Below are positions 1-64,000 of a stretch of 64,000 nucleotides of DNA, piece after piece. The DNA comes from a phage. Position 1 is the stretch's first letter. Every line of letters starts with the position of its first letter. Under the pieces are notes generated by a model. The model was not told the DNA's origin. It made no database searches and worked only from the letters and a program-made list of their open reading frames with translations. The stretch lies in the sequence record NC_135731.1. The stretch is one strand, 5' to 3'. The position numbers and the translations under genes are program-made.

Positions 1-92
1 TTCAAGGGGGACTTTAAGATATAGCAGCTTATCCCCATCTTTCATATCTCCTGATTCTCCTTGTGTGGCAATTTTCTTTAAAATAGCAGGGA

Positions 93-647
93 TTACTCCC
101 TGCTGTCAATATCAAAACTCATTGCAATACGGTATGCCTCTTCTAATGGTAAGAGTCTCCCCCACACATCCCAACCGACATCAAGCTGCCTGCCAAACAA
201 CTGTTGTGTGGTTCCGTGAGCATGACCGAACAGTTGGACTGATCCGTGAGGCTTTCTGTTCCACTTTGCAAACTGGTAATGGCTCATACAGATCAAATTC
301 TTGTTGTGGCGAAGCTCGTAATAATCTACAACCTCATGACCGAACTCTTTCATAATTCTGACAGTCGTTCTTGTGTCATGGTTGCCACGAACAAGAATAA
401 TATGTCCGTTCAACATATTTAGAATATCTGGAAGTAAGTTGTTGATATTCTTATCATTAGTGCACGCAATATCTCCCAGGTGGAACACAGTGTCTGCAGG
501 TGACACAACAGAGTTCCACTCGGCGATGATTCCAGCATTCATACTATCAAGATTGTGATCATACTGAGATCTGTGTTTTTGACATGACTCAAACTCCATG
601 ACCCGCTGGTGGAGAAAGTGTGTGTCGCTTGTTACAAAGTATTTCAT
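93..647 (-). CDS. Calcineurin-like metallophosphoesterase (putative polynucleotide 3'-phosphatase)
   Basis: ORF 93-749 trimmed to internal ATG at 647 (MKYFVTSDTHF); motifs SDTHF, GDIA, GNHD, GHAHG typical of metallophosphoesterases; starts 5 nt after the upstream kinase stop. Confidence 0.7.
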   Translation of the reverse strand: MKYFVTSDTHFLHQRVMEFESCQKHRSQYDHNLDSMNAGIIAEWNSVVSPADTVFHLGDIACTNDKNINNLLPDILNMLNGHIILVRGNHDTRTTVRIMKEFGHEVVDYYELRHNKNLICMSHYQFAKWNRKPHGSVQLFGHAHGTTQQLFGRQLDVGWDVWGRLLPLEEAYRIAMSFDIDSRE

Positions 648-654
648 ACATTCC

Positions 655-1062
655 TCATTTAAGTTTAATGCAGTTTTTAAGTTGGCGTTCCATACGATCC
701 ACAACCTCGTCTGAAGCATGAATGCTTTTATTACCGTGGCGGTTTTCAACCACGATCACGGTATAACTATACCCATAACTGATTGCCATGTCAACATATT
801 CCTGCACATGTTTTTCTTTTGTAAAAGTATTACTTACCACGATACGGTCGTATCCCATACGCATCATATCTTCTACGTTATCTTTGCACCATTTTGCTGC
901 GAGTGTTAATTTACTTGCATCCCAGTTGTAATTGCCGTCATCGTCATACCAGAACATGTCGTTCTCAAAATGTGGATACAGGCCTTCTAAAGATAGCGCA
1001 TTTGCCAGTGTTGATTTGCCAGACCCCGGCAGACCACGCACGATATATAGCATTTTAGACAT
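655..1062 (-). CDS. P-loop polynucleotide 5'-kinase-like protein
   Basis: Walker A GLPGSGKST near N-terminus, resembling T4 Pnk kinase domain; GGAGG RBS 6 nt upstream of ATG at 1062. Confidence 0.65.
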   Translation of the reverse strand: MSKMLYIVRGLPGSGKSTLANALSLEGLYPHFENDMFWYDDDGNYNWDASKLTLAAKWCKDNVEDMMRMGYDRIVVSNTFTKEKHVQEYVDMAISYGYSYTVIVVENRHGNKSIHASDEVVDRMERQLKNCIKLK

Positions 1063-1162
1063 AGCAATCCTCCGTTTTAATTTTAATGATAGTATACCTA
1101 ACTGTTTTGTTAATTTCAAGTGTTGACACTAGGTTATTTGTGTGGCAGGATAGACTGACAAA

Positions 1163-2098
1163 ATGACAAATGAGGAACGTATGATGAAGTATTTTAATGC
1201 AGATGACCTAGTAGACAAAGGTCTTGTAACCAGTCGGTATTATCCAGATCTTGGATTAAAGATCTATAAATATGCCAGAAAAGTATTCTACAACAATCTG
1301 TGGCATTTGTCTCCGCGTTTACTGGAGTGCCGAGGTATTGTTGTTGGCAATGAGGGGAATGTTGTGGCATGGCCTTTCACAAAAGTATTCAACTTAGGAG
1401 AAAACTCCACCAACCTACCGGACAGTAAACTTGTTACTGCGGTAGAGAAAAAGAACGGATTCCTCGGTGTGGTATCATCTCATAAAGGTGAACTGTTGTT
1501 CTCAACAACCGGGTCTCTTGATTCCCCATATTGTAACCTCGCAAAAGAAACCATCATGGAGCAATGTGGTAATTTAGATCTTATCAAGAAGGTTATGGGC
1601 AATGAAAACATGACATTCATGTTTGAAATTTGCCACCCTTCAGATCCGCATATTGTTCAGGAAGATCATGGCGCATATTTGATAGGTTGCAGATATAATG
1701 ATTCTGGAATAATGCTACCAGAAGCAGCTTTAGACGGGATTGCCAAATACCTTGGTGCAAAACGTCCTCACACTGTGCGTGAAATTCCGTTCAGCTATGC
1801 AAAAGAATTAGCTGCAGAAACAAGAGGTGAAGGGTATATGATTCGTAAGCCTTACTACCCTTATGATCTGCAGCTGAAGATCAAGTCTCCATACTATCTG
1901 GCACGGAAGGCTGTAATGAGGGGTAAAGCTTGGAAGATTTGGGATGATGATATCTTTAAACGTGTTGACGAAGAGTTTTACGGTATGGTAAAATTTATTC
2001 GTAGCAACTATACAGAAGATGTGTGGAATTGCTTATTAGAGCAGGAGCGTCGTGAGATACTGGACTACTATTTCCACAACGAGGACTATATGCAATGA
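1163..2098 (+). CDS. RNA ligase, T4 Rnl1 family
   Basis: Strong motif similarity to T4 RnlA: LLECRGIVV, KVFNLGEN, motif I KKNG (KxNG as in Trl1), LFSTTGSLDS. Confidence 0.85.
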   Translation: MTNEERMMKYFNADDLVDKGLVTSRYYPDLGLKIYKYARKVFYNNLWHLSPRLLECRGIVVGNEGNVVAWPFTKVFNLGENSTNLPDSKLVTAVEKKNGFLGVVSSHKGELLFSTTGSLDSPYCNLAKETIMEQCGNLDLIKKVMGNENMTFMFEICHPSDPHIVQEDHGAYLIGCRYNDSGIMLPEAALDGIAKYLGAKRPHTVREIPFSYAKELAAETRGEGYMIRKPYYPYDLQLKIKSPYYLARKAVMRGKAWKIWDDDIFKRVDEEFYGMVKFIRSNYTEDVWNCLLEQERREILDYYFHNEDYMQ

Positions 2099-2445
2099 AG
2101 AAGTGGATTGTGTGGCTTGATGATTTTAGAGATCCGTCAGATTATGGACTCCCAGACGCTCTGTGGCTAAAGAATTCTTCTGAGTTTATGGATTTTCTTA
2201 ATGATAAGAGAAAGCTCTACAGACGCGTATCTGAGTGGTATTTTGACAATGATCTAGGTGAAGTTCTTGAAGGGTACGACTGCTTCTCTGCGCTAGAGGA
2301 GAAACTTGTATTCGGAAAGCCACCACTTATTGACAACGTGATTATTTTCGTGCATACTTCTAATCCATCGGCAGCTCGTAAATTTATGCTTGCTGCTGAC
2401 TCATTCAAGAAGTTTGGAATAGAGATTAAACAAAACATCTACTGA
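2095..2445 (+). CDS. hypothetical protein (116 aa)
   Basis: ORF with ATGA overlap to ligase stop; no recognisable motif. Confidence 0.5.
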   Translation: MKKWIVWLDDFRDPSDYGLPDALWLKNSSEFMDFLNDKRKLYRRVSEWYFDNDLGEVLEGYDCFSALEEKLVFGKPPLIDNVIIFVHTSNPSAARKFMLAADSFKKFGIEIKQNIY

Positions 2446-2453
2446 GGACACTT

Positions 2454-3215
2454 ATGCGACGACTGATTATTATCTCCGGTGCTGGTTTGAGCGCTGAATC
2501 TGGTATCCCCACCTTCCGATCTGGTAGTACAGCAATGTGGGAGAATTTTAGCATCGATGAGGTATGCAACATCCACACCTTTGCCAAGAACTACGACAAG
2601 GTGCACGCATTCTATAATGCACGCCGTGCAGCTTTAGGGGGTGTTGAACCAAATATTGCCCATCTCCGCATCGCAGAATGGTATTCTCGTTGGTCTGGGC
2701 GTGTGATTAATCTTACAACCAACGTAGATGATCTCTTGGAGCGTGCTGGTGTTAAACATGAAGATATCTTACATGTCCATGGGTATTTGCCTGAAATCAC
2801 CTACGAAGATGCTGAAGGTAACGATGTAATTAAAAATATCGGATACACTGAGGTAGATACAGGCAAGTATATCTGGGTTAAGCCTAATGTGGTGTTCTTC
2901 GGAGAAGTAGCTCCGAAGTATACAGACATGTATGACCTGTTGACTTCTCTCACGAGCAATGATATGGTAATCCTGGTAGGTTGTTCTAACACAGTTATTA
3001 ATTTTAACTGGGAATTGTTTCCTGCTACTTGTAAAGGCACAAAACTGCTGATTGTAAACAAGTATGATTCGCAGAGTGCAGATGGAAGTGGCATTTCACG
3101 TAGCGACCTTTATCAATATGAGGATCGCGGGATCCCTGTATGGTTTAACGGTGCTGTTGACGCTTTCTCTGATAAAGCATTTATTGAAACTGTAGAAAAC
3201 TTTATGGAACTGTAA
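2454..3215 (+). CDS. Sir2-family NAD-dependent deacylase / ADP-ribosyltransferase (sirtuin)
   Basis: GAGLSAESGIPTFR NAD-binding motif, catalytic His in HVHG, CobB-like spacing; no zinc-binding Cys pairs. Confidence 0.8.
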   Translation: MRRLIIISGAGLSAESGIPTFRSGSTAMWENFSIDEVCNIHTFAKNYDKVHAFYNARRAALGGVEPNIAHLRIAEWYSRWSGRVINLTTNVDDLLERAGVKHEDILHVHGYLPEITYEDAEGNDVIKNIGYTEVDTGKYIWVKPNVVFFGEVAPKYTDMYDLLTSLTSNDMVILVGCSNTVINFNWELFPATCKGTKLLIVNKYDSQSADGSGISRSDLYQYEDRGIPVWFNGAVDAFSDKAFIETVENFMEL

Positions 3216-3229
3216 GAGGTGACCTTTTA

Positions 3230-3943
3230 ATGCTAAATACTAAACTGATCGACAACCTGGAAAAACTGTCTCAGCCTGAAAACTACCTTTGGTCTGCCAA
3301 CTGGGTGGAAAACTGGAACCGTGTGGCAGCTAAAGTGAAAAAATCATACACACCATTCGAATTACAGCTTAGCTTCATTGAGGAAGAGTTCAATGAGGTT
3401 TTGGAAGAGCTGGAGAAAGGTGATGGTGGAGATCACCTGCTAAAAGAGGCCTGCGATCTTCACGTTGTCACAAGTTATGCAGCCTATCTCGTTAATGACA
3501 ATCACGAAAAGTGGTCAAACCTGTTTGATAATCCACGAGGTCTTAAGTTCAAGATCGGTGAGTTCTATGATACACTGATCGCTGCGAAAAACACATCCAA
3601 GCAAAGATCGTCAGCTTACCGCTTAGCGGAGTTGTCAACAGCTTTGCTGTTCCAGCTTCGCGGCGATGTGTGCGGGATGATGCGTAAGGTTCTCAAATCG
3701 AATGACAGCAAGTTTGCACGGGTAAACCATCTACGGCATTCACACGGTGCCAGTGCAGATATGCCTGCTGAACAACTCATCGAGTTGGAGATTAAAGATC
3801 TTGAGCGTCGTTTTGGTGGTCGCTACGAAGGTTTCGTTGCTAAAGAGGAGTTCTACAACGGCAATAAAGTTATTATATTCCTTGACAGTAAAGGTAAGAT
3901 TATGAAGCCTTCGAGCTTCAAGGATGTAACAGAGTATATTTAA
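3230..3943 (+). CDS. MazG-like nucleotide pyrophosphohydrolase (putative)
   Basis: EEEFNEVLEELEKGD acidic helix resembling MazG EExxE motif; terminator hairpin follows. Confidence 0.45.
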   Translation: MLNTKLIDNLEKLSQPENYLWSANWVENWNRVAAKVKKSYTPFELQLSFIEEEFNEVLEELEKGDGGDHLLKEACDLHVVTSYAAYLVNDNHEKWSNLFDNPRGLKFKIGEFYDTLIAAKNTSKQRSSAYRLAELSTALLFQLRGDVCGMMRKVLKSNDSKFARVNHLRHSHGASADMPAEQLIELEIKDLERRFGGRYEGFVAKEEFYNGNKVIIFLDSKGKIMKPSSFKDVTEYI

Positions 3944-3949
3944 CAACAT

Positions 3950-3975
3950 AGCCGGGATTACCCGGCTTTACTTAT
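3950..3975 (+). terminator. Rho-independent terminator
   Basis: Hairpin AGCCGGG-ATTA-CCCGGCT followed by TTTACTTATT. Confidence 0.55.
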
Positions 3976-4005
3976 TATGGAAAGTATGCAGTGGGGTAGT
4001 TAGTT

Positions 4006-4314
4006 ATGTACAAGCATTCCAGAGATCTTGAAAAAGATGCTGTGTTTGGCGACCAGATGAAGGAGCTGATCAAACTTATTGGTAGAATGGAAGATAAGTT
4101 TGACACTAAAATCTACATCGATAGCAAGATCTTCAACCACAAAATATGGACAAATGTGTGTGTTGGGCTACATGGTGATAAAGATATTGTAAATTTGGTT
4201 GTAATAAAGTTCATAGTGTGGCAGAATAAGACTATACGTTATTCCGATCCACACTTACTTGTTTATCCTATAAAAGACCTACTACAGAAGGAGGACTGCA
4301 ATGCCGTTATTTAA
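4006..4314 (+). CDS. hypothetical protein (102 aa)
   Basis: ORF in gene array; no motif recognised. Confidence 0.45.
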   Translation: MYKHSRDLEKDAVFGDQMKELIKLIGRMEDKFDTKIYIDSKIFNHKIWTNVCVGLHGDKDIVNLVVIKFIVWQNKTIRYSDPHLLVYPIKDLLQKEDCNAVI

Positions 4315-4570
4315 TCTTGCTAAACCTGTAGAAGCCCACCAGTTTGACGGAAGCTCTTCATCAGTATCTGATCTGCAACGGTGGATTGATACAGGTGTGT
4401 TTACATCGTCACCTGTTCGGACCAGAGATCTTCGTCGCATGTGTGAGCTTGTCGAGCCTTTTGGTAACCTTGTCTTGTACCAGGGAGATTGGCTAGTTGA
4501 CTTTATGGGAGACTGGTTGGTAATGAGTAAAGAAGAGATGTTTAAAATTTTTAAGGAAGAGGACGAGTAA
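4301..4570 (+). CDS. hypothetical protein (89 aa)
   Basis: ORF; stop overlaps next start (ATGA). Confidence 0.45.
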   Translation: MPLFNLAKPVEAHQFDGSSSSVSDLQRWIDTGVFTSSPVRTRDLRRMCELVEPFGNLVLYQGDWLVDFMGDWLVMSKEEMFKIFKEEDE

Positions 4571-5853
4571 TGCATCAGATCAAAACAACACTGTACGCAC
4601 TGAATAAAGATGGCAGCTACCAACAGTGGAAAGTATTCACGGATGGTGATAAGGTTATCGTAGAGTTTGGCAAGCTTGATGGTAAACTGCAATACAAAGA
4701 GACGATCTGCACACCTAAGAACGTGGGTCGTGCCAATGAAACTACAGCTGAGCAACAGGCCGAGCTGGAAGCGATCAGTAAGTGGGAAAAACAAGTCCGT
4801 CTGGGGTATGTTGAAAACATGGAAGATTGCGAGCAGGGTGTTGATCTTTTACCCATGCTGGTGCATGACTACCTGAAGCGTGGCAAGGCACTTAAATTAC
4901 CTTGCTGGATCTTGCGTAAGTTAGATGGCCTTCGTCTGCTTGTTGTTTTCCAAAATGGTGAGCCTAAATTTATTTCCCGTGGTAATAAGTCCTACCCTAT
5001 TCAAGGAAAGCTTTTAGAGCAACTTCGTTCTTTCCATTCTACCACTGGGATTAAACAACTTGATGGGGAACTATACATTCATGGTCTTCCTTTGCAGAAA
5101 ATAGTGTCTCTTGCTAAACGGTGGCGCACACAGGAAGAGATTCAGGCCGAGATCGATAAAGACTATGAGGCAGATAAAAAACGCCGTCATGCCGCAATTA
5201 AGGCAGGCTTATCAACATACAAAAACTTCAACAAGGTAGATATTCCTGTCGATGTTGAGCCTGTTCGTGATGATTTGCGTTACGGTGGGTACTGTAGCTA
5301 CGATCTGGAGTATCACATTTTTGATATTCCTAGCGACAAGGTGTGGTGGGATCCAGAAACAGAGTCTGGACGCTGCAAGGATCTTATGGATGCAGGGGAT
5401 ACCGTTACCACTCTGATGCTTGACCATATCAAGGTTGTTGACGCAGAGCTTGCGTACACAGTTGATCATTGTGAAGAATCTGTTGGTATATTCATGTCCG
5501 AAGGATATGAAGGTACTATCATGCGTAATTTCTGCGGTAAATACGAGTACGGTCAGCGAACATCTGAAGCATTGAAATGGAAAAAGTTCAACGACGCAGA
5601 GGTGAAAGTTATTGACGTTGAGAAAGATAAGAATGACGAAGGTGTTCTTATCTGTGTTGACAAGGAAGGTGTTATTGTTAAAATGAAGATGAAAGGCACG
5701 CACGAGGAGCGTAGCTATGACAGGATGCAGGAAATGATCGGCAAGTTTGTCACCTTCAAATATCAATCAAGGACAGAAGACAACAACTACCAATTCCCTG
5801 TCGGTATCTGCGTCCGAAATGTTAACCCAGATACTTGGGAGGTGCTTGAATGA
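4570..5853 (+). CDS. ATP-dependent DNA ligase (nucleotidyltransferase superfamily)
   Basis: Motif I KLDGLR (KxDG), motif III DGELYIHG, motif IV EGYEGTIMR, motif V KWKKF. Confidence 0.65.
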   Translation: MHQIKTTLYALNKDGSYQQWKVFTDGDKVIVEFGKLDGKLQYKETICTPKNVGRANETTAEQQAELEAISKWEKQVRLGYVENMEDCEQGVDLLPMLVHDYLKRGKALKLPCWILRKLDGLRLLVVFQNGEPKFISRGNKSYPIQGKLLEQLRSFHSTTGIKQLDGELYIHGLPLQKIVSLAKRWRTQEEIQAEIDKDYEADKKRRHAAIKAGLSTYKNFNKVDIPVDVEPVRDDLRYGGYCSYDLEYHIFDIPSDKVWWDPETESGRCKDLMDAGDTVTTLMLDHIKVVDAELAYTVDHCEESVGIFMSEGYEGTIMRNFCGKYEYGQRTSEALKWKKFNDAEVKVIDVEKDKNDEGVLICVDKEGVIVKMKMKGTHEERSYDRMQEMIGKFVTFKYQSRTEDNNYQFPVGICVRNVNPDTWEVLE

Positions 5854-5977
5854 TGTAGGAAGGTTCAGTAGGTAACGGTAGCCAATCGAATGATGGTTTT
5901 TCAATTGGCACCTACATAACCACACTGTGTAGTGTTGTTGATCTGGTTAGTTATGAGTAAACTGGAGAGTATGAAAA

Positions 5978-6475
5978 ATGAAACTTGATAAAAATGTTCA
6001 ACGAAAAGCTTTCTTGGATCTTATTGGCTGGGCAGAGGGAACAACAACCCACCCTGCCACCAAATGTGGAGGATACGATGTTGTAGCATACGGGATGGAC
6101 GGAAAACCTGAAATCTTTACAGATTTTTCTACGCACCCTTTTGCAAACGGTCGCCCTGGTAAAGTGTTTAACTCAAAAGGGCAAAGAACTACAGCCTGCG
6201 GTAAATATCAATTTCTTGTCAAATACTGGGAACACTACAAAAAACAGCTTAAGTTGCCGGATTTTGGACCAGACAGTCAGGATAAGTGGGCGATCCAGTT
6301 GATCAGGGAACGTAAAGCACTTGAAGATATAGATAACGGTCATATTAAATCTGCTATACGTAAGACCTCAAATATTTGGGCTTCGTTCCCCTACAACCAG
6401 TACGACCAAAATCCAAAAACCATTGACAAGTTGCTTAAGAAATTTGTAGAGTTTGGAGGTGTTGTTCTGGATTAA
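5978..6475 (+). CDS. Endolysin, lambda R-type lytic transglycosylase
   Basis: Near-colinear similarity to lambda R: QRKAFLDLIGWAEGT, GYDV, CGKYQFLVKYWEHYKKQLKLPDFGPDSQD, SNIWASFP. Confidence 0.85.
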   Translation: MKLDKNVQRKAFLDLIGWAEGTTTHPATKCGGYDVVAYGMDGKPEIFTDFSTHPFANGRPGKVFNSKGQRTTACGKYQFLVKYWEHYKKQLKLPDFGPDSQDKWAIQLIRERKALEDIDNGHIKSAIRKTSNIWASFPYNQYDQNPKTIDKLLKKFVEFGGVVLD

Positions 6476-6483
6476 TGATTAAA

Positions 6484-6504
6484 AGGTAGGCCACTCGCCT
6501 ACCT
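6484..6504 (+). terminator. possible terminator hairpin
   Basis: AGGTAGGC-CACTC-GCCTACCT hairpin after lysozyme; weak T tract. Confidence 0.35.
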
Positions 6505-6529
6505 TGCTACACCAGAGGTGTGTTGAGAT

Positions 6530-7291
6530 ATGACGATACATTTCTTTTTTAATGATCACTACCCTTATTGGTACAAGGATGGTGATCTAATCTTTTGGAA
6601 ACCTGGCTGCAGTAGGAATGGAAATAGGGCTGGACACTACAACAAAAAGACTGGATATTTCCAAGTGTACAATAAGCTGACAAATGTTAAACGTGGCAGA
6701 CATAGGGAAATTTTTGACATGTTTTACGGATGTGTCACAGATACTTGGCATATTGATCATATTATCTCTAAGAAAAATTCTACTAACGGAGTGCCTGTAG
6801 ACAAGATAGAAAACCTTCAAATGTTGAAGCCTTGGGATAACTACTGTAAGAGAGCCTTGGAAAATGTGCAAAGCAATAACACCTCTACAGTGACTGGTGT
6901 GGTATGGCTGAAAAGAGAGGGTAAGTGGAGGGCAAGTAGAAGGATAAATAGGGTAAATGTTAGGTTGGGAGATTTTGACACTTTCGAAGAGGCTAAGTCT
7001 AGGGTTGAATGGTCAATAGCCAACCCGGAAGAGGCTTTAAAGATAGTTCCAAACCCGCACAAGAATAATATCCTGCCAGGTATTGATTGGTCTAAGAAAG
7101 ATACCTGTTGGAGGGCACGAGATAACAAAGGAAGAAACTTAAGGTGCTTCAACGACAGGAAGTGGCTAAACCCCTGGTGGGAGGCAGTTTGTGCAAGAAA
7201 GTCTTGGGAAGTAAACTGTCTCTACGGAGGAATGTCACTAACTGAGTGGAAGTTATCCAGAGGCTATCCAAGACCTTGTGTTGAGGATTGA
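6530..7291 (+). CDS. HNH homing endonuclease with AP2 DNA-binding domain
   Basis: HNH motif region HIDHIISKKNSTNG and AP2-like GVVWLKREGKWRASRRINRVNVRLGDFDTFEEA. Confidence 0.75.
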   Translation: MTIHFFFNDHYPYWYKDGDLIFWKPGCSRNGNRAGHYNKKTGYFQVYNKLTNVKRGRHREIFDMFYGCVTDTWHIDHIISKKNSTNGVPVDKIENLQMLKPWDNYCKRALENVQSNNTSTVTGVVWLKREGKWRASRRINRVNVRLGDFDTFEEAKSRVEWSIANPEEALKIVPNPHKNNILPGIDWSKKDTCWRARDNKGRNLRCFNDRKWLNPWWEAVCARKSWEVNCLYGGMSLTEWKLSRGYPRPCVED

Positions 7292-7354
7292 TCATTGACA
7301 TAACCACACGGACGTGGTATTGTTGCCTCATAGAATGTTCGAGAGGGTTTAACC

Positions 7355-7561
7355 ATGAAAGATTTTCTGTTGGCAATTTTGTTCATGGCAGCATGTCTGG
7401 CCTGTGGTGTCGTGTTTGCAGGTGAAACAGCGTATCTTGTCGATGTATATCGGGACAATGGTAAACGTATTTGCCTTTATGAGACAAGCCAAGGTGAGCT
7501 CTACGAGCTTGTGAAACAAGGCGAGGCTGGATCTTGTCCTCGCACCCATTTCTTTGAATGA
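7355..7561 (+). CDS. small secreted/membrane protein (68 aa)
   Basis: N-terminal hydrophobic signal-like segment LLAILFMAACLACGVVFA. Confidence 0.4.
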   Translation: MKDFLLAILFMAACLACGVVFAGETAYLVDVYRDNGKRICLYETSQGELYELVKQGEAGSCPRTHFFE

Positions 7562-7570
7562 GGAGAATAC

Positions 7571-8035
7571 GTGGAAGACGGACGTTTAATGAAGTCTGAA
7601 CGCAGGCTTATTGTGCAACTGATCCCAGAAACAGCTTGGTATAATAACCTCCGAAACGCTGTGAAGAAGAGTGAGTGGGATAAGATCCGTAAGAAGTGCT
7701 ACAGAGAAGCCAACTACACTTGTGAGGTGTGCGGAGGTAAAGGCAGCAAACATCCAGTGGAGTGTCATGAACTTTACACTTTCGAAGAGGGAGTGATCCG
7801 GCTTGTCGGACTGATAGCGTTGTGCCCAGATTGTCACACATCTGTGCATCCTGGGTTAGCAAATATCCGTGGAAAGTATGCTCAGGCAGTTAATCAGTTG
7901 GCTAAGGTGAATAAGATCACCAAGGGTATGGCAGAGGCCTATTACCGAGACTGCTTTGCAGAGTGGCGTGAGCTTAGTAAAGTTCCAGAATGGAAGACTG
8001 ACTTTTCGTGGATAGAGGGTTACCTTGATGGCTAA
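7571..8035 (+). CDS. zinc-binding HNH-like nuclease family protein (putative)
   Basis: CEVCG ... HPVECHELY ... CPDCH pattern; GTG start after GAGGAG RBS, or ATG at 7589. Confidence 0.45.
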   Translation: MEDGRLMKSERRLIVQLIPETAWYNNLRNAVKKSEWDKIRKKCYREANYTCEVCGGKGSKHPVECHELYTFEEGVIRLVGLIALCPDCHTSVHPGLANIRGKYAQAVNQLAKVNKITKGMAEAYYRDCFAEWRELSKVPEWKTDFSWIEGYLDG

Positions 8036-8324
8036 GAAACCTGCAAAAGAGAAATTTGATAAGACAGCTTTTGTATTCGATACACCTCTGGACGATATCA
8101 TCAGAGGTATGCAAGCCTTGTATAGGAAGTCTGAATCTGAGCAGTTGTCGGAATCAGAGCTTTACTGGTTGGGTTGGTGGGAGCTTAATCTACCTAAAGC
8201 TGAAAGCTCTAATCTAAAAACCGTTAAAACTTGTGCCCAAGAAAATGCTGCACTTGGAATTTACCACAAAAGAAAAAGATCAACAAAAAGCTCTCCAAGA
8301 AAGACTAAAAGTCTTGACAAATGA
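8025..8324 (+). CDS. hypothetical protein (99 aa)
   Basis: ORF overlapping previous stop; lysine-rich C-terminus. Confidence 0.4.
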   Translation: MMAKKPAKEKFDKTAFVFDTPLDDIIRGMQALYRKSESEQLSESELYWLGWWELNLPKAESSNLKTVKTCAQENAALGIYHKRKRSTKSSPRKTKSLDK

Positions 8325-8376
8325 GTCTATGATCTGATATTATCAGTTAACTATTTATTAACTAGGAGAACTAGGT

Positions 8377-8685
8377 ATGCTTAAAATTTTTATTGTTGAA
8401 GATAAAGATATCGTCCAGTTGTATGCAAATGAGAATCACAAAGGTATGATTCTGAAGAAGGCAAGCAACCTTCATGAAAACACAATTCAACCTGGCGATG
8501 TAATTAAGATCTGTGGCTATCTGATACCAGACTCCTTGATGAAAATAACCCACCACTGGGGGTCTAATCTGTTCCTTTTTGAAAAGTATTGGGATGTTGA
8601 GTCACTTATTGCAGAAAGTGATGATGCATTTCATTACAGCATCCAACCATCTTGCAGAATAACTAACAGGAGGGGCTTTGAGTAA
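8377..8685 (+). CDS. hypothetical protein (102 aa)
   Basis: ORF with AGGAG RBS. Confidence 0.45.
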   Translation: MLKIFIVEDKDIVQLYANENHKGMILKKASNLHENTIQPGDVIKICGYLIPDSLMKITHHWGSNLFLFEKYWDVESLIAESDDAFHYSIQPSCRITNRRGFE

Positions 8686-9817
8686 AGAATATCCACTTAT
8701 TGAATCTGTAGATTGTCTTGCTGATCTTCTCGAACCTGACGCTATAGTTTATTATGACTTCGACCAGGTTGCATATCAAGCTGCGGCAAGTTGTGAAAAA
8801 AGGACAATTGAGGTAACACACAAAGCCTCCGGACGCAAGAAGATGTTTAAAACACGAACAGAGTTCTGGGGGCGGCAGAAAAACACCGTTGGTGGTTGGT
8901 TAAAAGCTGAGAATACCAACCGTGAAGCCGCATGTAAAAAGGCTGGAAAGGAGTTTATTCCGTGGACACGCGAAGATTTCGATGTCTTGGATATCCAAAC
9001 CCCTGATCCTGTAGAGAACTGCTTACACACAATTAAGTGTAAAGCTAATGCAGTTCTTAACTATCTTGGTATTCCGGAAGAGCGATGTGTCGGGGTGTTG
9101 GGAGGCACAGGTAACTTCAGACTAGATCTTCCAATGCCGGAAAGATACAAAGCCAACCGTAACAATACTCTTCGACCACTGCTGCTTGGAGATGCAAGAC
9201 AGTATCTCCAAAAGCAGTATAATGCTCAAGTGATCAACGGTATCGAGGCTGACGACTGGTTAGCTATCCAGCAATTTGAAGGTTGGAACCACTACCAAAA
9301 AACAGGTAAGTTCAACAAGTTTATTATCTCTATTGATAAGGACCAAAGAACACTACCTGGACTTGTGTTCGATCCCATGCGAAACGATAAGGGAGATTTT
9401 GTAAGGGAAACCCCTATGCTGATCGATAACGGCATGGGAAACATCTTCATGAAGCCTAATGGAGAGGTTGGTGGTTACGGAATGCTGTTCTTCGGATACC
9501 AAATGCTGTGTGGTGACTCTGCTGACAACATCAAGCCGTATCAAGGACTTATCGGTAAGGGTAAGTTCGGGGATGCCTCAGCATTCTACCTGCTGTCTCA
9601 GTGCAGCACTCCAAAGGAGATGTGGGTGGCTATTATTGATCAGTACAAGAAGTGGTTCCCGAAAGGTGTTGTTAAGTATACTGACTTCAATGGCATTGAT
9701 CGTAGAATTTCCGTAGGTCAATGGATGAGTATAATTTTTGACTGTTTGTATATGAAGCGAACATTCAATGATCAAACAAAACTTGTTAACGTTCTTAGAA
9801 ATGTTGGAGCAATTTGA
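8678..9817 (+). CDS. 5'-3' exonuclease / flap endonuclease (T5 D15 / T4 RNase H-like)
   Basis: Matches to T5 D15 motifs: ERYKANR, INGIEADDWLA, ISIDKDQ, GDSADNIKPYQGLIGKGKFG. Confidence 0.65.
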   Translation: MSKEYPLIESVDCLADLLEPDAIVYYDFDQVAYQAAASCEKRTIEVTHKASGRKKMFKTRTEFWGRQKNTVGGWLKAENTNREAACKKAGKEFIPWTREDFDVLDIQTPDPVENCLHTIKCKANAVLNYLGIPEERCVGVLGGTGNFRLDLPMPERYKANRNNTLRPLLLGDARQYLQKQYNAQVINGIEADDWLAIQQFEGWNHYQKTGKFNKFIISIDKDQRTLPGLVFDPMRNDKGDFVRETPMLIDNGMGNIFMKPNGEVGGYGMLFFGYQMLCGDSADNIKPYQGLIGKGKFGDASAFYLLSQCSTPKEMWVAIIDQYKKWFPKGVVKYTDFNGIDRRISVGQWMSIIFDCLYMKRTFNDQTKLVNVLRNVGAI

Positions 9818-10149
9818 TGACTAAAAATGCTGTAGATAATGCAATTATGGAAGCTGTTTTTGAGGATGATCATACAACAGGGACACTTAAAACAAAAAAC
9901 ACATTTATTGTTGCCACAGGTATGTGGCGGTTGTACGAAGATGACACTATTGCATACATCTTGTATACTGATGATTACGCAGATGACCGTGTATGGTCTG
10001 CTGTTTTAAAAGAGGATTGTGAGCTGATTGAGGGCGAGCGGTTATGCATGTTCACCAGTGTGGAAACAGATGTTAAGCTTTGCTCTCTCGTCTTGTTCAA
10101 AGATAAGGCTTATGCTCCTGATGAAGGAGAGGAGGATGAGAGAGCATGA
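9814..10149 (+). CDS. hypothetical acidic protein (111 aa)
   Basis: ORF overlapping neighbours by 4 nt. Confidence 0.45.
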   Translation: MMTKNAVDNAIMEAVFEDDHTTGTLKTKNTFIVATGMWRLYEDDTIAYILYTDDYADDRVWSAVLKEDCELIEGERLCMFTSVETDVKLCSLVLFKDKAYAPDEGEEDERA

Positions 10150-10775
10150 GAGAGCGTCTATTATCCATAGACCAGTCGTTGACACACACAGCTTGCGTTG
10201 TATGGGACGATGGAAAGCCTGTTCATAAGGTTGTGTTACGAACTCAAAGCTCATCTGCAAAAGAGAAGAAACCAGGGACGGTTTCTTTTGCAACAGCTGC
10301 TGAGCGCATTGACTGGATCTGCAAACAGGTCAGATATTATATCCACACGCACGGAGTTGACACCGTGGTTATGGAAGGGCTTTCCTTTGGATCACGCGGT
10401 GATGCCACACGTGAGCTGGCTGGGCTGTTTTACGGTCTTGAAATTATGCTTTGGGATGCCTTAGCTGATTGTGAAAATGACGGCCTGTTTAAGGTCCACA
10501 CAGTGACACCAACAACTGCCAAAAAGTTTGCTCGTAGTCATCTTCCTGAAGAACTTGCTTTTGAGGAGAAGAAAAAGCTTGACAAAAAGACAGGTAAAGA
10601 GCATACTGTGAAGAAACCTGTTACAATGGATAAAAAGTTGATGGTTAAGGCCTGCGAAGTATCTGAACCTGGGTTCCTAGATGGGATCAATTTGGTACAA
10701 GGTAAGGCCGATCTCGCAGATGCTTATTGGATAGGCAGGGCTCATCTGGAGGGATTATCGCAAAGCGTAAAATAA
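10146..10775 (+). CDS. RuvC-like Holliday junction resolvase (putative)
   Basis: SIDQSLTHTACVVWDD and VVMEGLSFGSRGD resemble RuvC catalytic motifs. Confidence 0.5.
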   Translation: MRERLLSIDQSLTHTACVVWDDGKPVHKVVLRTQSSSAKEKKPGTVSFATAAERIDWICKQVRYYIHTHGVDTVVMEGLSFGSRGDATRELAGLFYGLEIMLWDALADCENDGLFKVHTVTPTTAKKFARSHLPEELAFEEKKKLDKKTGKEHTVKKPVTMDKKLMVKACEVSEPGFLDGINLVQGKADLADAYWIGRAHLEGLSQSVK

Positions 10776-11332
10776 GAAAGAAAGCTGTCAAAGCCCCAGT
10801 TCATAACGGGTGGTTAAAAGATTCTAAGGACATAGCCAACTTTCGAAAAGAATTGTCAGAGGAGCAGGATGGTCTTGATCCGATCTTGTGCGAGCCACTT
10901 CGTAAGCCTTGTTTAGATCATGATCATCTGACTGGTCGTTGCAGGGGTGTTTTGTCTCAATGCACTAATACCTTTGAGGGATATGTGCTTAAATACTGGA
11001 TGAAATACTGTAACGAGTATACAGATTGCAGTTTATCAGAGGCGTTGCGCCGGATGGCTGACTATTTGGAGAAAGATTACAGCGACTTCCCGCTCCACAA
11101 AAACTACAGAGATGATATGACAAAGTTCTTGAGGAGATGCTCTAAAGCTACGATTATTGCACGAGCAGAATCAGATCTAAATCTTGTCATTAATCCGGAG
11201 TGCACCAAGCATGAGGCTATTGAGTTCTACATGCAGGAGTTTATAAAGAAAACTGAGGAGAGAGATTTCTATGGGGATGAAAAAGGTATTCAATCCTTGC
11301 GACTCAGTCCTGATCAGGATGAAATACCGTAA
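10727..11332 (+). CDS. Recombination endonuclease VII-like (T4 gp49 family)
   Basis: CEPLRKPCLDHDHLTGRCRGVLSQCTN zinc/HN motif typical of EndoVII; start uncertain (49 nt overlap with upstream ORF). Confidence 0.65.
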   Translation: MDRQGSSGGIIAKRKIRKKAVKAPVHNGWLKDSKDIANFRKELSEEQDGLDPILCEPLRKPCLDHDHLTGRCRGVLSQCTNTFEGYVLKYWMKYCNEYTDCSLSEALRRMADYLEKDYSDFPLHKNYRDDMTKFLRRCSKATIIARAESDLNLVINPECTKHEAIEFYMQEFIKKTEERDFYGDEKGIQSLRLSPDQDEIP

Positions 11333-11492
11333 CTGGAAAGGTGTTGTTGCAGATCGCTGCGTTACTGAGCCTAATTTATGGTTTGGCTCTACAGAGTATC
11401 ATAAAGAAGAGCAGTGGTTGATGCGTGCCTTCGATGTAGACAAGGGCGAATATCGTGACTTCGCTTTAAAAGACATTCTTCAGTTTTACTAA
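11319..11492 (+). CDS. hypothetical protein (57 aa)
   Basis: Internal ATG of ORF 11271-11492, overlapping EndoVII tail. Confidence 0.35.
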   Translation: MKYRNWKGVVADRCVTEPNLWFGSTEYHKEEQWLMRAFDVDKGEYRDFALKDILQFY

Positions 11493-11504
11493 GGAATCTT
11501 AACG

Positions 11505-12488
11505 ATGATGACAAAGTTAACTCTTGAGCAAATTTTAACACTAAAGCAACAGGGATACACTAATAGACAAATTGCTCGTGAATTTTTAGGCCGTGAGTCA
11601 CGTGAGAGCTGGATCCGACTACAGCTTAAACGTGCACAAGAGAATATGTCAGAGATTGTAGGAGAAGCAACGGAGCGCTTCCTTGAAGAACACAAAGGTG
11701 CTAAAGTTTGGGTGTATGATACAGAGACATCCCCAACAAACGGCTGGTTCTTTGGGCACTATAAGACCAACATTCAAACCTGTGGTATTGAAGTTATGCC
11801 CTATATGCTAACTTTCGCAGGTAAGTGGTTAGACAGCCCTAGTGTAGTTGACTGCGCTCTTCCCGATTACAAAATGTGGGATGAGGATATTCACAATGAT
11901 CTCGAATTGATTCAGGATTTGTGGTATTATCTGGATAAATGCGATGTCGCAGTAGCCCACAATTCAGGTTTTGACTGCGGGTGGGCCAACCAACGATTTG
12001 CATTTCACGGGTTGCCTCCAACAAGCCCCTACAAAGAGGTTGATACCCTTAAAATGATCAAGAAGGCATTCCGTTTGAATGCAAACACTTTGGAGTATGC
12101 ATGCAAATACTTCCAACTGGCCCGACAGAAACTGATTGATCACACATTTGAAATGTGGATCAAGTGTGTCCATGGCGATCTTGAGGCATTTAAACAGATG
12201 CGGGAGTATAATGTTGGTGATATCCTGTCTCTGGAAGGACTGTATTTGCTGGCTCGCCCGTTTGCTAAGCAGCACCCAAACATGTCATTGTACTACCAGG
12301 ACGAGGAGCCAAAGGTTCGTTGCCCACGCTGTGGTGGAGAACACTTTCACGAGGAAGAAGCTTTGGCATATACTCAGCTGAGTGCATTTAAAACATACCG
12401 CTGCGAAGGTTGTGGATCTGTTGTTCGTGACCGTAACAACATCCGTACCAGAGAAGAAATGAAAAACACCCTGATTCAGATAATCTAA
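11505..12488 (+). CDS. DEDD-family 3'-5' exonuclease with N-terminal HTH and C-terminal zinc ribbon
   Basis: Exo motifs VWVYDTETS, AVAHNSGFD; CPRCGG...CEGCGS at C-terminus. Confidence 0.55.
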   Translation: MMTKLTLEQILTLKQQGYTNRQIAREFLGRESRESWIRLQLKRAQENMSEIVGEATERFLEEHKGAKVWVYDTETSPTNGWFFGHYKTNIQTCGIEVMPYMLTFAGKWLDSPSVVDCALPDYKMWDEDIHNDLELIQDLWYYLDKCDVAVAHNSGFDCGWANQRFAFHGLPPTSPYKEVDTLKMIKKAFRLNANTLEYACKYFQLARQKLIDHTFEMWIKCVHGDLEAFKQMREYNVGDILSLEGLYLLARPFAKQHPNMSLYYQDEEPKVRCPRCGGEHFHEEEALAYTQLSAFKTYRCEGCGSVVRDRNNIRTREEMKNTLIQII

Positions 12489-12492
12489 CAAT

Positions 12493-12525
12493 TATAGGGA
12501 GGCTTGCGCCTCCCTTTTCCTTTTG
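12493..12525 (+). terminator. Rho-independent terminator
   Basis: GGGAGGC-TTGC-GCCTCCC followed by TTTTCCTTTT. Confidence 0.6.
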
Positions 12526-12533
12526 GAGGCACT

Positions 12534-13352
12534 TTGAGCAAGAAAGAGTCCAACGACAAATATTACACAAACCCTGAGTATGCAGAATATCTTGTTGGTA
12601 AAGTAAAAGACAAGTATGGGAATTGTGCATACGTTGAGCCTTCTGCTGGAAGGGGTTCTTTTTCAAAACTATTTTCAGAAATACTGTCGTACGATTTAGT
12701 ACCAGATCCTGAATTTGAAGGGCCAACACCGTGCATTCAGGCAAACTTCTTGGAGGTGCACCCCAAGGCAGATGTCTTCATAGGTAACCCACCATTTGGA
12801 AAGAATTCATCTTTGGCTTGCAAATTCTTCAACCATTGTGCATCATTGCTAGAGCTTGGAGGGGCCATAGCCTTCATCTTGCCACGGACATTTGAAAAAA
12901 TATTTTTTGCAAACAAATTGGACATGTCGATGCACCTTGTCTACAGCGAAAGGTGCCCTAAGAATTCGTTTTTACTTAATGGCAAACCTTATGACGTGCC
13001 GTGTGTTTTCCAAATTTGGGAGAAAAAGGCGTGTAATAGGGATCCTGTAGAGATTGGAGAGAATAAGTTATTTTCTTTTAGCACTCCAGATGACTACGAC
13101 TTCTGTGTAAGACGTGTTGGGTATAATGCTGGAAAAGTATTGGTGGATGATGACCCAAAATCTGAAGAATCTACATATTTCATAAAATCTTTAGTTGACG
13201 GTGTTGACAGAGTGTTTGCTGAATGCTATTCTTCTTTTCAAGAAGAAGCAGGTAAGACTGCTGGAATGAAGAGTATAGGCAAGAAAGAACTACAATACAT
13301 TTTGGAGACCCGGTATGATCAAAAGCATAGACTTGACCAAAGAACTTACTGA
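12534..13352 (+). CDS. DNA N6-adenine methyltransferase (NPPF motif)
   Basis: VEPSAGRGSF (AdoMet motif I) and FIGNPPFG (motif IV); ORF track start 12504 lies inside terminator hairpin, TTG at 12534 after GGAGG preferred. Confidence 0.6.
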   Translation: MSKKESNDKYYTNPEYAEYLVGKVKDKYGNCAYVEPSAGRGSFSKLFSEILSYDLVPDPEFEGPTPCIQANFLEVHPKADVFIGNPPFGKNSSLACKFFNHCASLLELGGAIAFILPRTFEKIFFANKLDMSMHLVYSERCPKNSFLLNGKPYDVPCVFQIWEKKACNRDPVEIGENKLFSFSTPDDYDFCVRRVGYNAGKVLVDDDPKSEESTYFIKSLVDGVDRVFAECYSSFQEEAGKTAGMKSIGKKELQYILETRYDQKHRLDQRTY

Positions 13353-13773
13353 TGCAAAAGCTTTTGGTGAGACAGCGGTACAAAGAGGCCAGGCGATGGG
13401 ACTGGCACTACCTTTCGTCTTAAAAGAGCACTTTACAGATTTTCAACTTATCAAAGGTGATAAGGGAATGCTTATCCTGGAGCATAGGTTGAGTAAGAAA
13501 CGCTACAAAGTTGTTTTTAATTCTAAAGCCCCAACAAAACTTGGATTCAGAACTTACAATCTCAACCCATCCTATACTAAGGGTGTTGGAAGGGTAGAAC
13601 AACAGCATTTCAGTGCTAGAGCTTCTTTAGCCCCTTTGATGCTAAATTTCTCAGGTGTGGCTTTAGGATACCTTGATAAGAAAAGAGTTCTTCATGTCCG
13701 TTTCACAGACTTTGTAACGCTTTTAGCTAACAACGAAGTTGATGAAAAGGGACGTGTAAAAACAAACTTCTAA
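13315..13773 (+). CDS. hypothetical protein (152 aa)
   Basis: ORF in array. Confidence 0.45.
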   Translation: MIKSIDLTKELTDAKAFGETAVQRGQAMGLALPFVLKEHFTDFQLIKGDKGMLILEHRLSKKRYKVVFNSKAPTKLGFRTYNLNPSYTKGVGRVEQQHFSARASLAPLMLNFSGVALGYLDKKRVLHVRFTDFVTLLANNEVDEKGRVKTNF

Positions 13774-13788
13774 TAACGCATAGTATGA

Positions 13789-13992
13789 TTGGAGACCGCA
13801 ATGGCACTAAAGTTAACAATTCCAGACAGCTTTTCAGAAAACTTTATCCCAGAAATGATGGGTAAGATGCGATCATTGCTTGATCAGATTGAGGAAGCTG
13901 TTTGGGAAGACGATGCTGTAGTGGCTAACGAACTGGTAGATAAGTGTAAAAGTATTATTGATGCAGTTGAAGAATACCACGGAGGTTTTTGA
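13789..13992 (+). CDS. hypothetical acidic protein (67 aa)
   Basis: ORF with GGAG RBS; ATGA overlap with next gene. Confidence 0.45.
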   Translation: METAMALKLTIPDSFSENFIPEMMGKMRSLLDQIEEAVWEDDAVVANELVDKCKSIIDAVEEYHGGF

Positions 13993-14606
13993 TGGATATT
14001 ATTGTTCTTAACGCCCCACCCAGCAGTGGTAAGGATCACATTGCAGATCTCTTGTTGGAAGCTATTCCTAACTCACACCACCGTGAGGTTAAGGAGATGC
14101 TCTTCAGCGTGGCAATTAAGGCAGCTGGTGTAACTCCTCAACTCTGGAATGCACTTTATGACCGCCACTACAAAGAAGAGCCTTGCCCTTTCTTAATGAT
14201 AGACGGCAAGCATGTTTCTCCGCGAGAATGGATGATCCATTGTAGTGAAAATCTGATTAAACCTATCTTTGGTGAAGATGCTTTCGGTAAAGCCGCAGTC
14301 GCATCTTTGAAGAAAGATTTCCCTAAAGGTAAAGGGGTTGTTGTTTACTCTGATGGTGGATTCAAAGAGGAGCTGGCATGCCTTAGCGAGTACGCATACA
14401 GCACAGGTGGAGATCTGTTGTTGTTCCGTATTCACCGTGTCGGATATGACTGGGGAAATGATTCCAGAACCTATCTAAGTCTGGAAAAGAACGGAATAAA
14501 AGGGATTGAGTTCGATGTTGTAAATCCTGAAGGTGCACCTTGGGAATGTGCATCGGAGATTGTGTGCAAGTATATTGATGCTAAAGAGGCCCAAGAAGAA
14601 TGTTAA
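13989..14606 (+). CDS. Deoxynucleoside monophosphate kinase (T4 gp1-like)
   Basis: Variant P-loop SSGKD as in T4 Dnk (SGxxRSGKD); nucleotide-metabolism gene neighbourhood. Confidence 0.6.
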   Translation: MMDIIVLNAPPSSGKDHIADLLLEAIPNSHHREVKEMLFSVAIKAAGVTPQLWNALYDRHYKEEPCPFLMIDGKHVSPREWMIHCSENLIKPIFGEDAFGKAAVASLKKDFPKGKGVVVYSDGGFKEELACLSEYAYSTGGDLLLFRIHRVGYDWGNDSRTYLSLEKNGIKGIEFDVVNPEGAPWECASEIVCKYIDAKEAQEEC

Positions 14607-15193
14607 TTGGAATTGATGTAGATTTGACACTGGTAGATTCAGGAACAGCATGGTGGGAGTGGCTGGAGCGTTTGTATGGTCCAGCCAGTAAGACAGTCGT
14701 TAAACCTTCTAATGGGCTGATGTATTACGATCTGTCAAAGTATTGGCCTGATCGCCCCAAAGAAAACATCATAGGACCTTTTGATTTCTGGAGTGATCCG
14801 TTCCTCTACGACTTTCTTAAGCCTGAAGAGGGGGCTATTGAGGTTATGAAAGATTTGGTGGCTCGCGGTCACAAGCTCGCATTTATCTCGGTATGCAAGA
14901 AAGGTCACCTTGCATCTAAATCAAGGTTCTTAAAGCGTTGGACCAGTGATTTTATGGATCTGGATGATCACACCCAGGGCCACGGCTTCTACGCCACACA
15001 TTTCAAAGGAAATGTGGCTGTAGATGTTATAATTGACGACAGGCATGAATACCTAAACCAATTCGCTTCACGACCTGAAGTTATTAAAATCCTAAAAGAT
15101 ACGCCTTATGAGCAATTCGAGGAGTTAAAGGTCAGTGTTGACTATACCGCTAATAGCTGGTATAAAATAGGAAAGTTTTTAGAAGGTATTTGA
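14600..15193 (+). CDS. HAD-superfamily phosphatase / 5'-deoxynucleotidase-like
   Basis: N-terminal DVDLT (DxDxT) HAD motif I. Confidence 0.5.
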   Translation: MLIGIDVDLTLVDSGTAWWEWLERLYGPASKTVVKPSNGLMYYDLSKYWPDRPKENIIGPFDFWSDPFLYDFLKPEEGAIEVMKDLVARGHKLAFISVCKKGHLASKSRFLKRWTSDFMDLDDHTQGHGFYATHFKGNVAVDVIIDDRHEYLNQFASRPEVIKILKDTPYEQFEELKVSVDYTANSWYKIGKFLEGI

Positions 15194-15194
15194 A

Positions 15195-15395
15195 ATGGGT
15201 AGATGTTCTAAAGGTGGCGATCCTGTAGTCAGATACGGTGACTGGCTAGAGGTATATGATCTGGGAGGTAAGCTAGTGTATGCCTCCAGGATCACCCAAG
15301 ACATGTGCTCTGATATGCTTAACAGATACCTTGCATTTAAGGCTAACATAAACCCAGACGAAATTTCCAAAATTAAAACAAGGAGAGCTAAATAA
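15195..15395 (+). CDS. hypothetical protein (66 aa)
   Basis: ORF tightly packed between neighbours. Confidence 0.4.
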   Translation: MGRCSKGGDPVVRYGDWLEVYDLGGKLVYASRITQDMCSDMLNRYLAFKANINPDEISKIKTRRAK

Positions 15396-16378
15396 TGCTA
15401 AAACTGTGCACTGCAAAGATCATTGCTGACAGTATTTCCGAGAAAGGTAAGCGTATCACCACTTTTGAGCTAGAGTATCCTCGAATTATTCACTCAGAGC
15501 TTATGACACATCGAGTGTTCAGCCGAAACGCCATGTCTTCCCGTGCAGTGCCTGTCGGCAAGATGCTACAACAGATTGTGGAGAATCCGGCAATGCCAGT
15601 TCGCTTCGGTGTAAATAAGCGTGGGATGGAAGATGGTGGGGAACACGATCAAAAGATCCGTGTAGAGTACACTGACATGGAGTTAACTCCTGAAGAGTTT
15701 TGGAAAGAAGCTGCAAAAAACGCCGCTTGGCATGCAGAGAAGTTCGCCCTTGCTGGTTACCATAAGCAAGTATGTAACCGCTTGGTGGAGCCGTTTCAGC
15801 GCATGAAAACAGTTGTAACAAGCACAGAGTGGAATAATTTCTTCCATCTCCGTTGCTGGCACGATGCTGACCCTACTATTCAGATGTTGGCTAATTGCAT
15901 GTGGGAGGCTCTTATGAATAGCACTCCTGAAATCCTTAAACCTGGTCAATGGCACACACCATATGTAGAGCACGTTTATTTGGACGGCGAGTTTAACTAT
16001 GCTGTACGTGACACAGAAGGAAAGCTTTGCATTCTCGATACTGGAGAAGCTCTGTCTATTAGTGCTAGTTGCTGTGCACAAGTATCTTATCGAAATATTG
16101 ACAGCACGTTTGAAAAGGCAGACAGTGTGGCTAAAAAATTGATTGGTGGGGATCGTATTCATGCAAGCCCTTACGAGCACCAGGCAACACCTATGGATCA
16201 CGATAACGCAATGGAACGTTTAAACTACTATCTATCTTCATGTGAAATCACACAAGACAGCTGTGTTTGGCAGGAAGGTGTAACCCATCAAGACCGTGAT
16301 GGTAAATTCTGGTCTGCCAACTTTTGTGGGTGGGTTCAGCACAGACAACTGCTTAATAACCACTTCGTGAAAGGTTAA
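15395..16378 (+). CDS. thyX: Flavin-dependent thymidylate synthase
   Basis: ThyX signature region SELMTHRVFSRNAMSSRA; AGGAG RBS. Confidence 0.8.
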   Translation: MLKLCTAKIIADSISEKGKRITTFELEYPRIIHSELMTHRVFSRNAMSSRAVPVGKMLQQIVENPAMPVRFGVNKRGMEDGGEHDQKIRVEYTDMELTPEEFWKEAAKNAAWHAEKFALAGYHKQVCNRLVEPFQRMKTVVTSTEWNNFFHLRCWHDADPTIQMLANCMWEALMNSTPEILKPGQWHTPYVEHVYLDGEFNYAVRDTEGKLCILDTGEALSISASCCAQVSYRNIDSTFEKADSVAKKLIGGDRIHASPYEHQATPMDHDNAMERLNYYLSSCEITQDSCVWQEGVTHQDRDGKFWSANFCGWVQHRQLLNNHFVKG

Positions 16379-16407
16379 TCCTATCACAGCGATAGGTAAC
16401 TTCTGTG

Positions 16408-16436
16408 TTGACTAATAGTATTAGATAGTCTATAAT
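16408..16436 (+). promoter_or_regulatory. sigma70-type promoter
   Basis: TTGACT-17 nt-TATAAT, upstream of ORF 16469. Confidence 0.6.
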
Positions 16437-16468
16437 AATGGCTCACTTTCTTTGTTGGTGAGCCAGAA

Positions 16469-16942
16469 ATGGAGACAGATATGAGTAATGTTATGATTCC
16501 TAAAAAGACATTTATTTCAGTTACTTTAGATTTCCTAGCTACCGTCCCTGGGTTTAACGTTCGCACACGAAACGGTCTCCGAGCTGCACTTTTCGCCGTA
16601 GGGTTTGATTTAAAAAATATTGACGTTCTTCGTGGAAAAAACGTTAGATGCAAAAATAAGCCAACCCATTATCGAAAGGCAGATGTATTTGCTGGTGTCA
16701 TGCGTGCAGACTTTAGATACCCACAAATGTATAACGGTGTGGATATTTTAGATGTAGATAAAGCACCCGGTGAGGCAATGCTTGTTCAAGATCTTCCGTA
16801 TGATATCCCTGTAGAGGATCGTGTTAATGTAAGAAAGTATACAAAACAATCTGAAAAGGCTGAAGATATTCATATTGTTGATGAACCTTTCAATTTTGAA
16901 GATCTGCATCGCCTGGAAAAATTATTCGGTATTGAAAGCTAA
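16469..16942 (+). CDS. hypothetical protein (157 aa)
   Basis: ORF downstream of consensus promoter. Confidence 0.5.
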   Translation: METDMSNVMIPKKTFISVTLDFLATVPGFNVRTRNGLRAALFAVGFDLKNIDVLRGKNVRCKNKPTHYRKADVFAGVMRADFRYPQMYNGVDILDVDKAPGEAMLVQDLPYDIPVEDRVNVRKYTKQSEKAEDIHIVDEPFNFEDLHRLEKLFGIES

Positions 16943-16952
16943 GGTGGTGAAG

Positions 16953-17183
16953 ATGAGTCATAACTCCAAGTGGAAGGATCTTGGTTTTGCAAGTCGGGCA
17001 GAGTATGTTGGTTGGCTTTGGTTCAACGGCCTGACAAACGATATTAAAATGTATGATGATGTTTATTATGACGAGTATACAGGTAAAATTATAAATATCT
17101 CTGTAGAAGAGGATACCTTTATCCAGCAAGATACTGATACCTGCCTTGATAAATACGTTAATGAAGTGGAGGAAGCAAATTGA
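16953..17183 (+). CDS. hypothetical protein (76 aa)
   Basis: Internal ATG of ORF 16875-17183 (MSHNSKW). Confidence 0.4.
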   Translation: MSHNSKWKDLGFASRAEYVGWLWFNGLTNDIKMYDDVYYDEYTGKIINISVEEDTFIQQDTDTCLDKYVNEVEEAN

Positions 17184-19495
17184 TCACTAAGGTAATTAAA
17201 AGCAACGGATGTGAAGTGGCATTCGATCCAGAACGTTTAAATAAGGCAGCTATTTTCGGTGACGACGGTAACGGCAATTGGTCACACATTGCACTGGATG
17301 CATACAAACGACTGTATGATGGATGTACGACCAAAGAAGTTAACCAAGCTATCATAGACTCCTGTGTTAGCCGTAAAGACGAAGCACATTCCCGTATGGC
17401 TGGTCGTGTTCTTATTGGTCAGATTTATAAAGAGGCTTTTGGAGGGTTTACAAAGATCCCTTCCTTACCATCATTTTACAATACCATGGTTGAGAAAGGG
17501 TATTGGGAGGATATGGGTTATAGCTTTACCGAGCTAAATACTTTAGGCGCTGTTATTGACCACAGTAAAGATCTCGGTTACGGCTATGCAGTCCTTAAAC
17601 AGTTTCGCGACAAATACGGGATCAAGGATACTCTTAAAGACACCCTGTTTGAATCTCCCCAGATGATGTTTATGGGGATAGCAATGGCTGTCATGAAGAA
17701 TATGCCGAAAGAACGTCGTATCGACGATGTTGTAAAACTATACAATTATCTGTCCGACTTAAAGATCAATGCTCCGACACCGTACTTAAACGGGCTGCGC
17801 ACAGGTAAGACAGGGTATGCATCTTGTTGTGTAATAAAAGCTGACGATACAGCAAAATCTATTGGTGTGGCACGTGAAGTTGCGTACACGATGACGGTTA
17901 ACCAAGCAGGCATCGGCTACTACTTATCCTCAAGATCTGCAGGCGATGGTGTTCGTGGTAACACTATTAAACATATGGGTAAGATTCCGTATTATCGAGG
18001 TATTGATGCTGGTGTTAAGGAGAACAGACAACAATCACGTGGCGGTTCTGCAACAGTATCATTCCTTGCACTGGACCCGCAGATTGATGAGCTAATCCGT
18101 TTGAGAAACCCTATGACTGTTGCTTCAAAAAGAATCAACACCATGGACTATTCCATCGGTATTAATAGGTCGTTTATCAACCGTGTGGCTAAGAATTTAG
18201 ATTGGATGCTTGTTTCTTATAAGCACGCTCCTCAACTGCATGAGGGTATCTTCACCATGTCTATGGAGGAGTTTGATGCAGAGGTTGATCGTATTGCTAA
18301 AGATGACAGTATTCCTAAAACATGGATCCGAGCCAGAGATCTTGCTGTTGAACTGATCACGCAGCGTACTGAGGTGGGTAGGCTGTATGTATACTGGACA
18401 GATGAGATGAATAGACATACACCTTTTAAAGATGTGATCTATTCAAGTAACCTGTGTGCAGAAATAGCCCTCCCGACAAAAGGCTATTCAGATATGCGTA
18501 ATATCTTCAAGTACGATGCTGATGATGGAGAGGTTGCATTGTGCTTCCTGTCATCCCTTGTAGCTGGAAGGGTTACTCCAGAGGAGTATGAGGATGTTGC
18601 ATACTACACGGTGCTTATGATTGACAATGTTATGGAAATCATGACATATCCGTATGAAAATATGGAAAGCACAGTTAAAAAACGCAGATCCATCGGGGTT
18701 GGCCTTACCAATGTTGCACATTTTATTGCCAGCCACAAGATTACTTACGGATCTCCTGAAAGTAAACAGCTCGTTCACGATCTTGCAGAACTTCACAGCT
18801 ACAGCTTGCATAAGGCAAGTTTACGGTTGGCAAAAGAGCGTGGTGTCTGCGAGTGGATGCATAAAACAAAATATCCAGAAGGTTGGTTACCAATAGACAC
18901 CTATAACAAAGAGGTCGATAGCGTGGTGAAAGATCCTTCTCTTAAACAGGATTGGGAAGGGTTACGTAAAGAAATCATTGAAAATGGTGGGATACGTAAT
19001 AGCGTTCTTGAAGCATATATGCCTAATGAAAGCTCTTCGCTGGCAACAAACACCACTAACGGGGTTTATCCTGTCCGTGAGCACATTATCTTTAAAAAGT
19101 CGCCACAAGGGCAGGTGCTGTTTATCGTTCCTGACTATGATGAGTTGAAAGAGTATTACACTTCGGCTTGGGACGTTGATACTAACGACATGATCGATAT
19201 GTATGCTGTGATTCAAAAATTCACAGGTCAGGCAATCAGCGCGGATTTATACATCGACTACACCAAGTTGAAAGATGGTAAAATTTCAATGAAGGAGCAG
19301 CTAGGGTACCTTATCCGTGCCACTAAATTCGGGATGAAGACATGGTATTATTTAAACTCCAGGGTTGGTGCTGGTGACTCCTTGGCAGAGGAACTTCATG
19401 CCAAGAAACAAGCTGAAGATGAAACCAGAAAGAAATATCCTTTGATTGCAGATAGTTCAGTTGAAGATCCATATTGCGAAAGTTGTGCACTATAA
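17180..19495 (+). CDS. nrdA: Ribonucleotide reductase class Ia large subunit
   Basis: 771 aa, ATP-cone N-terminus (VIKSNGCEVAFDPERLNKA), catalytic Cys/Glu region NLCAEIALP, C-terminal CESCAL; TTG start after GGAGGA. Confidence 0.9.
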   Translation: MITKVIKSNGCEVAFDPERLNKAAIFGDDGNGNWSHIALDAYKRLYDGCTTKEVNQAIIDSCVSRKDEAHSRMAGRVLIGQIYKEAFGGFTKIPSLPSFYNTMVEKGYWEDMGYSFTELNTLGAVIDHSKDLGYGYAVLKQFRDKYGIKDTLKDTLFESPQMMFMGIAMAVMKNMPKERRIDDVVKLYNYLSDLKINAPTPYLNGLRTGKTGYASCCVIKADDTAKSIGVAREVAYTMTVNQAGIGYYLSSRSAGDGVRGNTIKHMGKIPYYRGIDAGVKENRQQSRGGSATVSFLALDPQIDELIRLRNPMTVASKRINTMDYSIGINRSFINRVAKNLDWMLVSYKHAPQLHEGIFTMSMEEFDAEVDRIAKDDSIPKTWIRARDLAVELITQRTEVGRLYVYWTDEMNRHTPFKDVIYSSNLCAEIALPTKGYSDMRNIFKYDADDGEVALCFLSSLVAGRVTPEEYEDVAYYTVLMIDNVMEIMTYPYENMESTVKKRRSIGVGLTNVAHFIASHKITYGSPESKQLVHDLAELHSYSLHKASLRLAKERGVCEWMHKTKYPEGWLPIDTYNKEVDSVVKDPSLKQDWEGLRKEIIENGGIRNSVLEAYMPNESSSLATNTTNGVYPVREHIIFKKSPQGQVLFIVPDYDELKEYYTSAWDVDTNDMIDMYAVIQKFTGQAISADLYIDYTKLKDGKISMKEQLGYLIRATKFGMKTWYYLNSRVGAGDSLAEELHAKKQAEDETRKKYPLIADSSVEDPYCESCAL

Positions 19496-19501
19496 TTTTA
19501 A

Positions 19502-19524
19502 AGGGGCTTCGGCCCCTGTCTTAG
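19502..19524 (+). terminator. hairpin, possible terminator
   Basis: AGGGGC-TTCG-GCCCCT after nrdA; poor T tract. Confidence 0.35.
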
Positions 19525-19534
19525 AGGTAGAATA

Positions 19535-20623
19535 ATGGCTGTATTTAATGCTGAGAACACCGCTCATAAAACTGGTGACTATCCGCTGTTTCTAGGACAG
19601 CAAATGGGTATGTACGACTCTATTAACAAAAAATATCCACAACTGTTCGAACTGTACAAAAAACAAAAAGAACAAGACTGGGCAGAGGATGAAGTGGATT
19701 TGTCGCAATCTATTTCAGATTTTGTAACATGCTCCAAGTCAACTTATGACGTGATGGTGCAAACCTTGATGTGGCAATGGGAGGCTGATAGCGTTGCGGC
19801 AAGATCGATCATCTGCCTCTTTTCACCATTCATCACTAATAGTGAGCTTTTCACTCTATTGATGAAACAGTCGGAGATTGAAGTTCTTCACGCACTAACT
19901 TACTCAGAGATTGTTAGACAATGCCTCCCCAATGCCCGTGAGATTATAGAAGAGATTCAGGAAAACCAAAACGTTCTGAGCAGATCCGGCGTTATTGTCA
20001 AATACATGCAAGAGCTTGAGGTTATTGGTGCAAAATATCGATTGGATCCTTCTAGTGTTGAAGAAGATACTGTGCGGAAATGCATTCTTAGAGCGCTTTT
20101 TGCACTTTTAGCTCTAGAAAGTATTGAGTTTATTGCAAGTTTTGCATGCACTTTCGCAGTAGCTGAGCAAGGTATTTTTGTTCAAGTGGCACAACTTGTT
20201 CAAAAAATTATGCTTGATGAAATGCTGCATTCGAAAGGTGATTTTGCTATCATCGATATCCTGCTTGATGATCCTGCATGGGAGCAAAGCTTCCTTGAGA
20301 TTAAGGGTGAGTTAAAAGAAATTCTTGACGAAGTGCGGACCAAGGAGTACGGTTGGAGTGACTATATTTTCAGCGAAGGAAGAGCGATTATAGGTCTTAA
20401 TTCACCGTTGCTTAAAGAATGGGTTGACTATAACTGCTCACCGATTTATGATTATTACGACATCGACAAAGACTTTGTGCCGCCAACAAAAGACCCGCTA
20501 CCGTTTATGCAGGTGTGGATGAAACCCTCACTGCAACAGACGGCTAACCAGGAAATGTCTAACACAGACTACCGCGTCAACACAACCGTTAACGACGCTG
20601 AAGAAGAAATTTGGGAGTTTTAA
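19535..20623 (+). CDS. nrdB: Ribonucleotide reductase class Ia small subunit
   Basis: 362 aa, di-iron ligand regions (EVLHALTYSEI, ESIEFIASFA) characteristic of NrdB. Confidence 0.85.
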   Translation: MAVFNAENTAHKTGDYPLFLGQQMGMYDSINKKYPQLFELYKKQKEQDWAEDEVDLSQSISDFVTCSKSTYDVMVQTLMWQWEADSVAARSIICLFSPFITNSELFTLLMKQSEIEVLHALTYSEIVRQCLPNAREIIEEIQENQNVLSRSGVIVKYMQELEVIGAKYRLDPSSVEEDTVRKCILRALFALLALESIEFIASFACTFAVAEQGIFVQVAQLVQKIMLDEMLHSKGDFAIIDILLDDPAWEQSFLEIKGELKEILDEVRTKEYGWSDYIFSEGRAIIGLNSPLLKEWVDYNCSPIYDYYDIDKDFVPPTKDPLPFMQVWMKPSLQQTANQEMSNTDYRVNTTVNDAEEEIWEF

Positions 20624-20626
20624 TAT

Positions 20627-20905
20627 ATGAGCTGCGAAAAATCTTTTTTCATCATCATTTACGGTAAGGATAACTGCCCACATTGTGTAAGAGCAAAAGA
20701 ATTTGCAGTCAGCAAAGGCATACCTTTCGTATACAAGACGCTAGGTGAAGGATATACAAAAGAAGAGCTTATCGAGAAGTGTAGCCCATTTGTTCCCAGA
20801 ACGTTGCCTCAGATTTTCTTAGAAAGCGACCTTGACAGTGTCCATATCGGAGGTGCTGACGATTTCATCTCTTTTGTTAAGAATGGTTTTGGAGAGAAAA
20901 AGTGA
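20627..20905 (+). CDS. Glutaredoxin-like protein
   Basis: CPHC active-site motif, thioredoxin-fold size; adjacent to nrd genes. Confidence 0.7.
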   Translation: MSCEKSFFIIIYGKDNCPHCVRAKEFAVSKGIPFVYKTLGEGYTKEELIEKCSPFVPRTLPQIFLESDLDSVHIGGADDFISFVKNGFGEKK

Positions 20906-21762
20906 AAGTTGTAAAACGGGACGGTAGAGAAGAGTTTTATAACGGAATTAAGGTGATCAAGGCGGCAGAGTCCGCCTTACTTGAGTCTGGACATACTGAA
21001 GAAGAAGCTTACCGGATTGCCTGCGCGGTTAATGAAGTTGTTGCCAATAATCTGCCAACCGACCAGTGCACGATTTCTGTAAAAAATATCCATATCCTTG
21101 TTGAAGATGCTCTTATGGATATGGGTTTAAAATGTGCAGCCCGAGAATACATCCAGTATAGACAGACAAGAGATAATAACAGAGAGGCAGGTGGAAAGCT
21201 GCTTGCAGATATTAGTGGCTTCTTGGATCGTACTTGTGATGAATTTACAAAAGAAAACGCAAATAAGCCTACTAATCATGTACACACTCATCGTGACCTG
21301 CTTGCAGGCATCCTTAGCAAACACCTTGCGTCAACACAGATCCTGCCAGATCGTGTCTCAGAAGAGCACAACAAGGGCTTCATCCATGTGCATGATCTTG
21401 ACTACTTGATCAGTCCGTTAACAAACTGTTGTTTGGTAAATTATCCGGATATGCTGGAAAACGGATTCAACATTGGCAACGCCCATGTCAGTAAGCCGAA
21501 GTCAATAGGGGTTGCAACAACAATCCTTAGCCAAATCTCTAGTGCAGTAGCTAGTGCTCAATATGGCGGTCAGACCATGAGCCATATTGATCATTATCTG
21601 GCACAGTATGCTGAAGCAACCTATGAGAAGAACCTTAAATTTTGTCAGGAACATTGGTTGCCAGATGCTGAGACTGTTGCAATGCAAATGACAGATAAAG
21701 ACGTGTTTGATAGTATGCAAACTTTGCTCTACCAAATCAATACGTTAACTTCTGTCAACGGT
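20902..21762 (+). CDS. nrdD: Anaerobic ribonucleotide reductase NrdD, exon 1
   Basis: N-terminus MKVVKRDGREEF matches NrdD; frame runs into a stop 3 nt after a group I 5' splice site (exon ends AACGGT). Confidence 0.8.
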
Positions 21763-21916
21763 TAACAAACTGGCCGTTGTAAAACTCTCCTAACCTCATA
21801 AGAGGGGTCGGTAAATCCGGCTAACGGGGAACGCTAAGGCGAAAGCTATGCCAATCCCGTGACTAGTTCTTACAGGAGTTGGAACGGTTGTAACGACTAA
21901 CGAAAGGCAGAGATGC

Positions 21917-21945
21917 TTGACAAACATTTCTGAACCAAGTAGTGT
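21917..21945 (+). promoter_or_regulatory. candidate promoter for intron-encoded HNH gene
   Basis: TTGACA-17 nt-TAGTGT inside intron. Confidence 0.35.
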
Positions 21946-21986
21946 AGGGGTTAGTTGAAATACTAACTTCGAAATGGAGAGGCTCT

Positions 21987-22520
21987 ATGAAAAAGATCAT
22001 TCTTAATGGTGAAGAATCAAACTATGTGATTGATGAGGTTGGAAACGTATACGGAAAACGTGGAATGCTACACCCAATATTGTGGGGAGGTTATGGAAAA
22101 GGTAACAAGCATGTTAAACGCCGTTATATGTACTCTTTCAACCACAAAGGTAAAAAGATTCGAATCCAAACCTCAAGGATTGTTGCCTTGTATTGTTTGC
22201 CAGATGTCCCAGAAGACCCTGAAAACTGGGAAGTGAATCATAAAGACGGCAATACATTGAATGATCATCCGTCTAACCTAGAGTGGGTTTTGCCGGAAGA
22301 TAATAAGAGACATGCTTTCCGAACAGGGCTTTGCCCAGGTAAGTGCTATAGGAAAGTGCAGGCATACAAAGGGAAAACCTTGGTTGGTGAATATCCTTCA
22401 CTCTATGCCTGTGCAAAAGCCTTAAATTTGAACGTAGGTAACGTTCATAGGGCTATCGAAGGAAATGCCGAAGGTAAGCATCTCACAATAAAGGGTTATT
22501 ATCTTATTGAAGTAGAGTAA
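21987..22520 (+). CDS. HNH homing endonuclease (intron-encoded)
   Basis: VNHKDGNTLNDHPSNLEWV HNH_3-type motif; GGAGAGG RBS. Confidence 0.8.
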   Translation: MKKIILNGEESNYVIDEVGNVYGKRGMLHPILWGGYGKGNKHVKRRYMYSFNHKGKKIRIQTSRIVALYCLPDVPEDPENWEVNHKDGNTLNDHPSNLEWVLPEDNKRHAFRTGLCPGKCYRKVQAYKGKTLVGEYPSLYACAKALNLNVGNVHRAIEGNAEGKHLTIKGYYLIEVE

Positions 22521-22559
22521 GAGATAGTCTGGCCCTGTGGAAACACAGGGAGGAGACAG

Positions 22560-23822
22560 CAGACTCCATTCATCACATTAAGTTTAGGTCTGGACACCTC
22601 AGTATTTGGTAGAATGATTACCAAAAACTACTTGAAAGTCCACAAAATGGGTCTTGGTGAAGAACGTATCACACCTGTGTTCCCTAAAGTGCTGTTCTTC
22701 CTAGAAGAGGGTGTCAACATGAACCCTGGAGATCCTAACTATGATTTGAAACGATTAGCTCTGGAATGCTCTGCAGAGCGGATTTATCCTGACTTTGTTT
22801 CTGTTCCACTAAATCGTAAAGTGACAGGCTCGACAGATGGCAAAGTAACGAGCATGGGTTGCCGGAGTTTTCTTAGCAAATACAATGACTTGGAAACAGG
22901 TGAGGAGAAATACCTCGGCAGATTCAACTTGGGTGTTGTTAGTCTTAACCTACCAATGATTGCGGCAAAAGCTAAGACGGAAGGTGTTGATTTCTTTGCC
23001 GTTCTTGACGAATACCTGGATCTTGCATACGAGGCTCACCTTGTAAGGGTTAACCGTCTAAAAGGAACAAAGGCAGGGCAGAACCCTATCATGTGGTGTG
23101 AAGGCGCTCTTGCTCGCCTGGATCCTGAAGAGAGTATTGATAAACTCTTCTATGACGGGTACGCTTCCATCAGTATTGGGTATATTGGTGTGTATGAAAC
23201 CTGTCAGATTTTGGGCAGGGAGGGTGACAAGGCTTTAGCTCTTGGAATACTCCAGCACATGAGAGATGCTTGTGAGCGATACAAGAAGGAAAGTGGACTA
23301 GCATTTAGCTTGTACGGAACCCCTTCTGAGAGTCTATGCTATAAAGCTGCAACCTGTCTGGATCGTGAATATCCTGAAGTGTTGAAGCACGAGCATGAAT
23401 ATCTCACCAACAGTTTCCATCAGCCAGTATGGATCAATAGCTCTCCTTTTGATAAGTGGAAGTATGAGGAAGGTTTTGCTATGATCTCCTCTGGTGGCAA
23501 CATCGGATATGTAGAGACACCAAATCTGAAAAACAACTTAGATGCTTTAGAGGCTCTTGTTGACTTCGGGTATAAACACATTATGTATTTTGGTATTAAC
23601 CAACCTGTGGATAAATGTCTCAAGTGTGGTTTCTCTGGTGAGTTTAGTGCAACAGCTAAAGGCTTTGTATGCCCAGAGTGTGGAAACCATGAAGAGGGAA
23701 CGATCAGTGTAATTCGACGTGTGTCTGGATACCTTTCCAGTCCTAACTCCCGTCCTTATAATAAAGGTAAGCAAGCGGAAGTTATCGAGAGAGTTAAGCA
23801 CTATGGAAGTTGTAGTTGCTGA
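22560..23822 (+). CDS. nrdD: Anaerobic ribonucleotide reductase NrdD, exon 2
   Basis: Frame encodes QTPFITLSLGLDTS continuing NrdD homology; C-terminal glycyl-radical motif RVSGYL and Cys cluster. Confidence 0.8.
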   Translation, partial: QTPFITLSLGLDTSVFGRMITKNYLKVHKMGLGEERITPVFPKVLFFLEEGVNMNPGDPNYDLKRLALECSAERIYPDFVSVPLNRKVTGSTDGKVTSMGCRSFLSKYNDLETGEEKYLGRFNLGVVSLNLPMIAAKAKTEGVDFFAVLDEYLDLAYEAHLVRVNRLKGTKAGQNPIMWCEGALARLDPEESIDKLFYDGYASISIGYIGVYETCQILGREGDKALALGILQHMRDACERYKKESGLAFSLYGTPSESLCYKAATCLDREYPEVLKHEHEYLTNSFHQPVWINSSPFDKWKYEEGFAMISSGGNIGYVETPNLKNNLDALEALVDFGYKHIMYFGINQPVDKCLKCGFSGEFSATAKGFVCPECGNHEEGTISVIRRVSGYLSSPNSRPYNKGKQAEVIERVKHYGSCSC

Positions 23823-23826
23823 TACT

Positions 23827-23858
23827 TGACAAAAGCCACAAGGATGTGGCATATTATT
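23827..23858 (+). promoter_or_regulatory. sigma70-type promoter with embedded palindrome
   Basis: TTGACA ... CATATT/TATTAT; inverted repeat GCCACA-AGGA-TGTGGC in spacer. Confidence 0.45.
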
Positions 23859-23885
23859 GACACACAGCGAGCTAGGAGGTACAGT

Positions 23886-24002
23886 ATGTCTAAAGGTATT
23901 TATAAAATTTGCAAGTGTGGTTGTCGTTGCAATCTTCGTTGGTGCAAGGCACTGGACGATTTTATTTGGCATTGTCCTGAATGCGACGCGGAGTACTTAT
24001 AA
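23886..24002 (+). CDS. small Cys-rich zinc-ribbon protein (38 aa)
   Basis: AGGAGG RBS 6 nt before ATG; CKCGCRC...CPEC pattern; below ORF-track length cutoff. Confidence 0.45.
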   Translation: MSKGIYKICKCGCRCNLRWCKALDDFIWHCPECDAEYL

Positions 24003-24153
24003 GCATAAGGGGTCGAAATGCGGAAATCTATCAAGAAAATCAAGATAAAATTGTTAGCACTGAAGCGTAAGTATAAAAAGTTATACGGCTTCATCAAATG
24101 GACTTTTATAGGTCTATCTTGAATAGAAGCGCACCACAGAAGAGAGGTTCCTT

Positions 24154-24399
24154 ATGATAGGTGTCTGTGTAAAAGCTAACAGATGGTTTACACTCGGTAA
24201 GGATTACGAAATTATCTTTCATTCGGACAGAGCCACAACAGTAGAAAGCGATGATGGGTGCTACTGGTTCGTTAGTTACCATGGTGATGGGTATTATAGA
24301 TCTACCGATTCCAGAGGGGAAGAAGCTGTTTTCTTAGATCGAGCTTATTGTGGCCTGAATATCCCTACCTCAAAGAGGATAAGGAATGAATGTTGTTAA
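24154..24399 (+). CDS. hypothetical protein (81 aa)
   Basis: ORF with RBS-like GAGGTTCC upstream. Confidence 0.45.
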   Translation: MIGVCVKANRWFTLGKDYEIIFHSDRATTVESDDGCYWFVSYHGDGYYRSTDSRGEEAVFLDRAYCGLNIPTSKRIRNECC

Positions 24400-24859
24400 T
24401 ATTATAGAGTGTAGTATGGTTGACGGCCCAGGCATTAGGACAACGGTGTTCTGTTCTGGTTGCCCACATCACTGCGTCGGTTGCCAAAACAAAAGTGTTT
24501 GGTCACCAGCTAAAGGGGAACCGTTAACAAATGACACTATTGAGAGTATACTTCACTCTGTAGAGCCGAAACATATTACTGGCGTTACATTATGCGGTGG
24601 CGAACCTTTAGCGCCTTATAATATTGATGGTATGTACTCGATTATTCGCGCTATCCGTGAACGCTTCGGCAACACAAAAACTATCTGGGTGTACACAGGG
24701 TATTTGTTTGAAGAGGTTCCCGATCACATTAAAGATAGTGTCGATTACATTATGGATGGTAAGTACGAGAAAGATAACCCAACCAAAAAACCCTTCAGAG
24801 GTAGTGATAACCAAAGAATGTTTAAAAAGACAGCAGGCGGTTGGGTTCAGGTTGACTAA
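24386..24859 (+). CDS. nrdG: Anaerobic ribonucleotide reductase activating protein (radical SAM)
   Basis: Radical SAM-type Cys cluster CSGCPHHCVGC; downstream of nrdD. Confidence 0.8.
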   Translation: MNVVNIIECSMVDGPGIRTTVFCSGCPHHCVGCQNKSVWSPAKGEPLTNDTIESILHSVEPKHITGVTLCGGEPLAPYNIDGMYSIIRAIRERFGNTKTIWVYTGYLFEEVPDHIKDSVDYIMDGKYEKDNPTKKPFRGSDNQRMFKKTAGGWVQVD

Positions 24860-24862
24860 TTG

Positions 24863-24892
24863 TTGACAAAGCTTTGTTAAGTTGGTTATAAT
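24863..24892 (+). promoter_or_regulatory. sigma70-type promoter
   Basis: TTGACA-18 nt-TATAAT. Confidence 0.55.
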
Positions 24893-25031
24893 TAGCGTAA
24901 TGAAAGCAGAGGAGGTGCCAAATGGCTAAAAAAGCCTTGAAGAAGGCGTACAAAAAAGAGATTGCGCTTGAGCTTAAGAAAAAACACAAGCGTGAAAAGA
25001 AACATTATGAGGATGAAGAGGGGGTGCAACA

Positions 25032-25382
25032 GTGACACAAGAACGTATCGATTTAGCTAATAAGTTTGTAGATCTCATTTTGCCACGGTTAGTTACTCAA
25101 CATGCAGACGCTATTTCCACTAATCTTGATGGTTTACGCCTAATGCTGAATCGCACAGATGACCCTCGTATTCGGGCTGATTTAGAAGCCTCTGCCAACA
25201 AACTGGAAAAGTTCTTGCAAGTAGACACGCAAGAAGCCTTGCACAAGATTATGGTGGAGGGTTTCTCTAAAGAATTTACCATTAAAGAGCTTAAGGAGCT
25301 GATCCACCAAGAAGAGATGAATATCCGAGTTCAGGCTGTTGCAAGCAGCATGGAAGCGGCTATTGAAAAACTGTTGCAGTAA
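25032..25382 (+). CDS. hypothetical protein (116 aa)
   Basis: ORF; helical, charged. Confidence 0.45.
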   Translation: MTQERIDLANKFVDLILPRLVTQHADAISTNLDGLRLMLNRTDDPRIRADLEASANKLEKFLQVDTQEALHKIMVEGFSKEFTIKELKELIHQEEMNIRVQAVASSMEAAIEKLLQ

Positions 25383-25420
25383 AAGTTCCAGACACATCTC
25401 AATCTGAAAGGAGTCCCAAC

Positions 25421-26209
25421 ATGGGTCGAGCTAAAGAAACAAAACGCATGCGTGATGAAGCTAAAGAGGCTCGCAAATCTGATCGCCTGCGTAAAGCTGC
25501 TGAGAAATTTGCTGACGAACGAGAGCACACCGCTCCAGCTCTCCGACCGATGAATAAAAAGCAGCAAAAGTATCTTGATTATCTAGGGTCACGTAAGATT
25601 ATTATTGTAAACGGTGTGTTTGGATCCGGTAAGACATTCATGGCATCTGCATATGCAGGTGATCTTCTGCGTAAGAATGAGATTGATAAGATCATTGTTG
25701 CACGTCCTTATGTACAGACCGGAAAATCAAGCGGATACAAACCGGGAACGTCAATGCAGAAGCTTTGGCCTTACCTTCGTAGCATGATGGACACGATTTG
25801 TCGTCGTGTTGGCAAAGGTGCTTTTGCCGCAATGCTGGGAGACGGTCAGAACAGCCGTATCGAGATTTGTGAAGTTGAAAGCATTCGTGGTCGTAGTTTC
25901 GATGAGCGGTGCTTTGTCCTGATTGACGAGGCACAGCAAACTAACCCTGAAGAAATGTTGTCAATTATCACAAGGATCTCTGATCAGGCCACCCTTGTAA
26001 TTATGGGCGATAATAGCCAACGTGACATCCCTGGTAAATCTGGCCTTGCATGGGTGACGGATTTCTTTACTCGTCATCCAGATCCTGAGGTTGGAATGAT
26101 CAGCTTTGATAGTCCAGACGATGTCGTTCGTTCCGGGTTGGGCCGTCAGATCGCACTCAATCTTATTGAGGATCGTGCAAATCATATTTGGACCCCTGTT
26201 TCCGAGTAA
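25421..26209 (+). CDS. phoH: PhoH-like ATPase
   Basis: Walker A GVFGSGKTF and PhoH-type Walker B region FVLIDEAQ. Confidence 0.8.
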   Translation: MGRAKETKRMRDEAKEARKSDRLRKAAEKFADEREHTAPALRPMNKKQQKYLDYLGSRKIIIVNGVFGSGKTFMASAYAGDLLRKNEIDKIIVARPYVQTGKSSGYKPGTSMQKLWPYLRSMMDTICRRVGKGAFAAMLGDGQNSRIEICEVESIRGRSFDERCFVLIDEAQQTNPEEMLSIITRISDQATLVIMGDNSQRDIPGKSGLAWVTDFFTRHPDPEVGMISFDSPDDVVRSGLGRQIALNLIEDRANHIWTPVSE

Positions 26210-26253
26210 TGCAGAAGGGTGGTTATTCCACCCTTAAATATCGAAAACAGTTG

Positions 26254-26283
26254 TTGACAAACAGGTAAAGCTTTAGATATTAT
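26254..26283 (+). promoter_or_regulatory. sigma70-type promoter
   Basis: TTGACA-18 nt-TATTAT. Confidence 0.5.
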
Positions 26284-26307
26284 TATCGGACAAGAGAAGG
26301 AGATAGT

Positions 26308-26619
26308 ATGGCTACAATACAAGAGAGACTGAATAAAATATACTGCCTGTTTGTCTATAACGGCGAGACAATTTTGGCATATAAAGGATCCAAGAATGTA
26401 TGGATCAAGGACAGTGGTGGTAATATAATCAACTTAGCGTTGCTACGTGAGCGCCGACACAGATTCTTTATCGAGTCTCGGATTATTGAAAGCAGCACCT
26501 GCTACAGAACAGGCGATAAAGTAATTGTTGACAATGATACGTGGTATGTGGTAGACTGGCAATCATTGAGCTGTGATGCTTCTGACAATCGTAAGTACTC
26601 TATAGTGATTGCTAAATAA
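26308..26619 (+). CDS. hypothetical protein (103 aa)
   Basis: ORF with GGAGA RBS. Confidence 0.5.
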   Translation: MATIQERLNKIYCLFVYNGETILAYKGSKNVWIKDSGGNIINLALLRERRHRFFIESRIIESSTCYRTGDKVIVDNDTWYVVDWQSLSCDASDNRKYSIVIAK

Positions 26620-26679
26620 AGGTAAATGTGAATCAGGTTTAAATAAATAGCTTTCAACTTCCAATATTAAGGATTTCTC

Positions 26680-27729
26680 ATGAATTTAACACCTCGCAGC
26701 ACCATGGTACACGGCATGAAAGAAAAACAGAATGGTTTCGAACCTATGAGTAATAAAATGTTTGGTATGCCGGGTGGTATTATGGAAACATACAGCTACC
26801 CAACACCTGTTGTTGACCACGTTCTTTATATCGACGATTTGGAGGACCTGCAGGATCATATGTCTCGTCTGCAGACGATCCGTATGGCTCAGCCGGAAGA
26901 AAGCATTCGGGTGATCATCAATAGCCCTGGGGGTTGCGTGCACATTGCAATGGCTTATCTGCAGGCATTCCGAGAGTCTCAGGCAAGCGTTGTTGCACAT
27001 GCTGAAGGGATGTGCTGCTCTGCTGGAACAATCTTATGGCTTGGTTGTAAAGAACGTACTGTGGCTCCGGACACGGAGTTTATGTTCCACTACTATCAAG
27101 GTGGCACTTATGGTAACGGTGTGAACATGAATACTCAGGTCAGCTACTGGAAAAAACGTTTTGAACGCCTGATCGAAAAATACTACGGTGGGGTGCTGAC
27201 AGAAGATGAGATCGCATCCATCACAGCTGGTGGCGAAGTGTGGTTGGACGGAGAAGAGCTGGCAGCACGCACTGGAGCTATTATTCTGGATGAAGGCAAC
27301 ATACAACGCATCCAGAACGGACAAAAACCGAAAAAGCTTCTGGCAAAAGGTGATGAAGAAGGCGTGTTAGGTGAAGCAGGTCTTCCGGAGATTCATCAGT
27401 GCACATCTTTAGATGAGTTAGTTCATGCTGTTGAATCTGCAAAAGCGGGTGGTTCGAAAGGTGATGTTCACACTGTGTTCCTGAATCTGCAGATGGAAAG
27501 TGGCGAGACCGTCCGAATTGCCCTTGGTGAGATTACTTCAGAAGATCTGCAGAGATTCTCTGTCGTCGAACTTCAGGATATTCTGTCTCAATTGAAGACT
27601 ACTCTGAACGGCGGTGAAGAGGTTAAGGTGAAAGACAAGACCCGCAAGCGTCTGATGGACAATATCATTAAAACAGCAAAAGAGCTCAATGAAAAAATCC
27701 TGGGTGCAGGAATTGTCGAAGAAGCTTAA
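26680..27729 (+). CDS. ClpP-like serine protease with C-terminal extension
   Basis: ClpP motifs INSPGG, catalytic Ser in MCCSAGT, His in FMFHYYQGG; about 150 aa extra C-terminal region. Confidence 0.7.
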   Translation: MNLTPRSTMVHGMKEKQNGFEPMSNKMFGMPGGIMETYSYPTPVVDHVLYIDDLEDLQDHMSRLQTIRMAQPEESIRVIINSPGGCVHIAMAYLQAFRESQASVVAHAEGMCCSAGTILWLGCKERTVAPDTEFMFHYYQGGTYGNGVNMNTQVSYWKKRFERLIEKYYGGVLTEDEIASITAGGEVWLDGEELAARTGAIILDEGNIQRIQNGQKPKKLLAKGDEEGVLGEAGLPEIHQCTSLDELVHAVESAKAGGSKGDVHTVFLNLQMESGETVRIALGEITSEDLQRFSVVELQDILSQLKTTLNGGEEVKVKDKTRKRLMDNIIKTAKELNEKILGAGIVEEA

Positions 27730-27741
27730 ACATTAATTCTA

Positions 27742-27768
27742 AAGCCCTCTTCGGAGGGCTTTTATGAT
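27742..27768 (+). terminator. Rho-independent terminator
   Basis: AAGCCCTC-TTCG-GAGGGCTT followed by TTATGAT. Confidence 0.6.
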
Positions 27769-27780
27769 CTGGAGATTTGC

Positions 27781-28314
27781 ATGACTTGTGCTAGAAAACC
27801 TGATGAACAACGTAACGCCTACGATGAGTATGTGACACCGGAGTGGTGTGCAGAAGGGCTGTATGACCTTATTCCGTTCCCAGAAGACTGGACCTACTTA
27901 GAGCCTTGCAGGAATAGTGCCTCAGGTGTGTTCTACTCCCGTATGCCGTTAGGATCTGCATGGGGAGAAATACAAGAAGGTGTTGACTATCTGAATACAG
28001 AATACAACCATGTTGACTGTATTATCACCAACCCACCATACAGCCTGGCTCGTGAGTTTGTAGACAAGGCGTTGAAAGATGCTGACGTAGTTATTATGCT
28101 TTTGCGTCTTAATTTTCTGGAAAGCAAAGCCAGATTTGAATGGTGGCTTGATAATGCACCTACTACTGTGATCACAATATCTAAGCGTCCATCATTTCAA
28201 TCAAACGGCAGAACTGACGGGCAAGCATATGCATATTTTGTGTGGGATAAGAAAAACCGTTTAGACTTGCCGCCGTTTATGTGGTTGGCACCCCCAGAGG
28301 TAGACCTGAAATGA
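27781..28314 (+). CDS. DNA methyltransferase (NPPY motif, N6A/N4C class)
   Basis: DCIITNPPY catalytic motif. Confidence 0.6.
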   Translation: MTCARKPDEQRNAYDEYVTPEWCAEGLYDLIPFPEDWTYLEPCRNSASGVFYSRMPLGSAWGEIQEGVDYLNTEYNHVDCIITNPPYSLAREFVDKALKDADVVIMLLRLNFLESKARFEWWLDNAPTTVITISKRPSFQSNGRTDGQAYAYFVWDKKNRLDLPPFMWLAPPEVDLK

Positions 28315-28595
28315 AAATGAGTGCTAAGGACAAATTACACCAGCTAGCGCTAAAACGCCCTGTAACGCTCCCTGACGAGCTTAACTCCATTTATGATGCG
28401 ATTGTAGGGGAGATACAAAATAAAGCGTTAGCAGGCTTTCTGGGGTGCGGATTTTCGATAAATCTACCCTCGCATCTCTCAGATTACTTCCCGCACATTG
28501 TTGGAGATTTAAGGGCAGGAGGTCTGCAGGTAGATGTTGTTGGCATCTCCCCAGAGAAAAATAATACGGTTGCCTACTTGACAGTAACCTGGTAG
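28311..28595 (+). CDS. hypothetical protein (94 aa)
   Basis: ATG overlapping MTase stop (ATGA); internal start of ORF 28281. Confidence 0.45.
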   Translation: MKMSAKDKLHQLALKRPVTLPDELNSIYDAIVGEIQNKALAGFLGCGFSINLPSHLSDYFPHIVGDLRAGGLQVDVVGISPEKNNTVAYLTVTW

Positions 28596-28633
28596 TTGTG
28601 TATTGTTGTTTTCAACAAGAGGGGGGGTCATTT

Positions 28634-28873
28634 ATGTACAAGTCATTTTCAATCTACTCAAGACAGGCGAAACACTACACAGAGATCCTGATCACTCAGA
28701 AAAAATCTGTGGAAGGTGAGTGGGAATATCACCATAAAATGTTGCGTCCAGACTGGGTTTTTGATAGACTTATTGCTATGATCCCTCTCGGAGAAGTATA
28801 CCCTCTGACAGCCCATCGCGATGCTTGGGATTTAATTGATTACATAGATTCATTTAAGGAGCCTAGATTATGA
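28634..28873 (+). CDS. hypothetical protein (79 aa)
   Basis: Internal ATG preceded by GAGGGGGGG RBS. Confidence 0.45.
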   Translation: MYKSFSIYSRQAKHYTEILITQKKSVEGEWEYHHKMLRPDWVFDRLIAMIPLGEVYPLTAHRDAWDLIDYIDSFKEPRL

Positions 28874-29268
28874 AGATTGAGATTACTAAAGAAGGTAAGA
28901 AAGTGTCCGGCAACTATGCAACAGTAATTCGGGATTTAATGTTTGAAGCCACCAAGATCGGTACATCTAAAGTTGGTCAAACTGTTAGTGTGAAAAGTAA
29001 TATCTCCACAGGAGAGAAGGTATTCATTGTGGTCAAAGGGCAGGATCCCGTGGAAGGAACAGTGGGCCGAGGTGGCTACCTGTGCATTTCTGAAGAGCCG
29101 CGTATGTTAGTGGCTGACGCTACTATGGGTGGGAAACGTGTGTGCGAGGCGGATGAGGTAATGATTATCCAACCTGTTGATCCAGATGACCCAGCAACTT
29201 GGGTGGTAGGAAATGAAATCTTCTCTTTAGAAGAGTTATCCTTCCCAGCACCGCGCTCTGTTCAGTAA
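28870..29268 (+). CDS. small acidic protein, MKIEI/MKVK paralog family
   Basis: Starts MKIEIT like other array members; ATGA overlap. Confidence 0.5.
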   Translation: MKIEITKEGKKVSGNYATVIRDLMFEATKIGTSKVGQTVSVKSNISTGEKVFIVVKGQDPVEGTVGRGGYLCISEEPRMLVADATMGGKRVCEADEVMIIQPVDPDDPATWVVGNEIFSLEELSFPAPRSVQ

Positions 29269-29305
29269 TAATTTATCTTACCAGGGACGGTAGGTAGGAG
29301 GTAGC

Positions 29306-29539
29306 ATGAAAGTTAAATTTCTTACAGATTTAGGGTACCCTTCCTTAGTTGACTGCGTTGGTAAAATTGTGGAAGCAAAACGACTATCTGCAAACGATAA
29401 TGTTGTCATGGTTAAGGGAAAAGATTTACTATCTGCAGGTGCAGAGTCTGGCAGGATCTCTCCTGATTATATGTATTACCTATCTTTAAGTAATCTGCCA
29501 GAGCGAGGCGGTAAAGGCCTTGAAGTTGTGGAGGAGTGA
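29306..29539 (+). CDS. small acidic protein, MKVK paralog family
   Basis: MKVKFL...VKGKDLLSAGA...EVVEE shared with paralogs at 32966, 33183, 35057, 35325. Confidence 0.55.
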   Translation: MKVKFLTDLGYPSLVDCVGKIVEAKRLSANDNVVMVKGKDLLSAGAESGRISPDYMYYLSLSNLPERGGKGLEVVEE

Positions 29540-29544
29540 CAGGT

Positions 29545-30069
29545 ATGCTTCTGATTAACTGGGAAGACCTCTATGGGGACAAAGACCCTGTTGTGTTTGT
29601 TGATCGTAGGTGGAGATACACTGAAGAACAACTGGCGGCAAAAAATTTAACTGCAAAACGCAGAAAGATCATCCAGTGCAAATACAAATACGCACAGTTT
29701 GCTGCAAAAGTGTCTCCACAAATCGAGAGCTTTGTGCTTAAATTGTATGACGAATACCTCGAATTCAAATTGGATTTTGTACAGGTATACCGTGCACAGA
29801 TACGCCCAGATACCAACATATGTAGATGGAAGGTTGTTTGTGACGGTAAAGATTTGCCGCTCAGCTTGACAATTGAGCGGCGTTATGGATATCATGAGTG
29901 TGGTCTGTATGATATTTGGGATGTCATTGTAGATCCTGCTAAGTACCTGAACACAGAGGAGCTGGAATATATCAATAAGGTTATTCTAGATATGTTTTTC
30001 AACTACACCCGTGAAAACTCCGAGAAAGAACGAGATAATTTTCTTGACACCATCAGCAACCGTCTGTAG
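29545..30069 (+). CDS. hypothetical protein (174 aa)
   Basis: ATG after GGAGGA RBS. Confidence 0.5.
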   Translation: MLLINWEDLYGDKDPVVFVDRRWRYTEEQLAAKNLTAKRRKIIQCKYKYAQFAAKVSPQIESFVLKLYDEYLEFKLDFVQVYRAQIRPDTNICRWKVVCDGKDLPLSLTIERRYGYHECGLYDIWDVIVDPAKYLNTEELEYINKVILDMFFNYTRENSEKERDNFLDTISNRL

Positions 30070-30099
30070 TATATAATCTAACCTACAAAGGGAGGACTA

Positions 30100-30336
30100 A
30101 TGAGTATAAATGTTGTGCTAATAGGTTACCTGGTAATAGCCGTTATAACGGCGGTATTCTTGACAGGTGTATGCATCGTGTTCACACGAAGGGTGAAGTT
30201 TGATGATTTTATCATTATCATCACTGCTGCACCTTTTTGGCCTGTTGTTATCCCCATCGTGATAATGTGCCTGGTGGATTACTACAAGAATATCCGTAAG
30301 GAGAAAAAGGAGAGTAGGGATGGAGACCGCACCTAA
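30100..30336 (+). CDS. small membrane protein (78 aa)
   Basis: Two hydrophobic segments; GGAGG RBS. Confidence 0.5.
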   Translation: MSINVVLIGYLVIAVITAVFLTGVCIVFTRRVKFDDFIIIITAAPFWPVVIPIVIMCLVDYYKNIRKEKKESRDGDRT

Positions 30337-30555
30337 AACTGTTTATACTGTTCTTAAAGAGATTGCGTTCTACGCAGATCTTAGCCAGGCACCTTTATGG
30401 GAAAAGAGCATGTATTTAAAATGGTGCGTTAATTTAGGGAGACCTTCCAGTGTTTCAAGCCATGTTTATTGAGATGCTATCTGGGGTATTGTTACTGGTA
30501 GCCATCTTAGGTGGTGCAGTTCTGATGTATAACTATCTTGAAAAAGGAGACAGCA

Positions 30556-30741
30556 ATGGCAAAAAATAAATCTTTAGAGCAGGCTGAAAACCTTCTCCAC
30601 GAGCTGGTAAAGGAGTGGAAAGTTGAATACTCAGATTTTAATGCACGGGAGGGTGAAGATTATTGGCCTACGGAGCGATCAGAGGGCGAATGGTATCAAG
30701 ATTTTATAGAGTGGCTATATCAGACGTGTGATGAGGGGTGA
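30556..30741 (+). CDS. hypothetical acidic protein (61 aa)
   Basis: ATG after AGGAGA RBS. Confidence 0.4.
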   Translation: MAKNKSLEQAENLLHELVKEWKVEYSDFNAREGEDYWPTERSEGEWYQDFIEWLYQTCDEG

Positions 30742-31199
30742 CGATGTTTGTTAAATATGTAAAAACGTGCCTCAACAATCTTGGTAGAGAGCATTGGTAC
30801 ACCTTGCTTGAAAAAGGAGAAATTCTAACAAAATCCGGAAAGATAACTTTGATACCTTTGGACGATAAAGACCCGTCACTCCTTGTCATAGATGATTACG
30901 TTACAGGTGTGTCGTACGAGGTCTCTGTGGAGAGGTTAATACGCAGATCTGGAGGTCCTTATGACCGAAGAGAGTATGTTTTCGATTCTGTTACAGAGAA
31001 GGAAGATCCGTCTCTAATGTTCAGGATGGTAATCAGAGATATGAGGTCATCTATAGACAGGATCGTAAAGGACATTAAGGAGCCTTTTAGGGTAAAAGTT
31101 AAGAAGTTTTTTGATTCTAAGATTAACATACTTGCCGTTGTGCTAGGCGTAATTCAACTTCTGTTAATTTTGCACTATCTTGAACTGTTGTTTAAGTAG
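30738..31199 (+). CDS. hypothetical protein with C-terminal transmembrane anchor
   Basis: C-terminal hydrophobic LAVVLGVIQLLLILHYL. Confidence 0.45.
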   Translation: MTMFVKYVKTCLNNLGREHWYTLLEKGEILTKSGKITLIPLDDKDPSLLVIDDYVTGVSYEVSVERLIRRSGGPYDRREYVFDSVTEKEDPSLMFRMVIRDMRSSIDRIVKDIKEPFRVKVKKFFDSKINILAVVLGVIQLLLILHYLELLFK

Positions 31200-31259
31200 T
31201 GTGCAATAAGGCACAAAGGATGTGCCATAACTAAATAAACTAAGAAAGAGGTAGAGAGA

Positions 31260-31607
31260 ATGCCAAAGATTAAATCGATATTAATGTGGGTAGCTGTTGT
31301 AGCTTTTGTAGGATACTGGACTTGGGAAACTGAATTAAAAGATATTGGATATACCAGTCTTGAGAACAAGGCGTGCATTGGCATAACCGATGCATTCAGG
31401 CAAAATGCTATGGATCACGAATGTGTCGATGCAGACATAGATGAGAAACTGTCTAAGGACAAAGACTTCTACCACGGGTATGCTTTGCTTGATAGTGGGG
31501 ACACTGTAGAGTTCTGGTCGTGGTTCCGTAAAGATGGAACAATAAAAACAGCAGTAAAGATCTCTAACAAAGAGTTAATGCTGTTGCAGCAGAAGGAGGC
31601 TCAATGA
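31260..31607 (+). CDS. hypothetical protein with N-terminal transmembrane segment
   Basis: N-terminal ILMWVAVVAFVGYW; GAGG RBS. Confidence 0.45.
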   Translation: MPKIKSILMWVAVVAFVGYWTWETELKDIGYTSLENKACIGITDAFRQNAMDHECVDADIDEKLSKDKDFYHGYALLDSGDTVEFWSWFRKDGTIKTAVKISNKELMLLQQKEAQ

Positions 31608-31891
31608 TCTGGATATCCTATGCTGATGGCACCATGCTGTATACTGCAGGTACCAGATATGAAGTTCAGGAGAACGATAAAAAATTTATCGTAAGAACAT
31701 TTGACAAGGACGACAACCTTTTGCTAGAATTAACTTACAAGGTTGGGGATGTATCTAGCATCCAATTGGATTGTGGTCATAAAGATAACCCCCTCAAAAA
31801 ACCTGGAATAGGCAAGGCTTCAGAAGAACGTTTGTCTCGTATTGCAGAAAGCGTTTCTAACCAAAAACCCAAAAAGAGGACCAGAAAATGA
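31604..31891 (+). CDS. hypothetical protein (95 aa)
   Basis: ATGA-coupled ORF. Confidence 0.45.
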   Translation: MIWISYADGTMLYTAGTRYEVQENDKKFIVRTFDKDDNLLLELTYKVGDVSSIQLDCGHKDNPLKKPGIGKASEERLSRIAESVSNQKPKKRTRK

Positions 31892-32088
31892 GTGACAAAA
31901 TTCTTAAATTTAATACCTACTACGAGAATGATTTGAACGATCTGTATTATATAGTGCGTAGCGAAAACCCGAATGTAGTGCTGTTTTGCAGAGAACCTTT
32001 CAAAAGAGAGGAGATTGAATCTACCATGGATGTGGATCAGATTTCACACCTGCTGCTCCTTGGATCATTAAAAGAGGCAGTATTCTAA
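31888..32088 (+). CDS. hypothetical protein (66 aa)
   Basis: ATGA-coupled ORF. Confidence 0.4.
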   Translation: MSDKILKFNTYYENDLNDLYYIVRSENPNVVLFCREPFKREEIESTMDVDQISHLLLLGSLKEAVF

Positions 32089-32107
32089 ACCAGGGTGGAG
32101 GGTTTTT

Positions 32108-32293
32108 ATGAAGCACTATTGTCTATCTGGTAGAATGGGTGCAGATTGTGATTGGGTTTTCTTAAAACTTGTCAGCATTCGAGAGTTCATCCCGGAGGAA
32201 GAGCAAGAAAGCGAGCTGATGTCATGGATCAACCATTACGGTAACACTTTTCGGCATGTTAAGGTGGAAGAGTTGCCAAGCGAGGCTGATTGA
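32108..32293 (+). CDS. hypothetical protein (61 aa)
   Basis: ORF with GGAGGG RBS. Confidence 0.4.
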   Translation: MKHYCLSGRMGADCDWVFLKLVSIREFIPEEEQESELMSWINHYGNTFRHVKVEELPSEAD

Positions 32294-32388
32294 CTATGAT
32301 TGCATCAATATTAACGTTTATGGGCGGCGTGGCATTCGGATTCATTGTTTGCCTGTTTATAGTGATTATGTCTATGCGAGGCTGAATT

Positions 32389-32685
32389 ATGAAACTTTTT
32401 GAGTGGTTTAAAAAGTTTAAATATAAAGCTGTAGCCATCGTGCCATGGTCCATTCAATGGGTGGACGATGAGGGATTACCAATTCCAGGTGATAAAGACA
32501 CGGGATACTGGATCATGCTTGAAAACGGGTTTGGAAAGCGAAAATATACGTGCACAAACTCTACTCGATCTGCACTTAATAGAGTGCCTGGTTACAAACT
32601 TATGGTTGTGTGGAAAATGTCAGGCGTGCCTCCAGCTAACGCTCAATTTCTTACTGACAATCCAACCACGGTGGAGGGAGATTGA
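32389..32685 (+). CDS. hypothetical protein (98 aa)
   Basis: ORF with RBS. Confidence 0.45.
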   Translation: MKLFEWFKKFKYKAVAIVPWSIQWVDDEGLPIPGDKDTGYWIMLENGFGKRKYTCTNSTRSALNRVPGYKLMVVWKMSGVPPANAQFLTDNPTTVEGD

Positions 32686-32969
32686 CAATGAAAAAGATTA
32701 ACAGTGGTGAAGTTGAGTTTAAACTTGTCGGGAAAGGCACTTACTGGGAAGTTCGTCAAAAGGTATATTTGTTCGGTCTTATTCCCTATTGGTCTAAATT
32801 CTACTGGGGAGCTAACGAGTGGGGAAGATACGCCACCAAATCAATGGCACTTATTGGTATAGCAGAGTACATTGCAGCCAGAGATAGGGTTGGAGACACT
32901 TATTACTATACTGCGGACGATATTCGTAACAGTGTTTACGTCCCACAACCACCTGATGGAGACCGTTGA
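32682..32969 (+). CDS. hypothetical protein (95 aa)
   Basis: ATGA-coupled ORF. Confidence 0.45.
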   Translation: MTMKKINSGEVEFKLVGKGTYWEVRQKVYLFGLIPYWSKFYWGANEWGRYATKSMALIGIAEYIAARDRVGDTYYYTADDIRNSVYVPQPPDGDR

Positions 32970-33193
32970 TGAAAGTTAAAGTTTTAGATTCAAGCTTCTA
33001 TATTGGTCAGGAGCCTTTAGTAGGAAAAGTGTTTACTGCTATCCCTAACGAAGATTACCCTGACCTTTTAAAAATAAAAGGAGCAGATCTTATTGCCGCT
33101 GGTGCATCTCAGGACTGCTTTGACAGTCAGTGGACCTACAACTTTGCCCTAGGCGAGGATGTAGAGGTAGTGGAGGACGATCATGAAGGTTAA
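32966..33193 (+). CDS. small acidic protein, MKVK paralog family
   Basis: MKVKVLDS...KIKGADLIAAGA...EVVEDD. Confidence 0.55.
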   Translation: MMKVKVLDSSFYIGQEPLVGKVFTAIPNEDYPDLLKIKGADLIAAGASQDCFDSQWTYNFALGEDVEVVEDDHEG

Positions 33194-33437
33194 AATTCTT
33201 GATTCTAACGTCTACTTGGGACAATCCTTCCTGAAGGGAAAGGTCGTTCCTGCGGTATACTTTGAAGGGTTGCCGTGGGATGATCCTGTGCGGCAACATC
33301 ACAGTTATGTAGGCCACAACGTGGTGTTTATCTTGGGATCAGACCTGATCACCGTTGGTGCACCTGAATATTATTTCGGGGAAGAGTCCTATTATGCCTT
33401 TGGGGTAGGGTCAGATGCGGATATTGTAGAGCTGTGA
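33183..33437 (+). CDS. small acidic protein, MKVK paralog family
   Basis: MKVKILDS...LGSDLITVGA...IVEL. Confidence 0.55.
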   Translation: MKVKILDSNVYLGQSFLKGKVVPAVYFEGLPWDDPVRQHHSYVGHNVVFILGSDLITVGAPEYYFGEESYYAFGVGSDADIVEL

Positions 33438-33449
33438 TGGGTAACTGTT

Positions 33450-33848
33450 GTGAAAAATAAACTGTTTAAAGTTACAATGAAAATTCGCGGAGCTTGGAGC
33501 GTAAAGCAAGGGCGTATTCCGGAATTTGAGAAAGACTTCTACGTAGTCTCCACCTCGGAGGAGGCTGCATGCTGGCAGGCTGGCTATGCCTATGCAAGAA
33601 CCTGGTACGAAGGATACCAGACTGGGGGCTATGACGGAGAAATTATCAGCAAGGGTGTAGAAGAAATTAATGTGTTGACAAGTGAAAAAGTTTTTGTTAT
33701 AGTGCATCCAGATTCCAGAGTGAAGCATTACTGGAATGCCAGAACAAAAACTTGGACACCGTTTGCAGATTCTGCTACACCACTTTTAAACCAAAAAGCT
33801 CTTGACTCTGCCCCAAGCTATGGGGTTGTTGAAGAAAAGCTAAACTGA
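33450..33848 (+). CDS. hypothetical protein, paralog of 35657-36052
   Basis: Shares HYWNARTKTWTP / YYWDVLNNEWTP region with paralog; GTG start supported by paralog alignment. Confidence 0.5.
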   Translation: MKNKLFKVTMKIRGAWSVKQGRIPEFEKDFYVVSTSEEAACWQAGYAYARTWYEGYQTGGYDGEIISKGVEEINVLTSEKVFVIVHPDSRVKHYWNARTKTWTPFADSATPLLNQKALDSAPSYGVVEEKLN

Positions 33849-33865
33849 AACAGTGAGGTGTCACT

Positions 33866-34156
33866 ATGATGGATTTAGTTCTGAATATTGATAACGCAGG
33901 AGAGGTTAAAGACGATGGTGTAACAAGCATGGACCAACCATGCCCTGCCAAGATTGACTCAAAATGGACATATAAGTTTGACGGAGAGATCTTTGCAAAT
34001 GATGAAAAGGTTGTAGATGCTGCAGCCATTTTGAACGCTCTAGGGTACGACCCTGTGAATTCTTTGATCAAGGATCCTGTTGAGTTTGCAGAGTATGTTC
34101 GAAAAATGGCAGATCTTGCTGTAGATATTTTAAGAACTATCGACAACAAGCTGTAA
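33866..34156 (+). CDS. hypothetical acidic protein (96 aa)
   Basis: ORF with GAGGTG RBS. Confidence 0.45.
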   Translation: MMDLVLNIDNAGEVKDDGVTSMDQPCPAKIDSKWTYKFDGEIFANDEKVVDAAAILNALGYDPVNSLIKDPVEFAEYVRKMADLAVDILRTIDNKL

Positions 34157-34161
34157 AACTG

Positions 34162-34190
34162 TTGACACAACGCTTCAGATTTAGTATCAT
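34162..34190 (+). promoter_or_regulatory. sigma70-type promoter
   Basis: TTGACA-17 nt-TATCAT, followed by hairpin AAGAGGG...CCCTCTT. Confidence 0.5.
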
Positions 34191-34237
34191 TGTTTTCAAA
34201 GAGGGTTTGGTTCCCTCTTCTTTAAAAGGAACACGTT

Positions 34238-34555
34238 ATGCAAATTGAAATCACTGGCAACGTAGAAATCACTGAAGGTATGGTGTCTTTCATTTCCCAC
34301 AAAATGTCTAAGCTGGAGCGTTTGCACCCATCTGCCAACTATGCACGTGTGAGTGTAAAAGTTGAAAATGATCACCAGGAAGTTATGGCGTTCATTTTTG
34401 ACAATTCTGGAAAAGAAGTTATTGCCAAGGCTAAAGGCAGTGATGCTTACGAGGCAACTGACCGTATGGTAGATGTTGCAGCACGTCAGCTGGCTAAATG
34501 CGGTGGAAAGAAAGGTAAGGGGAAAGGCAAAGTAAAGATTGACTTTGGAGAATGA
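34238..34555 (+). CDS. Ribosome hibernation promoting factor homolog (HPF/RaiA/YfiA family)
   Basis: MQIEITGNVEITEGM...KLERL...VKVEN...AKGSDAYEATDRMVDVAARQLAK aligns with E. coli HPF MQLNITGNNVEITEAL...KLEQY...LKVEK...AEGQDMYAAIDGLIDKLARQLTK; lysine-rich tail. Confidence 0.7.
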   Translation: MQIEITGNVEITEGMVSFISHKMSKLERLHPSANYARVSVKVENDHQEVMAFIFDNSGKEVIAKAKGSDAYEATDRMVDVAARQLAKCGGKKGKGKGKVKIDFGE

Positions 34556-34692
34556 GGTGCTACAATGGGTGTGATTAAGAAATTAGTCCCAAATGTAGAG
34601 ATTGCATGCTTTGAAATTATGTTTGCAATCGCAGTTGTAGTTAATGTGTTAGGTTACGGCTATTAATATCAAATAATTGAGGAGACCTCTAA

Positions 34693-34962
34693 ATGAAAAT
34701 TAAATTATTCAAAACCGAGCTGGCAGACAAAAACTGTGGACTGGTTGAAGGCATGATCGTTGAAGCACAACCAGTAGACTACATGAAGGTAGTTCGTGAT
34801 GCCTTGGGTGAAGGTTTTGATCTGATGGAACCAGCTCTGCGAGAAGATGTTATCGAGATGGCTAAAAAGCACACACCTGAAGGCATGGTGGTGTTTGTTG
34901 CACCGGGTAACGGAGAAGAGTTGATTGTAACCCCTGATGTGTATAAGATTGTAGAAGAGTAA
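34693..34962 (+). CDS. small acidic protein, MKIK paralog family
   Basis: MKIKLFK start, ends KIVEE; GAGGAG RBS. Confidence 0.5.
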   Translation: MKIKLFKTELADKNCGLVEGMIVEAQPVDYMKVVRDALGEGFDLMEPALREDVIEMAKKHTPEGMVVFVAPGNGEELIVTPDVYKIVEE

Positions 34963-35056
34963 TCCTGCTTGGATTAGCATGCTTCCTCAATAAAAAGAGA
35001 AGTTTGTAATTATTTGTGGGAAAGGAATCCCAATCTCTTACCAGAGGTGATACTAT

Positions 35057-35320
35057 ATGATTGTTTATTTTAAAACTTCAGGTGGATACCCTGATTCTCA
35101 AAGCTTGATTGGAAAAACGTGCACAGCATACTCGCCTCTAGATGATGAGGTAAGTGATACCCTACGAAATATGTACCGGATTGATCCACAAGAAGCTTTT
35201 GATCAAAACCTTGTATTTGTTAAAGGCTCAGACATGAAGGCTTTGGGGGCATTTCCTGAAGCAGATGATGATGCTGTTTATTCGTTTATGACTCCTTTTG
35301 AAGCTATGGTTGTTGGGTGA
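35057..35320 (+). CDS. small acidic protein, MKVK paralog family
   Basis: GYPDSQSLIGK...VKGSDMKALGA motif shared with paralogs. Confidence 0.5.
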   Translation: MIVYFKTSGGYPDSQSLIGKTCTAYSPLDDEVSDTLRNMYRIDPQEAFDQNLVFVKGSDMKALGAFPEADDDAVYSFMTPFEAMVVG

Positions 35321-35324
35321 TAAT

Positions 35325-35657
35325 ATGAAAGTACGCTTTATTGGTGAAACAATTCCTGTGCATCTTCGGTCGCCTGAGGATTCTGCAGATCTTGCATCTC
35401 AAAAGGCCAGAGGGTATGATAAGAAAGTAACCTCAACCGATGTAGTGCTTGAGGCTACTAGTCTGCCCGACCCTGCTGCATTCTTTAATCATTATGGATA
35501 CTATTTCAGCAATCTGATGAATATCGGTGAGCTTGTGTTTATTAGCGGTGGAGAAATTGTTAGCAAGCTTGGCGGCGATCCGGATGTCTTTCATGAAACC
35601 TGTCCTTTTGCATTTGTGGTTGGTTCAGATGTGGAAGTTATTGAGGAGGTGCGGTAA
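35325..35657 (+). CDS. small acidic protein, MKVK paralog family
   Basis: Internal ATG (MKVRFIGE) of ORF 35298; ends EVIEEVR. Confidence 0.5.
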   Translation: MKVRFIGETIPVHLRSPEDSADLASQKARGYDKKVTSTDVVLEATSLPDPAAFFNHYGYYFSNLMNIGELVFISGGEIVSKLGGDPDVFHETCPFAFVVGSDVEVIEEVR

Positions 35658-36052
35658 TGGTAAGCCTATACCGTGTTGAGTATAGCTCAGATACTGTGTA
35701 CAACGTAAGAAGCAAAGATCGCAGCGACAGAGTGCAAGAAATGTATGTTCTTGCCGACAGTCCGTTATCTGCAGCGTTCAAGGCAGGGGCTCTTGCATCT
35801 CGTTGGAAATTTGAAGGCGGATCTTTCTATGAAGAAACCCTTGAAGATTCTGTTGTTATTTCTTCTGTAGAGGTTTCAGATGACTACGAAGGGAAAAAGT
35901 TCGTAATGCGGCACCCGCACAGCAACATTGCGTACTACTGGGATGTTCTTAACAACGAGTGGACCCCAGATCTTCAGAAGGCTACTGTGCTAACACCGTT
36001 TTTGGCAGATAAGTTCCCACCAGAAGGTAATTTATCCGCACTGTTTCAGTAA
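35657..36052 (+). CDS. hypothetical protein, paralog of 33450-33848
   Basis: ATGA-coupled; paralog similarity. Confidence 0.5.
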   Translation: MVSLYRVEYSSDTVYNVRSKDRSDRVQEMYVLADSPLSAAFKAGALASRWKFEGGSFYEETLEDSVVISSVEVSDDYEGKKFVMRHPHSNIAYYWDVLNNEWTPDLQKATVLTPFLADKFPPEGNLSALFQ

Positions 36053-36070
36053 TTTTCTTGCACACAGGTG

Positions 36071-36099
36071 TTGACAACGCCAACCCTGTGTGAAATAAT
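36071..36099 (+). promoter_or_regulatory. candidate promoter flanked by inverted repeat
   Basis: TTGACA-17 nt-AATAAT; CACACAGG ... CCTGTGTG inverted repeat brackets the -35. Confidence 0.4.
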
Positions 36100-36128
36100 A
36101 CCTTCATCTTAACAAGACAGGAGACCGA

Positions 36129-36389
36129 TTGATGAAGATTAAATTGAAAAACCTTGAAACGGCAGAGATTCAGGACGGTGTTGATTTCCGTTCTAAAGAT
36201 GGTGACATCTTAGAGGTAAATATTCCAACCTACGAGCTGATCAAAGGTTTTGGCAACGTCCCAGAGGAAGGTATCGCAGACGTTCTTCTAATGTTAATCG
36301 TTAGTGGGACAGTGTTCTTGGGTGAAGGTGAGAACGCTATTGCAATCCCAAGCCATTTTTATGAAGTAGTTGACGAAGAGGTGCTGTAA
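36129..36389 (+). CDS. small acidic protein, MKIK paralog family
   Basis: MMKIKLKN start, ends EVVDEEVL; AGGAGA RBS. Confidence 0.5.
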   Translation: MMKIKLKNLETAEIQDGVDFRSKDGDILEVNIPTYELIKGFGNVPEEGIADVLLMLIVSGTVFLGEGENAIAIPSHFYEVVDEEVL

Positions 36390-36740
36390 ATGAAAGTAGA
36401 AATTACTGGTTTTGATGTTAGTGTGGTTCCGGAAGATATTTTAGCTAACTTGCCGGAAGGTTTTGGTAATGGTGTTGTGGTGGATGCTGTTCCTCCTACC
36501 AAAGACATTCTGCTGCAGTATGGTGTAGCAGAGGAGGATGTCGATAAAGTTCTTACAATGATGGCAATCGATCGTGTTGTCGTTGTTAAAGGTCTCGATA
36601 ATTTTGAGAGTGATCCTCTGATTATTCGCGGGGATGACTACCGAATCATTGATAATGAAGGCCAGGAGTTCTATGAGCCTTGTGCAGAAGATATTCTTAA
36701 CTTGTTACTGGAAGCAGGCACCGCAGAGGAGAACGAATAA
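36390..36740 (+). CDS. small acidic protein, MKVEI paralog family
   Basis: MKVEITG start; tightly coupled. Confidence 0.5.
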   Translation: MKVEITGFDVSVVPEDILANLPEGFGNGVVVDAVPPTKDILLQYGVAEEDVDKVLTMMAIDRVVVVKGLDNFESDPLIIRGDDYRIIDNEGQEFYEPCAEDILNLLLEAGTAEENE

Positions 36741-37069
36741 TGAAGATTGACCAGTTACTGAAGGCTCGTGCAGAAAAAGCGTACACCATTAAGCTGACCA
36801 ACCTGGTTCCTACTTGTCATCCAGATGTAGGTTGGCCCGAAGGTTTGGTGGAGGGAACTGTAACAGCTGCATATCTTCCTAACATCAAATACCTTATGGA
36901 AATCTTGGAGCTGGATGAGGAAACGGCAGAAGAGTTCCAGTTGGACATGAAACAAAGTGGGACTCTGGTTATTCATGGGTGGTACAATACTAAAGATGCA
37001 GAAGATCCTCTGGTAACTTCTAATCTGGCATATGAAATCTTAGGGCCTTTGAACCTGGAGGAAGACTAA
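36740..37069 (+). CDS. small acidic protein (109 aa)
   Basis: ATGA-coupled ORF. Confidence 0.5.
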   Translation: MKIDQLLKARAEKAYTIKLTNLVPTCHPDVGWPEGLVEGTVTAAYLPNIKYLMEILELDEETAEEFQLDMKQSGTLVIHGWYNTKDAEDPLVTSNLAYEILGPLNLEED

Positions 37070-37356
37070 TGAAAGATCTGGTTAAGATTAAGATTAAAGA
37101 TACCAATGGAGAACTCAGCCATTTTGGAATTAATGATGGTGACGAGCTGATCGCACACCTGCCTACCAAGGAGGTTGTAAGCAAAGCAGTTGCCGGAGAA
37201 GAAGCTGCAATGCAGGCTGCAGGTGTGGATGAAAACTATGTAGCTATGTGCATGTGCCGAGATCAGGTTGTTCTGTACAAAGCGTATCGACCAAACGGAG
37301 CCACGGAGTGGCTTGTATTCCGACCCGAAGGATATGAAATCTTAGAGGCACTATGA
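37069..37356 (+). CDS. small acidic protein (95 aa)
   Basis: ATGA-coupled ORF. Confidence 0.5.
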   Translation: MKDLVKIKIKDTNGELSHFGINDGDELIAHLPTKEVVSKAVAGEEAAMQAAGVDENYVAMCMCRDQVVLYKAYRPNGATEWLVFRPEGYEILEAL

Positions 37357-37445
37357 TAAATCTTGCCAAGGTTGCAACGGCACTGTTAATTATTTGCTGG
37401 TCAGTAACCTTAACACTGTGTCTTGTATTTCAGTAAGGTGCTTGT

Positions 37446-37709
37446 ATGAACATCCTGATGTGGGTTATAGCAGTGGCGTTTGTTGCATGTTTTTGCTGCT
37501 GGGTTGCGGTGAGGATTTCTGTAGCTACCCTTCGGAAGTTGGGGTTCTCAGAATGGGATATTAATATCCTTTCTTTTCGCAATGAAACAATCTCAGCCGC
37601 CCTGCTTTGTAAGAAATTCAAGTGGGAACCTTGTGAGGTCATGAACTATCTAAGAACAGGTGATATTCCTGAAAGATTTAAAAAAGTTCTTGACGGCAAG
37701 GATAAATGA
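37446..37709 (+). CDS. hypothetical protein with N-terminal transmembrane segment
   Basis: N-terminal ILMWVIAVAFVACFCCWV. Confidence 0.45.
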   Translation: MNILMWVIAVAFVACFCCWVAVRISVATLRKLGFSEWDINILSFRNETISAALLCKKFKWEPCEVMNYLRTGDIPERFKKVLDGKDK

Positions 37710-37864
37710 CAGTATAGTGACTAACAAGAGGTGAGGAGTGACTGATTTTACTGAAGCTTTAATGATGGCCTTGTCTGTTTTAGCGCTATCGGTGTGTTTT
37801 GGGGCGTTATTCACATCTCTGGTTAAAGTTTTACATACAGTATTATTACCCAAGGAGCGCAGTA

Positions 37865-38116
37865 ATGACGAAGATTGACTTGAATGCTGGCGACCATGTT
37901 GTTGTCAAATGCATCGGAGATTATCTTGGATTCACAATCGGCAATACTTACGAGGCGGTAGTGGCGAAGGTTTATCATGATAAAGTCCTCAGTCTTGTAT
38001 TTGACTGCGATGATGATGGGGATGACCGATACGTCTGTGAGGTGCTGGCACGAGACGATAGTGAAGACCAGAAATTCCTGGTTATTGAACTGAACGGTAT
38101 TTTTGTAGAACGTTAA
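37865..38116 (+). CDS. hypothetical protein (83 aa)
   Basis: Internal ATG (MTKIDL) after AAGGAG RBS. Confidence 0.45.
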   Translation: MTKIDLNAGDHVVVKCIGDYLGFTIGNTYEAVVAKVYHDKVLSLVFDCDDDGDDRYVCEVLARDDSEDQKFLVIELNGIFVER

Positions 38117-38144
38117 TTTAAAACAACATAAGGAGACTCTTACT

Positions 38145-38450
38145 ATGGCTAAATCTAAAGTTGAACTGTTCACCTCTCTTCCTTCTGACACTGCAGAACG
38201 TGATCGCCTTCGCAAAACAATCGAAGAACTGGTGGAACTCCAGCTTCAGATTAAAGATCTGAAAGATGCCATCAAGGATATCATTCTTGTTGAGAAGCAG
38301 GATCATCTGTATTCTCCTAAATTCATCAAATCTTTGGTGGCTACAGAGTTTGATATCCGCTACGAAGCTGAAAAACGTCGCGCTAAGATTGAAGAAGAGG
38401 TTGAGCACATGTCTGAGGCAGACATTCTGTTCAAACGCTCTGTAGAATAA
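38145..38450 (+). CDS. hypothetical coiled-coil protein (101 aa)
   Basis: AAGGAGA RBS; followed by terminator hairpin. Confidence 0.5.
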   Translation: MAKSKVELFTSLPSDTAERDRLRKTIEELVELQLQIKDLKDAIKDIILVEKQDHLYSPKFIKSLVATEFDIRYEAEKRRAKIEEEVEHMSEADILFKRSVE

Positions 38451-38456
38451 TATGGC

Positions 38457-38480
38457 AGAGGGGCTACGGCCCCTCTTTCA
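38457..38480 (+). terminator. Rho-independent terminator
   Basis: AGAGGGGC-TACG-GCCCCTCT then TTTCACTATTT; lies inside the 5' end of ORF-track ORF 38452, arguing for a later start. Confidence 0.55.
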
Positions 38481-38505
38481 CTATTTGCAAAAGGAACCAG
38501 CTATG

Positions 38506-38829
38506 AGAATGCCAATCACTGTGAAAGAGCTAAATGAACGTGATGCAGGTGGTCTATGGCCTGCACGAAAAATCCGCTGCGTCTATATGAAAGAGAATCT
38601 TGAACATCTTGATCAACAGATCAAGGTCGGTGATATTTTCGAGGTCTTCTATTCCAATCGTCGCAACTGGGAAACCATTCAGCCTTCTGGTTTTGTTCTT
38701 GCCAAACTTGACACTGGAGAAGTGATTATCCCTGGGTTGGATATTGTCTTCGAAATTATCCAGGAGTGGGATCCGGATAAGATTAGATACGAAGAATTAT
38801 TCGGTAAAGGTATTATCAAACCTGTGTGA
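38506..38829 (+). CDS. hypothetical protein (107 aa)
   Basis: ATG (MRMPITV) after AAGGAA RBS, downstream of terminator. Confidence 0.45.
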   Translation, partial: RMPITVKELNERDAGGLWPARKIRCVYMKENLEHLDQQIKVGDIFEVFYSNRRNWETIQPSGFVLAKLDTGEVIIPGLDIVFEIIQEWDPDKIRYEELFGKGIIKPV

Positions 38830-39137
38830 GGTGGATTATGTCTACAAAGGCGGCTAAATACTCATATATGCCATCAACCTCTGCAGAGGTAGACTTTAGT
38901 TTCGATGTATTTCCACTGTTTGAGGTGGTTCTGGCATACCCTGCAATACTATCTACTCCTGAATCACTTGTGCCTGTTAAGTTGCAGAACGCTATGCATT
39001 CCATGCACTACAACAATAAATGTAGGCACAGATGGTGTCAGGACGAGGGAAAAGATTTGGATAGTTTGAGGGATTTTGACAGTCACCTTTTGACACCTTT
39101 CAGCTACTCCAACCTTGATAAGCCCTCATGGGTATAG
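38826..39137 (+). CDS. hypothetical protein (103 aa)
   Basis: Coupled ORF. Confidence 0.4.
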   Translation: MRWIMSTKAAKYSYMPSTSAEVDFSFDVFPLFEVVLAYPAILSTPESLVPVKLQNAMHSMHYNNKCRHRWCQDEGKDLDSLRDFDSHLLTPFSYSNLDKPSWV

Positions 39138-39160
39138 AAAATATCAAATTTAAGACACCT

Positions 39161-39190
39161 AGGACGCTCTGTGGCGTCCTTTTCTTTATC
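39161..39190 (+). terminator. Rho-independent terminator
   Basis: AGGACGC-TCTGTG-GCGTCCT followed by TTTCTTTATC. Confidence 0.65.
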
Positions 39191-39496
39191 TGGTGCACGA
39201 TTGCATACCTTGGACAGATAATCTCATTACAGAGCGTTTAAGAGCTTCCTACAAACAACTCCATATTTCGAGCGTAGCGAGAACGCACGTCCGTTTTGAC
39301 CCAAATCACCATACGCTCGGATTTTAACCAAACCCTCGCGGCGTTTCTGTTGACACATTGCCACTCTCGTGATAGTATCCACACATAGTTTGGAGAATAT
39401 GAGGTACACAATGAGAACATTGTCCGAAGTTTTGGTGGTGATCCTGATGATCATTATGTCCATAGCGGCTGTTGCCGGAATACTCACGGGTGGAAC

Positions 39497-39709
39497 ATGA
39501 TAAACACACATGCATCTGAAGATACATCCAAAGGAGTGACTATATGTCCCTTGGCTGAGCCAGTGAAAGAGGAAAACTTCGATTCTGAAGATTCTCCATC
39601 TTCGCTCCAGGTAGATCCTGAGGCTGACGACCTAACGTGGGAAGACATCGTAGATATCTGGTTCTCTATTATGCCTGAGCACGAAGAGTTCAGGGGTGGT
39701 AGACTATGA
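39497..39709 (+). CDS. hypothetical acidic protein (70 aa)
   Basis: ATGA overlap with preceding 29-aa membrane peptide ORF (39411-39500). Confidence 0.35.
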   Translation: MINTHASEDTSKGVTICPLAEPVKEENFDSEDSPSSLQVDPEADDLTWEDIVDIWFSIMPEHEEFRGGRL

Positions 39710-39830
39710 AGCACCGAGCCCACACAGGTTCCTCATGCTAAAGCATGGCCTGAAGAGGCAAACGTGTATAATTCTAGCGTATTGGAACGTATAAAACCCT
39801 GTTCACACTCTCATTCCCAGAGGAGATTTC

Positions 39831-40046
39831 ATGAAGATAGAAATATTTGGTGGAGCTGACAACACTCGTGGCCTGATTTACCTTGAATTCGATGAATCAT
39901 ACCTGCCAGAGGTGTTAAATATAGACTCTGTTGCTGAGGCTTTGGGAGTAAACCCTAAAGAACTTCACTCTTGTGCTGAGATTGATGGTTGGGAGGAGAC
40001 CATGAACATCGATTTTAGTGAAGTAGGGGATGAACCACTGGACTGA
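39831..40046 (+). CDS. small acidic protein, MKIEI paralog family
   Basis: MKIEIFGG start; last + strand gene before non-coding hub. Confidence 0.5.
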   Translation: MKIEIFGGADNTRGLIYLEFDESYLPEVLNIDSVAEALGVNPKELHSCAEIDGWEETMNIDFSEVGDEPLD

Positions 40047-40395
40047 CACACAATTAGCTGCCTGGCTAAAGTGCTGGAGCACCTATAGCACATCTTTCAA
40101 CTAAATTTCCTACCACCACAATCACTTACCTCCCACACATGACTGTTTGCTTGTTTAGTGAGCAGTCATGCCTTGACATTCTTGTCTATCCTGATAAAAT
40201 TAAGTTCTTCTCTTTTCTTTTACCGAGTAATTCGGGTTTTCTGTTCTCTTCGGTTTGAAGGGGTATGGAGATACACCTGAGTGAACAGGGTGAACAACCG
40301 AACCATTGGCTATGGCATTAGCATGGCGAAGCGGACGGGTGACGAAAGAGGGGCCGGAGGACACTAGTCACTGCCATATGATATATGGGTGATAA

Positions 40396-40958
40396 CCTGA
40401 AGAGTCTGAATAAGTGTTTAAGTACCAGTCAGAGGAAAAGGTGAATGGTAGCCGAAGGGGGAGGGGGGTTTCTTGTATCTTTAATTTGTATATTATGCAT
40501 ACACTTGTAAACCAATCTCATCTGAATCTGTTTACCACACAAAGTGGATTGAGACAAATATTACCTATTAAACCTGAATTATTTATAGAAAATACCACAA
40601 CACCACTTAAGTCTTTGATTTTACACATAAATCCTACAGATATTCACCCTCCATATTTAACATACTTGTAACATATCCCATACTCTACCTGTCTGATCAA
40701 TTTCCCCAACCACATCCCCATATTTTCCCTTCCTGTACTACCCCTGCCCCGCCGGGAGTCCCGTCATATCTGGCTTTCCAGCAAATATCACACCCACAAA
40801 TATCATTGCCTGAAGAGGGTTTCATCCCATAATACATGCCTTACCTGAAGAGCGCTTCATATACCCCGTAAATTTTTTAATTGACCCCCCTCCCCGCCGC
40901 CGGAGAGGTTGGCTTTTCCCACACAGACCTGAAGAGTCAGCCAGAAATATCTGAAGAG
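40396..40958. repeat. five dispersed YCTGAAGAG direct repeats
   Basis: Copies at 40396, 40809, 40844, 40928, 40950 in non-coding DNA. Confidence 0.6.
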
Positions 40959-41240
40959 GGTCCAGTTCTACCCTGTCAGGAGCCGGTAGCGACTGGAGTG
41001 CTGCCAGGCGGACGAAATGGGAATACTTCTCATTCTTATAACAATTCTCAAATATCGAGGCAGTGAGGCAAATTAATAGGTTAGGCCGTTCACACAGTGG
41101 CACAACATTTGCAACCTATCTTGTGGGAGTGAATGAGAATACCTATCATTGTGAGAATAGTTATCATTACGGGCAATTTAACATAATACCCATTATGCGC
41201 ACCACTGGCGATACATACAGGGATTGATAACATGAGTTAC

Positions 41241-42102
41241 TGTTTACACACATAACAATTATATTTCTTACTATTTGTGTGGGATATAGTTAGCAGCCGA
41301 TAGATTAGATATTGACCTGCGGACTTCTGACCATCTAGACGTCTAAACGCCCACACAACAAGGCTTATACATACATCGCTGAATGTAAACAGGGCCGCAA
41401 AAATGCTACCATACAAGCTTGTAAATTTTTCATGCAGCACTTGACAAAGAGGAGAAAAACTTGTCTGACACAATATGACTTAATTGCCACAACATGACAC
41501 TTTTGCACACCTGATTGTTTGCATATCTAATAGTTTACATGGATAACTGTTCACATACTTATCATTTACATGATTGACTGTTTACACAGAGATGATAAGC
41601 CATGCCATTCGTTTGCATGATAACAATTAACCAGTTTACAATTAACAAGTTAATAATCTTTCGCTGGCTATGCCAGGTGACTAGGTCACCCCTTCAGGTG
41701 TTTCTATGACATAATATAAAAGCAGGGCAACTATTAGCAGATCTATAGTTGCCTTGCTTGTCATGTCATGATTAACTAAATACAAGGCAACTATGATCTG
41801 ATTAATAGTTTGCAGACAAACTATCACGGGGGTGATGGTTACTGCTTTTATATTATGTCGCGACTCCGTCGCGCCATGCCATTCGTTTGCATAGTTGCCT
41901 TATTGTTACGAATAAAACAATTGCATTGTTAATGATTTCTTATCTTTCTCTTAGTCATCTAATGATTCCAGTCAGTATAGTAATGTACAGTAAACATTAG
42001 ACGACTAAAGATTTCTCTGTTTATTATAACTTACCGTTACAATTTCGGACTGTTTACCAAGAATGTTGACACATAAGCTGATTTATGTTATGCAGTTTAC
42101 AC
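41241..42102. repeat. iteron cluster, at least 8 copies of GTTTACA-type motif
   Basis: Copies at 41241, 41534, 41548, 41565, 41580, 41633, 42051, 42095; plus duplicated CCATGCCATTCGTTTGCAT at 41590 and 41864. Confidence 0.6.
41656..41839. repeat. nested palindrome / cruciform-capable region
   Basis: 18-bp perfect inverted repeat GACATAATATAAAAGCAG (41688-41705 and 41822-41839) enclosing palindrome GGCAACTAT...ATAGTTGCC (41706-41733); GGTGAC-TAG-GTCACC at 41656. Confidence 0.65.
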
Positions 42103-42517
42103 GAATAATTATTTTATGCAGGTATTGACTATTCCGTTATTCCATGGTTGGAATAAATACTTAGCAGACTATAGAATGGTGAGCGTACGTAAATTCTGAG
42201 ATCTGGCGGCTATAGTTATACTCGATTTTTCACGTAGAACACGCTTTTGTGAGTGTGTAAGTGTATGACTTATAAAGATTTTTAGTTGTTGACAAGATAT
42301 TGAAGATGTGCATCAGGTTAAATTTTGTGCAATAGCGGCATTACGTGCAATCTTGAGAGAGAAAACGGGTAAAAATGGCCCTGCTACCACACAATGAAAA
42401 ATTATGCAATAGTTATTTTACATGTATGTTTGTACAGTGTGTGGGATTGATGGCTAGTCAATTATTCCACTTGCCAGGCTGGGCCGTTTGTGGTAGGAGA
42501 AATACAGACAAAAAGAA

Positions 42518-42537
42518 AGGGGCCTTTTAAAGCCCCT
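42518..42537 (-). terminator. Rho-independent terminator for minus-strand block
   Basis: AGGGGC...GCCCCT hairpin followed on minus strand by TTCTTTTTGTC. Confidence 0.55.
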
Positions 42538-42555
42538 GATAGTTTAGTTAAGAAA

Positions 42556-42975
42556 TTATAATGATTCGTATATTTCATAGATTCGATTTGCCAGGTCGTT
42601 ACGGTAGCGGAATTTTTCCTCACGTTTGATCATCAGATCTTTAAAGCCATATTCTTTAAGCACTTCATTAACTTTATGGCGGCATACCTTCATATTATCC
42701 TGTGCGTCACCAATAAACCTGTTGCTATGGTGCATGGCTTTAATTTCTTCTTCCAGGACCAGGGCAACTATGCGGACCGGATCAAGCTGATAGGCGGTAA
42801 CATCAATGCGGCATTGTAAACGGCTTTTTACGTCTGCCACCGGATATACTGCAACCTCTTCCCCGTCAACATTGACAATAATTAGTTTACCATCGATTTC
42901 GAATCCTTTCGCCGCCGGACCGTGACAAAAAGCGTTATCAAAGCTATATGCCGGATTATTAGATTTAATGTTCAT
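42556..42975 (-). CDS. hypothetical protein (139 aa)
   Basis: ORF with GAGG RBS; sigma70-type promoter upstream. Confidence 0.55.
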   Translation of the reverse strand: MNIKSNNPAYSFDNAFCHGPAAKGFEIDGKLIIVNVDGEEVAVYPVADVKSRLQCRIDVTAYQLDPVRIVALVLEEEIKAMHHSNRFIGDAQDNMKVCRHKVNEVLKEYGFKDLMIKREEKFRYRNDLANRIYEIYESL

Positions 42976-43024
42976 GGTGTTTTTACCTCTTAGTTAATTT
43001 TCTTACAACTTCCCTTCAAAAAAG

Positions 43025-43053
43025 AATATAGCAAAACTGCCGATCCTTGTCAA
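43025..43053 (-). promoter_or_regulatory. sigma70-type promoter (minus strand)
   Basis: TTGACA-17 nt-TATATT on minus strand. Confidence 0.5.
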
Positions 43054-43120
43054 CCAAGGATAGCATAATTTTTATGTGATCAAGGGGCTTTATTGCCCCC
43101 TGATCGTGCAACTTGTTGTA

Positions 43121-43384
43121 TTATTTGTTGCTCATCCAGTTTTCCCAGGCTGCCTGATAATCTGCCTCACTGCGGCGGATCTCTTCTTGCTCTTCAAGTC
43201 GGATCTCTTCTTCCAGGTACCCCAAGATATCGGCTTTTTTGGTCTGGCGTAACATCCAATCATCTTTTTTACGGGTAAAGATCTTGTACGCTTTCTCGCA
43301 AACCTCTTTTTTGCTACCTTTTTGGACTTCAAGAACTTTGTAGGCCATGTACTGAACTAGTTTAAGCTGATCAAGACGTTTCAT
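43121..43384 (-). CDS. hypothetical charged protein (87 aa)
   Basis: ORF with AAGAGG RBS. Confidence 0.5.
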   Translation of the reverse strand: MKRLDQLKLVQYMAYKVLEVQKGSKKEVCEKAYKIFTRKKDDWMLRQTKKADILGYLEEEIRLEEQEEIRRSEADYQAAWENWMSNK

Positions 43385-43444
43385 GATGTTTACCTCTTTG
43401 TGTGGTTCTGATTAGTGGGCCTCCCGGCCCGTGTCATTATCTTA

Positions 43445-43717
43445 TTACTTACGGCGGCAGAATTCAAGCGTTTTTAATTGATAATCTTCCTCAGCCTGGA
43501 GTACAACCGCCTCGATCATTTCGTTGGCATTGTTGAAGCCATACCCTTTAGCGAACTCGTCCGCACCACCTTCGTGATCATGTTCTGCGTTCATCGCTTC
43601 CACAAAATGGAATTCCAAATTGTTGAGGTAGGGGCTTGATGTGCCGTCTTCTTTTTCGATGAGATCCCAAATAGCATTAAAACGTGATTCGACTTCTTGA
43701 TTAATCCAGCTTGACAT
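43445..43717 (-). CDS. hypothetical acidic protein (90 aa)
   Basis: ORF with GAGAGG RBS; promoter/hairpin element in 5' UTR. Confidence 0.5.
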   Translation of the reverse strand: MSSWINQEVESRFNAIWDLIEKEDGTSSPYLNNLEFHFVEAMNAEHDHEGGADEFAKGYGFNNANEMIEAVVLQAEEDYQLKTLEFCRRK

Positions 43718-43825
43718 AGTGTTTTCCTCTCTTCTGGTTGTTGTGTGGGCACCTTTGCCCCTTCAAGATAAATGTTACCCCACCCCCCTGGCAGATGTCA
43801 ACGGTTTTTATAGTTCTTATATGAC

Positions 43826-43906
43826 AGGCAGGCCCGGTGATTGTCTCCCCCTGTTCCCAAGTGCCGCCCGTTTAATAAGAATAGCAAAAGGGGCCGAACA
43901 AGTCAA
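43826..43906 (-). promoter_or_regulatory. promoter plus conserved GC-rich hairpin leader (copy A)
   Basis: TTGACT-17 nt-TATTCT (43878-43906) followed by GGGAGACAATCACCGGGCCTGCC core (43826-43852); homologous to copies at 52847 and 52983. Confidence 0.5.
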
Positions 43907-43935
43907 CCCCAAAATCAGTACCAAAACACTTTTAT

Positions 43936-44247
43936 TTATACGGTCCGATCATTGGCCTTTGTCCAGGACCTGGCGATCCGTTTCCCGGTCACCTGGAACG
44001 GAGGCTGCATTGTGTGTAATGAGTCCAGAGTAAGGGAGGACCGTTTACGGCGTATCTTCAGGATCGCCAATGTATTGTCCATCTCACGGCCAGGTCCTGG
44101 GCGGTATGGTGTGCCTCCAGCGTTAAGGTTGATGATCTCATGTATTGAGATCCGGCGTTGTTTTGCTTCCGCATCTTTGAAGATAGCCAGCGGAGGCGCT
44201 ATGCGTTGCCGATACCAATCTAAAACGGTTGGCGTAATAGCGATCAT
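43936..44247 (-). CDS. hypothetical protein (103 aa), doubtful
   Basis: ATGA-coupled to upstream gene but 3' half overlaps GC-rich repeat-like DNA. Confidence 0.3.
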   Translation of the reverse strand: MIAITPTVLDWYRQRIAPPLAIFKDAEAKQRRISIHEIINLNAGGTPYRPGPGREMDNTLAILKIRRKRSSLTLDSLHTMQPPFQVTGKRIARSWTKANDRTV

Positions 44248-44435
44248 ATTTTACCCCCTATGTAGTCCGGTCGGTTTTTCTCTGTCATACGCTTAAGCAA
44301 TTCTTGCATGTTGCTTATGGCTTGTAGTGTATCCTCTTCAAGGGATGAATCAAGATAATCAGGATCATTCTTCACCTTGCAATGATTATGATAACGCAGT
44401 ACCGCCAGTACTTTTTTAACTTCTTCCGCTGTCAT
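44244..44435 (-). CDS. hypothetical protein (63 aa)
   Basis: ORF. Confidence 0.4.
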   Translation of the reverse strand: MTAEEVKKVLAVLRYHNHCKVKNDPDYLDSSLEEDTLQAISNMQELLKRMTEKNRPDYIGGKI

Positions 44436-44580
44436 TATCGCGCCTAAAACAATGAGTTAATATATAACACCAGATCGCTGACTACCAGGACAACATTAAT
44501 CAGCACATACCTAACCATAAAGGGAAAGATCGCCAGCATTGCCGCCACGATCCCCATGGTAATAATTATCTTTCTTATGG

Positions 44581-44865
44581 TTAACGGTTCACGTAAGTTT
44601 TCCCGTTCACGGTTATGGGCAGATCCTCCAGGTCTGGATCTTCCTTAAGGTCGCGAGCAAGCTCACCGCACCGGATACCCTCGAATCCGTAGTACTCTGT
44701 TGTGCCGTCCTTAAAAGTTTTAGCGGCAAGGCATAAGCGATAAGTAACCCCGATTTGATTGACGGCATGAATATCCGTTAGATTAACCTCTTTTGCCAGC
44801 TCTTTAGCCATTACAGGCGCATTAAGTCCAACAACCAGGGTAACCACTGCGATCATCTTTTTCAT
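44581..44865 (-). CDS. small secreted protein with signal peptide (94 aa)
   Basis: N-terminal MKKMIAVVTLVVGLNAPVMA signal-like sequence; AAGAGG RBS. Confidence 0.55.
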   Translation of the reverse strand: MKKMIAVVTLVVGLNAPVMAKELAKEVNLTDIHAVNQIGVTYRLCLAAKTFKDGTTEYYGFEGIRCGELARDLKEDPDLEDLPITVNGKTYVNR

Positions 44866-44956
44866 TGTGTCTATCCTCTTTCTGCTACGTTTAAGGCGGC
44901 GGTAACCGCCTGTTTATGCTTTGTTGGTTAATTTTCAGGTATCTGTATAAATTAAA

Positions 44957-45277
44957 CTATGCTGTACGCTCAACTATAACAACGGTTTGGGGGATCTCCC
45001 CTTCCACCACTAGTAAGGCCTTTTTCTGCGTGATAGATATCTTTACCCGTTGCAGCGTGGCGGTGAAGTCTTTCATTTCGTCACGCGGTGTTTTAGTGCA
45101 GTACCAGATCTCAGGCTTGCCGATCTGTAAGTTGCGTAAAAATTCCGTTTTGCCTGTTTTGTTTTTGTAACCGTTATAACCTTTATTGCTTTTCATGGTG
45201 TTTACCTCTTCTTTGTTCCAGGTGGCGGACCATTCCACCGCCTTATGTATTATGCTTTGTAAGATGGCTGTTGTCAA
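44957..45277 (-). CDS. hypothetical lysine-rich protein
   Basis: ORF; start uncertain (internal MKSNKGY possible). Confidence 0.4.
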   Translation of the reverse strand: MTTAILQSIIHKAVEWSATWNKEEVNTMKSNKGYNGYKNKTGKTEFLRNLQIGKPEIWYCTKTPRDEMKDFTATLQRVKISITQKKALLVVEGEIPQTVVIVERTA

Positions 45278-45538
45278 ACTATTTTAACGATAATCATCGT
45301 ACGCTTTATTAACCTGGCGGATATAACATTCAAAAGCCAGATCAATAGATTTATATTCACGGCTATACTCACCATAGGAAACCACATACATTTCTATAGC
45401 TTCCTCATATGCGAGGAGAATAGAATCTAAGCCTACGATCTCGGTCTTTGCAATAATAGCCATGATTTTTATCCTCTTTGTGGTTGGTGGGGCTTGTTGC
45501 TCCCTTTGATTTATATATTACAGTTTTATATGGTCATG

Positions 45539-45772
45539 TCAACTATTTTCAAAAAATTTTTCTGCTGTGATATTCTTCCCGGTAGGGTTCGCTACTTTCA
45601 AAATTCTATCATGCACCGGACGCCCGAAAGAATAAGATCCGTATACAGTAAACCAATAATCACCGTCAGGCTGTACTATTACCGCCGCATATGGTACGCC
45701 TTTCTCGTTATTGCTAACAAAATAGATCACATTGCCATTAATAGCCTCGGTGCGTTTAATTTGTTCCATCAT
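45539..45772 (-). CDS. hypothetical protein (77 aa)
   Basis: ORF with AGAGAGG RBS. Confidence 0.45.
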   Translation of the reverse strand: MMEQIKRTEAINGNVIYFVSNNEKGVPYAAVIVQPDGDYWFTVYGSYSFGRPVHDRILKVANPTGKNITAEKFFENS

Positions 45773-45836
45773 GATGATTTACCTCTCTTTATTTTCATAA
45801 TTTTATGCTGTAGGGGCCTTTTCGGCCCCGCCAGGT

Positions 45837-46121
45837 TTATTTATTGATAGCGTGCAGCGGGAAAGCTACGCCAGGTTGATAAATAACCTTTACAACCTCA
45901 TCAGGACAAAAGAAGTTGCAGAACTCACCGCAGTAGGCCTCATCCTCTTTCAACTCTTCATTAACATACTCAAAAAAGTAGTCGATGCTTGGATAATCCT
46001 GGCCGGGATTATAGTCAACCATCGTTAATAATAACTCTTGATCATTCCGTAGGATATGCATACCCGCTTTTAAGTATTTTGCTTCCATTTCTACTACATC
46101 GCCAGCGGTAACAATAGCCAT
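45837..46121 (-). CDS. hypothetical acidic protein (94 aa)
   Basis: ORF with GGAG RBS. Confidence 0.45.
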   Translation of the reverse strand: MAIVTAGDVVEMEAKYLKAGMHILRNDQELLLTMVDYNPGQDYPSIDYFFEYVNEELKEDEAYCGEFCNFFCPDEVVKVIYQPGVAFPLHAINK

Positions 46122-46322
46122 GATTTTAACTCCTATCTATCTGGTCAATGATTGGGGGCCTCCCCCTCGACAACTCTTATTATCCATATTGTCGGGAATG
46201 ATGCAAGTACTTCTTTAAAAATTTTTTAAGCTCCTTAGGGCCGTTGTAACGTCAAAACAATAAAGGCTATGCGATTGCATAGCCTGCTAGTGTTTAGGTC
46301 GCTGTAGGCCCTGCCTGGGGCC

Positions 46323-46673
46323 TTATTTTGCATTCTTGCCTGTATTGCCGCCACGGTACCAGCGTTTGCGGTGAAAATGGTAATAATCACCCTCGGCATT
46401 AAACATCAGATGATTTTCAATAACCAGCTTACGAAGGTGGGCCGGATCTTGTTCCATTCTTGCCAGATTCCGGCGGCTGTTACGTAAACGGATAAATTCC
46501 ATATTCAGGCCGTTGATTGCAGCATGGATGTTAAAGTAACCACCTTTGAGACGTTCACGCATGGTGTTAAGCTCAACACAATATACAGATTTCTCACAAA
46601 TCAAGGTATTAGCTAGGGCGCGGACCTGGGCAAGGTGGTTAAGCTCATTAAGGTAATATAATTTAACTTTCAT
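46323..46673 (-). CDS. hypothetical basic protein (116 aa)
   Basis: ORF with RBS. Confidence 0.45.
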   Translation of the reverse strand: MKVKLYYLNELNHLAQVRALANTLICEKSVYCVELNTMRERLKGGYFNIHAAINGLNMEFIRLRNSRRNLARMEQDPAHLRKLVIENHLMFNAEGDYYHFHRKRWYRGGNTGKNAK

Positions 46674-46690
46674 AAAATCACCTGTTGAAA

Positions 46691-46999
46691 TTAGTTTGAG
46701 AAAACATCGTTCACAATAGCGATCACAATGCCGCCCACCTTGTCACGGTCAACAATGCACAAATCACCATAGATCATGTGGTAGTCTGGATGATCTTTCA
46801 CAGAATAGTCAATAAGTGTTTTCTTGTCATCCAGCTTCGTAACTTCCATTCTCATAACGATATGAGAATCATCAAAGGCATTATTCCGAAAAGTCATAGC
46901 CTGACCGCCAGGGCACCCAGTGATCTCCACTTCCACACCATCTACGATCTGACCATCAAAGAAATAAAGATTATTAGCCTGGATAAACATGTCTATCAC
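46691..46999 (-). CDS. hypothetical protein (102 aa)
   Basis: GGAGTGA RBS; preceded by repeated hairpin-promoter element. Confidence 0.5.
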   Translation of the reverse strand: MIDMFIQANNLYFFDGQIVDGVEVEITGCPGGQAMTFRNNAFDDSHIVMRMEVTKLDDKKTLIDYSVKDHPDYHMIYGDLCIVDRDKVGGIVIAIVNDVFSN

Positions 47000-47047
47000 T
47001 CCTTGTTAACTGCGTGGTATTTTAACAGGGTTTAAATTTACTTTATT

Positions 47048-47098
47048 GATGGCCCTGGAGTCAAGGCCATCTAAAAATAAATTTTACAGGCCTACAAT
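47048..47098 (-). promoter_or_regulatory. repeated hairpin-promoter element, copy 1
   Basis: Conserved about 50-bp element with palindrome GATGGCC...GGCCATC; on minus strand reads TTGACT-17 nt-GTAAAT. Confidence 0.45.
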
Positions 47099-47274
47099 CT
47101 CTTTGATTCGTTTAACCGCTGCTGGGGGTAAAAATTATGGTAACCAATCACGCGAGTGATACTAATCGCCGTTTGATGATCTTCATAGTCGCCCTTGAAG
47201 ATTTCTTGACCGTCAAGCAGCACGGCAATTTTTTCTTCTTTTTTGAAGTTAATAACGCGGATATTGTTGCTCAT
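47092..47274 (-). CDS. hypothetical protein (60 aa)
   Basis: ORF with GGAG RBS. Confidence 0.4.
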   Translation of the reverse strand: MSNNIRVINFKKEEKIAVLLDGQEIFKGDYEDHQTAISITRVIGYHNFYPQQRLNESKRL

Positions 47275-47520
47275 TTTGTTTCTCCTTTCTGGTTTTTGTG
47301 GTGGTGGGGATTAGCTCCACCGTTGATTGTTATTATCCACATTCCGGACCGGATTGCAACACCCCGGAAGAAAAAATTTTTTTTTAAAAGATAGGCCCCC
47401 ATGATCGGGGGCCGTTATCAGTTACTTACAGCGATAAAATACATCCCTACGCCTAACAATATTTCAAGGGCGATGATCTCAAGCCATACCATAGCACGGC
47501 GCGCCTTATCGGTGCGGGGC

Positions 47521-47706
47521 TTATCCTTGGTTGTCATCGTCTCCCTCTTCCCTCCTGTTAGCAGTTACGTGGTTTGCAATGGCCCCCAGGAGTATTATCA
47601 CCACGCACATTGCAAGAAAAATTATCTCTGTCGTTGTTCGATCCATTGTTATAAAATTCCTCAAGATCAGGCCTGAAAATAAAGCGTTCGTTATTGAATC
47701 CGTCAC
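47521..47706 (-). CDS. small membrane protein (61 aa), tentative
   Basis: Hydrophobic core LAMCVVIILLGAIA; overlaps alternative-frame ORF. Confidence 0.3.
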   Translation of the reverse strand: MTDSITNALFSGLILRNFITMDRTTTEIIFLAMCVVIILLGAIANHVTANRREEGDDDNQG

Positions 47707-47756
47707 GCCAGGCGGCTGGCTTCAAATCTTCACTAAAGGGATTAATTAACGTGGCA

Positions 47757-48161
47757 TTATTTAAACGGTTGGCCCACATATTTTCTATTCCTCTCAAATA
47801 GGCGATCCGCCTCAGTTAAACATATCTCATGGGCTTGATCTCTGGTTTTAGCCTCATCAAAAACCTGTTGTGCCAGGCTGCAGCGTAGGGAGACTGGAAG
47901 ATCACTATAATAGGCGTTGACAAACGTTTGAGCGTCGTACAGGTCTGAAAATACTTTACCCTTTCTATTATTCCCCTTGTCAACAATTGCAAGGATAACC
48001 AATACAGTAGTTGCGACTACCCCCAGGAAAATAGATATAATAAACCATAAAAAGGCGGATCTTCCCATCTTGCCAGCGATCCAGGCGTTAAACAAGGCAA
48101 CCAATACAGCCAAAATAATAAATTCCATTCTATGTACCTCTTTTACAGTTCTGATTAACAA
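47757..48161 (-). CDS. membrane protein (134 aa)
   Basis: Two hydrophobic helices near N-terminus. Confidence 0.5.
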   Translation of the reverse strand: MLIRTVKEVHRMEFIILAVLVALFNAWIAGKMGRSAFLWFIISIFLGVVATTVLVILAIVDKGNNRKGKVFSDLYDAQTFVNAYYSDLPVSLRCSLAQQVFDEAKTRDQAHEICLTEADRLFERNRKYVGQPFK

Positions 48162-48192
48162 TAAGGCGGCAAATATGCCGCCTGTTACCTGA

Positions 48193-48573
48193 TTAAAAAT
48201 TATCGCCGTAAATCTTTCCGCTTTCTACCCATACCACCACGCGAGGCATACTATCCCACACGTCTTGTTTTAGATTGAGCGCGTGCAATTCTTCGGTGGT
48301 GCTCATACCGGGCACGGGCTGATTGTATACTGCAAAACGACCGCCTGCATAATCATAGGCCAGGGTTAAATCACACTGGATCATCTTTTTGATCATGGCA
48401 TTAAGCATGGCGTTAGCCGCATATTGATCACGTTTTAAAGGCAACTCTTTGATTAGTTTGCGATAGTTTTCGATATGGTCGCACACTGTTTCACGTGGAA
48501 GATCTTTCATATCCTCGCGAAAGGTAACCAGGTTAAACATAACGGTGTCAATAGCTTTAGTAGTGTTTTTCAT
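48193..48573 (-). CDS. hypothetical protein (126 aa)
   Basis: ORF with AGAGG RBS. Confidence 0.5.
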   Translation of the reverse strand: MKNTTKAIDTVMFNLVTFREDMKDLPRETVCDHIENYRKLIKELPLKRDQYAANAMLNAMIKKMIQCDLTLAYDYAGGRFAVYNQPVPGMSTTEELHALNLKQDVWDSMPRVVVWVESGKIYGDNF

Positions 48574-48662
48574 AATGTTTACCTCTTTGTTTTGTGTGGG
48601 GGCAAACGTCTTGCCCCTTGAGTTTTAATATAGCAGGTTTTTAGATTATTGCAACACTTTAT

Positions 48663-49286
48663 TTATGAAAAACTCATCTCTCCATATTCATCCACATCAA
48701 ACCGCCAATCATTGGCCTCAATAAGGCCGATCAGGTTTTCGGTAGAGAACTGTTCTAGATAGGCCTCCTCCAGGTCTACGTAAACCTTGCGGGATAGCTC
48801 CCGTACCGTCTCGGTGATCAGCTCTTCCAGATCTTCCACTTTATTTTCTTGTTTGGCGGTCAGGTATAGCCATGTAGTATCGATGTACCCGCTTACAGTG
48901 TTTTCGTGACTATAGCGGCTATATGGATCACGCTCAACGCTTGCGGATAGTTCGCCATCGTGCATTGTGCCGAACAAGTGACGAATTGATCGGAACTTGG
49001 TCAGGGCCTTTACTTTACGCAAGAATTTTTCTAAATCCACGTTTTCCGCACTGATTGACGCGCCGTCACCCTGGCACCAAAAGCCTGACCAATGTACTTC
49101 GGTATCTTCAAGGCCATACTCTGGAAAAACATATTCTTTATAGTATTCAATTACACTTTCTGCAAAAAAGTTATCCCCGCTGTGTTCTTCTCTTTCGCGT
49201 ACCATTTCAATGGCTTTTTCTTTTTGTTCGTCGGTCAGCACGTCGAAAGATAAATTGTAACCTGTGGTAATGTTAACGGTGGTCAT
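48663..49286 (-). CDS. hypothetical acidic protein (207 aa)
   Basis: ORF with AGGAGAA RBS; consensus promoter upstream. Confidence 0.55.
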   Translation of the reverse strand: MTTVNITTGYNLSFDVLTDEQKEKAIEMVREREEHSGDNFFAESVIEYYKEYVFPEYGLEDTEVHWSGFWCQGDGASISAENVDLEKFLRKVKALTKFRSIRHLFGTMHDGELSASVERDPYSRYSHENTVSGYIDTTWLYLTAKQENKVEDLEELITETVRELSRKVYVDLEEAYLEQFSTENLIGLIEANDWRFDVDEYGEMSFS

Positions 49287-49343
49287 GATATTTTCTCCTG
49301 TTTTCTTTGTTAGTGGCGGGAAGTTTTCCCGCCTATGTTTTTA

Positions 49344-49371
49344 ATTATACTTATTGAGATTTACTTGTCAA
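49344..49371 (-). promoter_or_regulatory. sigma70-type promoter (minus strand)
   Basis: TTGACA-16 nt-TATAAT on minus strand. Confidence 0.55.
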
Positions 49372-49373
49372 CA

Positions 49374-49622
49374 CTATTTTTTTAAATTATTGTGGCGCAA
49401 AATGTTTAAAATCTCCTCAACGTCATCAACACGGCGGCAATTTTTAAACGCTACCAATTGCCCCATGATTTTAATCACTGGGCGGCCTTGCCAGTGCCCC
49501 TGAAGAAAGCGCGCCTTGACTTTATCGGTGGAACTATCGCGCCACCAAATAGCCTTGTTGTTGCAGCAGTAAAAATTATTCAGGATAACATCAACTTTAT
49601 CAAAATTTTTTAATTTACGCAT
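49374..49622 (-). CDS. hypothetical protein (82 aa)
   Basis: ORF with GGAG RBS. Confidence 0.45.
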   Translation of the reverse strand: MRKLKNFDKVDVILNNFYCCNNKAIWWRDSSTDKVKARFLQGHWQGRPVIKIMGQLVAFKNCRRVDDVEEILNILRHNNLKK

Positions 49623-49841
49623 GGCGTTTACTCCTTTCTCTCTTTGATGTGGTTAGTATAGCTAACCTGTTGACGATGTCAATGATATTTTTAACGCCAT
49701 AAAACGGCCCTGGGCGATGTTTTCAGGTTAAAGGGGGGCGATTGCATAGGTGGGGGCCTTTTTGGCACTTATAGGGCCAACCAGGGGCGCTATTCGTAGG
49801 ATAGAAATAAAAAGCCCCGCCATTGTGCGGGGCGTTGGTTG

Positions 49842-50039
49842 TTATTTGTCTTTATGGCGGTATCGTTCCGCCTGTCGTTCACGTTCCAAAAGCAGGCCCG
49901 GTAATTTGCGATCATAGTGATTCCTCCAGATCTTCCCGAACCTTTTCGGCTTATTCAGTTTATTGTTACGCTGGCGGCGTTCCGGCAGCTCTTCGGAATC
50001 GTGGGGGCGCTTTACAATTTTTTCGAAATTAATTTTCAT
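49842..50039 (-). CDS. hypothetical highly basic protein (65 aa)
   Basis: Arg/Lys-rich; ATGA-coupled to upstream gene. Confidence 0.4.
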   Translation of the reverse strand: MKINFEKIVKRPHDSEELPERRQRNNKLNKPKRFGKIWRNHYDRKLPGLLLERERQAERYRHKDK

Positions 50040-50383
50040 AAATTTCCCCCTTTACTGATTTCAATATTTGCCTGAATCGCCCGGATACGCCGTTTTATAA
50101 CCTCCTGATCCTTGCAATCATATCCCCAAAAGTCTACGATCTTTGCGCCTCCGGCCTTTAGGCGGTATAGTGTTTCTTGCATCTTGTAAGCTGGGATCGG
50201 TCGCGGTGTTACCTGGTCGCCTCTCTCATCTTTGTACTTGATTATGCAGTCTTCGTTGTCGTTGAATACCCAAAATGGGTATTCTGTGAGCGCGTTGCTA
50301 TCTTTTTCGTTTTTAGATTGGATCTTGTTTACAATTAAAGCCGTAGCAATAGCGCCAATAATAAAACTAGCCCCGCTGATCAT
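50036..50383 (-). CDS. hypothetical protein with N-terminal membrane anchor
   Basis: N-terminal ISGASFIIGAIATALIV. Confidence 0.5.
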   Translation of the reverse strand: MISGASFIIGAIATALIVNKIQSKNEKDSNALTEYPFWVFNDNEDCIIKYKDERGDQVTPRPIPAYKMQETLYRLKAGGAKIVDFWGYDCKDQEVIKRRIRAIQANIEISKGGNL

Positions 50384-50456
50384 GTACTTTCTCCTTTCAT
50401 GGTGTTAATAAATTATCTTTATAGACGGCCCTGCAGCCAGGACCACCGAAAAATAA

Positions 50457-50702
50457 CTATTTCACAATGCCTACAAAACAGATCCCGCCTTCACCTATAT
50501 AAGCAATGTCGGTAATTTTATAATTTGTTAAGATCCGCGTATTCAGCTCGTTAATAAAATCGGTCATCGCGTTGGTGTAGTTGTCTTCCATGTCCAGGGA
50601 ATAATCCCAGGTGTAAACCTTTTTACGTCCGAAGCCTTTTACCATGATCCGGGCGCTTTTGGTGTTGGTGGGCGCATAATATTTTGTGATTAGTGCTGCC
50701 AT
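50457..50702 (-). CDS. hypothetical protein (81 aa)
   Basis: GAGGAG RBS; preceded by repeated element copy 2. Confidence 0.5.
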   Translation of the reverse strand: MAALITKYYAPTNTKSARIMVKGFGRKKVYTWDYSLDMEDNYTNAMTDFINELNTRILTNYKITDIAYIGEGGICFVGIVK

Positions 50703-50743
50703 GGTTTTAACTCCTCATTAGTTCAGTGTTAACAGTGTAAAGT

Positions 50744-50794
50744 TTACTTTATTGATGGCCATGGAGTCAAGGCCATCTGAAAATAAATTTTACT
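50744..50794 (-). promoter_or_regulatory. repeated hairpin-promoter element, copy 2
   Basis: Same conserved element as 47048 and 51365. Confidence 0.45.
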
Positions 50795-51131
50795 CGTTTT
50801 CTTCCAGCTCTGAAAGCTCTTCTTTCACTTCTTCCAGCTCTGTCTGCAATTCCTGGTATTCTTCATCGTCCTCAATATCCAGGCTGTCGATGTAGTCGCT
50901 AAATCCGCAGCGGTAAGCGATAGGATCTAACTCCTTGAGGATACGCGACGGAAGAAAAGAAATGTTTCCGATCATAATTTCGCCGTAGATCTCGTCTAAC
51001 CATTCATCATAGTTTTCGTCGTACTTGTCCTCGTCGATTTCAAAGTTATCGATCTTGTTCTCAAGGTCTGCGATCTGTTTTTTCAGCGCGGCGATCTGCA
51101 TAGCTTTTTCTGCGGCGGTCATAGTAGTCAT
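50790..51131 (-). CDS. hypothetical highly acidic coiled-coil protein (113 aa)
   Basis: Asp/Glu-rich; GGAGAA RBS; promoter at 51183-51210. Confidence 0.5.
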   Translation of the reverse strand: MTTMTAAEKAMQIAALKKQIADLENKIDNFEIDEDKYDENYDEWLDEIYGEIMIGNISFLPSRILKELDPIAYRCGFSDYIDSLDIEDDEEYQELQTELEEVKEELSELEENE

Positions 51132-51182
51132 GGTGTTTTCTCCTTTTGTGTGTTCTGGGAAGTTTTCCCGTTTACGTGTTTA

Positions 51183-51210
51183 AGTATACCGATTTGGGTT
51201 AGCTTGTCAA
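51183..51210 (-). promoter_or_regulatory. sigma70-type promoter (minus strand)
   Basis: TTGACA-16 nt-TATACT on minus strand. Confidence 0.5.
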
Positions 51211-51364
51211 TTAAAAATTTAAGAAAAATTTTGCAAAACTGTTGGCGCTACTCATTAACATTTGCGCCAGGATGTAACCGACAATGCAAACGATAATAGT
51301 TACCTTTGTGTATTGGCGTGCAGTGCTCATCTTAAAGCCCCCTTTTTCGCTTAGTTGAGACTAG

Positions 51365-51410
51365 TTTACTTTATTGATGGCCCTGGAGTCAAGGCCATCT
51401 GAAAATAAAC
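51365..51410 (-). promoter_or_regulatory. repeated hairpin-promoter element, copy 3
   Basis: Same conserved element; precedes a 39-aa membrane peptide ORF. Confidence 0.45.
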
Positions 51411-51815
51411 TTAATAAGTTTTCAGTACTTTCCCGTCCAACCTGTCAAGCTGGATCTCGATAGCTGTAGAAAACCTATTGTACACCACGTCGCCCATAGA
51501 ATCCAACCAGTCTATGACATTATACACTTGCTCTTTGTTCTTGCAGGTCCGGATCCGTTTCATGATGTAAGCCGGATCAATATTGGTACTCTCGTTGGTG
51601 TTCCCCTGTACCTGGTTTGCCGTATTAGTTACATCTTTAATGGCCTTTACCACCACCTGGAATGGCTTTAAGGTGCCTTTTGCGTTCATCTCACGCGCTT
51701 TTGCGGCGCGGTTGTTATATGTTACACAACGGCGGCAAATGTTGATCAAATGCATGTCAATAATTTTTTCATCGTTTGCCAGTTCGTTCATGATGCGGCG
51801 TACGTTCTTATTCAT
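51411..51815 (-). CDS. hypothetical protein (134 aa)
   Basis: ORF with AAGGAAA RBS; promoter at 51864-51891. Confidence 0.5.
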   Translation of the reverse strand: MNKNVRRIMNELANDEKIIDMHLINICRRCVTYNNRAAKAREMNAKGTLKPFQVVVKAIKDVTNTANQVQGNTNESTNIDPAYIMKRIRTCKNKEQVYNVIDWLDSMGDVVYNRFSTAIEIQLDRLDGKVLKTY

Positions 51816-51863
51816 GATCTTTTTCCTTCGTGTTGGCGGGAAACATTCCCGCCTTTTGTGTAT

Positions 51864-51891
51864 AGTTTACTTAAATTTTGCAGCGTGTCAA
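51864..51891 (-). promoter_or_regulatory. sigma70-type promoter (minus strand)
   Basis: TTGACA-16 nt-TAAACT on minus strand. Confidence 0.45.
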
Positions 51892-51897
51892 CAATTT

Positions 51898-52296
51898 TTA
51901 TTCGTGGGCGCATGTTACAATGTGCTTTTTATAGCCCAGGCGGTCAGCAAGTGCCGACAAAAACTCTTCTTCATAGATCCAGCCGTTGGCAGTGATCCCC
52001 ATAGCATTTAATGCGCTCTCAAGTGCTGCGTTAGCTTTATCATAACCGTGACCGCTCGCCTTCCCGCCAGTATAGCCGTACTTATTGTTCTTGTTGTCGT
52101 GTATCCAAAAAACGCAGTAGTGAGTGTTCCCGCTGGCGGCGGCATAATACCGGATCTCAGCTACTTCGTGCAAATTATTGTCATCGTCCAGGCCCACCAG
52201 ATTATAAGCCTTATAAAATCCACGATCACGGCGGCAGTTCTTGACATCAGAAAAAGAAAAGTCCGCATTATCAAAATTAAAGGTGGTGGTTTTCAT
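51898..52296 (-). CDS. hypothetical protein (132 aa)
   Basis: ORF with AGAGGA RBS. Confidence 0.5.
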   Translation of the reverse strand: MKTTTFNFDNADFSFSDVKNCRRDRGFYKAYNLVGLDDDNNLHEVAEIRYYAAASGNTHYCVFWIHDNKNNKYGYTGGKASGHGYDKANAALESALNAMGITANGWIYEEEFLSALADRLGYKKHIVTCAHE

Positions 52297-52360
52297 GATT
52301 TTATCCTCTTGGTGTCTTTTGTGCTTTTAGTGTATTTGGTGTCGTACTATATGTCAATAC

Positions 52361-52558
52361 TTATTTTTTATTAAACCAGTGGTTGATCTGGCCTTTTGTC
52401 AGGGCGCAACGATTAAGCTGTTGCCGGGTATAGCTCTGACCACGACGGAATTTATAAAGGCCTTGCCCGTTGTTGATGGTTACATCCACCCGGCAAATCA
52501 CTTGATCCGTGACCACCTGGCGAGTGTTGCGACGTACTTTGATTCCGTAGGCGTTCAT
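52361..52558 (-). CDS. hypothetical basic protein (65 aa)
   Basis: ORF with AGAGGA RBS; minus-strand TTGACA-17 nt-TATTCT promoter upstream. Confidence 0.45.
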   Translation of the reverse strand: MNAYGIKVRRNTRQVVTDQVICRVDVTINNGQGLYKFRRGQSYTRQQLNRCALTKGQINHWFNKK

Positions 52559-52802
52559 GATTTTTTATCCTCTTTGTTAATTAGTGCGGTGTTGTTCACC
52601 TTGCGATAATAAGAATAACAAGAACTGCCCGAGCTGTCAACCATTATGTAAAATTATTTTTTGGGTAGAATTCTCCAGCCGCCACCCCCTGCCAGGTTTG
52701 CAAGCTTTCACTCTCCCACCTGGTCAGTTAGGTCCTGCTAGGGCTGGCCCCGCCAGGTTGCAGCGGTTGACGCACTATGTTAGAAAAATTTTTTGAAAAG
52801 TG

Positions 52803-52925
52803 TTGACAACGGCCCCACCAGGTGGCACAATATACATATCGAAAGGACGGCAGGCACCGGTGACGGGGGAGACAACCACCGGGGATGGGCGCTGCATAAA
52901 ATGAGAACGGTTATCATTATCATTT
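52803..52925 (+). promoter_or_regulatory. promoter plus conserved GC-rich hairpin element (copy C), possible small RNA
   Basis: TTGACA with CCACCAGGTGG palindrome, then GGCAGGCACCGGTGACGGGGGAGACAACCACCGGGG core; no + strand ORF follows. Confidence 0.4.
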
Positions 52926-52946
52926 AAAAATTTATGCAAAAAGTCC

Positions 52947-53040
52947 TTGCTTTCTTTGTCCTGTGTGATACTATAATAACAAGCCGGGGCAGTAGGGGCC
53001 GGGAGACAATCACCGGGCCTGCCCGTTATTCTGCAAACGA
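52947..53040 (+). promoter_or_regulatory. TATAAT box plus conserved GC-rich hairpin element (copy B), possible small RNA
   Basis: TATAAT at 52973; core GGGGCAGTAGGGGCCGGGAGACAATCACCGGGCCTGCCC then GTTATTCTGC. Confidence 0.4.
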
Positions 53041-53180
53041 GAATGATTATCATTCAAAATTCTAAATGAGAACTCCTCGCATTTAATAAATTTAATTAGC
53101 ATGCTAATTACCCTCCGTAACAATTTCCTATAAAACAGTATCCCATAAAATATTCCCATATAGAAATTTTAAAAATCCAT

Positions 53181-53557
53181 TTCTGAAAACGAAAAATCGA
53201 TTTCGTCCCCAAAAATTTTAGGTCGAGAGCCGGAACGATTTCCAGAAAATCCGATTCAGAAAACGAAAAACAAATCGAGTACTGAGAAATTTATCGAGAA
53301 AAATTTTCAGAAAATTCAATCTTTGAAACGAAAAACAGATCGAGTACCTGGAAAGCTGCACCGCAACTTCAAGATAGTGGTTAGATTGTTACCATAGAAG
53401 GTCAAGGGTAAGTGGAGGGAGTTATAGTAGAAGGATGTGAGTATGTGCAGGAAATCTGTAATGGTAGTCTGGAATATGGTGCAAACGATAGGATGAGTTG
53501 TTCAGCTCATCGTGTCTACCCTGAAAAATCCATTTTAGTTTTCGATCCGTTTTCTGA
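53181..53557. repeat. iteron array (3 direct and 1 inverted copy) in 1.1 kb non-coding region
   Basis: TTCnGAAAACGAAAAAnnnATCGA at 53181, 53255, 53322 and inverted at 53539. Confidence 0.6.
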
Positions 53558-53660
53558 TTTTCTAAGAATTTTAAAATATCTGTCCTGGTGAAATATCAAA
53601 AAGGAGGAAATCCATTTTAGAAATCCTCCTTATACTTGGTATGTCAGAAATTTTCAAGTA

Positions 53661-53990
53661 TCAGCTATCTTTATTTTTAGGTTTATACATGCGGAGAGGT
53701 ATAGTCTTTGTAACATTCCACTTCCTCAACCCTTCCCAGCTCCAATTGTGGGCGTGGTATCCGGTTATGCATGCACTGCTAGAGTGATCGTAAGCATAAG
53801 AGAAAGCTAAGCGCACCAGGTGAGGCCAGTCCTTCCACGGCTGTGGCCCGTAAGCCTTTCTCCAACACCGACACAAACTAAATGTCTCAAGAATAGGCAG
53901 AATAACAAATCCATACACTATCACCAGAATGGTCAGTGCAATGATCGTCAGGAATACATACCCTGCAGTTGAAATGATGATCTCCGTCAT
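53661..53990 (-). CDS. membrane protein (109 aa)
   Basis: N-terminal hydrophobic segments. Confidence 0.5.
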   Translation of the reverse strand: MTEIIISTAGYVFLTIIALTILVIVYGFVILPILETFSLCRCWRKAYGPQPWKDWPHLVRLAFSYAYDHSSSACITGYHAHNWSWEGLRKWNVTKTIPLRMYKPKNKDS

Positions 53991-54184
53991 TTGTCATCCC
54001 CTTTCTTATGAATATAGATGTGTGAGCCTGCCTGTATATAAATTTCTCGACCATCTTCTGCAAAGATGTGGAATACACGGTCACCTTCATACTCGATACG
54101 AGATATCTTCATAATAGTTTTTCCACCTGGAATACGGATCTCGTCACCTACAGCAATGTTCCATGCGGATTTAAGCTTAAACAT
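53987..54184 (-). CDS. hypothetical protein (65 aa)
   Basis: Internal ATG (MFKLKS) after AAGGAGGG RBS. Confidence 0.45.
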   Translation of the reverse strand: MFKLKSAWNIAVGDEIRIPGGKTIMKISRIEYEGDRVFHIFAEDGREIYIQAGSHIYIHKKGDDK

Positions 54185-54422
54185 CAGCACCCTCCTTTGG
54201 GAACTTAAACTCTGGCATAGCCATATACGCCACAACAGGGTTGTGATCAAAGTAGAACTGACCGTTAATTATCCCGGTTTTACTCACATAGTTACCAGAT
54301 CCTGCAAGAACAACCTCGCAAGCTCCGAAATCTACATTGCCATCCTCATCAGCCATGGCTACGATATACTTTCCAAGAGGCATGTTTTTAACGCCGTCTA
54401 CAAATGTCCACTCTGTGTTCAT
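54177..54422 (-). CDS. hypothetical protein (81 aa)
   Basis: ORF in coupled array. Confidence 0.45.
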   Translation of the reverse strand: MNTEWTFVDGVKNMPLGKYIVAMADEDGNVDFGACEVVLAGSGNYVSKTGIINGQFYFDHNPVVAYMAMPEFKFPKEGADV

Positions 54423-54431
54423 ACTTTACCC

Positions 54432-54764
54432 TTAAGGTAGCCAGTAAACAATCTCGCCTTTCAGCTTCATGTCGTTTCCAACATAAATTTGCCAGCCATC
54501 CATTTTAGCAACTGTAGGCCCAAAGTCATCCGCACCCCTTACCTCTTTCCAGGCTCCGTAGTCAGGTTGCCAGATATAGAATCCACCTTCTTTGTCCCAT
54601 GCTCCGTACACTACGTTCAACAGGTTTCCCATTGCAACAATGGTGGGCCGTGGGAATAATACATCTACAGATGCGCCACAATTTCGAGTATCTTTTAAGT
54701 TGCAATCCCAAAAGATGTCTGCCAGTGTGGCGGCGATAGCTTTACGTCTTTCTAGTGTTACCAT
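54432..54764 (-). CDS. hypothetical protein (110 aa)
   Basis: ORF in coupled array. Confidence 0.45.
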   Translation of the reverse strand: MVTLERRKAIAATLADIFWDCNLKDTRNCGASVDVLFPRPTIVAMGNLLNVVYGAWDKEGGFYIWQPDYGAWKEVRGADDFGPTVAKMDGWQIYVGNDMKLKGEIVYWLP

Positions 54765-54773
54765 ATATCATAC

Positions 54774-54965
54774 TCACTTGTTGTTAATAAGTTCTAAAAC
54801 TTTCTGTCTTACTTTGTCAAGGTCTGTTGATTCAAAAACTGTGCGATATCCCCAACTTTGCCCATAGGAGTGACTGCAATCACCGTAGCACCATTGCTCA
54901 ATTTGATAGTATTCAAGGAACGGGTGCTGTCTAACTATGATACCATCCCGGTTAAAAATTACCAT
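54774..54965 (-). CDS. hypothetical protein (63 aa)
   Basis: ORF. Confidence 0.4.
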   Translation of the reverse strand: MVIFNRDGIIVRQHPFLEYYQIEQWCYGDCSHSYGQSWGYRTVFESTDLDKVRQKVLELINNK

Positions 54966-55028
54966 AATACATCGCTCTCTTTTAGTTTATGCGTATACTA
55001 TACACTGCAGTTTTCAGATGTCAACCTC

Positions 55029-55223
55029 TTATAGATTGCTCCAGTACAATCGGCATTTACATTTTGGGCAATGAGGTTCTTTTATATAATAACCATCAGT
55101 CTTTGGAACACTTTTTGGTGCAGTTTTAAGATTGTACCGAGTAAAACACCGGAAGCAGGTTACCTCTCCGACTTGTTGATCGTTGATCCACTCGCCAGAG
55201 TAAAGCTCTTTCTTGTTTCTCAT
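55029..55223 (-). CDS. small zinc-ribbon protein (64 aa)
   Basis: CFRC...CPKCKC; ATG after GGGGAGAG RBS; ATGA overlap with upstream gene. Confidence 0.45.
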   Translation of the reverse strand: MRNKKELYSGEWINDQQVGEVTCFRCFTRYNLKTAPKSVPKTDGYYIKEPHCPKCKCRLYWSNL

Positions 55224-55420
55224 AATTCTCTCCCCAATCCTCTGCAATCTTCTACCAGAATCTCCAGCCAGAAAGCACAAGGGAACACTTTAAGGATTGA
55301 ATCTTTACTCGGTTCGGAAGTTCTTTTTCCGTATGGCAGGTAGAAATACCCTCCTGCAGATTCGAACACGGCCCCTTCGGTCGTATCTATCACAGCCAGA
55401 ATTAAGATTTTAGTCTCCAT
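55220..55420 (-). CDS. hypothetical protein (66 aa)
   Basis: ATGA-coupled ORF. Confidence 0.4.
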   Translation of the reverse strand: METKILILAVIDTTEGAVFESAGGYFYLPYGKRTSEPSKDSILKVFPCAFWLEILVEDCRGLGREL

Positions 55421-55473
55421 AGTGCTCCCTCTCTCAATCGTTGTGGTGACTATACCATCTCAAAAGTCAGCTG

Positions 55474-55932
55474 TCAACACTCTTTGTATTCCACCACGAT
55501 AATATCTATATCAAAAGTGGCAAGGTTAATAACGTCCTCTACGTGCTCCCACTTCAAACCGCCTATGCCGCACCCGATTTTGGGGACGTAGAATGGTAAA
55601 GTCGATCCACCGAATACCTTATTGACCAGCTCAAAGCCTTTCAGGATTGAGAAATATTCAGCATTAGGCCCTGGGTAGAACTGAGTATACAGATTGATTC
55701 CGTAGACAATACCTCCCGGAGATAAGTGCTCCCATCGGGAGAACGCACCTAGTTTACTTAGGCAACCGTGCCTCGTCTCTTTGTCGGCTGCCAATGCTTG
55801 AGGGAACTCACTGGCAATCTGTTTTGCTATACCCTTACCCATTGTGTGGAAGCAGTTACAACCGTGGATCAGGTGACCAGCACCGCTCTTAAAAAGGGAG
55901 ATTAAATCTCCCTCTACAGTATCAATAATCAC
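55474..55932 (-). CDS. Macro-domain-like protein (putative ADP-ribose binding/processing)
   Basis: HGCNCFHTMGKGIAKQIA and GCGIGG glycine-rich motifs resembling phage macro-domain family. Confidence 0.45.
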   Translation of the reverse strand: MIIDTVEGDLISLFKSGAGHLIHGCNCFHTMGKGIAKQIASEFPQALAADKETRHGCLSKLGAFSRWEHLSPGGIVYGINLYTQFYPGPNAEYFSILKGFELVNKVFGGSTLPFYVPKIGCGIGGLKWEHVEDVINLATFDIDIIVVEYKEC

Positions 55933-56347
55933 GGTGTGCTAGCTCCTCTTCCGCAATTTCAAAAAACTCATCCCAACCTTGTGGCATATTTGAGTTGCCG
56001 AAGTGGCTTTCATAGTAAAGGTTCTCACCACTTGGAAGATAGAAATCTGTTACCTCGTAGAATCCACAATCGTCGCACTCGCCTTCTTCAAACTTGGCCT
56101 CAACCTTAATACCGAGGAAGGTGAAAAGTTTATGTATATCTTCAGTTTCGAACTCCCAGTGAATGTTGTTTTCCGCATCGGTGTAGAACTGGATCAGCAG
56201 ACCATTGTCCAGTTTACCAAAATACTCTGTGAAGTAACTCCCTTCCCAGAAATCTTTATGACAAATAATATCCATGCGCTTACCCATAATAATGGTGTGA
56301 GCGTTTTGGGCATCGTCATGAATCAGTTTTGGCATTTCATAGATCAT
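55922..56347 (-). CDS. hypothetical acidic protein (141 aa)
   Basis: ORF with GGAGAA RBS. Confidence 0.5.
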   Translation of the reverse strand: MIYEMPKLIHDDAQNAHTIIMGKRMDIICHKDFWEGSYFTEYFGKLDNGLLIQFYTDAENNIHWEFETEDIHKLFTFLGIKVEAKFEEGECDDCGFYEVTDFYLPSGENLYYESHFGNSNMPQGWDEFFEIAEEELAHRDY

Positions 56348-56415
56348 CTTAGTTCTCCGGGTTCAACAGGTGGTGGTGCTACAGGAAGATCATAAAACAT
56401 AGCTATCACAGTCTC

Positions 56416-56613
56416 TTACACAGGAATTGCTTCAAACAGGCCGTTATCTATACCGTCCTTCAGATAGAGATTATATTCTATGTCGGTATCTGTATAAAGG
56501 GCAGCATCCAGCATTCTATCTGTGAGTCCATCCATTGGGTGGAGAAACCACCACCCACGCCAGTCAAAGTAACAACCTGGTGCATCTTCTCTTACACGGA
56601 TTCGATAAATCAT
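56416..56613 (-). CDS. hypothetical protein (65 aa)
   Basis: ORF with AGGAGG RBS. Confidence 0.45.
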   Translation of the reverse strand: MIYRIRVREDAPGCYFDWRGWWFLHPMDGLTDRMLDAALYTDTDIEYNLYLKDGIDNGLFEAIPV

Positions 56614-56708
56614 GGGTAGTGGCCTCCTGTTAGTTATACATCCCAGTTTTCTTCGTTCATCGCGTCCTCCAGCCTATGAAGTTATAATTGCACACCTTTC
56701 AACCTGTG

Positions 56709-57125
56709 TCAACAGAAAACTTCAACAAACTCTTCCACAGTTTTAATGTCGTGGGAAAAAGGTTTACGGCTATAACGGGCAATAGCACTATCAACCACCG
56801 CCCGGTACTCCAAATCTTCAGAATATTTCATGAAGCATTGCAGTGTTTCTGGACAGATAGCTAGATAGCTCCACCACCCTTCATCAGATTGATAGTCAAA
56901 GCCCATGCTCTCCAACCATGAAGCATATACTCCAGCACCCTCAAGCCAGTGGGTATTTTCATCCAGAAACTTGTTAACAGACATGTGAGCTTCTAAGCAC
57001 TTGTCCAGCTCTTTTCCGTTAACCAGCCACGCACTGACTGTGGCACATCCAAGGTCTACAGATTGAGTTGACAGGTTGTATTGGTCATAGTTCTCAGGTT
57101 TAACAATGATATCTTCTAATGTCAT
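56709..57125 (-). CDS. hypothetical protein (138 aa)
   Basis: ORF with AAGGAGA RBS. Confidence 0.5.
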   Translation of the reverse strand: MTLEDIIVKPENYDQYNLSTQSVDLGCATVSAWLVNGKELDKCLEAHMSVNKFLDENTHWLEGAGVYASWLESMGFDYQSDEGWWSYLAICPETLQCFMKYSEDLEYRAVVDSAIARYSRKPFSHDIKTVEEFVEVFC

Positions 57126-57187
57126 TTTTCAGATCTCCTTATACAAAAATGCCCCACCCTTTCGGGCAGGGCTATGTTAACTAGATG

Positions 57188-58414
57188 TTAGAAGGGGATG
57201 TCATCATCAAAGGCGTACTGTGCTGGATTCTGATCCATCGGGTCGTCTTCCCCATCATTTACAGGAGGAGCGTCTACAGTGTTTTGCTGTGGAGCTGCTT
57301 CCTGTTTGGCAGCCTGAGGTTCTTGATGGTCAGTTGACCCAGCACCGTTCTTGATCCAATCGTACAACGGCTCAGCCAGATTAGTCAACACATCTTTTGC
57401 TTCTGCAGTAATTGCCGCTGCAAAATCATCAACTTTCGTTTTCTTGTCAATACGGCGACAAGCGTTCAACACCGCATTACCGACACTGGCACCTACTTCA
57501 TCTTCAGTTCGGTTGGTGGCTTGAGCATACTCTTTCTTAAGCTCAATGGTGACTACGTGCAGTGCTTTAGCCACACCTAGTGGGTCGTCTACCTTAAAAC
57601 CGCGATCCAGGATGATTTGCAACGCATTGATGCTATGCCCCGTCTCCACACCAATAGGGTCGTAAGAGGATTTACGCTTGCCACCAGAGCCTTGAGTGCC
57701 GTTCTCTGCCTTAGGTGGGTAGGCTTTGAAACCACTGATAATGTTTCCGGTGTCTTTGTCAACAATGGCTGCAACACGACCACCTACCACCAGGTCTTTA
57801 AGCTGCTCATCAGTGACAACCATAGCACCTTCGCCAATCTTGTGGTCATTAACAGTAACCACGTTGCCAACAATCTGAGTCACATCGCCATAGATGCGTA
57901 AAACGTCCTGATTGGCATTCTGCTGAGGTTTCTGCTTCTGGCCTTGTGATTGTGCACCTTGTTGCTGTTTTTGCTGCTGAGTCGCTGCTGGAGCCTCTCC
58001 TGCACCCAGCTTAACCATCTTAGCCAGTGAGCCTTTGTAATAGGTCTTACCGTTATGCTCGTTTGCCTTCAAAGGGATATTTACGATCCATCCTGGCGTT
58101 ACGGTTTCCCACTTGTCATCAATCTTAACAGAGACAGAGTCTTGATGACCAGGTTTAAGCAGCTTATCACCCATACTGATCCAGACTTCTTCACCGCCTT
58201 GGAGCAGGTTATCAGAGGAGTCCAGTTCAGAAATCAGCAAAGAGATGGTGTGGCTGGATTCAATTTTCTTACCTTGCCACACGGTGGTTTTAATACCTGT
58301 TGCAGGATCAGCTCCTTTAATAGGTTTGATGCTAACACGCTTGATCATACCGTGAGCCAGTAAGACAGTTTCACGCGGATTCATCGGGTTAGCAAATTGT
58401 TGAATAACGCTCAT
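57188..58414 (-). CDS. ssb: Single-stranded DNA-binding protein-like (C-terminal DDDIPF tip)
   Basis: C-terminus ends DDDIPF exactly like bacterial SSB; Gln-rich low-complexity linker; 408 aa. Confidence 0.55.
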   Translation of the reverse strand: MSVIQQFANPMNPRETVLLAHGMIKRVSIKPIKGADPATGIKTTVWQGKKIESSHTISLLISELDSSDNLLQGGEEVWISMGDKLLKPGHQDSVSVKIDDKWETVTPGWIVNIPLKANEHNGKTYYKGSLAKMVKLGAGEAPAATQQQKQQQGAQSQGQKQKPQQNANQDVLRIYGDVTQIVGNVVTVNDHKIGEGAMVVTDEQLKDLVVGGRVAAIVDKDTGNIISGFKAYPPKAENGTQGSGGKRKSSYDPIGVETGHSINALQIILDRGFKVDDPLGVAKALHVVTIELKKEYAQATNRTEDEVGASVGNAVLNACRRIDKKTKVDDFAAAITAEAKDVLTNLAEPLYDWIKNGAGSTDHQEPQAAKQEAAPQQNTVDAPPVNDGEDDPMDQNPAQYAFDDDIPF

Positions 58415-58779
58415 TATTTATCTCCTTGTTCTTCGTTAGTGTTTGCCGTGTGTGCAAACCCTGCTTGAATTAATTTGTCCTGAACTTGAGCCAATAGGCC
58501 CATTGCAAAACTTGTGGTCCCAGAGAGGGCCATTAGCATATCTCGTTGTTGAGCTACCCAACCTAAGGCATAGTCCAAACGACGATATTTTTCTTCTTCG
58601 CGCAGAGCCTGAAATAATTGTTCAGCCTCCGGTTGTTGTGTGAGCTCCTGAAGTCTTCCCATGAAAGAAGAAAGCACTAGCAAAAGAGACACTTGATCTT
58701 TACTTAACCCTAAGAAAAATTCTTGAGGTTGTTCTTGCTCGTTCATCGCAACCGACTCTTGATCGTTCATTTGTTCCAT
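58414..58779 (-). CDS. hypothetical acidic protein (121 aa)
   Basis: ORF; overlaps ssb start. Confidence 0.45.
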   Translation of the reverse strand: MEQMNDQESVAMNEQEQPQEFFLGLSKDQVSLLLVLSSFMGRLQELTQQPEAEQLFQALREEEKYRRLDYALGWVAQQRDMLMALSGTTSFAMGLLAQVQDKLIQAGFAHTANTNEEQGDK

Positions 58780-58862
58780 TATGGAATCTCCGATTTTATT
58801 TGAACAACATAGAAGGAGACACTATTTTAGCATCCCCTTCTGTAAATTACAATAGGTATTTG

Positions 58863-59108
58863 TTAGCCAATCACTTCGAAAGTTCCCCAATTCCCGTCCA
58901 GCAGGCAGGTGATCGGGTCCCCATCGTCGTCAAAGATTTCAAAGTTCTCAGCATCCAGGATGTGGCCCTCAAACACAATACTTTCGTCGCCACCACCAGA
59001 AATAACAGCGTATTCCTTACCTTGAGTCAAGTTTTGACACCCTTTGCCACCAAAACCTACTTCAACACAACGTACTTTCTGTCCTGCGCGAGCAACTGCT
59101 TCAATCAT
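58863..59108 (-). CDS. hypothetical protein (81 aa)
   Basis: ORF with GGAGA RBS. Confidence 0.45.
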   Translation of the reverse strand: MIEAVARAGQKVRCVEVGFGGKGCQNLTQGKEYAVISGGGDESIVFEGHILDAENFEIFDDDGDPITCLLDGNWGTFEVIG

Positions 59109-59125
59109 CTTAAGGTCTCCTGATA

Positions 59126-59446
59126 TTAATCTTCAAGTTCAAAATAGATTTTAACAGCTTCATCGAAGATTGGAACCCCGATGTTGTTGATAAGCTGCCA
59201 AACTACCATATCTTTACCTGGATCTGGGAGAATGTCAACCTTTCTCCATGCGCTGTATACCCAGTTCGGACCGCCTTCTGCACTAACTGGCAGATTTTCA
59301 CCAGCTTCTTGTAGATACTTATACAGCAAAAGATATTCTGGATACTCTAGAACACTGTCCTCTGTAGTATATAGTAGTTCACGGTATACTTTTAAGAATC
59401 CTGCTGGGGTGATGTTTTCAGTCTTCATTTGCTGCTTCTCCTGCAT
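59126..59446 (-). CDS. hypothetical protein (106 aa)
   Basis: ORF with GGAGAAG RBS. Confidence 0.45.
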   Translation of the reverse strand: MQEKQQMKTENITPAGFLKVYRELLYTTEDSVLEYPEYLLLYKYLQEAGENLPVSAEGGPNWVYSAWRKVDILPDPGKDMVVWQLINNIGVPIFDEAVKIYFELED

Positions 59447-59810
59447 TCATCAGATCTGCCATAGCGTCGCCCGCGAAGAGAACAACCACATCGTTGACCG
59501 CGTCAGCATCATCTTTGTTGACGTTGCTGAATTTAGGACACACAGCAATAATCATATAGACACCGTTACCCACCTGAACTGTCCGTGTGGTGCACATCAT
59601 GGCTGTATTTGTACCTTCTTTGAAAGCGAATCCTTGAAGACGCTCCTCCAAAGTGTTACCAGTAGATTTCAGAAGTGCCAGCTCGTCCAATGCATAGATG
59701 ATATCTCCGGAAGTTAGTGTTGCCTTGCCATCAGACACCATAATCACTCCATCAGCACCATCAAGCTTAGAGGCTTTAAAGATATCAATATCCCAAATAT
59801 TTTTCATCAC
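59418..59810 (-). CDS. hypothetical protein (130 aa)
   Basis: ORF with GAGGAAG RBS. Confidence 0.45.
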   Translation of the reverse strand: MMKNIWDIDIFKASKLDGADGVIMVSDGKATLTSGDIIYALDELALLKSTGNTLEERLQGFAFKEGTNTAMMCTTRTVQVGNGVYMIIAVCPKFSNVNKDDADAVNDVVVLFAGDAMADLMNAGEAANED

Positions 59811-60139
59811 GCTTCCTCATCATCTAAGTAATCATCAAGAGAGGTGAAGATTTCACCGAAGTATTCTAAGATTTCTAGCTCACGTGTGGTGCAGCAAACA
59901 TAATCGCCTTGGTCGTCCTTAATAGTTGCCTCTTTACCCAGAATATCTACTTCAAGTTCATCGTTCAACAGGACGGCCCCTGTGTAAACTTTGTCAGCTG
60001 TGCAGTCCCGAAAAGCAGAGTCTTTCTCCAGATAGTCTGGCTTAACCTTGGCTTTAATTCGTTGATATTGTTTGGTCATTGCTGTGGTCCCCTTTCGTTT
60101 TGATAGGGCCATTATATTAGGCCCCATCACTGTTGTCAA
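59807..60139 (-). CDS. hypothetical acidic protein, paralog of 60143-60397
   Basis: Shares AFRDCT...DDQGDYVCCT pattern with neighbour (AFKDCT...DDEGDSVWCT). Confidence 0.5.
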   Translation of the reverse strand: MTTVMGPNIMALSKRKGTTAMTKQYQRIKAKVKPDYLEKDSAFRDCTADKVYTGAVLLNDELEVDILGKEATIKDDQGDYVCCTTRELEILEYFGEIFTSLDDYLDDEEA

Positions 60140-60142
60140 GTA

Positions 60143-60397
60143 TTAATGTTCAGGTTTTACAAAAACTACTTCATTAACAGTGCACCAGACAGAGTCTCCT
60201 TCATCATCTTTAAAGGTAAGGCACTGTGCTGAGTTTTCCAGCTCATCAATCTCTTCTTGTGATAAAGGGGCCCCTTCTTCCAAAAGGGCTTTTACCAAAG
60301 GGTTCTCACAAAACTCTGCTTCATAAATAGTGCCAAGTGTGCAATCTTTAAAAGCTCGGTCGTTTGCAACGCATTCTGGTTTCAACATGATTTTCAT
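60143..60397 (-). CDS. hypothetical acidic protein, paralog of 59807-60139
   Basis: Paralog similarity; GGAGACC RBS. Confidence 0.5.
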   Translation of the reverse strand: MKIMLKPECVANDRAFKDCTLGTIYEAEFCENPLVKALLEEGAPLSQEEIDELENSAQCLTFKDDEGDSVWCTVNEVVFVKPEH

Positions 60398-60473
60398 CTT
60401 GGAGGTCTCCTTAATTATTTAACAATCAATACTCTGTTTGTGGGGAGTATCTTACATCTAACCTTACTTCTTG

Positions 60474-60872
60474 TCAACGACTATTTTCAATCATCCACCA
60501 AGGATCAAGGTAGGTTTGTTGACTTTTTGCCCACTGGCAAACATCTTCGTACATCTGAATCTCTTTGTCCGTCAGTTCACGAATAGGCTCATCTATACCC
60601 TCATTTTTGTGGTAATCCCAGTCGGCATCGATCTCCCACAACCACGACTTGTTGTCACCACGCTTACGCACACAGAAGTCACCGGGACGGCCTGCCAATG
60701 CATTTAAGAACTCGTTCTCCGCTCGCTCCTGAAGAATACTAAGGAGCAAAACGTTGGAGCATGACCGTAAAATATGCTTCAGCTCACAATCATCAATCTC
60801 AACTTCAATACGTTGTTTGACTGTGTGGGTACCTTTTACTAACATCCTACCTCCTCTAAACGAACTCTGCAA
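60474..60872 (-). CDS. hypothetical protein (132 aa)
   Basis: ORF with GAGGAGG RBS. Confidence 0.45.
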   Translation of the reverse strand: MQSSFRGGRMLVKGTHTVKQRIEVEIDDCELKHILRSCSNVLLLSILQERAENEFLNALAGRPGDFCVRKRGDNKSWLWEIDADWDYHKNEGIDEPIRELTDKEIQMYEDVCQWAKSQQTYLDPWWMIENSR

Positions 60873-61050
60873 GAGTTGTGTTGTTCACTGCACCGCAGTA
60901 AATGGAGTATCCCAGCCCATTAGAGTGCAGAAACCACGGCGTGCCGAAATTATCTTTCACGTAGACATCGCCGTTGTTTGTAAAGGGCCAATATTCTTCA
61001 CCAAGGGTAAAATACCTATTCATACCTTCAGCAAGATACTTTACTTTCAT
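60856..61050 (-). CDS. hypothetical protein (64 aa)
   Basis: ORF with GAAGAGG RBS. Confidence 0.4.
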   Translation of the reverse strand: MKVKYLAEGMNRYFTLGEEYWPFTNNGDVYVKDNFGTPWFLHSNGLGYSIYCGAVNNTTLAEFV

Positions 61051-61274
61051 AGGTCCTCTTCAACAACTACAAACTTGGCAAGCAAAGTGGTTCCGTAGAT
61101 ATGATACTCACCGTTTGCCAGGTGAGAGATATACCAGTCAACCCCTTCCTCGTCTTTAATCATTTTGTTTGCACGAGCTTTATCGTAATAAACCTCGTAG
61201 GTCTTTCCTTCTTTAAAGAATGACAGGTCTGTCATCTTTTCTTCTACAAAAGTAGCTTTAACCAAAGTTGTCAT
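61047..61274 (-). CDS. hypothetical protein (75 aa)
   Basis: ORF with AGGAGA RBS. Confidence 0.45.
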   Translation of the reverse strand: MTTLVKATFVEEKMTDLSFFKEGKTYEVYYDKARANKMIKDEEGVDWYISHLANGEYHIYGTTLLAKFVVVEEDL

Positions 61275-61645
61275 TGATCGGTCTCCTTCTTGTTAAGTCT
61301 GAATACTGCAATAATAGCATTCCCAAGGTGCAGTGTCAAATCATTTCCAAGATACCACAACATTCCACGGTCATCTTTAATGAAAGGGTAACAATCCGGT
61401 GCCTTCCAGACATTGTACACTTTCCCAACCTGAAAGAAATCAGGCCCTGTTGGGATTTTGGTGCCAGGCCACACTTGAGATACCTGAACACACTCCACCT
61501 GCATAATAACAGGAATAGTCATGGATGTAAATGTTTTTGTTGGTTCTACTACCATAAAAGTCTCCTCTTTGCTTAACAGCACCTCCCTGTGCTGATAGTT
61601 TACATTAGTGACAATCACCCCAGTTACTACCACACAAGTATTCAC
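61271..61645 (-). CDS. hypothetical protein (124 aa)
   Basis: ORF with GGAGG RBS. Confidence 0.45.
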   Translation of the reverse strand: MNTCVVVTGVIVTNVNYQHREVLLSKEETFMVVEPTKTFTSMTIPVIMQVECVQVSQVWPGTKIPTGPDFFQVGKVYNVWKAPDCYPFIKDDRGMLWYLGNDLTLHLGNAIIAVFRLNKKETDQ

Positions 61646-61958
61646 CTGTGATCTGGAACGGGACTCCCATCATTTTAGAAGCTTGCCAGAAGCAATGTAC
61701 CACCATCTCGCCCACAGGGCTCCAGATAAGTTCAAGCTTTCCGTCATCGTTCAGGATAGGATCGTACACCGTGTTTCCGTCTCTGTCAACCACTTCGTTT
61801 CCGTTTTCATCCTTGCGTGCCTTTTTGTACTTATGACCGTCGAACACATGAAGTTTGGCCTCCTGCTCTGCCTTAAATGCTTCCAATTCTTCAATTGTGT
61901 CGAAGGTGTACACAGTCTTATACTTAGGCGTGTCAGGGACTTGAAGTTGGTACTCATC
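61605..61958 (-). CDS. DNA polymerase (family A, T7-like), 3' exon
   Basis: Begins DEYQLQV completing motif C (YYH|DEYQLQV vs T7 WVHDEIQV) and ends GSNWGDCH (T7 ends GPNWAICH); preceded by intron terminal G at 61959; no ATG needed. Confidence 0.7.
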   Translation of the reverse strand, partial: DEYQLQVPDTPKYKTVYTFDTIEELEAFKAEQEAKLHVFDGHKYKKARKDENGNEVVDRDGNTVYDPILNDDGKLELIWSPVGEMVVHCFWQASKMMGVPFQITGEYLCGSNWGDCH

Positions 61959-62800
61959 CAATAGTTCAGGTAGGTCGTTAAGCTACCCCGCACCATTACG
62001 TGCACAGCCATACAGTTTCCTGTATGGATCGGACTATCTCACTACCTTGTTACCAAGGCACCTCCCATTTCGACCGCACTTGCTGGCCTACTCTACTCGC
62101 TTCTTCGCACCAATTTATGTTGGCGCTATGCTTTCGATAGTCTCTGAACGTTACTACCAGGTGTAGTTTTTAGAGATATGTTTCCACTGTCTTCTTTGCT
62201 TTATGGCTCTGACCGTCTCATAAGGATATCCAAGATCCCTAATCTCGCATTGTCGTAGACCACTCTGTAACAGTTCGCAAATCTCCGTTACCTCATCCTC
62301 GGTCAGTACAGCGTTGGCATTATACTCACCGACTGGCCTTACTCTGAGGTCATTATCATAAGCGTGTTTGATATTTCCACCAGGGGTGGTCCATTCAAGG
62401 TTCCAGTATGCATTGTTGTATTTGTTTCCGTCCTTATGGTTCACCCATGTGAGCCTTTCAGGATCAGGGTTTGATACAAAGCATTCAGCAACCAAGTGGT
62501 GGACACCTTTTGTGCACTGCTTCCCCTCGATGAACATGGTTACGCAAAGGTAACCTCGACCATTATCAAAACAAAACATTGTTGTATGATCACGTTTCGA
62601 TAAAGGTATTGTTCCATCATCAAACACGGTATATCCGTGATAATCAACTGATCTAGCCATTTTAACTACACCCCTTTAGTCTTCGCTGCGGATTAGCATA
62701 TTGAGCTTTTACCATATTTAGGTGTAAAAGTCAACTTAGCCTTCCCGTCAATTAAAGAGGTTTTCGACGTGCATCACTGCACGAAGCCACAATGTTATTT
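61959..62800 (-). mobile_element. Group I intron in DNA polymerase gene carrying an HNH homing endonuclease gene
   Basis: 5' splice site after U of CAT (His); IGS GTGG 10 nt downstream; P10 GAT/ATT; terminal G; shares GAGATAGTC plus GAAA-tetraloop hairpin and GACTAAAGG elements with the nrdD intron. Confidence 0.7.
62154..62660 (-). CDS. HNH homing endonuclease (intron-encoded)
   Basis: VNHKDGNKYNNAYWNLEW HNH_3-type motif, paralogous to the nrdD intron endonuclease. Confidence 0.8.
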   Translation of the reverse strand: MARSVDYHGYTVFDDGTIPLSKRDHTTMFCFDNGRGYLCVTMFIEGKQCTKGVHHLVAECFVSNPDPERLTWVNHKDGNKYNNAYWNLEWTTPGGNIKHAYDNDLRVRPVGEYNANAVLTEDEVTEICELLQSGLRQCEIRDLGYPYETVRAIKQRRQWKHISKNYTW

Positions 62801-64000
62801 ATGGTAATAAATAATACGGCGAACACCTTCATCGTACCACCCACGCTTCACCATTTGATGGTGCATGAGTATCCCAACTAAGTCACACAACGATGCGCCG
62901 CCATTTTGTTGGTATGCATTAAGTAAAGAGTGTTTAGATCGGGTCCAGATAGCATGACCATCAAAAGAGTAGATAAACTTCTTACCCGTTGCTTCCCAGA
63001 ATTTCTCCAGATCTTCTTTACGCCCCTTAAGACCGGGGTTGGCATCCCAAAGTGCATCTATTACCCTTTGCCCCAACTCTGGAGAGATGTCCAGCATATC
63101 TGCAACTTTATCTTTTTGTGCCCCGTACATAACACCATACGTGATAGGTTTACCGTCGTTACGGGACACCTCTCTGCCTGCTACTTTTGTATATGCCTCA
63201 GCATTGTTTTGGTGTGCGTCTCCGTTACTTACAACATCATAATACAGGCCGTTGTCGAACTCAAAGGCACCCCAAGCCCCGATAAGCTGCTCTAAGTTGG
63301 ACCCGTCAATACCGATCTGAAAGTATCCAGGAGGAACACCCCATAGACTACGCATCTCTTTACCCATAACCACTTTAGGAGATGGTTTAGGCATGTTTGC
63401 ACAAATACTGTGTTTCTGTCTGGAAGTGTTTGTTAGCCCAGAACTTTTAGCAGGAAGCTTATGGTCAATCTTCAAACGTGGGTGATTAAGAAGACCAGTA
63501 TCAACCTTATCCTCCTTGATTGGGTCAAGGACCGATCTGCGGTTTCGCAATGATAACCACAAGACGATATCTTTAGCCATCTCTCCGTTCAATTTTTCAA
63601 GATTCGGACACAGGTGTCCAAACGTATCTTTCAGTTGCGGAGAAGTAATAAGTGCCCTGGCTTTTCTACGTATTTTCCCGAACACTTCCTTTTTAATCCT
63701 TTCGGAGTTAGGAAAGCTTCGGAACTTGTGCACGGTTGTCTGGAACTTAGCATCAGTTTTGTTCCAGAAGTTGATAATTAGGTCACAATACTCTGACTCT
63801 AAAAGCTCGTCCATATAAGCATATACTCGTGCATCAACATCTGCATCAGGTAGAGCTTTCTTCTTGCTGTCTTTAGTTACATCCTTAGTTCTCCACATTG
63901 TCGGGAGCCAGCCAGCGCTGATCAGATACCGCTTAATGTCGTCCTGATTGCTGATTTTCATAGGTATCTTGCAGTCCGGCATTCGCTTCTGCTGTAGATC
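62801..64000 (-). CDS. DNA polymerase (family A, T7-like), upstream exon, 5'-partial at window edge
   Basis: Motif A IGIDGSNLEQL, motif B RNDGKPITYGVMYGAQKDKVADML colinear with T7 gp5; frame hits stop 2 codons after the splice site, before motif C. Confidence 0.75.

Follow-up and report, generated by a model that had tools for sequence, protein, structure and literature searches.

Three copies of a short element downstream of sigma70-type promoters

The window, a 64,000-nucleotide stretch of an rV5-like coliphage (NC_135731.1; 100% identity to phiWec196), contains three exact matches to the 17-mer GGGAGACAAYCACCGGG, at 43833-43849 on the minus strand (copy A) and at 52867-52883 (copy C) and 53001-53017 (copy B) on the plus strand. 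Only 0.13 matches are expected by chance and none of 100 shuffles reached three; allowing up to three mismatches recovered nothing in the window beyond these copies. The identity is longer between A and B (93% across 29 nt) and between A and C (95% across 19 nt), and the invariant part of the repeats is the 14-mer GAGACAAWCACCGG. The coordinates and sequences given for the three copies in the original prediction were correct. The features of the locus are collected in Table 1.

Table 1. Features associated with the three copies of the element (window coordinates)
Feature	Position	Strand	Details
Gene downstream of copy A	43445..43717	-	90 aa, phrog_7287, function unassigned
Second promoter	43772..43801	-	TTGACA-18-TAACAT; between copy A and gene 43445-43717; homologue of annotated rV5 P168
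Copy A transcribed element	43826..43871	-	Hairpin CUUG-GGAA-CAGG (43861-43850), then invariant GAGACAATCACCGG (43847-43834)
Copy A promoter	43878..43906	-	TTGACT-17-TATTCT, TG-extended; promoter scan
Minus-strand promoter	52612..52640	-	Restarts leftward early genes at edge of gene-free gap
Spurious ORF over copies C and B	52775..53053	-	92 aa; annotated as rV5 ORF198 / Murica179
Copy C promoter	52803..52831	+	TTGACA-17-CACAAT with TG; promoter scan
Copy C transcribed element	52838..52900	+	Hairpin CCG-GUGA-CGG (52857-52866), GG, invariant GAGACAACCACCGG (52869-52882), then GGGGAUGGGCGCUGC
Fur-box-like palindrome after copy C	52903..52921		16/19 to Fur consensus, best match in window
Copy B promoter	52947..52977	+	-35 TTGCTT, 19-nt spacer, perfect TATAAT 52972-52977; or extended -10 TGTGATACT
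Copy B transcribed element	52984..53032	+	Invariant GAGACAATCACCGG at 53003-53016; 3' end GUUAUUCU
Fur-box-like palindrome after copy B	53039..53057		15/19 to Fur consensus
Degenerate third Fur-like box	53065..53083		3' of copy B
Iteron-like repeats (n=3)	53159..53354		57 nt each, spacing 74 and 65 nt, core CGATCGAGTAC, AT-rich DNA

Each copy starts 25-37 nt past a sigma70-type -10 box, and its orientation relative to the promoter is constant although copy A lies on the strand opposite to B and C. The predicted promoter coupling of all three copies was thereby confirmed, by the promoter scan for A and C and by the TATAAT or extended -10 box for B. The copy B promoter fell outside the spacing rule of the scan because its -35 hexamer is 19 nt away or because it is of the extended -10 type; at the homologous position, the relatives L006 and L018 carry TTGACA-17-TATTAT. 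The terminator-like hairpin at 43890-43910, which belongs to the upstream gene, overlaps with the copy A promoter, and CR8, FKP3 and ukendt keep this overlap. When IMG/VR was searched with the core alone, every phage-type copy found was promoter-coupled, and extra copies at metagenome loci, for which the search required no -10 box, were located 25-26 nt past TATAAT-like hexamers. As a control, 120 chance occurrences of the 14-mer in cellular genomes were inspected, and none had a strong -10 hexamer (TATAAT, TATACT, TACAAT or TATTAT) within 45 nt upstream.

Copy A had been placed in the 5' leader of the gene that follows it. It does lie upstream of that gene, but it is not simply a leader, since a second promoter intervenes. 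The suggestion that the element is an attenuator was not supported, as there is no regulated downstream gene, no alternative terminator or antiterminator fold, and a separate gene promoter 3' of copy A.

The repeats are non-coding. The ORF that overlaps copies C and B is ruled out as a gene by the distribution of its variable sites over the codon positions (10/11/14) and by a homologue with two in-frame stops; an RBS is not annotated for it. The shared peptide ITGRPGDCLP is present in this ORF, and the ORFs that overlap the repeats are, as originally suspected, spurious. No match to the element was present in Rfam and no description of it was found in the literature. The three repeats are true copies of an undescribed short non-coding element just 3' of a promoter.

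Conservation and structure of the 14-mer

Module B is present in 265 phage records (Escherichia, Klebsiella, Salmonella, Pectobacterium, Cronobacter, Enterobacter, Serratia and Aeromonas phages) and is mostly unannotated in divergent genera. Copy B, its Fur-box-like tail and the three downstream iterons are syntenic in Vequintavirinae, Stephanstirmvirinae and Aeromonas phages, and the direction of copy B in these relatives is always opposed to the flanking early genes. Module A occurs in 262 records, Phapecoctavirus and Justusliebigvirus among them, and is kept across subfamilies. The cores of C and B show no variable sites among close relatives apart from a Y/W position. The core is absent from Aeromonas phage 2L372D, where the boxes are kept, and Avunavirus has a divergent version; the core is therefore dispensable for the locus in some lineages. 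An identical GAGACAAWCACCGG is found in uncultured phage contigs with no other DNA similarity, in at least 6 copies per contig and always coupled to a promoter. Each of these metagenomic units is independent and placed 3' of the terminator of the upstream gene. Stand-alone units, the counterparts of B and C, are followed by strong intrinsic terminators about 45-60 nt further on, while the remaining units have a U-run on their 3' side and beyond it, like copy A, a separate promoter with its gene. With several phage subfamilies carrying the element, the objection foreseen in the original prediction, that related genomes might lack it, fails decisively. The element family reaches well beyond the window genome and is conserved in rV5-like and other large phages.

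This conservation bears on whether the 14-mer is a passenger without function of its own, kept by the spread of a mobile or recombinogenic regulatory cassette. The PeSL cassettes of T4-type phages are similar in that promoter and stem-loop modules recur among the small early genes of a hyperplastic region. Repeated terminator-promoter cassettes of several families occur in the early region here, copy C of Vequintavirus has taken the place of another RNA (module X), and a small gene flanked by CCAGGTT repeats is inserted beside the locus in some relatives. We nonetheless regard a passenger as very unlikely. The 14-mer is exact across lineages whose flanks have diverged past recognition, which argues for selection on the sequence itself; substitutions in Vequintavirus avoid the core, and A and B keep a syntenic position and orientation from one subfamily to the next instead of being scattered. 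In PeSL, the upstream terminator forms the stem-loop and the whole cassette is what repeats, whereas here an invariant 14-mer, with conservation reaching far past a single genus, lies 3' of the start site.

A stable GC-rich hairpin had been considered the defining feature of the element. This was not supported: the folding energies were unremarkable (no better than those of shuffles), as the MFE z-scores of the three copies against shuffles were -1.25, -1.77 and +0.26, and RNAalifold on MAFFT alignments gave no consensus structure. It is instead a linear stretch of 14 nt that is conserved. In 23 of the 26 sequence types a hairpin ends 0-3 nt 5' of the 14-mer, with stems that vary while pairing is kept (CCG/CGG, CGG/CCG, CCUG/CAGG, CUUG/CAGG, CACUA/UAGUG, CACCG/CGGUG, CCGG/CCGG, CCAG/CUGG). 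In copy B, CCGG (52984-52987) pairs with CCGG (52999-53002) 5' of the invariant sequence, and GGGCAG (52987-52992) may pair with CUGCCC (53019-53024); an outer helix CGGGCGGC/GCCUGCCUG is possible in copy A. The summed hairpin score was 204 versus 125 ± 20 in shuffles, none of 1000 of which reached this value, in a test that used related sequences and a best-of search. The hairpin register floats by ±1 nt in the gap-free alignment. Structural support for the element is thus modest.

By the asymmetry of G-U versus A-C, the sense strand is barely favoured (204 vs 192), and this weak asymmetry would allow a hairpin or a binding site at the DNA level. In that case a factor of phage or host origin could control these particular promoters by binding the 14-mer within the initially transcribed DNA, where the 14-mer would serve as a roadblock operator or, as ops does for RfaH, as a signal on the non-template strand of the transcription bubble. 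The RfaH ops/JUMPstart element, whose non-template strand can form a mini-hairpin (PMC5995543), is likewise a short conserved sequence in an early transcribed region with a single reading orientation. The conserved part here is a linear sequence rather than a fold, and there are other obvious DNA operators nearby: the rV5-like phages have Fur-like palindromes, and the metagenomic phages have TGTAAC..TGTAA repeats. Yet the 14-mer lies at no fixed distance from the -10 box (25-37 nt) and never overlaps the promoter, it is not palindromic, the upstream hairpin varies with its pairing preserved, and an orientation so strictly kept relative to transcription is unneeded for a double-strand operator. 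The 14-mer is also unlike ops GGCGGTAGCGTG, and the ops-like GGCGGTAG in the copy B loop of some relatives is not conserved, varying even among close relatives (GGCAGTAG in the window, GGCAACAG in Murica). A DNA-level site therefore appears unlikely.

The control region around copies C and B

The control region in which copies C and B lie is free of genes; Fur-box-like sites and origin-like repeats adjoin the two copies and, as predicted, no plus-strand gene follows them. No intrinsic terminator was found 3' of B and C on the plus strand of the window, and discrete small RNAs at this site thus remain putative. The downstream tail shared by B and C, GAGAAYRRTTATCATT, is real, with 4 matches in the window against 0.33 expected. 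The original prediction overlooked that this tail is a Fur-box-like palindrome, as well as the iterons after copy B. The tails agree with the Fur box consensus GATAATGATAATCATTATC (PMC4506495) in 15-16 of 19 positions, no other site in the window matching better, and are kept in all genera; every genus examined has two to four such boxes after module B. Unlike Fur box sites, these putative, sequence-based ones lie 3' of the start sites rather than over the promoter, and their phage consensus AATGAGAATnATTCTCATT has G in place of T at a symmetric position.

The predicted transcripts of B and C lead into the three iterons, whose core is kept in PVP-SE1, Kashira, POP15, F5M1E and 19-1-2. The iteron-bearing stretch is a candidate replication origin. 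G-rich transcripts from the tandem promoters might accordingly serve as R-loops or primers, or activate an iteron/AT-rich origin by transcription, on the models of T7 phi1.1A/B, T4 oriF/oriG and ColE1 RNA II, with copy A as a second origin or a relic. The tandem promoters aim at three conserved GATC-core iterons and AT-rich, gene-free DNA, against all neighbouring genes, much as in T7, T4 and the iteron-bearing lambda ori. This layout recurs in all genera, and Seunavirus, Mydovirus and Avunavirus have a third promoter immediately ahead of the iterons; G clusters lie on the non-template strand, and the replication origin of rV5 is unmapped (PMC3606486). Such a role for the element is highly improbable, however, as metagenomic contigs carry 6-10 or more copies, mostly beside ordinary genes, that cannot all be origins. 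Copy A has no iterons, the invariant AGACAAWCACC is not G-rich, a search for DnaA boxes found none nearby, and the GC skew merely tracks gene orientation.

Small early RNAs as candidate products

Among the functions originally proposed, small RNAs are still the best reading of a promoter-coupled, non-coding and conserved element. We tentatively propose that the copies give rise to small early transcripts displaying an invariant single-stranded recognition sequence. Each copy would be a tiny transcription unit of the host sigma70 RNA polymerase, active early in infection, with its start a few nucleotides past the -10 box. The transcript would fold into a short hairpin of variable sequence, in many cases capped by a GNRA-like tetraloop, with GG-GAGACAAWCACCGG directly 3' of it, probably unpaired within a loose outer helix. 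We infer that the functional part is the RNA, specifically the exposed 14-mer, which a conserved partner would recognise: either a protein would bind it or a complementary RNA would pair with it. The presence of multiple copies would provide dosage. In rV5-like phages, C and B would be tandem non-coding genes in a control region ordered as promoter, RNA, Fur-box-like operators and iterons, transcribed against the flanking early genes toward the probable replication origin; copy A, immediately 5' of an ordinary gene promoter, would be the third paralogue, conserved independently of the other two.

Such a transcript could alternatively act in cis as a processivity or antitermination signal, its nascent hairpin and linear box modifying the transcribing polymerase. 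The modified enzyme would pass the many early-region terminators and, from B and C, reach the iterons and transcribe the converging early genes in antisense. The HK022 put, lambda nut and rrn leader signals are, like the element, short, promoter-proximal, orientation-dependent and transcribed, they occur more than once in a phage genome, and each has a small hairpin and a conserved linear box. A hairpin with a GNRA-like loop followed by such a box resembles the order of rrn leaders, where boxB precedes boxA; the early region is rich in terminator-promoter cassettes, and the gene downstream of copy A, like that of many metagenomic copies, reads in the same direction as the element. Even so, antitermination seems improbable. 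A separate promoter always lies between element and gene and would bypass the element, and many copies have no downstream gene, facing a convergent one across a strong terminator with nothing to antiterminate. Only 3 of the many early promoters in the window carry the element (33 sigma70 promoters are predicted genome-wide in rV5; PMC3606486). Neither boxA, put nor any Rfam model resembles it, and an N-, Q- or Nus-type partner is not among its identified features.

For small early RNAs, a known parallel is pseudo-ToxI, a small non-coding RNA of the rV5-like phage phiTE (PMC3475682). It too is intergenic in a virulent phage, with a repeat copy number tied to dosage. It differs in its location in the tRNA/structural region and in being a tandem 36-nt repeat that mimics a known antitoxin, whereas the units of the element are single and dispersed, each has a promoter of its own, and a model that they could mimic is not known. 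Pseudo-ToxI provides a precedent for the use of RNA by this phage group against or with host factors.

Three promoter-coupled copies of the core and the reading frame across two of them

Over this region the sequence matches Escherichia phage phiWec196 at 100% identity, and upward of 100 further Vequintavirus (rV5-like) genomes are 93–99% identical. From ~40 kb to 64 kb every credible gene is on the - strand, the ORFs are small and of early type, and none of the neighbouring proteins has a known function. The original prediction had placed three copies of a core behind promoters, and all three were recovered. The 17-mer GGGAGACAAYCACCGGG occurs as three exact matches where 0.13 would be expected by chance, and no additional site was found in the window even when three mismatches were allowed. 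Copies A and B have 29 nt in common at 93% identity. A promoter was found upstream of each copy, and more divergent relatives carry the canonical TTGACA-17-TATTAT at the position of B. The downstream tail attributed to both B and C was likewise borne out, with 4 matches versus 0.33 expected, and no + strand gene follows either copy.

Copy A had been described as part of a gene leader. It is co-oriented with its neighbours. A second promoter separates it from that gene, and an attenuator was rejected for A on this ground. For B and C, an attenuator or riboswitch leader was rejected because no + strand gene follows them and the interval 52400-53700 contains no + strand terminator, so none stands after either copy. 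With no regulated gene and no alternative terminators, the attenuator reading of the element was abandoned.

The ORF across C and B was examined in seven homologues of ORF198. Their 35 variable sites are distributed over the three codon positions as 10/11/14, and one homologue (locus L014) has two in-frame stops. Because of this spread and these stops, the earlier view that the peptide shared through the repeat is spurious was correct. Judged by these sequences, rV5 ORF198 over B and C is spurious rather than protein-coding. What is annotated as a hypothetical protein is a conserved non-coding control region, which corrects the annotation of ORF198 and its homologues in more than 100 genomes.

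Features of the window discussed in the text
Feature	Position	Strand	Description
17-mer, copy A	43833-43849	-	Exact match; upstream promoter TTGACT-17-TATTCT
17-mer, copy C	52867-52883	+	Exact match; upstream promoter TTGACA-17-CACAAT
17-mer, copy B	53001-53017	+	Exact match; upstream promoter with perfect TATAAT and 19-nt spacer, or extended -10
Second promoter, separating copy A from gene 43445-43717	43801-43772		Annotated as P168 in rV5
ORF over C and B	52775-53053	-	Annotated as hypothetical protein in rV5 (ORF198), Murica and others
Fur-box-like palindrome	52903-52921		16/19 against the 19-bp Fur consensus; among top two in window
Fur-box-like palindrome	53039-53057		15/19 against the 19-bp Fur consensus; among top two in window
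Fur-box-like palindrome	53065-53083		
Fur-box-like palindrome	41135-41168		
Perfect 16-nt palindrome AATTAGCATGCTAATT	53094-53109		Between third box and iterons
Three ~57-nt iterons, candidate origin	53159-53354		Spacing 74 and 65 nt; every iteron contains a palindrome and the GATC-containing core CGATCGAGTAC
~1.8 kb without credible genes	40700-42500		At the + to - strand gene switch
18-nt exact inverted repeat	41708/41842		Within 40700-42500
61-nt cassette, four copies	47035-47095, 50411-50471, 50741-50801, 51363-51423	-	Terminator hairpin plus promoter; -35 TTGACT in hairpin loop

Conservation in related and uncultured phages

Lack of conservation in related genomes had been named as grounds for giving up the original prediction; a 116-nt query around copy B found the B-type unit (module B) in 265 phage records. 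These include Certrevirus (Pectobacterium, Cronobacter and Enterobacter phages), Seunavirus (Salmonella), Mydovirus (Klebsiella), Phapecoctavirus, Justusliebigvirus, and Serratia and Aeromonas phages. Outside Vequintavirus the conserved portion consists of the core and the tail, and in the divergent genera the module is mostly unannotated. One architecture was seen in all eleven divergent loci that were read, lying within a - strand gene array and transcribed oppositely. A small + strand ORF often comes first. An ~80-nt structured RNA (module X) with its promoter follows, and then module B, which contains the core and is preceded by a second promoter. After it come two to four palindromes AATGAGAATnATTCTCATT, a third promoter (in three genera), three iterons sharing the core CGATCGAGWAC, and finally AAATATCA repeats. 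Vequintavirus lacks module X, and the position is occupied by copy C, which is a paralogue of B. Copy A, 9 kb away, is kept in Phapecoctavirus, Certrevirus and Justusliebigvirus, the latter two having a palindromic box there as well.

Several further observations were made on these loci. Module X, which is absent from the window, is found at L019:2326-2415, L020:2373-2462, L021:2365-2454, L035:1024-1113 and other sites in the relatives, with the pattern …CGCCACCCCACGGCG-AAAGGCGGGGCUAAC…GAUCGCCGGUAG. RNAalifold predicted a fold of 15 pairs for this promoter-driven RNA, 2 of them with compensatory changes, and a possible loop-to-downstream pairing covaries (CCCC/GGGG to CCAA/UUGG in FKP3); Rfam gave no match to it. 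Compared with the window at ~52700, the JeffSchatz locus (L003:385-561) has an extra 58-aa - strand gene, present in many Vequintavirus genomes, between a - strand promoter and copy C. Repeats containing CCAGGTT lie on both sides of it, and this edge of the locus looks like an insertion/deletion hotspot. Some 16-22 INPHARED "Campylobacter phage" records (MG0656xx, host C. jejuni) share 94-99% identity with this region of the coliphage, and their host attribution or naming looks doubtful.

The 14-mer was also scanned in IMG/VR and metagenome contigs. GAGACAAWCACCGG was found at no fewer than six copies each in uncultured phage contigs, including Ga0255088/90/98, Ga0228700_1000372 and one of 215 kb, which showed no other DNA similarity to known phages. 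Each of these copies lies 25-26 nt past a TATAAT-like hexamer and directly after the terminator of the preceding gene, and the spacing also applies to copies found when the search set no -10 condition. Two contexts were seen. In one, which is the layout of copy A, a U-run comes after the element, then a TGTAAC..TGTAA repeat, then a second promoter and its gene. In the other, which is the situation of B and C, the element is alone and a convergent gene lies opposite; a strong intrinsic terminator stands 45-60 nt past the element. Cellular genomes served as the control: the 120 occurrences there are single-copy chance matches scattered across phyla, and none (0/120) has a strong -10 hexamer (TATAAT, TATACT, TACAAT or TATTAT) within 45 nt upstream. 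E. coli genomes gave no homologue of the core; the sole matches there were to the AT-rich box at an unrelated intergenic site (E=9).

The earlier observation is confirmed and extended, its interpretation having been right in part, and the element is a real, conserved and apparently undescribed family of non-coding motifs. The rV5-like phages (Vequintavirinae, Stephanstirmvirinae) are widely used candidates for therapy and biocontrol, and next to nothing is annotated in their early regions. Their control region appears to hold at least one new RNA-motif family, with a 14-nt core common, at high copy number, to uncultured phages that look unrelated.

The element as RNA or DNA

Copies of the element have their own promoter, as is expected of a small RNA. 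The promoter coupling is invariable and the orientation fixed. The -10 box and the 14-mer are 25-37 nt apart, and the promoter is never overlapped. In 23 of the 26 sequence types, a short hairpin ends 0-3 nt 5' of the 14-mer. Its stems vary while pairing is kept: CCG-GUGA-CGG in C, CUUG-GGAA-CAGG in A, CCGG..CCGG in B, CCAG..CUGG in one relative, and CGG/CCG, CACUA/UAGUG and CACCG/CGGUG elsewhere. The summed hairpin score was above all of 1000 shuffles, the sequence types being mutually related, and wobble-pair asymmetry favoured the sense strand only weakly. Promoter coupling, orientation, spacing and the varied stems favour an RNA, and we consider it unlikely that the element is a protein site on the DNA or on the non-template strand.

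The element had been described as a GC-rich hairpin; the three copies are thermodynamically unremarkable (folding z = -1.25, -1.77 and +0.26). Folding and covariation, which had been suggested as a check, gave a divided answer: the hairpin is enriched and its stems vary, but in addition to the weak z-scores, RNAalifold, run on MAFFT-aligned sets of B-type (18) and metagenomic (24) copies, found no consensus fold beyond the palindromic box. In a gap-free alignment the hairpin occupies three registers, shifting by one nucleotide, so no single structure line is valid. Since the truly invariant part is the linear sequence, we treat the secondary structure of the element as suggestive. In our model, the 14-mer is a recognition sequence that probably stays single-stranded, flanked by the hairpin and a loose outer helix. 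As to 3' ends, stand-alone metagenomic copies run into strong terminators, and the others into U-runs.

Known families and systems were also considered. Rfam 15 gave no match in the whole window at the gathering threshold, chance matches alone and none on the element in 52560-53420 at E<=10, and nothing on the element in the loci of relatives or of metagenomic phages; a tRNA/tmRNA scan of the sequence found none. The ops element of RfaH has the conserved bases G4-G5-T6-A7-G8, a C3:G8 pairing and a pause site at T11 (PMC5995543). The ops/JUMPstart-like GGCGGTAG occurs in the B loop of some relatives alone, and GGCAGTAG takes its place in the window. Positions 9-12 do not agree, and close relatives vary in this segment. 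As GGCGGTAG is not conserved, the resemblance was rejected. Pseudo-ToxI of the rV5-like phage phiTE, a type III antitoxin mimic, consists of tandem ~36-nt repeats resembling ToxI at the phiTE escape locus, its ncRNA (106714-106772) lying between tRNA and structural genes, whereas the present element occupies a different locus and is made of dispersed single units; locus and repeat layout rule out this identity. A sigma54 promoter, based on a TGGCAC..TGCA reading of the GGCAC motif, was dismissed on inspection for its wrong spacing. An 8-nt identity, AGACAAUC, with the E. coli rrn leader is presumably due to chance. In the literature, nothing was found on the motif, on sRNAs of this phage group or on its replication origin.

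We tentatively propose, with somewhat less than even confidence, that the copies give rise to independent early mini-transcripts driven by host-type sigma70 promoters. Their exposed 14-mer would be bound by, or pair with, a conserved partner, and the several copies would supply dosage. Of the alternatives, a put/nut-like antitermination signal acting in cis is unlikely, and passenger repeats of recombining cassettes are quite improbable. In rV5-like phages, C and B sit in a control region running into Fur-box-like sites and origin-like iterons, and their transcription may also serve this region. If the RNAs are expressed, they would offer a handle on the early transcription programme, on the site where replication starts and on whether the phages sense host iron through Fur. 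It is a speculative and unlikely extension that these "promoter-born" mini-RNAs are a novel class widespread among phages, whose 14-mer would capture a host component early (a defence or RNA-metabolism factor, for example, or a conserved RNA), and that in rV5-like phages two such genes, module X (in relatives) and host Fur boxes together constitute an iron-sensing, RNA-based control of the origin.

Fur-box-like sites, candidate origin and other repeats

Fur-like sites of at least 14/19 number 14 in the window versus a mean of 3.2 in randomisations. No part of the locus is better conserved across all genera than these boxes (AATGAGAATnATTCTCATT), which number 2-4. Even where the core has been lost (Aeromonas 2L372D) or changed (Avunavirus) the boxes remain, which suggests that host Fur, or a Fur-like specificity, is read by these phages.

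The iteron region has three direct repeats that relatives conserve, and it is AT-rich and free of genes, as is expected of an iteron-type origin; the iteron core is kept in Seunavirus, Certrevirus, Avunavirus and Serratia phage Kashira. We regard the region as a candidate replication origin. The origin could not be located in the rV5 paper (PMC3606486). No DnaA boxes were found near the locus, and GC skew follows the gene strand only and is uninformative on the origin (cf. PMC3606486). An origin primer or R-loop is an improbable role for the element. The palindrome between the third box and the iterons is kept in JeffSchatz with one change and may be another protein-binding site.

In other genera, AAATATCA repeats immediately follow the iterons; compared with them, Vequintavirus seems to have divided the ancestral control region. 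The stretch without credible genes at the strand switch is packed with repeat families: CTGAAGAG in four copies, AAATATCA in two and ACATGAnTnACTGTTYACA in three. Another repeated regulatory unit, the 61-nt terminator-hairpin and promoter cassette, is found between early genes and is PeSL-like.

Follow-up and report, generated by a model that had tools for sequence, protein, structure and literature searches.

We are inclined, on balance, to read a 45-nt sequence family of Escherichia phage phiWec196 (Vequintavirus, rV5-like; Vequintavirinae) as a composite promoter/stem-loop cassette of rV5-like phages, similar to the promoter-early stem-loops (PeSLs) of T4-type phages, that would act at three levels: as an RNA hairpin, as a promoter and as a place of recombination. 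The window, a 64,000-nt stretch of the 138,673-bp phiWec196 genome, holds four copies of this family, all confined to one 4.4-kb stretch (Table 1). The core, TTGATGGCCNTGGAGTCAAGGCCATC, has exactly three matches in the window, on the + strand at 47046, 50752 and 51374, against none expected in 100 shuffles, and these mark three near-identical 45-bp units (c1 to c3). A fourth copy (c4), also intergenic, is diverged, with 33/45 identity (12 mismatches in 45) and a similarity that amounts to 66% identity over 61 nt. An earlier note on this DNA had reported the repeat upstream of three minus-strand genes, which holds for c1 to c3, and had missed c4; of the start coordinates it gave (47048, 50744 and 51365) the third is exact and the first two are off by 11 and 1 bases. 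The genome-wide search that it had suggested added c4 and nothing beyond these four: neither scanning with up to 16 mismatches nor a covariance model (CM) with its filters off found a further copy in the window or elsewhere in the genome.

Table 1. Copies of the repeat and associated features (window coordinates; all promoter boxes are predictions; fold energies are for the sense RNA unless stated)
Feature	Position	Strand	-35	-10	Fold (kcal/mol; z)	CM (bits)	Context
c3	51365-51409	-	TTGACT 51392-51387	TAAACT 51368-51363	-24.7; -6.35	73.6	between gene A (51411-51815) and 39-aa gene B (51211-51330)
c2	50743-50787	-	TTGACT 50770-50765	TAAACT 50746-50741	-21.3; -5.44	72.5	between gene C (50790-51131) and gene D (50457-50702)
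c4	50413-50457	-	CTGGCT (equivalent)		-21.2; -2.96 (antisense -10.2; -0.43)	58.2 (antisense 20)	between gene D and gene E (50036-50383); hairpin-only copy with a fold on the sense strand alone
c1	47037-47081	-	TTGACT 47064-47059	TAAATT 47040-47035	-25.2; -4.39	80.3	between 60-aa gene X (47092-47274) and 99-aa gene Y (46691-46990)
Upstream consensus-like promoter	51864-51891	-	TTGACA	TAAACT			16-nt spacer; 10/12 match
Promoter between genes B and C	51210-51183	-	TTGACA	TATACT			16-nt spacer; with 5'-UTR stem-loop
Canonical intrinsic terminator	49814-49833	-					7 G-C pairs then TTTTTATTTC; end of C-D-E-F unit
c3-c2 module	50788-51364	-					gene B, consensus-like promoter, gene C
c2-c4 module	50458-50742	-					gene D (81 aa)

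Each copy occupies a short gap, 0-10 nt past a minus-strand stop codon and 34-46 nt ahead of the next minus-strand ATG, in agreement with the placement before start codons that had been described. Between the stop codon of the upstream gene and TTTATTTT(T/C)A there are 0-10 nt, and a ribosome binding site and ATG follow 34-46 nt past the core; in c4 the first base is overlapped by the stop codon of gene D. The flanking genes are mutually unrelated ORFans, all belonging to PHROGs of unknown function, in an ORFan-rich early region that is variable between relatives. As far as promoter and terminator scans indicate, every copy lies within an apparent operon, with consensus-like promoters before it and T-tract terminators after it; the promoter upstream of gene A, for example, would drive that gene and read through c3. 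Genes downstream of the copies have no other obvious promoter within their gene strings. The intergenic position, the ORFan-rich early setting and a sigma-70-like promoter signature bear out the proposal that the repeat is an early-gene regulatory cassette. Other promoter and stem-loop cassettes, with different sequences (family D2), are found nearby.

On the sense (minus) strand, the RNA of all four copies folds into a two-tier hairpin (z -3.0 to -6.4; about -21 to -25 kcal/mol), in which an A/U lower stem of 8-11 bp is joined through a 2x3 internal loop to an upper stem of 10 bp, rich in G+C and capped by a 4-nt loop. Sampled over 17 genomes, the 37 distinct sequences have 97.7% of their pair cells paired, a figure that drops to 39-56% once the partners are slid. 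In all 37 variants the sense strand gives the better fold, averaging -23.0 kcal/mol (antisense -16.1) for canonical copies and -23.9 kcal/mol (antisense -9.5) for c4. Two-sided changes are seen at three lower-stem pairs (UA/CG, UA/GU/AU/GC and AU/UA), while in the upper stem five pairs vary, through G·U only, and one U·G pair is invariant; this covariation comes from few independent events, chiefly the old split between c4 and the canonical copies and polymorphism within c4. Variable columns among the 44 canonical copies fall at 5/9 unpaired vs 3/36 paired positions (Fisher p = 0.004), and the diversity of these copies is 3-6 times lower than in the 20 nt just downstream, with gene conversion a factor that could have contributed to the conservation of c1 to c3. 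No Rfam family reaches its gathering score over the copies, the best hits being 21-23 bits vs 50-80 (E-values 0.8-7). Taken as a pattern of variation, these data point to a hairpin in the sense transcript that is under selection as RNA structure.

The sense-strand folding bias, together with the compensatory and G·U changes, argues for selection on RNA structure rather than on a DNA operator, and so bears on the suggestion in the earlier note of a promoter with a built-in operator. The GATGGCC/GGCCATC palindrome on which that suggestion was based is indeed present, and as a binding site for a dimeric repressor, phage- or host-encoded, it would have in its favour that the inverted repeat brackets the -35 hexamer of c1 to c3 and is invariant there, and that palindromes of terminators may also serve as sites for transcription factors, as a recent preprint notes (Fletcher et al., 2026, bioRxiv 10.64898/2026.08.19.745784). 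Nevertheless, we regard an operator as quite improbable. As DNA the symmetry has flaws, and it is complete only at the level of the sense RNA with G·U pairs counted, since on the opposite strand the invariant U·G and the further G·U pairs would become C·A; the half-sites have diverged in c4 (GGTGGTC vs GGCCATC) with the RNA pairing retained; the conserved structure reaches the A/U lower stem, with compensatory changes that an operator does not need; and no candidate repressor was identified, the neighbouring genes all being of unknown function. This part of the earlier proposal is not supported.

The same hairpin could be taken for a rho-independent transcription terminator and nothing else, which is how the equivalents of c1 and c4 are labelled in the record of phage Murica, and it is stable, G+C-rich at the top and placed after a stop codon, while T4-type PeSL stem-loops lowered the expression of a downstream reporter. 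We find this improbable, as the stem has no T tract on either strand (the tail is AATAAAGTAAA in the sense orientation, TCTGAAAATAAA in the opposite one) and the element is consequently not a canonical intrinsic terminator. A consensus scan called none of the copies, yet it called genuine terminators at 49833-49814, 47413-47394 and 46285-46264, and the copies lie within gene strings in which the downstream genes would be left without another obvious promoter.

Three of the four copies also have the look of a promoter. On the minus strand c1 to c3 read TTGACN-18-TAAAYT behind an upstream A/T tract (TTGACT-18-TAAACT or TAAATT in phiWec196, a 9/12 match), with the -35 at the hairpin apex and the -10 in the 3' arm. 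The TTGACT-17 nt-GTAAA(T/C) reported previously is literally there, but the 18-nt parse is the better one, because it puts A and T at the second and sixth places of the -10 hexamer. Among the 44 canonical copies TTGAC is invariant and the sixth -35 position is T31/A10/G2/C1, a combination of fixed pentamer and free sixth base that fits promoter constraint, and in phage Gotham two copies are called as promoters by PhagePromoter. Early promoters of the related genus Certrevirus, TTGAC(N19)TATAAT, and a further minus-strand site of the window (43910-43878), in which TTGACT stands in a stem-loop ahead of an extended -10, also speak for this reading. The constraint specific to a promoter comes down to two loop positions (A21 and C22, the end of TTGAC). 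With its 18-nt spacer the 9/12 match is a weak one, and matches of that quality are common, with 31 in 8 kb vs 17 expected in shuffles; the obvious early promoters of the phage match at 10-12/12 with spacers of 16-17 nt. In the literature we found no rV5-like phage with mapped transcription starts, RNA 3' ends or cleavage sites. From the pattern of conservation, c1 to c3 probably carry a weak host-type (sigma-70-like) promoter. Individual copies appear dispensable, because c4 has no -35 and a 7-nt deletion in the Gotham c3 destroys the hairpin and the promoter spacing alike.

The promoter resemblance might nonetheless be incidental, the element being a place of RNase III-type processing that also stabilises 3' ends in polycistronic early mRNAs, as in T7; the look of a promoter would then come from the A/U-richness of the lower stem and from a chance TTGAC in the loop. 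R0.3, R0.5, R1, R1.1 and R1.3, the RNase III processing sites of the T7 early region, reportedly set out by Dunn and Studier in 1983, are likewise a dispersed family of ~50-nt intergenic hairpins inside polycistronic early transcripts. When folded, the T7 gaps have an upper stem (9-13 bp) and a lower stem (4-7 bp) separated by an internal loop, the site positions being ones that the T7 record does not annotate, and several of the gaps hold minor E. coli or T7 promoters. The two systems share a G+C-rich upper stem of ~10 bp with G·U, a small loop, an asymmetric internal loop, an A/U lower stem and similar free energies, and the Vequintavirus element has the geometry of an irregular intercistronic hairpin of the T7 type, about two helical turns long and set in a predicted operon context; the likeness is one of shape only, as there is no sequence similarity and the lower stem is longer and the internal loop smaller than in T7. 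An element acting as RNA only would also agree with the location of the copies between consensus-like promoters and T-tract terminators, with the sense-strand specificity of the pairing, with the fold being retained in c4, where there is no -35, and with a promoter match of only 9/12. Against it stand the invariance of A21 and C22 in the canonical copies when neighbouring loop positions are free, the variation of c4 at 3/4 loop positions and the calling of two copies as promoters by an independent predictor, and we judge it rather unlikely, if not to be dismissed.

The third level of the composite cassette is recombination. Comparison of the genomes shows that the copies, which are direct repeats, exchange sequence by gene conversion and by crossover, and that the ORFan modules between them have been deleted in some phages. 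The c3-c2 module is missing from ECP26, phiWec189, magaca and IMG/VR contig 2051223002_000007, and in these four genomes one hybrid c3/c2 copy links gene A to gene D. The deleted repeat-to-repeat interval is 622 bp and the four genomes carry three different flank haplotypes; a c3xc2 crossover took out two genes and a promoter. Gene D is missing from phage 241Ecol014PP, in which a chimeric c2/c4 element is left behind; it is c2-type through position 35 and c4-type from position 42, placing the crossover within the shared ATAAAG. The same loop variant occurs in two copies of one genome in V18, JEP1, APECc02 and rV5. That the copies bound gene indels as recombination points had been overlooked in the earlier note.

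A short, nearly palindromic repeat dispersed beside unrelated genes also calls to mind a selfish miniature mobile element, of the MITE or REP-like palindrome kind, inserting at intergenic sites. This we hold to be very improbable, given that the copies are at the same four orthologous positions in 17/17 genomes with no empty or novel sites seen, that there are no target-site duplications, that the repeat was not found in E. coli genomes, nor in IMG/VR outside Vequintavirus contigs, and that recombination between resident copies accounts for the indels.

The closest parallel to the composite cassette is with the PeSLs of the T4-type phages RB49/phi1, T4/PST and KVP40/nt-1, for which promoter, terminator and mini-circle activities have been measured (Arbiol et al., 2010, PMC2839356; Comeau et al., 2014, PMC4122927). 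The order of parts is the same: a stop codon in an A/T-rich tract, a sigma-70-type -35/-10 (putative in the Vequintavirus cassette), a stable overlapping stem-loop, a Shine-Dalgarno and the next start. Moreover, G-T pairs in the stem-loop are noted for PeSLs too, the site is likewise an ORFan-rich, hyperplastic variable early region in which flanking ORFans differ between close relatives, and in both an ORFan lies between two copies in one phage where a relative has a single chimeric copy. The cassette differs in its lineage (Vequintavirinae rather than T4-like), in having four copies within 4.4 kb rather than dozens through the variable regions of a genome, in its weaker predicted promoter (18-nt spacer, TAAAYT) and in its two-tier A/U and G/C hairpin, in place of G(n)-loop-C(n). 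In the promoter-coupled terminators of Fletcher et al. (2026) the stem-loop DNA supplies the -35 of the next unit, as is predicted for the cassette, with the -10 just downstream, but a T tract fills the spacer; the Vequintavirus element has none, and the definition as a whole therefore does not apply to it. A site at 43910-43878 of the window (minus strand), with TTGACT within a stem-loop and an extended -10 downstream, is a better fit to that description than the cassette is.

By the comparative evidence, the sense transcript folds into the two-tier hairpin directly past the stop codon of the upstream ORFan. We propose that this DNA may, in all copies but c4, act as well as a sigma-70-type promoter facing the downstream ORFan, with the A/T-rich 5' arm as an UP-like tract, TTGACN at the apex, an 18-nt spacer and TAAAYT in the 3' arm. 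Its transcript would begin about 30-40 nt upstream of the ATG. On read-through early transcripts the hairpin could be a processing site, a structure protecting 3' ends or an attenuator, rather than a canonical intrinsic terminator, as suggested by the missing U tract and the T7 RNase III-site geometry; this step, read from shape, is the least certain. Recombination between the direct-repeat copies has deleted ORFan modules in some phages, leaving one hybrid or chimeric copy. More tentatively, and as a possibility that we doubt more than we credit, the 45 nt might have three distinct jobs, as an RNase III-type processing and stabilising hairpin of the mRNA upstream, as a promoter of the ORFan downstream and as a homology patch that cuts out or brings in ORFan modules, possibly as packaged mini-circles, which would place PeSL-type shuffling beyond the T4-like phages.

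These observations reveal no new mechanism. On the reading preferred here, the cassette is a further member of a kind already known from T4-like phages. If confirmed, they would extend composite promoter/stem-loop recombination cassettes from those phages to a second large lytic myovirus group, explain part of the gene-content variation in the early ORFan region and correct conflicting annotations of the element, which is a 'terminator' in Murica, a 'promoter' in Gotham and unlabelled in rV5. The rV5-like phages are widely used therapeutic and biocontrol candidates, and the cassette is a compact natural case in which RNA-fold and promoter constraints are separately readable from the pattern of variation. 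Beyond the genus, gene D has its nearest relatives among siphoviruses and podoviruses, and were the three jobs of the 45-nt sequence to prove real, it would offer a general route for early-gene exchange between unrelated phages.

Over 46800-51700, the region that carries the repeat, the sequence matches Escherichia phage phiWec196 (Vequintavirus, rV5-like; LC739542.1) at 100% identity and about 120 other Vequintavirus records at 90-96%. Relative to the phiWec196 record, the window is reverse-complemented and spans the record's ends. Since the genes around the copies lie on the - strand, this is taken as the sense strand. The earlier note described three copies, and we confirm that observation; the coordinates shift slightly and one more copy is added, giving three canonical copies (c1-c3) and a diverged one (c4) of a 45-nt intergenic element. 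The 26-nt core has exactly 3 matches in the window, where shuffled sequence gives an expectation of 0. On the - strand, each copy is separated by 0-10 nt from the stop codon before it and by 34-46 nt from the ATG that follows. When the search for further copies was run across the whole 138,673-bp genome no fifth was found, either in a scan allowing 16 mismatches or with a covariance model trained on 37 variants (including a run on the window with filters off). All four copies thus lie within 4.4 kb, which makes the element a local family and not a genome-wide promoter motif.

Positions of the element copies and of neighbouring features in the window
Feature	Position	Strand	Description
c1	47037-47081		full 45-nt unit
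c2	50743-50787		full 45-nt unit
c3	51365-51409		full 45-nt unit
c4	50413-50457		fourth, diverged copy; 33/45 identical; not in the earlier note
Family D2, copy	49306-49371	-	second early cassette class
Family D2, copy	51145-51210	-	second early cassette class
Family D2, copy	45477-45542	-	second early cassette class
Gene D	50457-50702	-	81-aa ORFan lying between c2 and c4
gp1.1-like ORF	49842-50039	-	65-aa ORF
T-tract hairpin	43878-43910	-	terminator hairpin with predicted overlapping promoter
A-rich units	53159-53354		three diverged copies (61-75%) of a 57-nt unit, 65-74 nt apart
ORF-free gap	53054-53411		about 360 nt, holding the A-rich units

No paralogy was found among the eight flanking ORFs, so the repeat was not spread by duplication of genes, and nothing similar to the element was found in E. 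coli genomes, so that it is neither host-derived nor REP-like. MITE-like mobility was rejected, as the copies are all at orthologous sites. The only functional assignment among the flanking ORFs is a T7 gp1.1-like protein (Pfam PF08200, bacteriophage T7 protein 1.1; 44.2 bits against a curated cut-off of 21), a T7-type early gene within an rV5-like myovirus. For gene D, a tblastn search of all phages found relatives outside the genus in unrelated phages only, at 35-46% identity, the nearest being in CAjan-like siphoviruses, Pseudomonas KIL-like myoviruses and Klebsiella podoviruses, which suggests horizontal exchange of this gene. As these relatives are only distant, they provide no intermediate genomes for deeper covariation, and a search of IMG/VR with a degenerate stem pattern and with gene D relatives returned two Vequintavirus contigs only and no divergent lineage.

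The sense RNA of each of the four copies folds as a two-tier hairpin, in which an A/U lower stem (8-11 bp) is separated by a 2 x 3-nt internal loop from an upper stem of 10 bp (GAUGGCCUUG/CAGGGCCAUC, one U·G pair included) that closes a loop of 4 nt. The sense-strand folds have energies of -21 to -25 kcal/mol and z-scores of -3.0 to -6.4; the diverged c4 folds well on this strand only (-21.2 kcal/mol, z -2.96, versus -10.2 kcal/mol, z -0.43, on the opposite strand). A scan of Rfam at a permissive E-value gave sub-threshold noise and no family match. Two copies in phage Murica have been labelled terminators by its annotators, but a canonical terminator was rejected because the hairpin is followed by no T tract on either strand; none of the copies was called in a terminator scan that does call genuine T-tract terminators nearby (49833-49814, 47413-47394 and 46285-46264). 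Judged by its shape, the hairpin would more likely serve in processing, 3'-end protection or attenuation than in canonical termination, given that the U tract is missing. The early intergenic gaps of phage T7 show the same two-tier design when folded, with energies similar to those of the element. The T7 RefSeq record has no annotated RNase III sites, and the gaps folded are those reported to contain them (Dunn & Studier 1983).

The comparative evidence comes from 17 genomes (the window and the homologous loci L001, L002, L006-L010 and L012-L020), which yield 44 canonical copies and 16 copies of c4. Some of these loci (e.g. L010 and L014) belong to a series of seventeen GenBank records (MG0656xx) titled 'UNVERIFIED: Campylobacter phage', which are Vequintavirus genomes 94-99% identical in this region to E. 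coli phages; the naming of Campylobacter as their host is probably an error, if not a sign of contaminated lysates. Variation in the canonical copies is confined to columns 1, 9, 23, 24, 25, 27, 35 and 36, that is, to 5/9 unpaired versus 3/36 paired positions (Fisher p = 0.004), and one of the changes at the paired positions is G-C to G·U. Pairing is kept in 97.7% of pair cells over the 37 distinct sequences, compared with 39-56% when the partners are slid by 1-3 columns; in three lower-stem pairs both partners have changed, the variation in five upper-stem pairs is through G·U only, and one U·G pair is invariant (37/37). All 37 variants fold better on the sense than on the antisense strand, and the covariance model scores 58-80 bits on the former versus 20-42 bits on the latter. 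Diversity is 3-6 times less in the canonical copies (pi 0.021-0.045) than in the 20 non-coding nt downstream (0.087-0.171). These patterns, which come from few independent substitution events, indicate that selection acts on the RNA fold in the sense transcript and speak against a DNA operator; gene conversion contributes to the uniformity of c1-c3.

The earlier note had read the element as a possible promoter with a built-in operator or early-gene regulatory cassette, which is right in part. The cassette stands, with a plausible though weak predicted promoter, but the palindrome is that of an RNA hairpin that pairs specifically as sense-strand RNA, so that a DNA operator was rejected as the main reading. 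The predicted promoter is TTGACT-18-TAAACT in c2 and c3 and TTGACT-18-TAAATT in c1 (9/12 match), and clearly stronger promoters (10-12/12, 16-17-nt spacers) head the gene strings, e.g. at 51891, 51210, 49682 and 49371. The -10 (TAAAYT) is invariant. In the canonical copies TTGAC is also invariant, even though its A21 and C22 sit in the loop, and the sixth -35 position, which is the next loop base, varies (T31/A10/G2/C1), as does the base after it. In c4 the -35 equivalent is CTGG(C/T)N and 3/4 loop positions vary. This contrast, which concerns two positions only, is what would be expected of a -35 constraint laid over the hairpin. The A/T-rich 5' arm may also resemble the distal subsite of an UP element (Estrem et al. 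1998-99). Annotation of the element varies, two copies being called promoters in phage Gotham (PhagePromoter) and those in the rV5 record carrying no annotation. The rV5 genome paper predicted 33 promoters and 20 terminators, and its text does not mention the element as a repeat, palindrome or hairpin; no usable transcriptome or TSS map for rV5-like phages was found in the literature. In the related genus Certrevirus, TTGAC(N19)TATAAT early promoters have been reported, equal to the 18-nt spacing here.

Recombination also takes place at the copies. ECP26, magaca and the IMG/VR contig 2051223002_000007 each have one copy that joins the left flank of c3 to the right flank of c2, and are missing the 622-bp repeat-to-repeat interval that comprises gene B, a consensus-like promoter and gene C; their junctions represent three different flank haplotypes, and phiWec189 gives a single-piece junction match the same as ECP26. 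Phage 241Ecol014PP lacks gene D and its remaining element follows c2 as far as position 35 and c4 from position 42 on, which places the crossover in the common ATAAAG. Two copies of one genome often have an identical loop variant (ACAC in V18 and JEP1, ACUU in APECc02 and rV5), which indicates gene conversion. In Gotham, the c3 equivalent (L007 4898-4939) has lost 7 nt, a deletion that takes the 3' arm of the upper stem and cuts the -35/-10 spacing to 11 nt. The 39-aa gene downstream is still annotated, so this natural knockout of one copy shows that a copy can go with the gene layout unchanged.

In promoter-coupled terminators, the DNA of the stem-loop supplies the -35 (Fletcher et al. 2026 preprint, bioRxiv 10.64898/2026.08.19.745784), and the element has the same geometry but without their T tract. 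The hairpin GGGGTTGACTTGTTCGGCCCCTTTTGCTATTCT at 43910-43878 fits that description better, as its stem and loop include TTGACT, with an extended -10 (TGcTATTCT) 17 nt after it, and from its sequence it looks like a textbook case. A further observation concerns the A-rich units, which Tandem Repeats Finder reports as fragments only and which may belong to the 'non-coding' region described in rV5.

The promoter-early stem-loop cassettes (PeSLs) of T4-type phages combine a sigma-70-type early promoter with a stem-loop, which can occupy any of five positions relative to the promoter boxes; an A/T-rich tract with the stop codon of the gene upstream, and the SD and ATG of the gene downstream, complete the cassette. 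PeSLs are found mainly among ORFans, and where one phage has an ORFan between two PeSLs, its relative has a single chimeric PeSL in place of it (Arbiol et al., 2010; Comeau et al., 2014; PMC2839356, PMC4122927). The copies of family D2 (61-74% alike) have a near-consensus sigma-70 promoter (TTGACA-16-TATAAT/TATACT/TAATAT), then a G+C-rich 5'-UTR stem-loop such as GGGAAAACTTCCC and then an RBS, an order of parts like that of the PeSL subclass in which the stem-loop follows the -10. The four-copy element differs from PeSLs in host lineage, copy number, its weaker promoter and its two-tier hairpin. In structure and evolution it corresponds to a PeSL, with the PeSL functions putative here, and it is best filed as working like one: a known kind of cassette, here outside the T4-like phages.

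Follow-up and report, generated by a model that had tools for sequence, protein, structure and literature searches.

A conserved, essential non-coding island of rV5-like phages has a three-unit repeat array at its core and may be a replication origin

The locus described here is conserved, essential and non-coding, and an array of three long direct repeat units forms its core. It was studied in a window of 64,000 nucleotides of phage DNA (the whole stretch that was analysed), where it occupies an island of about 0.9-1.1 kb that is bounded by minus-strand genes at 52361-52558 and 53661-53990 and enclosed by a minus-strand early gene block. In the window, the island is 100% identical to Escherichia phage phiWec196 (LC739542; Vequintavirus, an rV5-like coliphage). 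Database records disagree on its annotation, showing small open reading frames (ORFs) on either strand or none, and they label the locus as hypothetical proteins or leave it blank. Taken together, sequence comparisons and published transposon data suggest that the island is an essential cis-acting control module, most likely a transcription-activated replication origin, although we hold this preferred reading only tentatively and rate it somewhat short of an even chance. To our knowledge, no replication origin or essential cis element has been defined for the rV5-like phages (Vequintavirinae and Stephanstirmvirinae).

A repeat search of the window recovered one family of three direct 57-nt copies at this locus, spaced 74 and 65 bp apart and 61-75% identical to the reference copy (R2). 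The array and the DNA that leads into it comprise the following elements.

53108-53172, no strand assigned: AT-rich stretch (GC 0.25-0.28), transposon-intolerant in phage Bas54, with a possible weak promoter P3 (TAAAAT at 53146)
53159-53215, plus strand: repeat unit R1, holding AAATCCATTTC and the dyad ACGAAA..TTTCGT, with 95-99% identity among eight relatives
53233-53289, plus strand: repeat unit R2, the reference copy, from the repeat search and the core pattern scan
53298-53354, plus strand: repeat unit R3, retaining AGATCGAGTAC although rV5-type relatives show partial degeneration of its core

An earlier note on this DNA had described three direct copies of about 22 bp, and the repeats hold up: the core GAAAACGAAAAANNNATCGA is located at 53185, 53259 and 53324. 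A motif search across the window gave five matches to this core at up to three mismatches (0.22 expected), a number reached in 0 of 100 shuffles; the remaining two matches lie outside the array and carry three mismatches each. The surrounding DNA is as AT-rich as claimed, with a GC content of 0.25-0.40 across the array region (0.25-0.34 over 53080-53320) and, in 53120-53350, the highest density of A4+ tracts anywhere in the window (10 versus a mean of 1.3, sd 1.2). An inverted copy had also been proposed, and the stretch 53548-53557 is indeed complementary to 53256-53265 at 10 of 10 positions, while 53553-53563 is 91% complementary to 53244-53254. Only part of the case for a repeated AAATCCATTTTAG motif survives. 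Exact copies of this 13-mer exist at 53526 and 53608, and a copy with two mismatches lies at 53173, but the one at 53608 belongs to the upstream operon's terminator, where it forms the loop. Allowing two mismatches, the motif shows no window-wide enrichment (six found, 3.5 expected).

Short A-rich words recur readily in AT-rich DNA, and together with the lack of enrichment of AAATCCATTTTAG this might suggest that the repeats are a functionless chance feature of an AT-rich spacer. Such an explanation can be regarded as refuted, with next to no probability left to it, given the shuffle controls, a degree of conservation above that of the coding neighbors, the recurrence of the three-unit architecture in seven genera, and the intolerance of the locus to insertions in Bas54.

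Read along the plus strand, the left part of the island carries P1, hairpin A, box O1, P2, hairpin B, boxes O2 and O3, and an 18-bp palindrome. The right part continues with the very AT-rich stretch, R1-R3, a 166-nt variable spacer, the right arm and a terminator. The elements of the left part are given below.

52782-52831, plus strand: promoter P1, an UP-element-like AGAAAAATTTTTTGAAAA (52782-52799) followed by TTGACA-17-CACAAT with TG, from the promoter scan
52849-52896, plus strand: hairpin A, with the conserved loop word GGGAGACAACCACCGGG; conservation 96-97%
52900-52918, no strand assigned: palindromic box O1, AATGAGAACGGTTATCATT
52947-52977, plus strand: promoter P2, TTGCTT-16-TGaTACTAT/TATAAT, read from the sequence and invariant in relatives
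52986-53024, plus strand: hairpin B, with loop GGGAGACAATCACC
53036-53054 and 53064-53084, no strand assigned: palindromic boxes O2 and O3, 29 bp apart, with the 9-1-9 consensus AATGAGAAT-N-ATTCTCATT
53093-53110, no strand assigned: perfect 18-bp palindrome TAATTAGCATGCTAATTA, its arms conserved and its centre variable among relatives

Both P1 and P2 are sigma70-type promoters on the plus strand, oriented against the flanking genes and without a conserved plus-strand ORF downstream. P1 is nearly invariant across eight Vequintaviruses and has homologs in other genera, and its UP-like word also precedes a minus-strand early promoter at 45546-45563. P2 is positionally homologous to the P2 promoters detected by scanning in GAP31, KNP2 and Hena1. 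The loop word GGGAGACAACCACCGGG occurs three times in the window (0.24 expected). The box pattern has six matches in the window against an expectation of 0.08, and every one lies in one of the two non-coding islands, the other of which (40000-42556) is the place where the direction of transcription switches and cumulative GC skew reaches its maximum. The 29-bp spacing of the boxes recurs in GAP31, KNP2 and ESCO13. Compared by eye with the Fur box (GATAATGATAATCATTATC, or TGATAATnATTATCA in its 7-1-7 form), the phage sequence TGAGAATGATTATCA agrees at 13 of 14 specified positions, but the register is shifted, and the phage 9-1-9 consensus is a palindrome in its own right, AATGAGAAT-N-ATTCTCATT.

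Conservation within Vequintavirus was assessed with an alignment of eight genomes spanning the clades of the genus. The promoter-hairpin modules and R1-R2 are 95-99% identical, and the flanking genes (0.82-0.98) fall below these modules, R1-R2 and the right arm. The 1.4 kb surrounding the array is matched by 121 phage records. The absence of the repeats from close relatives, which the earlier note had offered as grounds for rejecting its proposal, was not encountered, since the array is present in 116 of 116 matching Vequintavirus records and in six further genera. These comparisons indicate that the locus is under purifying selection at the nucleotide level.

Homologous non-coding islands of 0.8-0.9 kb, always located in an opposite-strand gene block, were found in the following phages.

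Seunavirus: GAP31, 4MG, SSE121, PVP-SE1, EspYZU15 and KE23
Mydovirus: KNP2 and Mydo
Avunavirus: Av-05
Henunavirus: Hena1 and pEp_SNUABM_01
Certrevirus: phiTE
Phapecoctavirus: ESCO13, which belongs to a different subfamily

Blastn reaches into these genera only through a piece of 60-95 nt (the hairpin B loop and box O2) at 75-88% identity. The order of elements is common to the genera and consists of P1, P2 with a hairpin (loop GAGACAAnCACC), 9-1-9 boxes and three units. Beyond the units, the other genera show a variable stretch, then a partial unit in inverted orientation, then AAATATC words numbering two to five. After P1, the other genera carry a conserved 90-nt RNA1, in place of which Vequintavirus has a second hairpin. 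The 9-1-9 boxes number one to four per island in these genera, again with 29 bp between them. Seuna-, Mydo- and Avunaviruses also have a third promoter, P3, with conserved hexamers and a diverged spacer, and a promoter lies directly upstream of unit 1 in Seuna- and Mydoviruses. The architecture is thus shared by seven or more genera of rV5-like phages, and the control module would have been kept since before these genera diverged.

The units themselves number exactly three in every homologous island, and their spacing is 63-78 bp except in ESCO13, where the copies are spaced 90 and 48 bp apart and are T-rich on the same strand. They measure 57-64 nt in the six genera that share a unit type and 57-76 nt overall. 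Unit sequence is genus-specific, with the units of one genome resembling each other more than they resemble those of other genera. An 11-mer, AAATCCATTTT, that is repeated in the phiWec196 island recurs in homologous islands of other genera (about 0.04 expected per island), and it occurs in Vequinta-, Henuna-, Seuna- and Avunavirus in either orientation. The units of Seuna-, Mydo- and Avunaviruses each carry a short dyad, CGWTTT..AAAWCG. These dyads are paired in 87.5% of cells, compared with 30-65% in shifted controls, and three pairs have changed on both sides. The proteins flanking the island differ between genera, and no Pfam or PHROG function was found in them. A role as a Dam/GATC cluster was considered and rejected, because GATC is over-represented genome-wide and is missing from the Henunavirus units.

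Searches beyond these phages found little that resembles the island. It has no similarity to E. coli genomes, and a plasmid search returned a single match, to a 137.5-kb record that is itself a Vequintavirus genome. Scanning IMG/VR with the three-core pattern yielded two rV5-like contigs only, plus chance matches, and scanning it with the box pattern was overwhelmed by unrelated Fur-box-like sites. The region of ICP1 with a mapped origin has no comparable gap.

The earlier note had reported no ORF in the region. Mechanical ORFs of 47-59 aa do exist, but they bear no coding signature. Three minus-strand ORFs are called within the island in BASEL, namely bas54_0100 (53218-53364), bas54_0101 (53108-53212) and bas54_0102 (52780-53053). 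Their pN/pS is 0.63-0.77 at a pS of 0.05-0.12, compared with a pN/pS of 0.13 at a pS of 0.31 for the flanking gene at 53661-53990. One of the called ORFs has no start codon at the annotated position in six of eight relatives, and another is interrupted by an internal stop in FV3. Thus, the constraint falls on the nucleotide sequence and not on a protein. Protein coding on either strand was rejected on the basis of this near-neutral pN/pS at low pS and the lack of conserved ORFs. A stop-free basic frame of 72 aa was likewise dismissed, as it has no start codon and contains a stop both in the window and in FV3. It follows that bas54_0101 and bas54_0102 are probably not genes for proteins, as far as these substitution patterns can tell.

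The importance of the locus to the phage can be judged from the HIDEN-SEQ preprint (doi 10.1101/2025.11.20.689424), which describes saturating Himar1 mutagenesis of phage Bas54 (MaxBurger, MZ501093). Bas54 and the window are 91.5% identical over this region. The TA-site values below, listed with the corresponding window positions, are from Extended Data Table 8 of that preprint.

bas54_0099 (53661-53990): 18 of 21 TA sites hit, non-essential, mean count 220
bas54_0100 (53218-53364): 1 of 3 TA sites hit, NA (too few TA sites), mean count 5
bas54_0101 (53108-53212): 0 of 11 TA sites hit, essential, mean count 0
bas54_0102 (52780-53053): 5 of 15 TA sites hit, strong fitness defect, mean count 12.7
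bas54_0103 (gene absent from the window): 12 of 14 TA sites hit, intermediate, mean count 152
bas54_0104 (52361-52558): 13 of 13 TA sites hit, non-essential, mean count 564

All 11 TA sites of bas54_0101 map to 53110-53171 in the window. Neighboring Bas54 genes have mean counts of about 150-600, and the genes within several kilobases on either side of the island are individually dispensable in the data of the preprint, whose authors argue against general polar effects. In the preprint, bas54_0101 and bas54_0102 are entered as protein-coding without discussion. The combination of insertion intolerance with the outcome of the coding test therefore implies that the non-coding island itself is indispensable. 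The preprint also notes some 2 kb of intergenic DNA free of insertions, lying between bas54_0134 and bas54_0135, and this DNA corresponds to the island at 40000-42556 in the window and to the 'non-coding' region of the rV5 paper (PMC3606486).

A replication origin is the function that we favor, and we infer protein binding, DNA unwinding and origin activity at the island in the following manner. P1 and P2 (and P3 in other genera), which are strong host-type promoters that serve no ORF, would fire into about 200 bp of A/T-rich DNA laden with A-tracts. One or more phage-specific factors would bind the 9-1-9 boxes, with their 29-bp spacing, and the three units of 57-64 bp. Transcription, factor binding or both would then open the AT-rich DNA and thereby create an entry point or a primer for a T7-type replisome. 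Binding by phage-specific factors would explain why the units co-vary within each genus, and the presence of AAATCCATTTT in either orientation across genera fits recognition at the DNA level.

Well-studied phage origins provide useful points of comparison. In the primary origin of T7, an AT-rich region comes after the tandem promoters phi1.1A/1.1B, and T4 oriF and oriG each combine a promoter with a downstream unwinding element. The lambda origin has four dyad-symmetric 19-bp repeats that are bound by O, lies beside an AT-rich region, and is activated from PR. The island resembles the T7 and T4 origins in that its tandem promoters point into an AT-rich stretch with no ORF downstream, which is the arrangement of a transcription-activated phage origin. 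The island differs from these origins in that its promoters are of the host sigma70 type, and its AT-rich part is made of three long conserved units with palindromic boxes flanking them. The phage may also resemble T7 in its replication proteins. ORFs of the PolA family are present in the window, and a gp4-type primase-helicase has been described for rV5 (PMC3606486).

The likeness to iteron origins such as lambda ori, T4 oriE and those of iteron plasmids is more divided. Direct repeats with dyads and A-tracts lie beside an AT-rich region that could serve for unwinding (GC 0.25-0.34 over 53080-53320), and the repeat sequence co-varies by lineage as would be expected if it were co-evolving with a cognate binding protein. 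However, the earlier note's description of an iteron array is right only as to the three direct units, which are 57-64 bp long at 63-78-bp spacing and not repeats of about 17-22 bp in helical phase. Only the 19-bp boxes approach the latter form, and by analogy the boxes at their 29-bp spacing may be better counterparts of iterons than the repeats are. Likewise, the proposal of a binding array for an initiator or regulator gains from the finding of a selected, functional non-coding element but loses from the lack of an adjoining initiator gene. No initiator gene overlaps or adjoins the array, the window shows no initiator-like or Rep-like gene in the neighborhood of the island, and the flanking proteins have no informative domain.

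An origin is nonetheless preferred for several reasons. Promoters without an ORF fire into the most A-tract-rich DNA of the window, and boxes and repeats flank AT-rich DNA in a manner that recalls the lambda, T7 and T4 origins. Furthermore, the unit sequences and AAATCCATTTT have the character of protein-binding sites evolving together with a phage factor, a T7-type polymerase is present in the phage, and the boxes tie the island to the other insertion-free island at 40000-42556. Several observations weigh against this preference. The island at 40000-42556 is at least an equally good candidate for the origin, the units are much longer and more widely spaced than classical iterons and have no linked initiator gene, and both P3 and the covarying unit dyads also fit an RNA product. 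With respect to origin or transcript maps for rV5-like phages, our literature search found nothing beyond the skew analysis of rV5 and the HIDEN-SEQ preprint.

The array lies downstream of conserved plus-strand sigma70 promoters and is therefore probably transcribed, which makes an RNA-level function possible. The array could be the body of an essential trans-acting non-coding RNA of about 200-250 nt, made from the plus strand by initiation at P3 or by read-through from P2 and composed of three A-rich modules that resemble one another and carry a small hairpin apiece. With ToxI and the PhiTE pseudo-ToxI as models, such a transcript might sequester a ribonuclease, a defense toxin or an RNA-binding protein of the host, serving as a decoy or sponge. 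We consider an RNA of this kind possible but doubtful. Conserved plus-strand promoters lie immediately upstream, the hexamers of P3 are kept although its spacer has diverged, and the island clearly encodes other structured plus-strand RNAs (hairpins A and B, and the 90-nt RNA1 elsewhere). Also, the dyads differ among units yet remain complementary through compensatory changes, the plus strand is A-rich in Vequinta-, Seuna-, Mydo- and Henunavirus, and the transposon data are equally compatible with an essential RNA.

Other evidence speaks against an RNA. Rfam 15 has no match at gathering score in the window, only chance-level matches in 52500-53750 at E up to 5, and none in five homologous loci at E up to 0.1. 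The array is not followed by a plus-strand terminator, P3 is weak or unrecognizable in Vequintavirus, and in two of the three dyads the arms are 2 nt apart and the stems consist of AU pairs alone, which would make poor RNA hairpins. Similarly, the plus-strand alignment fold of 53160-53360 is not significant (z = -1.9), the ESCO13 array is T-rich on the same strand, and the shared 11-mer AAATCCATTTT stands in opposite orientations across genera.

The precedent of ToxI deserves separate consideration, because PhiTE is a relative that uses a repeat RNA against ToxIN (PMC3475682). As with ToxI and pseudo-ToxI, the island is a tandem-repeat non-coding locus in an rV5-like phage with a promoter upstream. 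Unlike ToxI, it has units of 57-76 nt as opposed to 36 nt, no sequence similarity and no adjacent toxin gene, and its array is fixed at three copies in all genera with no sign of expansion. A ToxI-type antitoxin RNA, with tandem repeats of 34-45 nt, is thus a poor description of these units, which moreover have no plus-strand ORF or terminator downstream and no Rfam match. The pseudo-ToxI of PhiTE was also rejected as a homolog, since it is a different locus that lies at 106.7 kb in that genome (PMC3475682), compared with about 39 kb for the island. A broader version holds that the whole island is an operon of essential phage non-coding RNAs, in which two or three promoter-proximal structured RNAs would be joined by an A-rich RNA of three modules whose task is to disable a host factor or defense system. 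This version could be true, but we would not expect it to be. If it were, bas54_0101 and bas54_0102 would be RNA genes of a kind undescribed in lytic phages.

The DNA to the right of the array comprises the following elements.

53355-53520, plus strand: variable spacer, its plus strand G-rich and C-poor
53523-53597, no strand assigned: right arm, conserved at 95-97%
53526-53538: AAATCCATTTTAG of the right arm
53539-53563: inverted partial unit of the right arm
53573-53580 and 53590-53597: two AAATATC words of the right arm
53594-53631, minus strand: rho-independent terminator of the upstream minus-strand operon, with stem AAGGAGGA/TCCTCCTT and loop AAATCCATTTTAG

Pairwise identity in the spacer is 0.64-0.81, and its indels, some of only 1 or 2 nt, are not multiples of three. 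Alignment folding of 53355-53520 gave no conserved RNA fold on either strand. All eight relatives have a spacer GC skew within +0.27 to +0.40; by eye, positive skew is limited to Vequintavirus among the genera compared, and this confinement was counted against the origin reading. An R-loop or G-skew function was rejected on the same ground, namely that the skew is conserved in Vequintavirus alone. A CsrA sponge was rejected as well, because the GGA motifs that would define it number three to six per genome and are unconserved.

The terminator is a GC-containing stem-loop whose stem spans 8 bp; on the minus strand, where the alignment fold has a z of -3.55, it leads into TTTTT. Its stem has undergone a compensatory change from G-C to A-U in slur12, and in other relatives a change is tolerated as G-U on the minus strand only. 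These are the features of a rho-independent terminator, and they raise the prospect that the island is a transcriptional control element or insulator between two early operons. On this view, a phage regulator of the temporal switch would bind the repeats and boxes as arrays of operators. The minus strand would contribute the terminator and an untranslated, C-rich stretch resembling a rut site, and the convergent promoters of the plus strand would hold back read-through or silence genes upstream. Apart from the terminator, whose existence is supported by the alignment, several observations agree with such a role. Despite sequence drift, every relative keeps a minus-strand RNA rich in C and poor in G over 53355-53520, plus-strand promoters face the upstream operon, the promoter scan places the next minus-strand promoter at 52640-52612, and box-like operators are common to this island and the one at 40000-42556. 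However, the surrounding genes are dispensable in Bas54, and losing their regulation should not kill the phage unless derepression is toxic. The transposon carries its own transcription signals and yet is tolerated in neighboring genes, and an insulator leaves unexplained why there are exactly three long units in seven genera. We therefore judge an insulator to be unlikely.

Essential cis elements of another type are pac sites, which can consist of repeated short words, as they do in phage P1. The island could be the pac site of phages that package by the headful and are circularly permuted, and rV5 (PMC3606486) and PhiTE (PMC3475682) have been reported to be circularly permuted. Three records (LC739538, PP681140 and MG065655) end within the island, but among about 260 records, chance alone would place one or two ends in an island of 0.9 kb, and the three observed ends differ in position. 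The terminase of Bas54 is encoded at 0.7-3.1 kb, far from its island at 81-82 kb, and promoters and structured RNAs would be unexpected in a pac site. Such a function thus appears highly improbable.

The locus is not described in the rV5 paper (PMC3606486), the PhiTE paper (PMC3475682) or the HIDEN-SEQ preprint. The present analysis joins a delimited and conserved non-coding architecture with its indispensability in transposon data, and with the conclusion that two of the 'essential genes of unknown function' in Bas54 are unlikely to be genes. The rV5-like phages are a large group in wide use for phage therapy and biocontrol, and for those who engineer their genomes the island is a site that should not be disrupted. 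If the function of the island proves to be RNA-based, it would represent a new class of essential phage non-coding RNA.

The second non-coding island (island 2), a locus of ~0.9 kb that carries a three-unit repeat array within the minus-strand early gene block, shares a palindromic 9-1-9 box, AATGAGAAT-N-ATTCTCATT, with the first island.

Window 40000-42556, ~2.5 kb: first non-coding island, where plus- and minus-strand blocks converge
Window 41016-41034, 41132-41150 and 41152-41168: 9-1-9 boxes, first island
Window 52900-52918, 53036-53054 and 53064-53084: 9-1-9 boxes, island 2

Matches to this consensus in the window are confined to the two islands (six, versus 0.08 expected), and three of them lie in the first. 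Judged by sequence, the phage boxes appear closely similar to the Fur box of E. coli. Boxes in other genera are spaced by exactly 29 bp, with up to four present in ESCO13. The first island, whose position coincides with the maximum of cumulative GC skew, is the equivalent of the rV5 'non-coding' region 104013-106618 and of the insertion-free gap bas54_0134/0135 in the close relative Bas54. Numerous repeat families and DnaA-box-like GTTTACACA words are also found there.

Several additional elements surround P1 and P2, the plus-strand sigma70 promoters of island 2, in other genera (L-numbers denote relative loci in their own numbering).

L035:1069-1260, L036:853-1284, L037:1010-1276 and L166:285-548, plus strand: small ORF directly 5' of P1
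L035:1318-1405, L036:1328-1415, L037:1320-1404, L038:1317-1404, L039:1330-1408 and others: ~90-nt RNA 3' of P1
L035:1418-1436 and homologous positions in L036, L037, L038 and L166: direct repeat GTAAA-N5-GTAAA

The ORF, which has no counterpart in Vequintavirus, encodes either a DUF7170 protein or a member of a family with the common motif GWQGGT(V/I)HQVA..TGL, a motif that looks like a helix-turn-helix. The RNA (GCCACCCCACGGCGAAAAGGCGGGGCTAAC...GGTGGATCGCCGGTAG) is nearly invariant in 12 genomes from six genera, with a single covarying pair (GC/AU, 6:6). No Rfam family matches it, and the Vequintavirus window does not contain it. In five genera the direct repeat immediately precedes the P2 -35 hexamer; it presumably matches the CpxR consensus, and Vequintavirus lacks it.

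A hairpin whose loop carries the word GGGAGACAATCACCGGGCCTGCC lies near promoters within the window itself.

Window 43790-43900, minus strand: third copy of GGGAGACAATCACCGGGCCTGCC

This copy is flanked by two minus-strand promoters that are co-directional with the genes. The hairpin thus recurs as a module close to promoters, and it may serve as a leader, an antitermination element or a small RNA.

Gene content around island 2 differs among the phages.

L161:1210-1797 (SSE121), L162:1210-1797 (PVP-SE1) and L039:2068-2634 (Hena1): HNH homing-endonuclease genes

The insertion lies at the right border of the island in all three phages, and in SSE121 and PVP-SE1 it splits the cluster of short AAATATC words. 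In a comparison with L002-L007, ~200 bp of DNA present in most relatives proved to be missing from the window, at 52697/52698, and from LL12; in those relatives it carries a small minus-strand gene (rV5 gp192/bas54_0103) together with a promoter region for that gene.

The linear assemblies of GenBank LC739538, PP681140 and MG065655 end inside island 2 (at approximately window 53047, at a point just after the third repeat unit and at approximately window 52843), which could reflect chance or hint at packaging ends. Separately, 16 'Campylobacter phage' records are 92-95% identical to the present E. coli phage, and the 137.5-kb 'E. coli plasmid' CP057073.1 is a Vequintavirus genome; all of these entries are probably mislabelled or contaminants.

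One protein encoded near island 2 is a candidate replication factor.

Window 57188-58414, minus strand: 408-aa protein (phrog_4477), in the position of bas54_0087

Its gene is located 3.5 kb from island 2, between the island and the DNA polymerase gene, and the protein has no match in Pfam or PDB. In the published Bas54 Tn-seq data, bas54_0087 is essential, with insertions at 8 of 57 TA sites.
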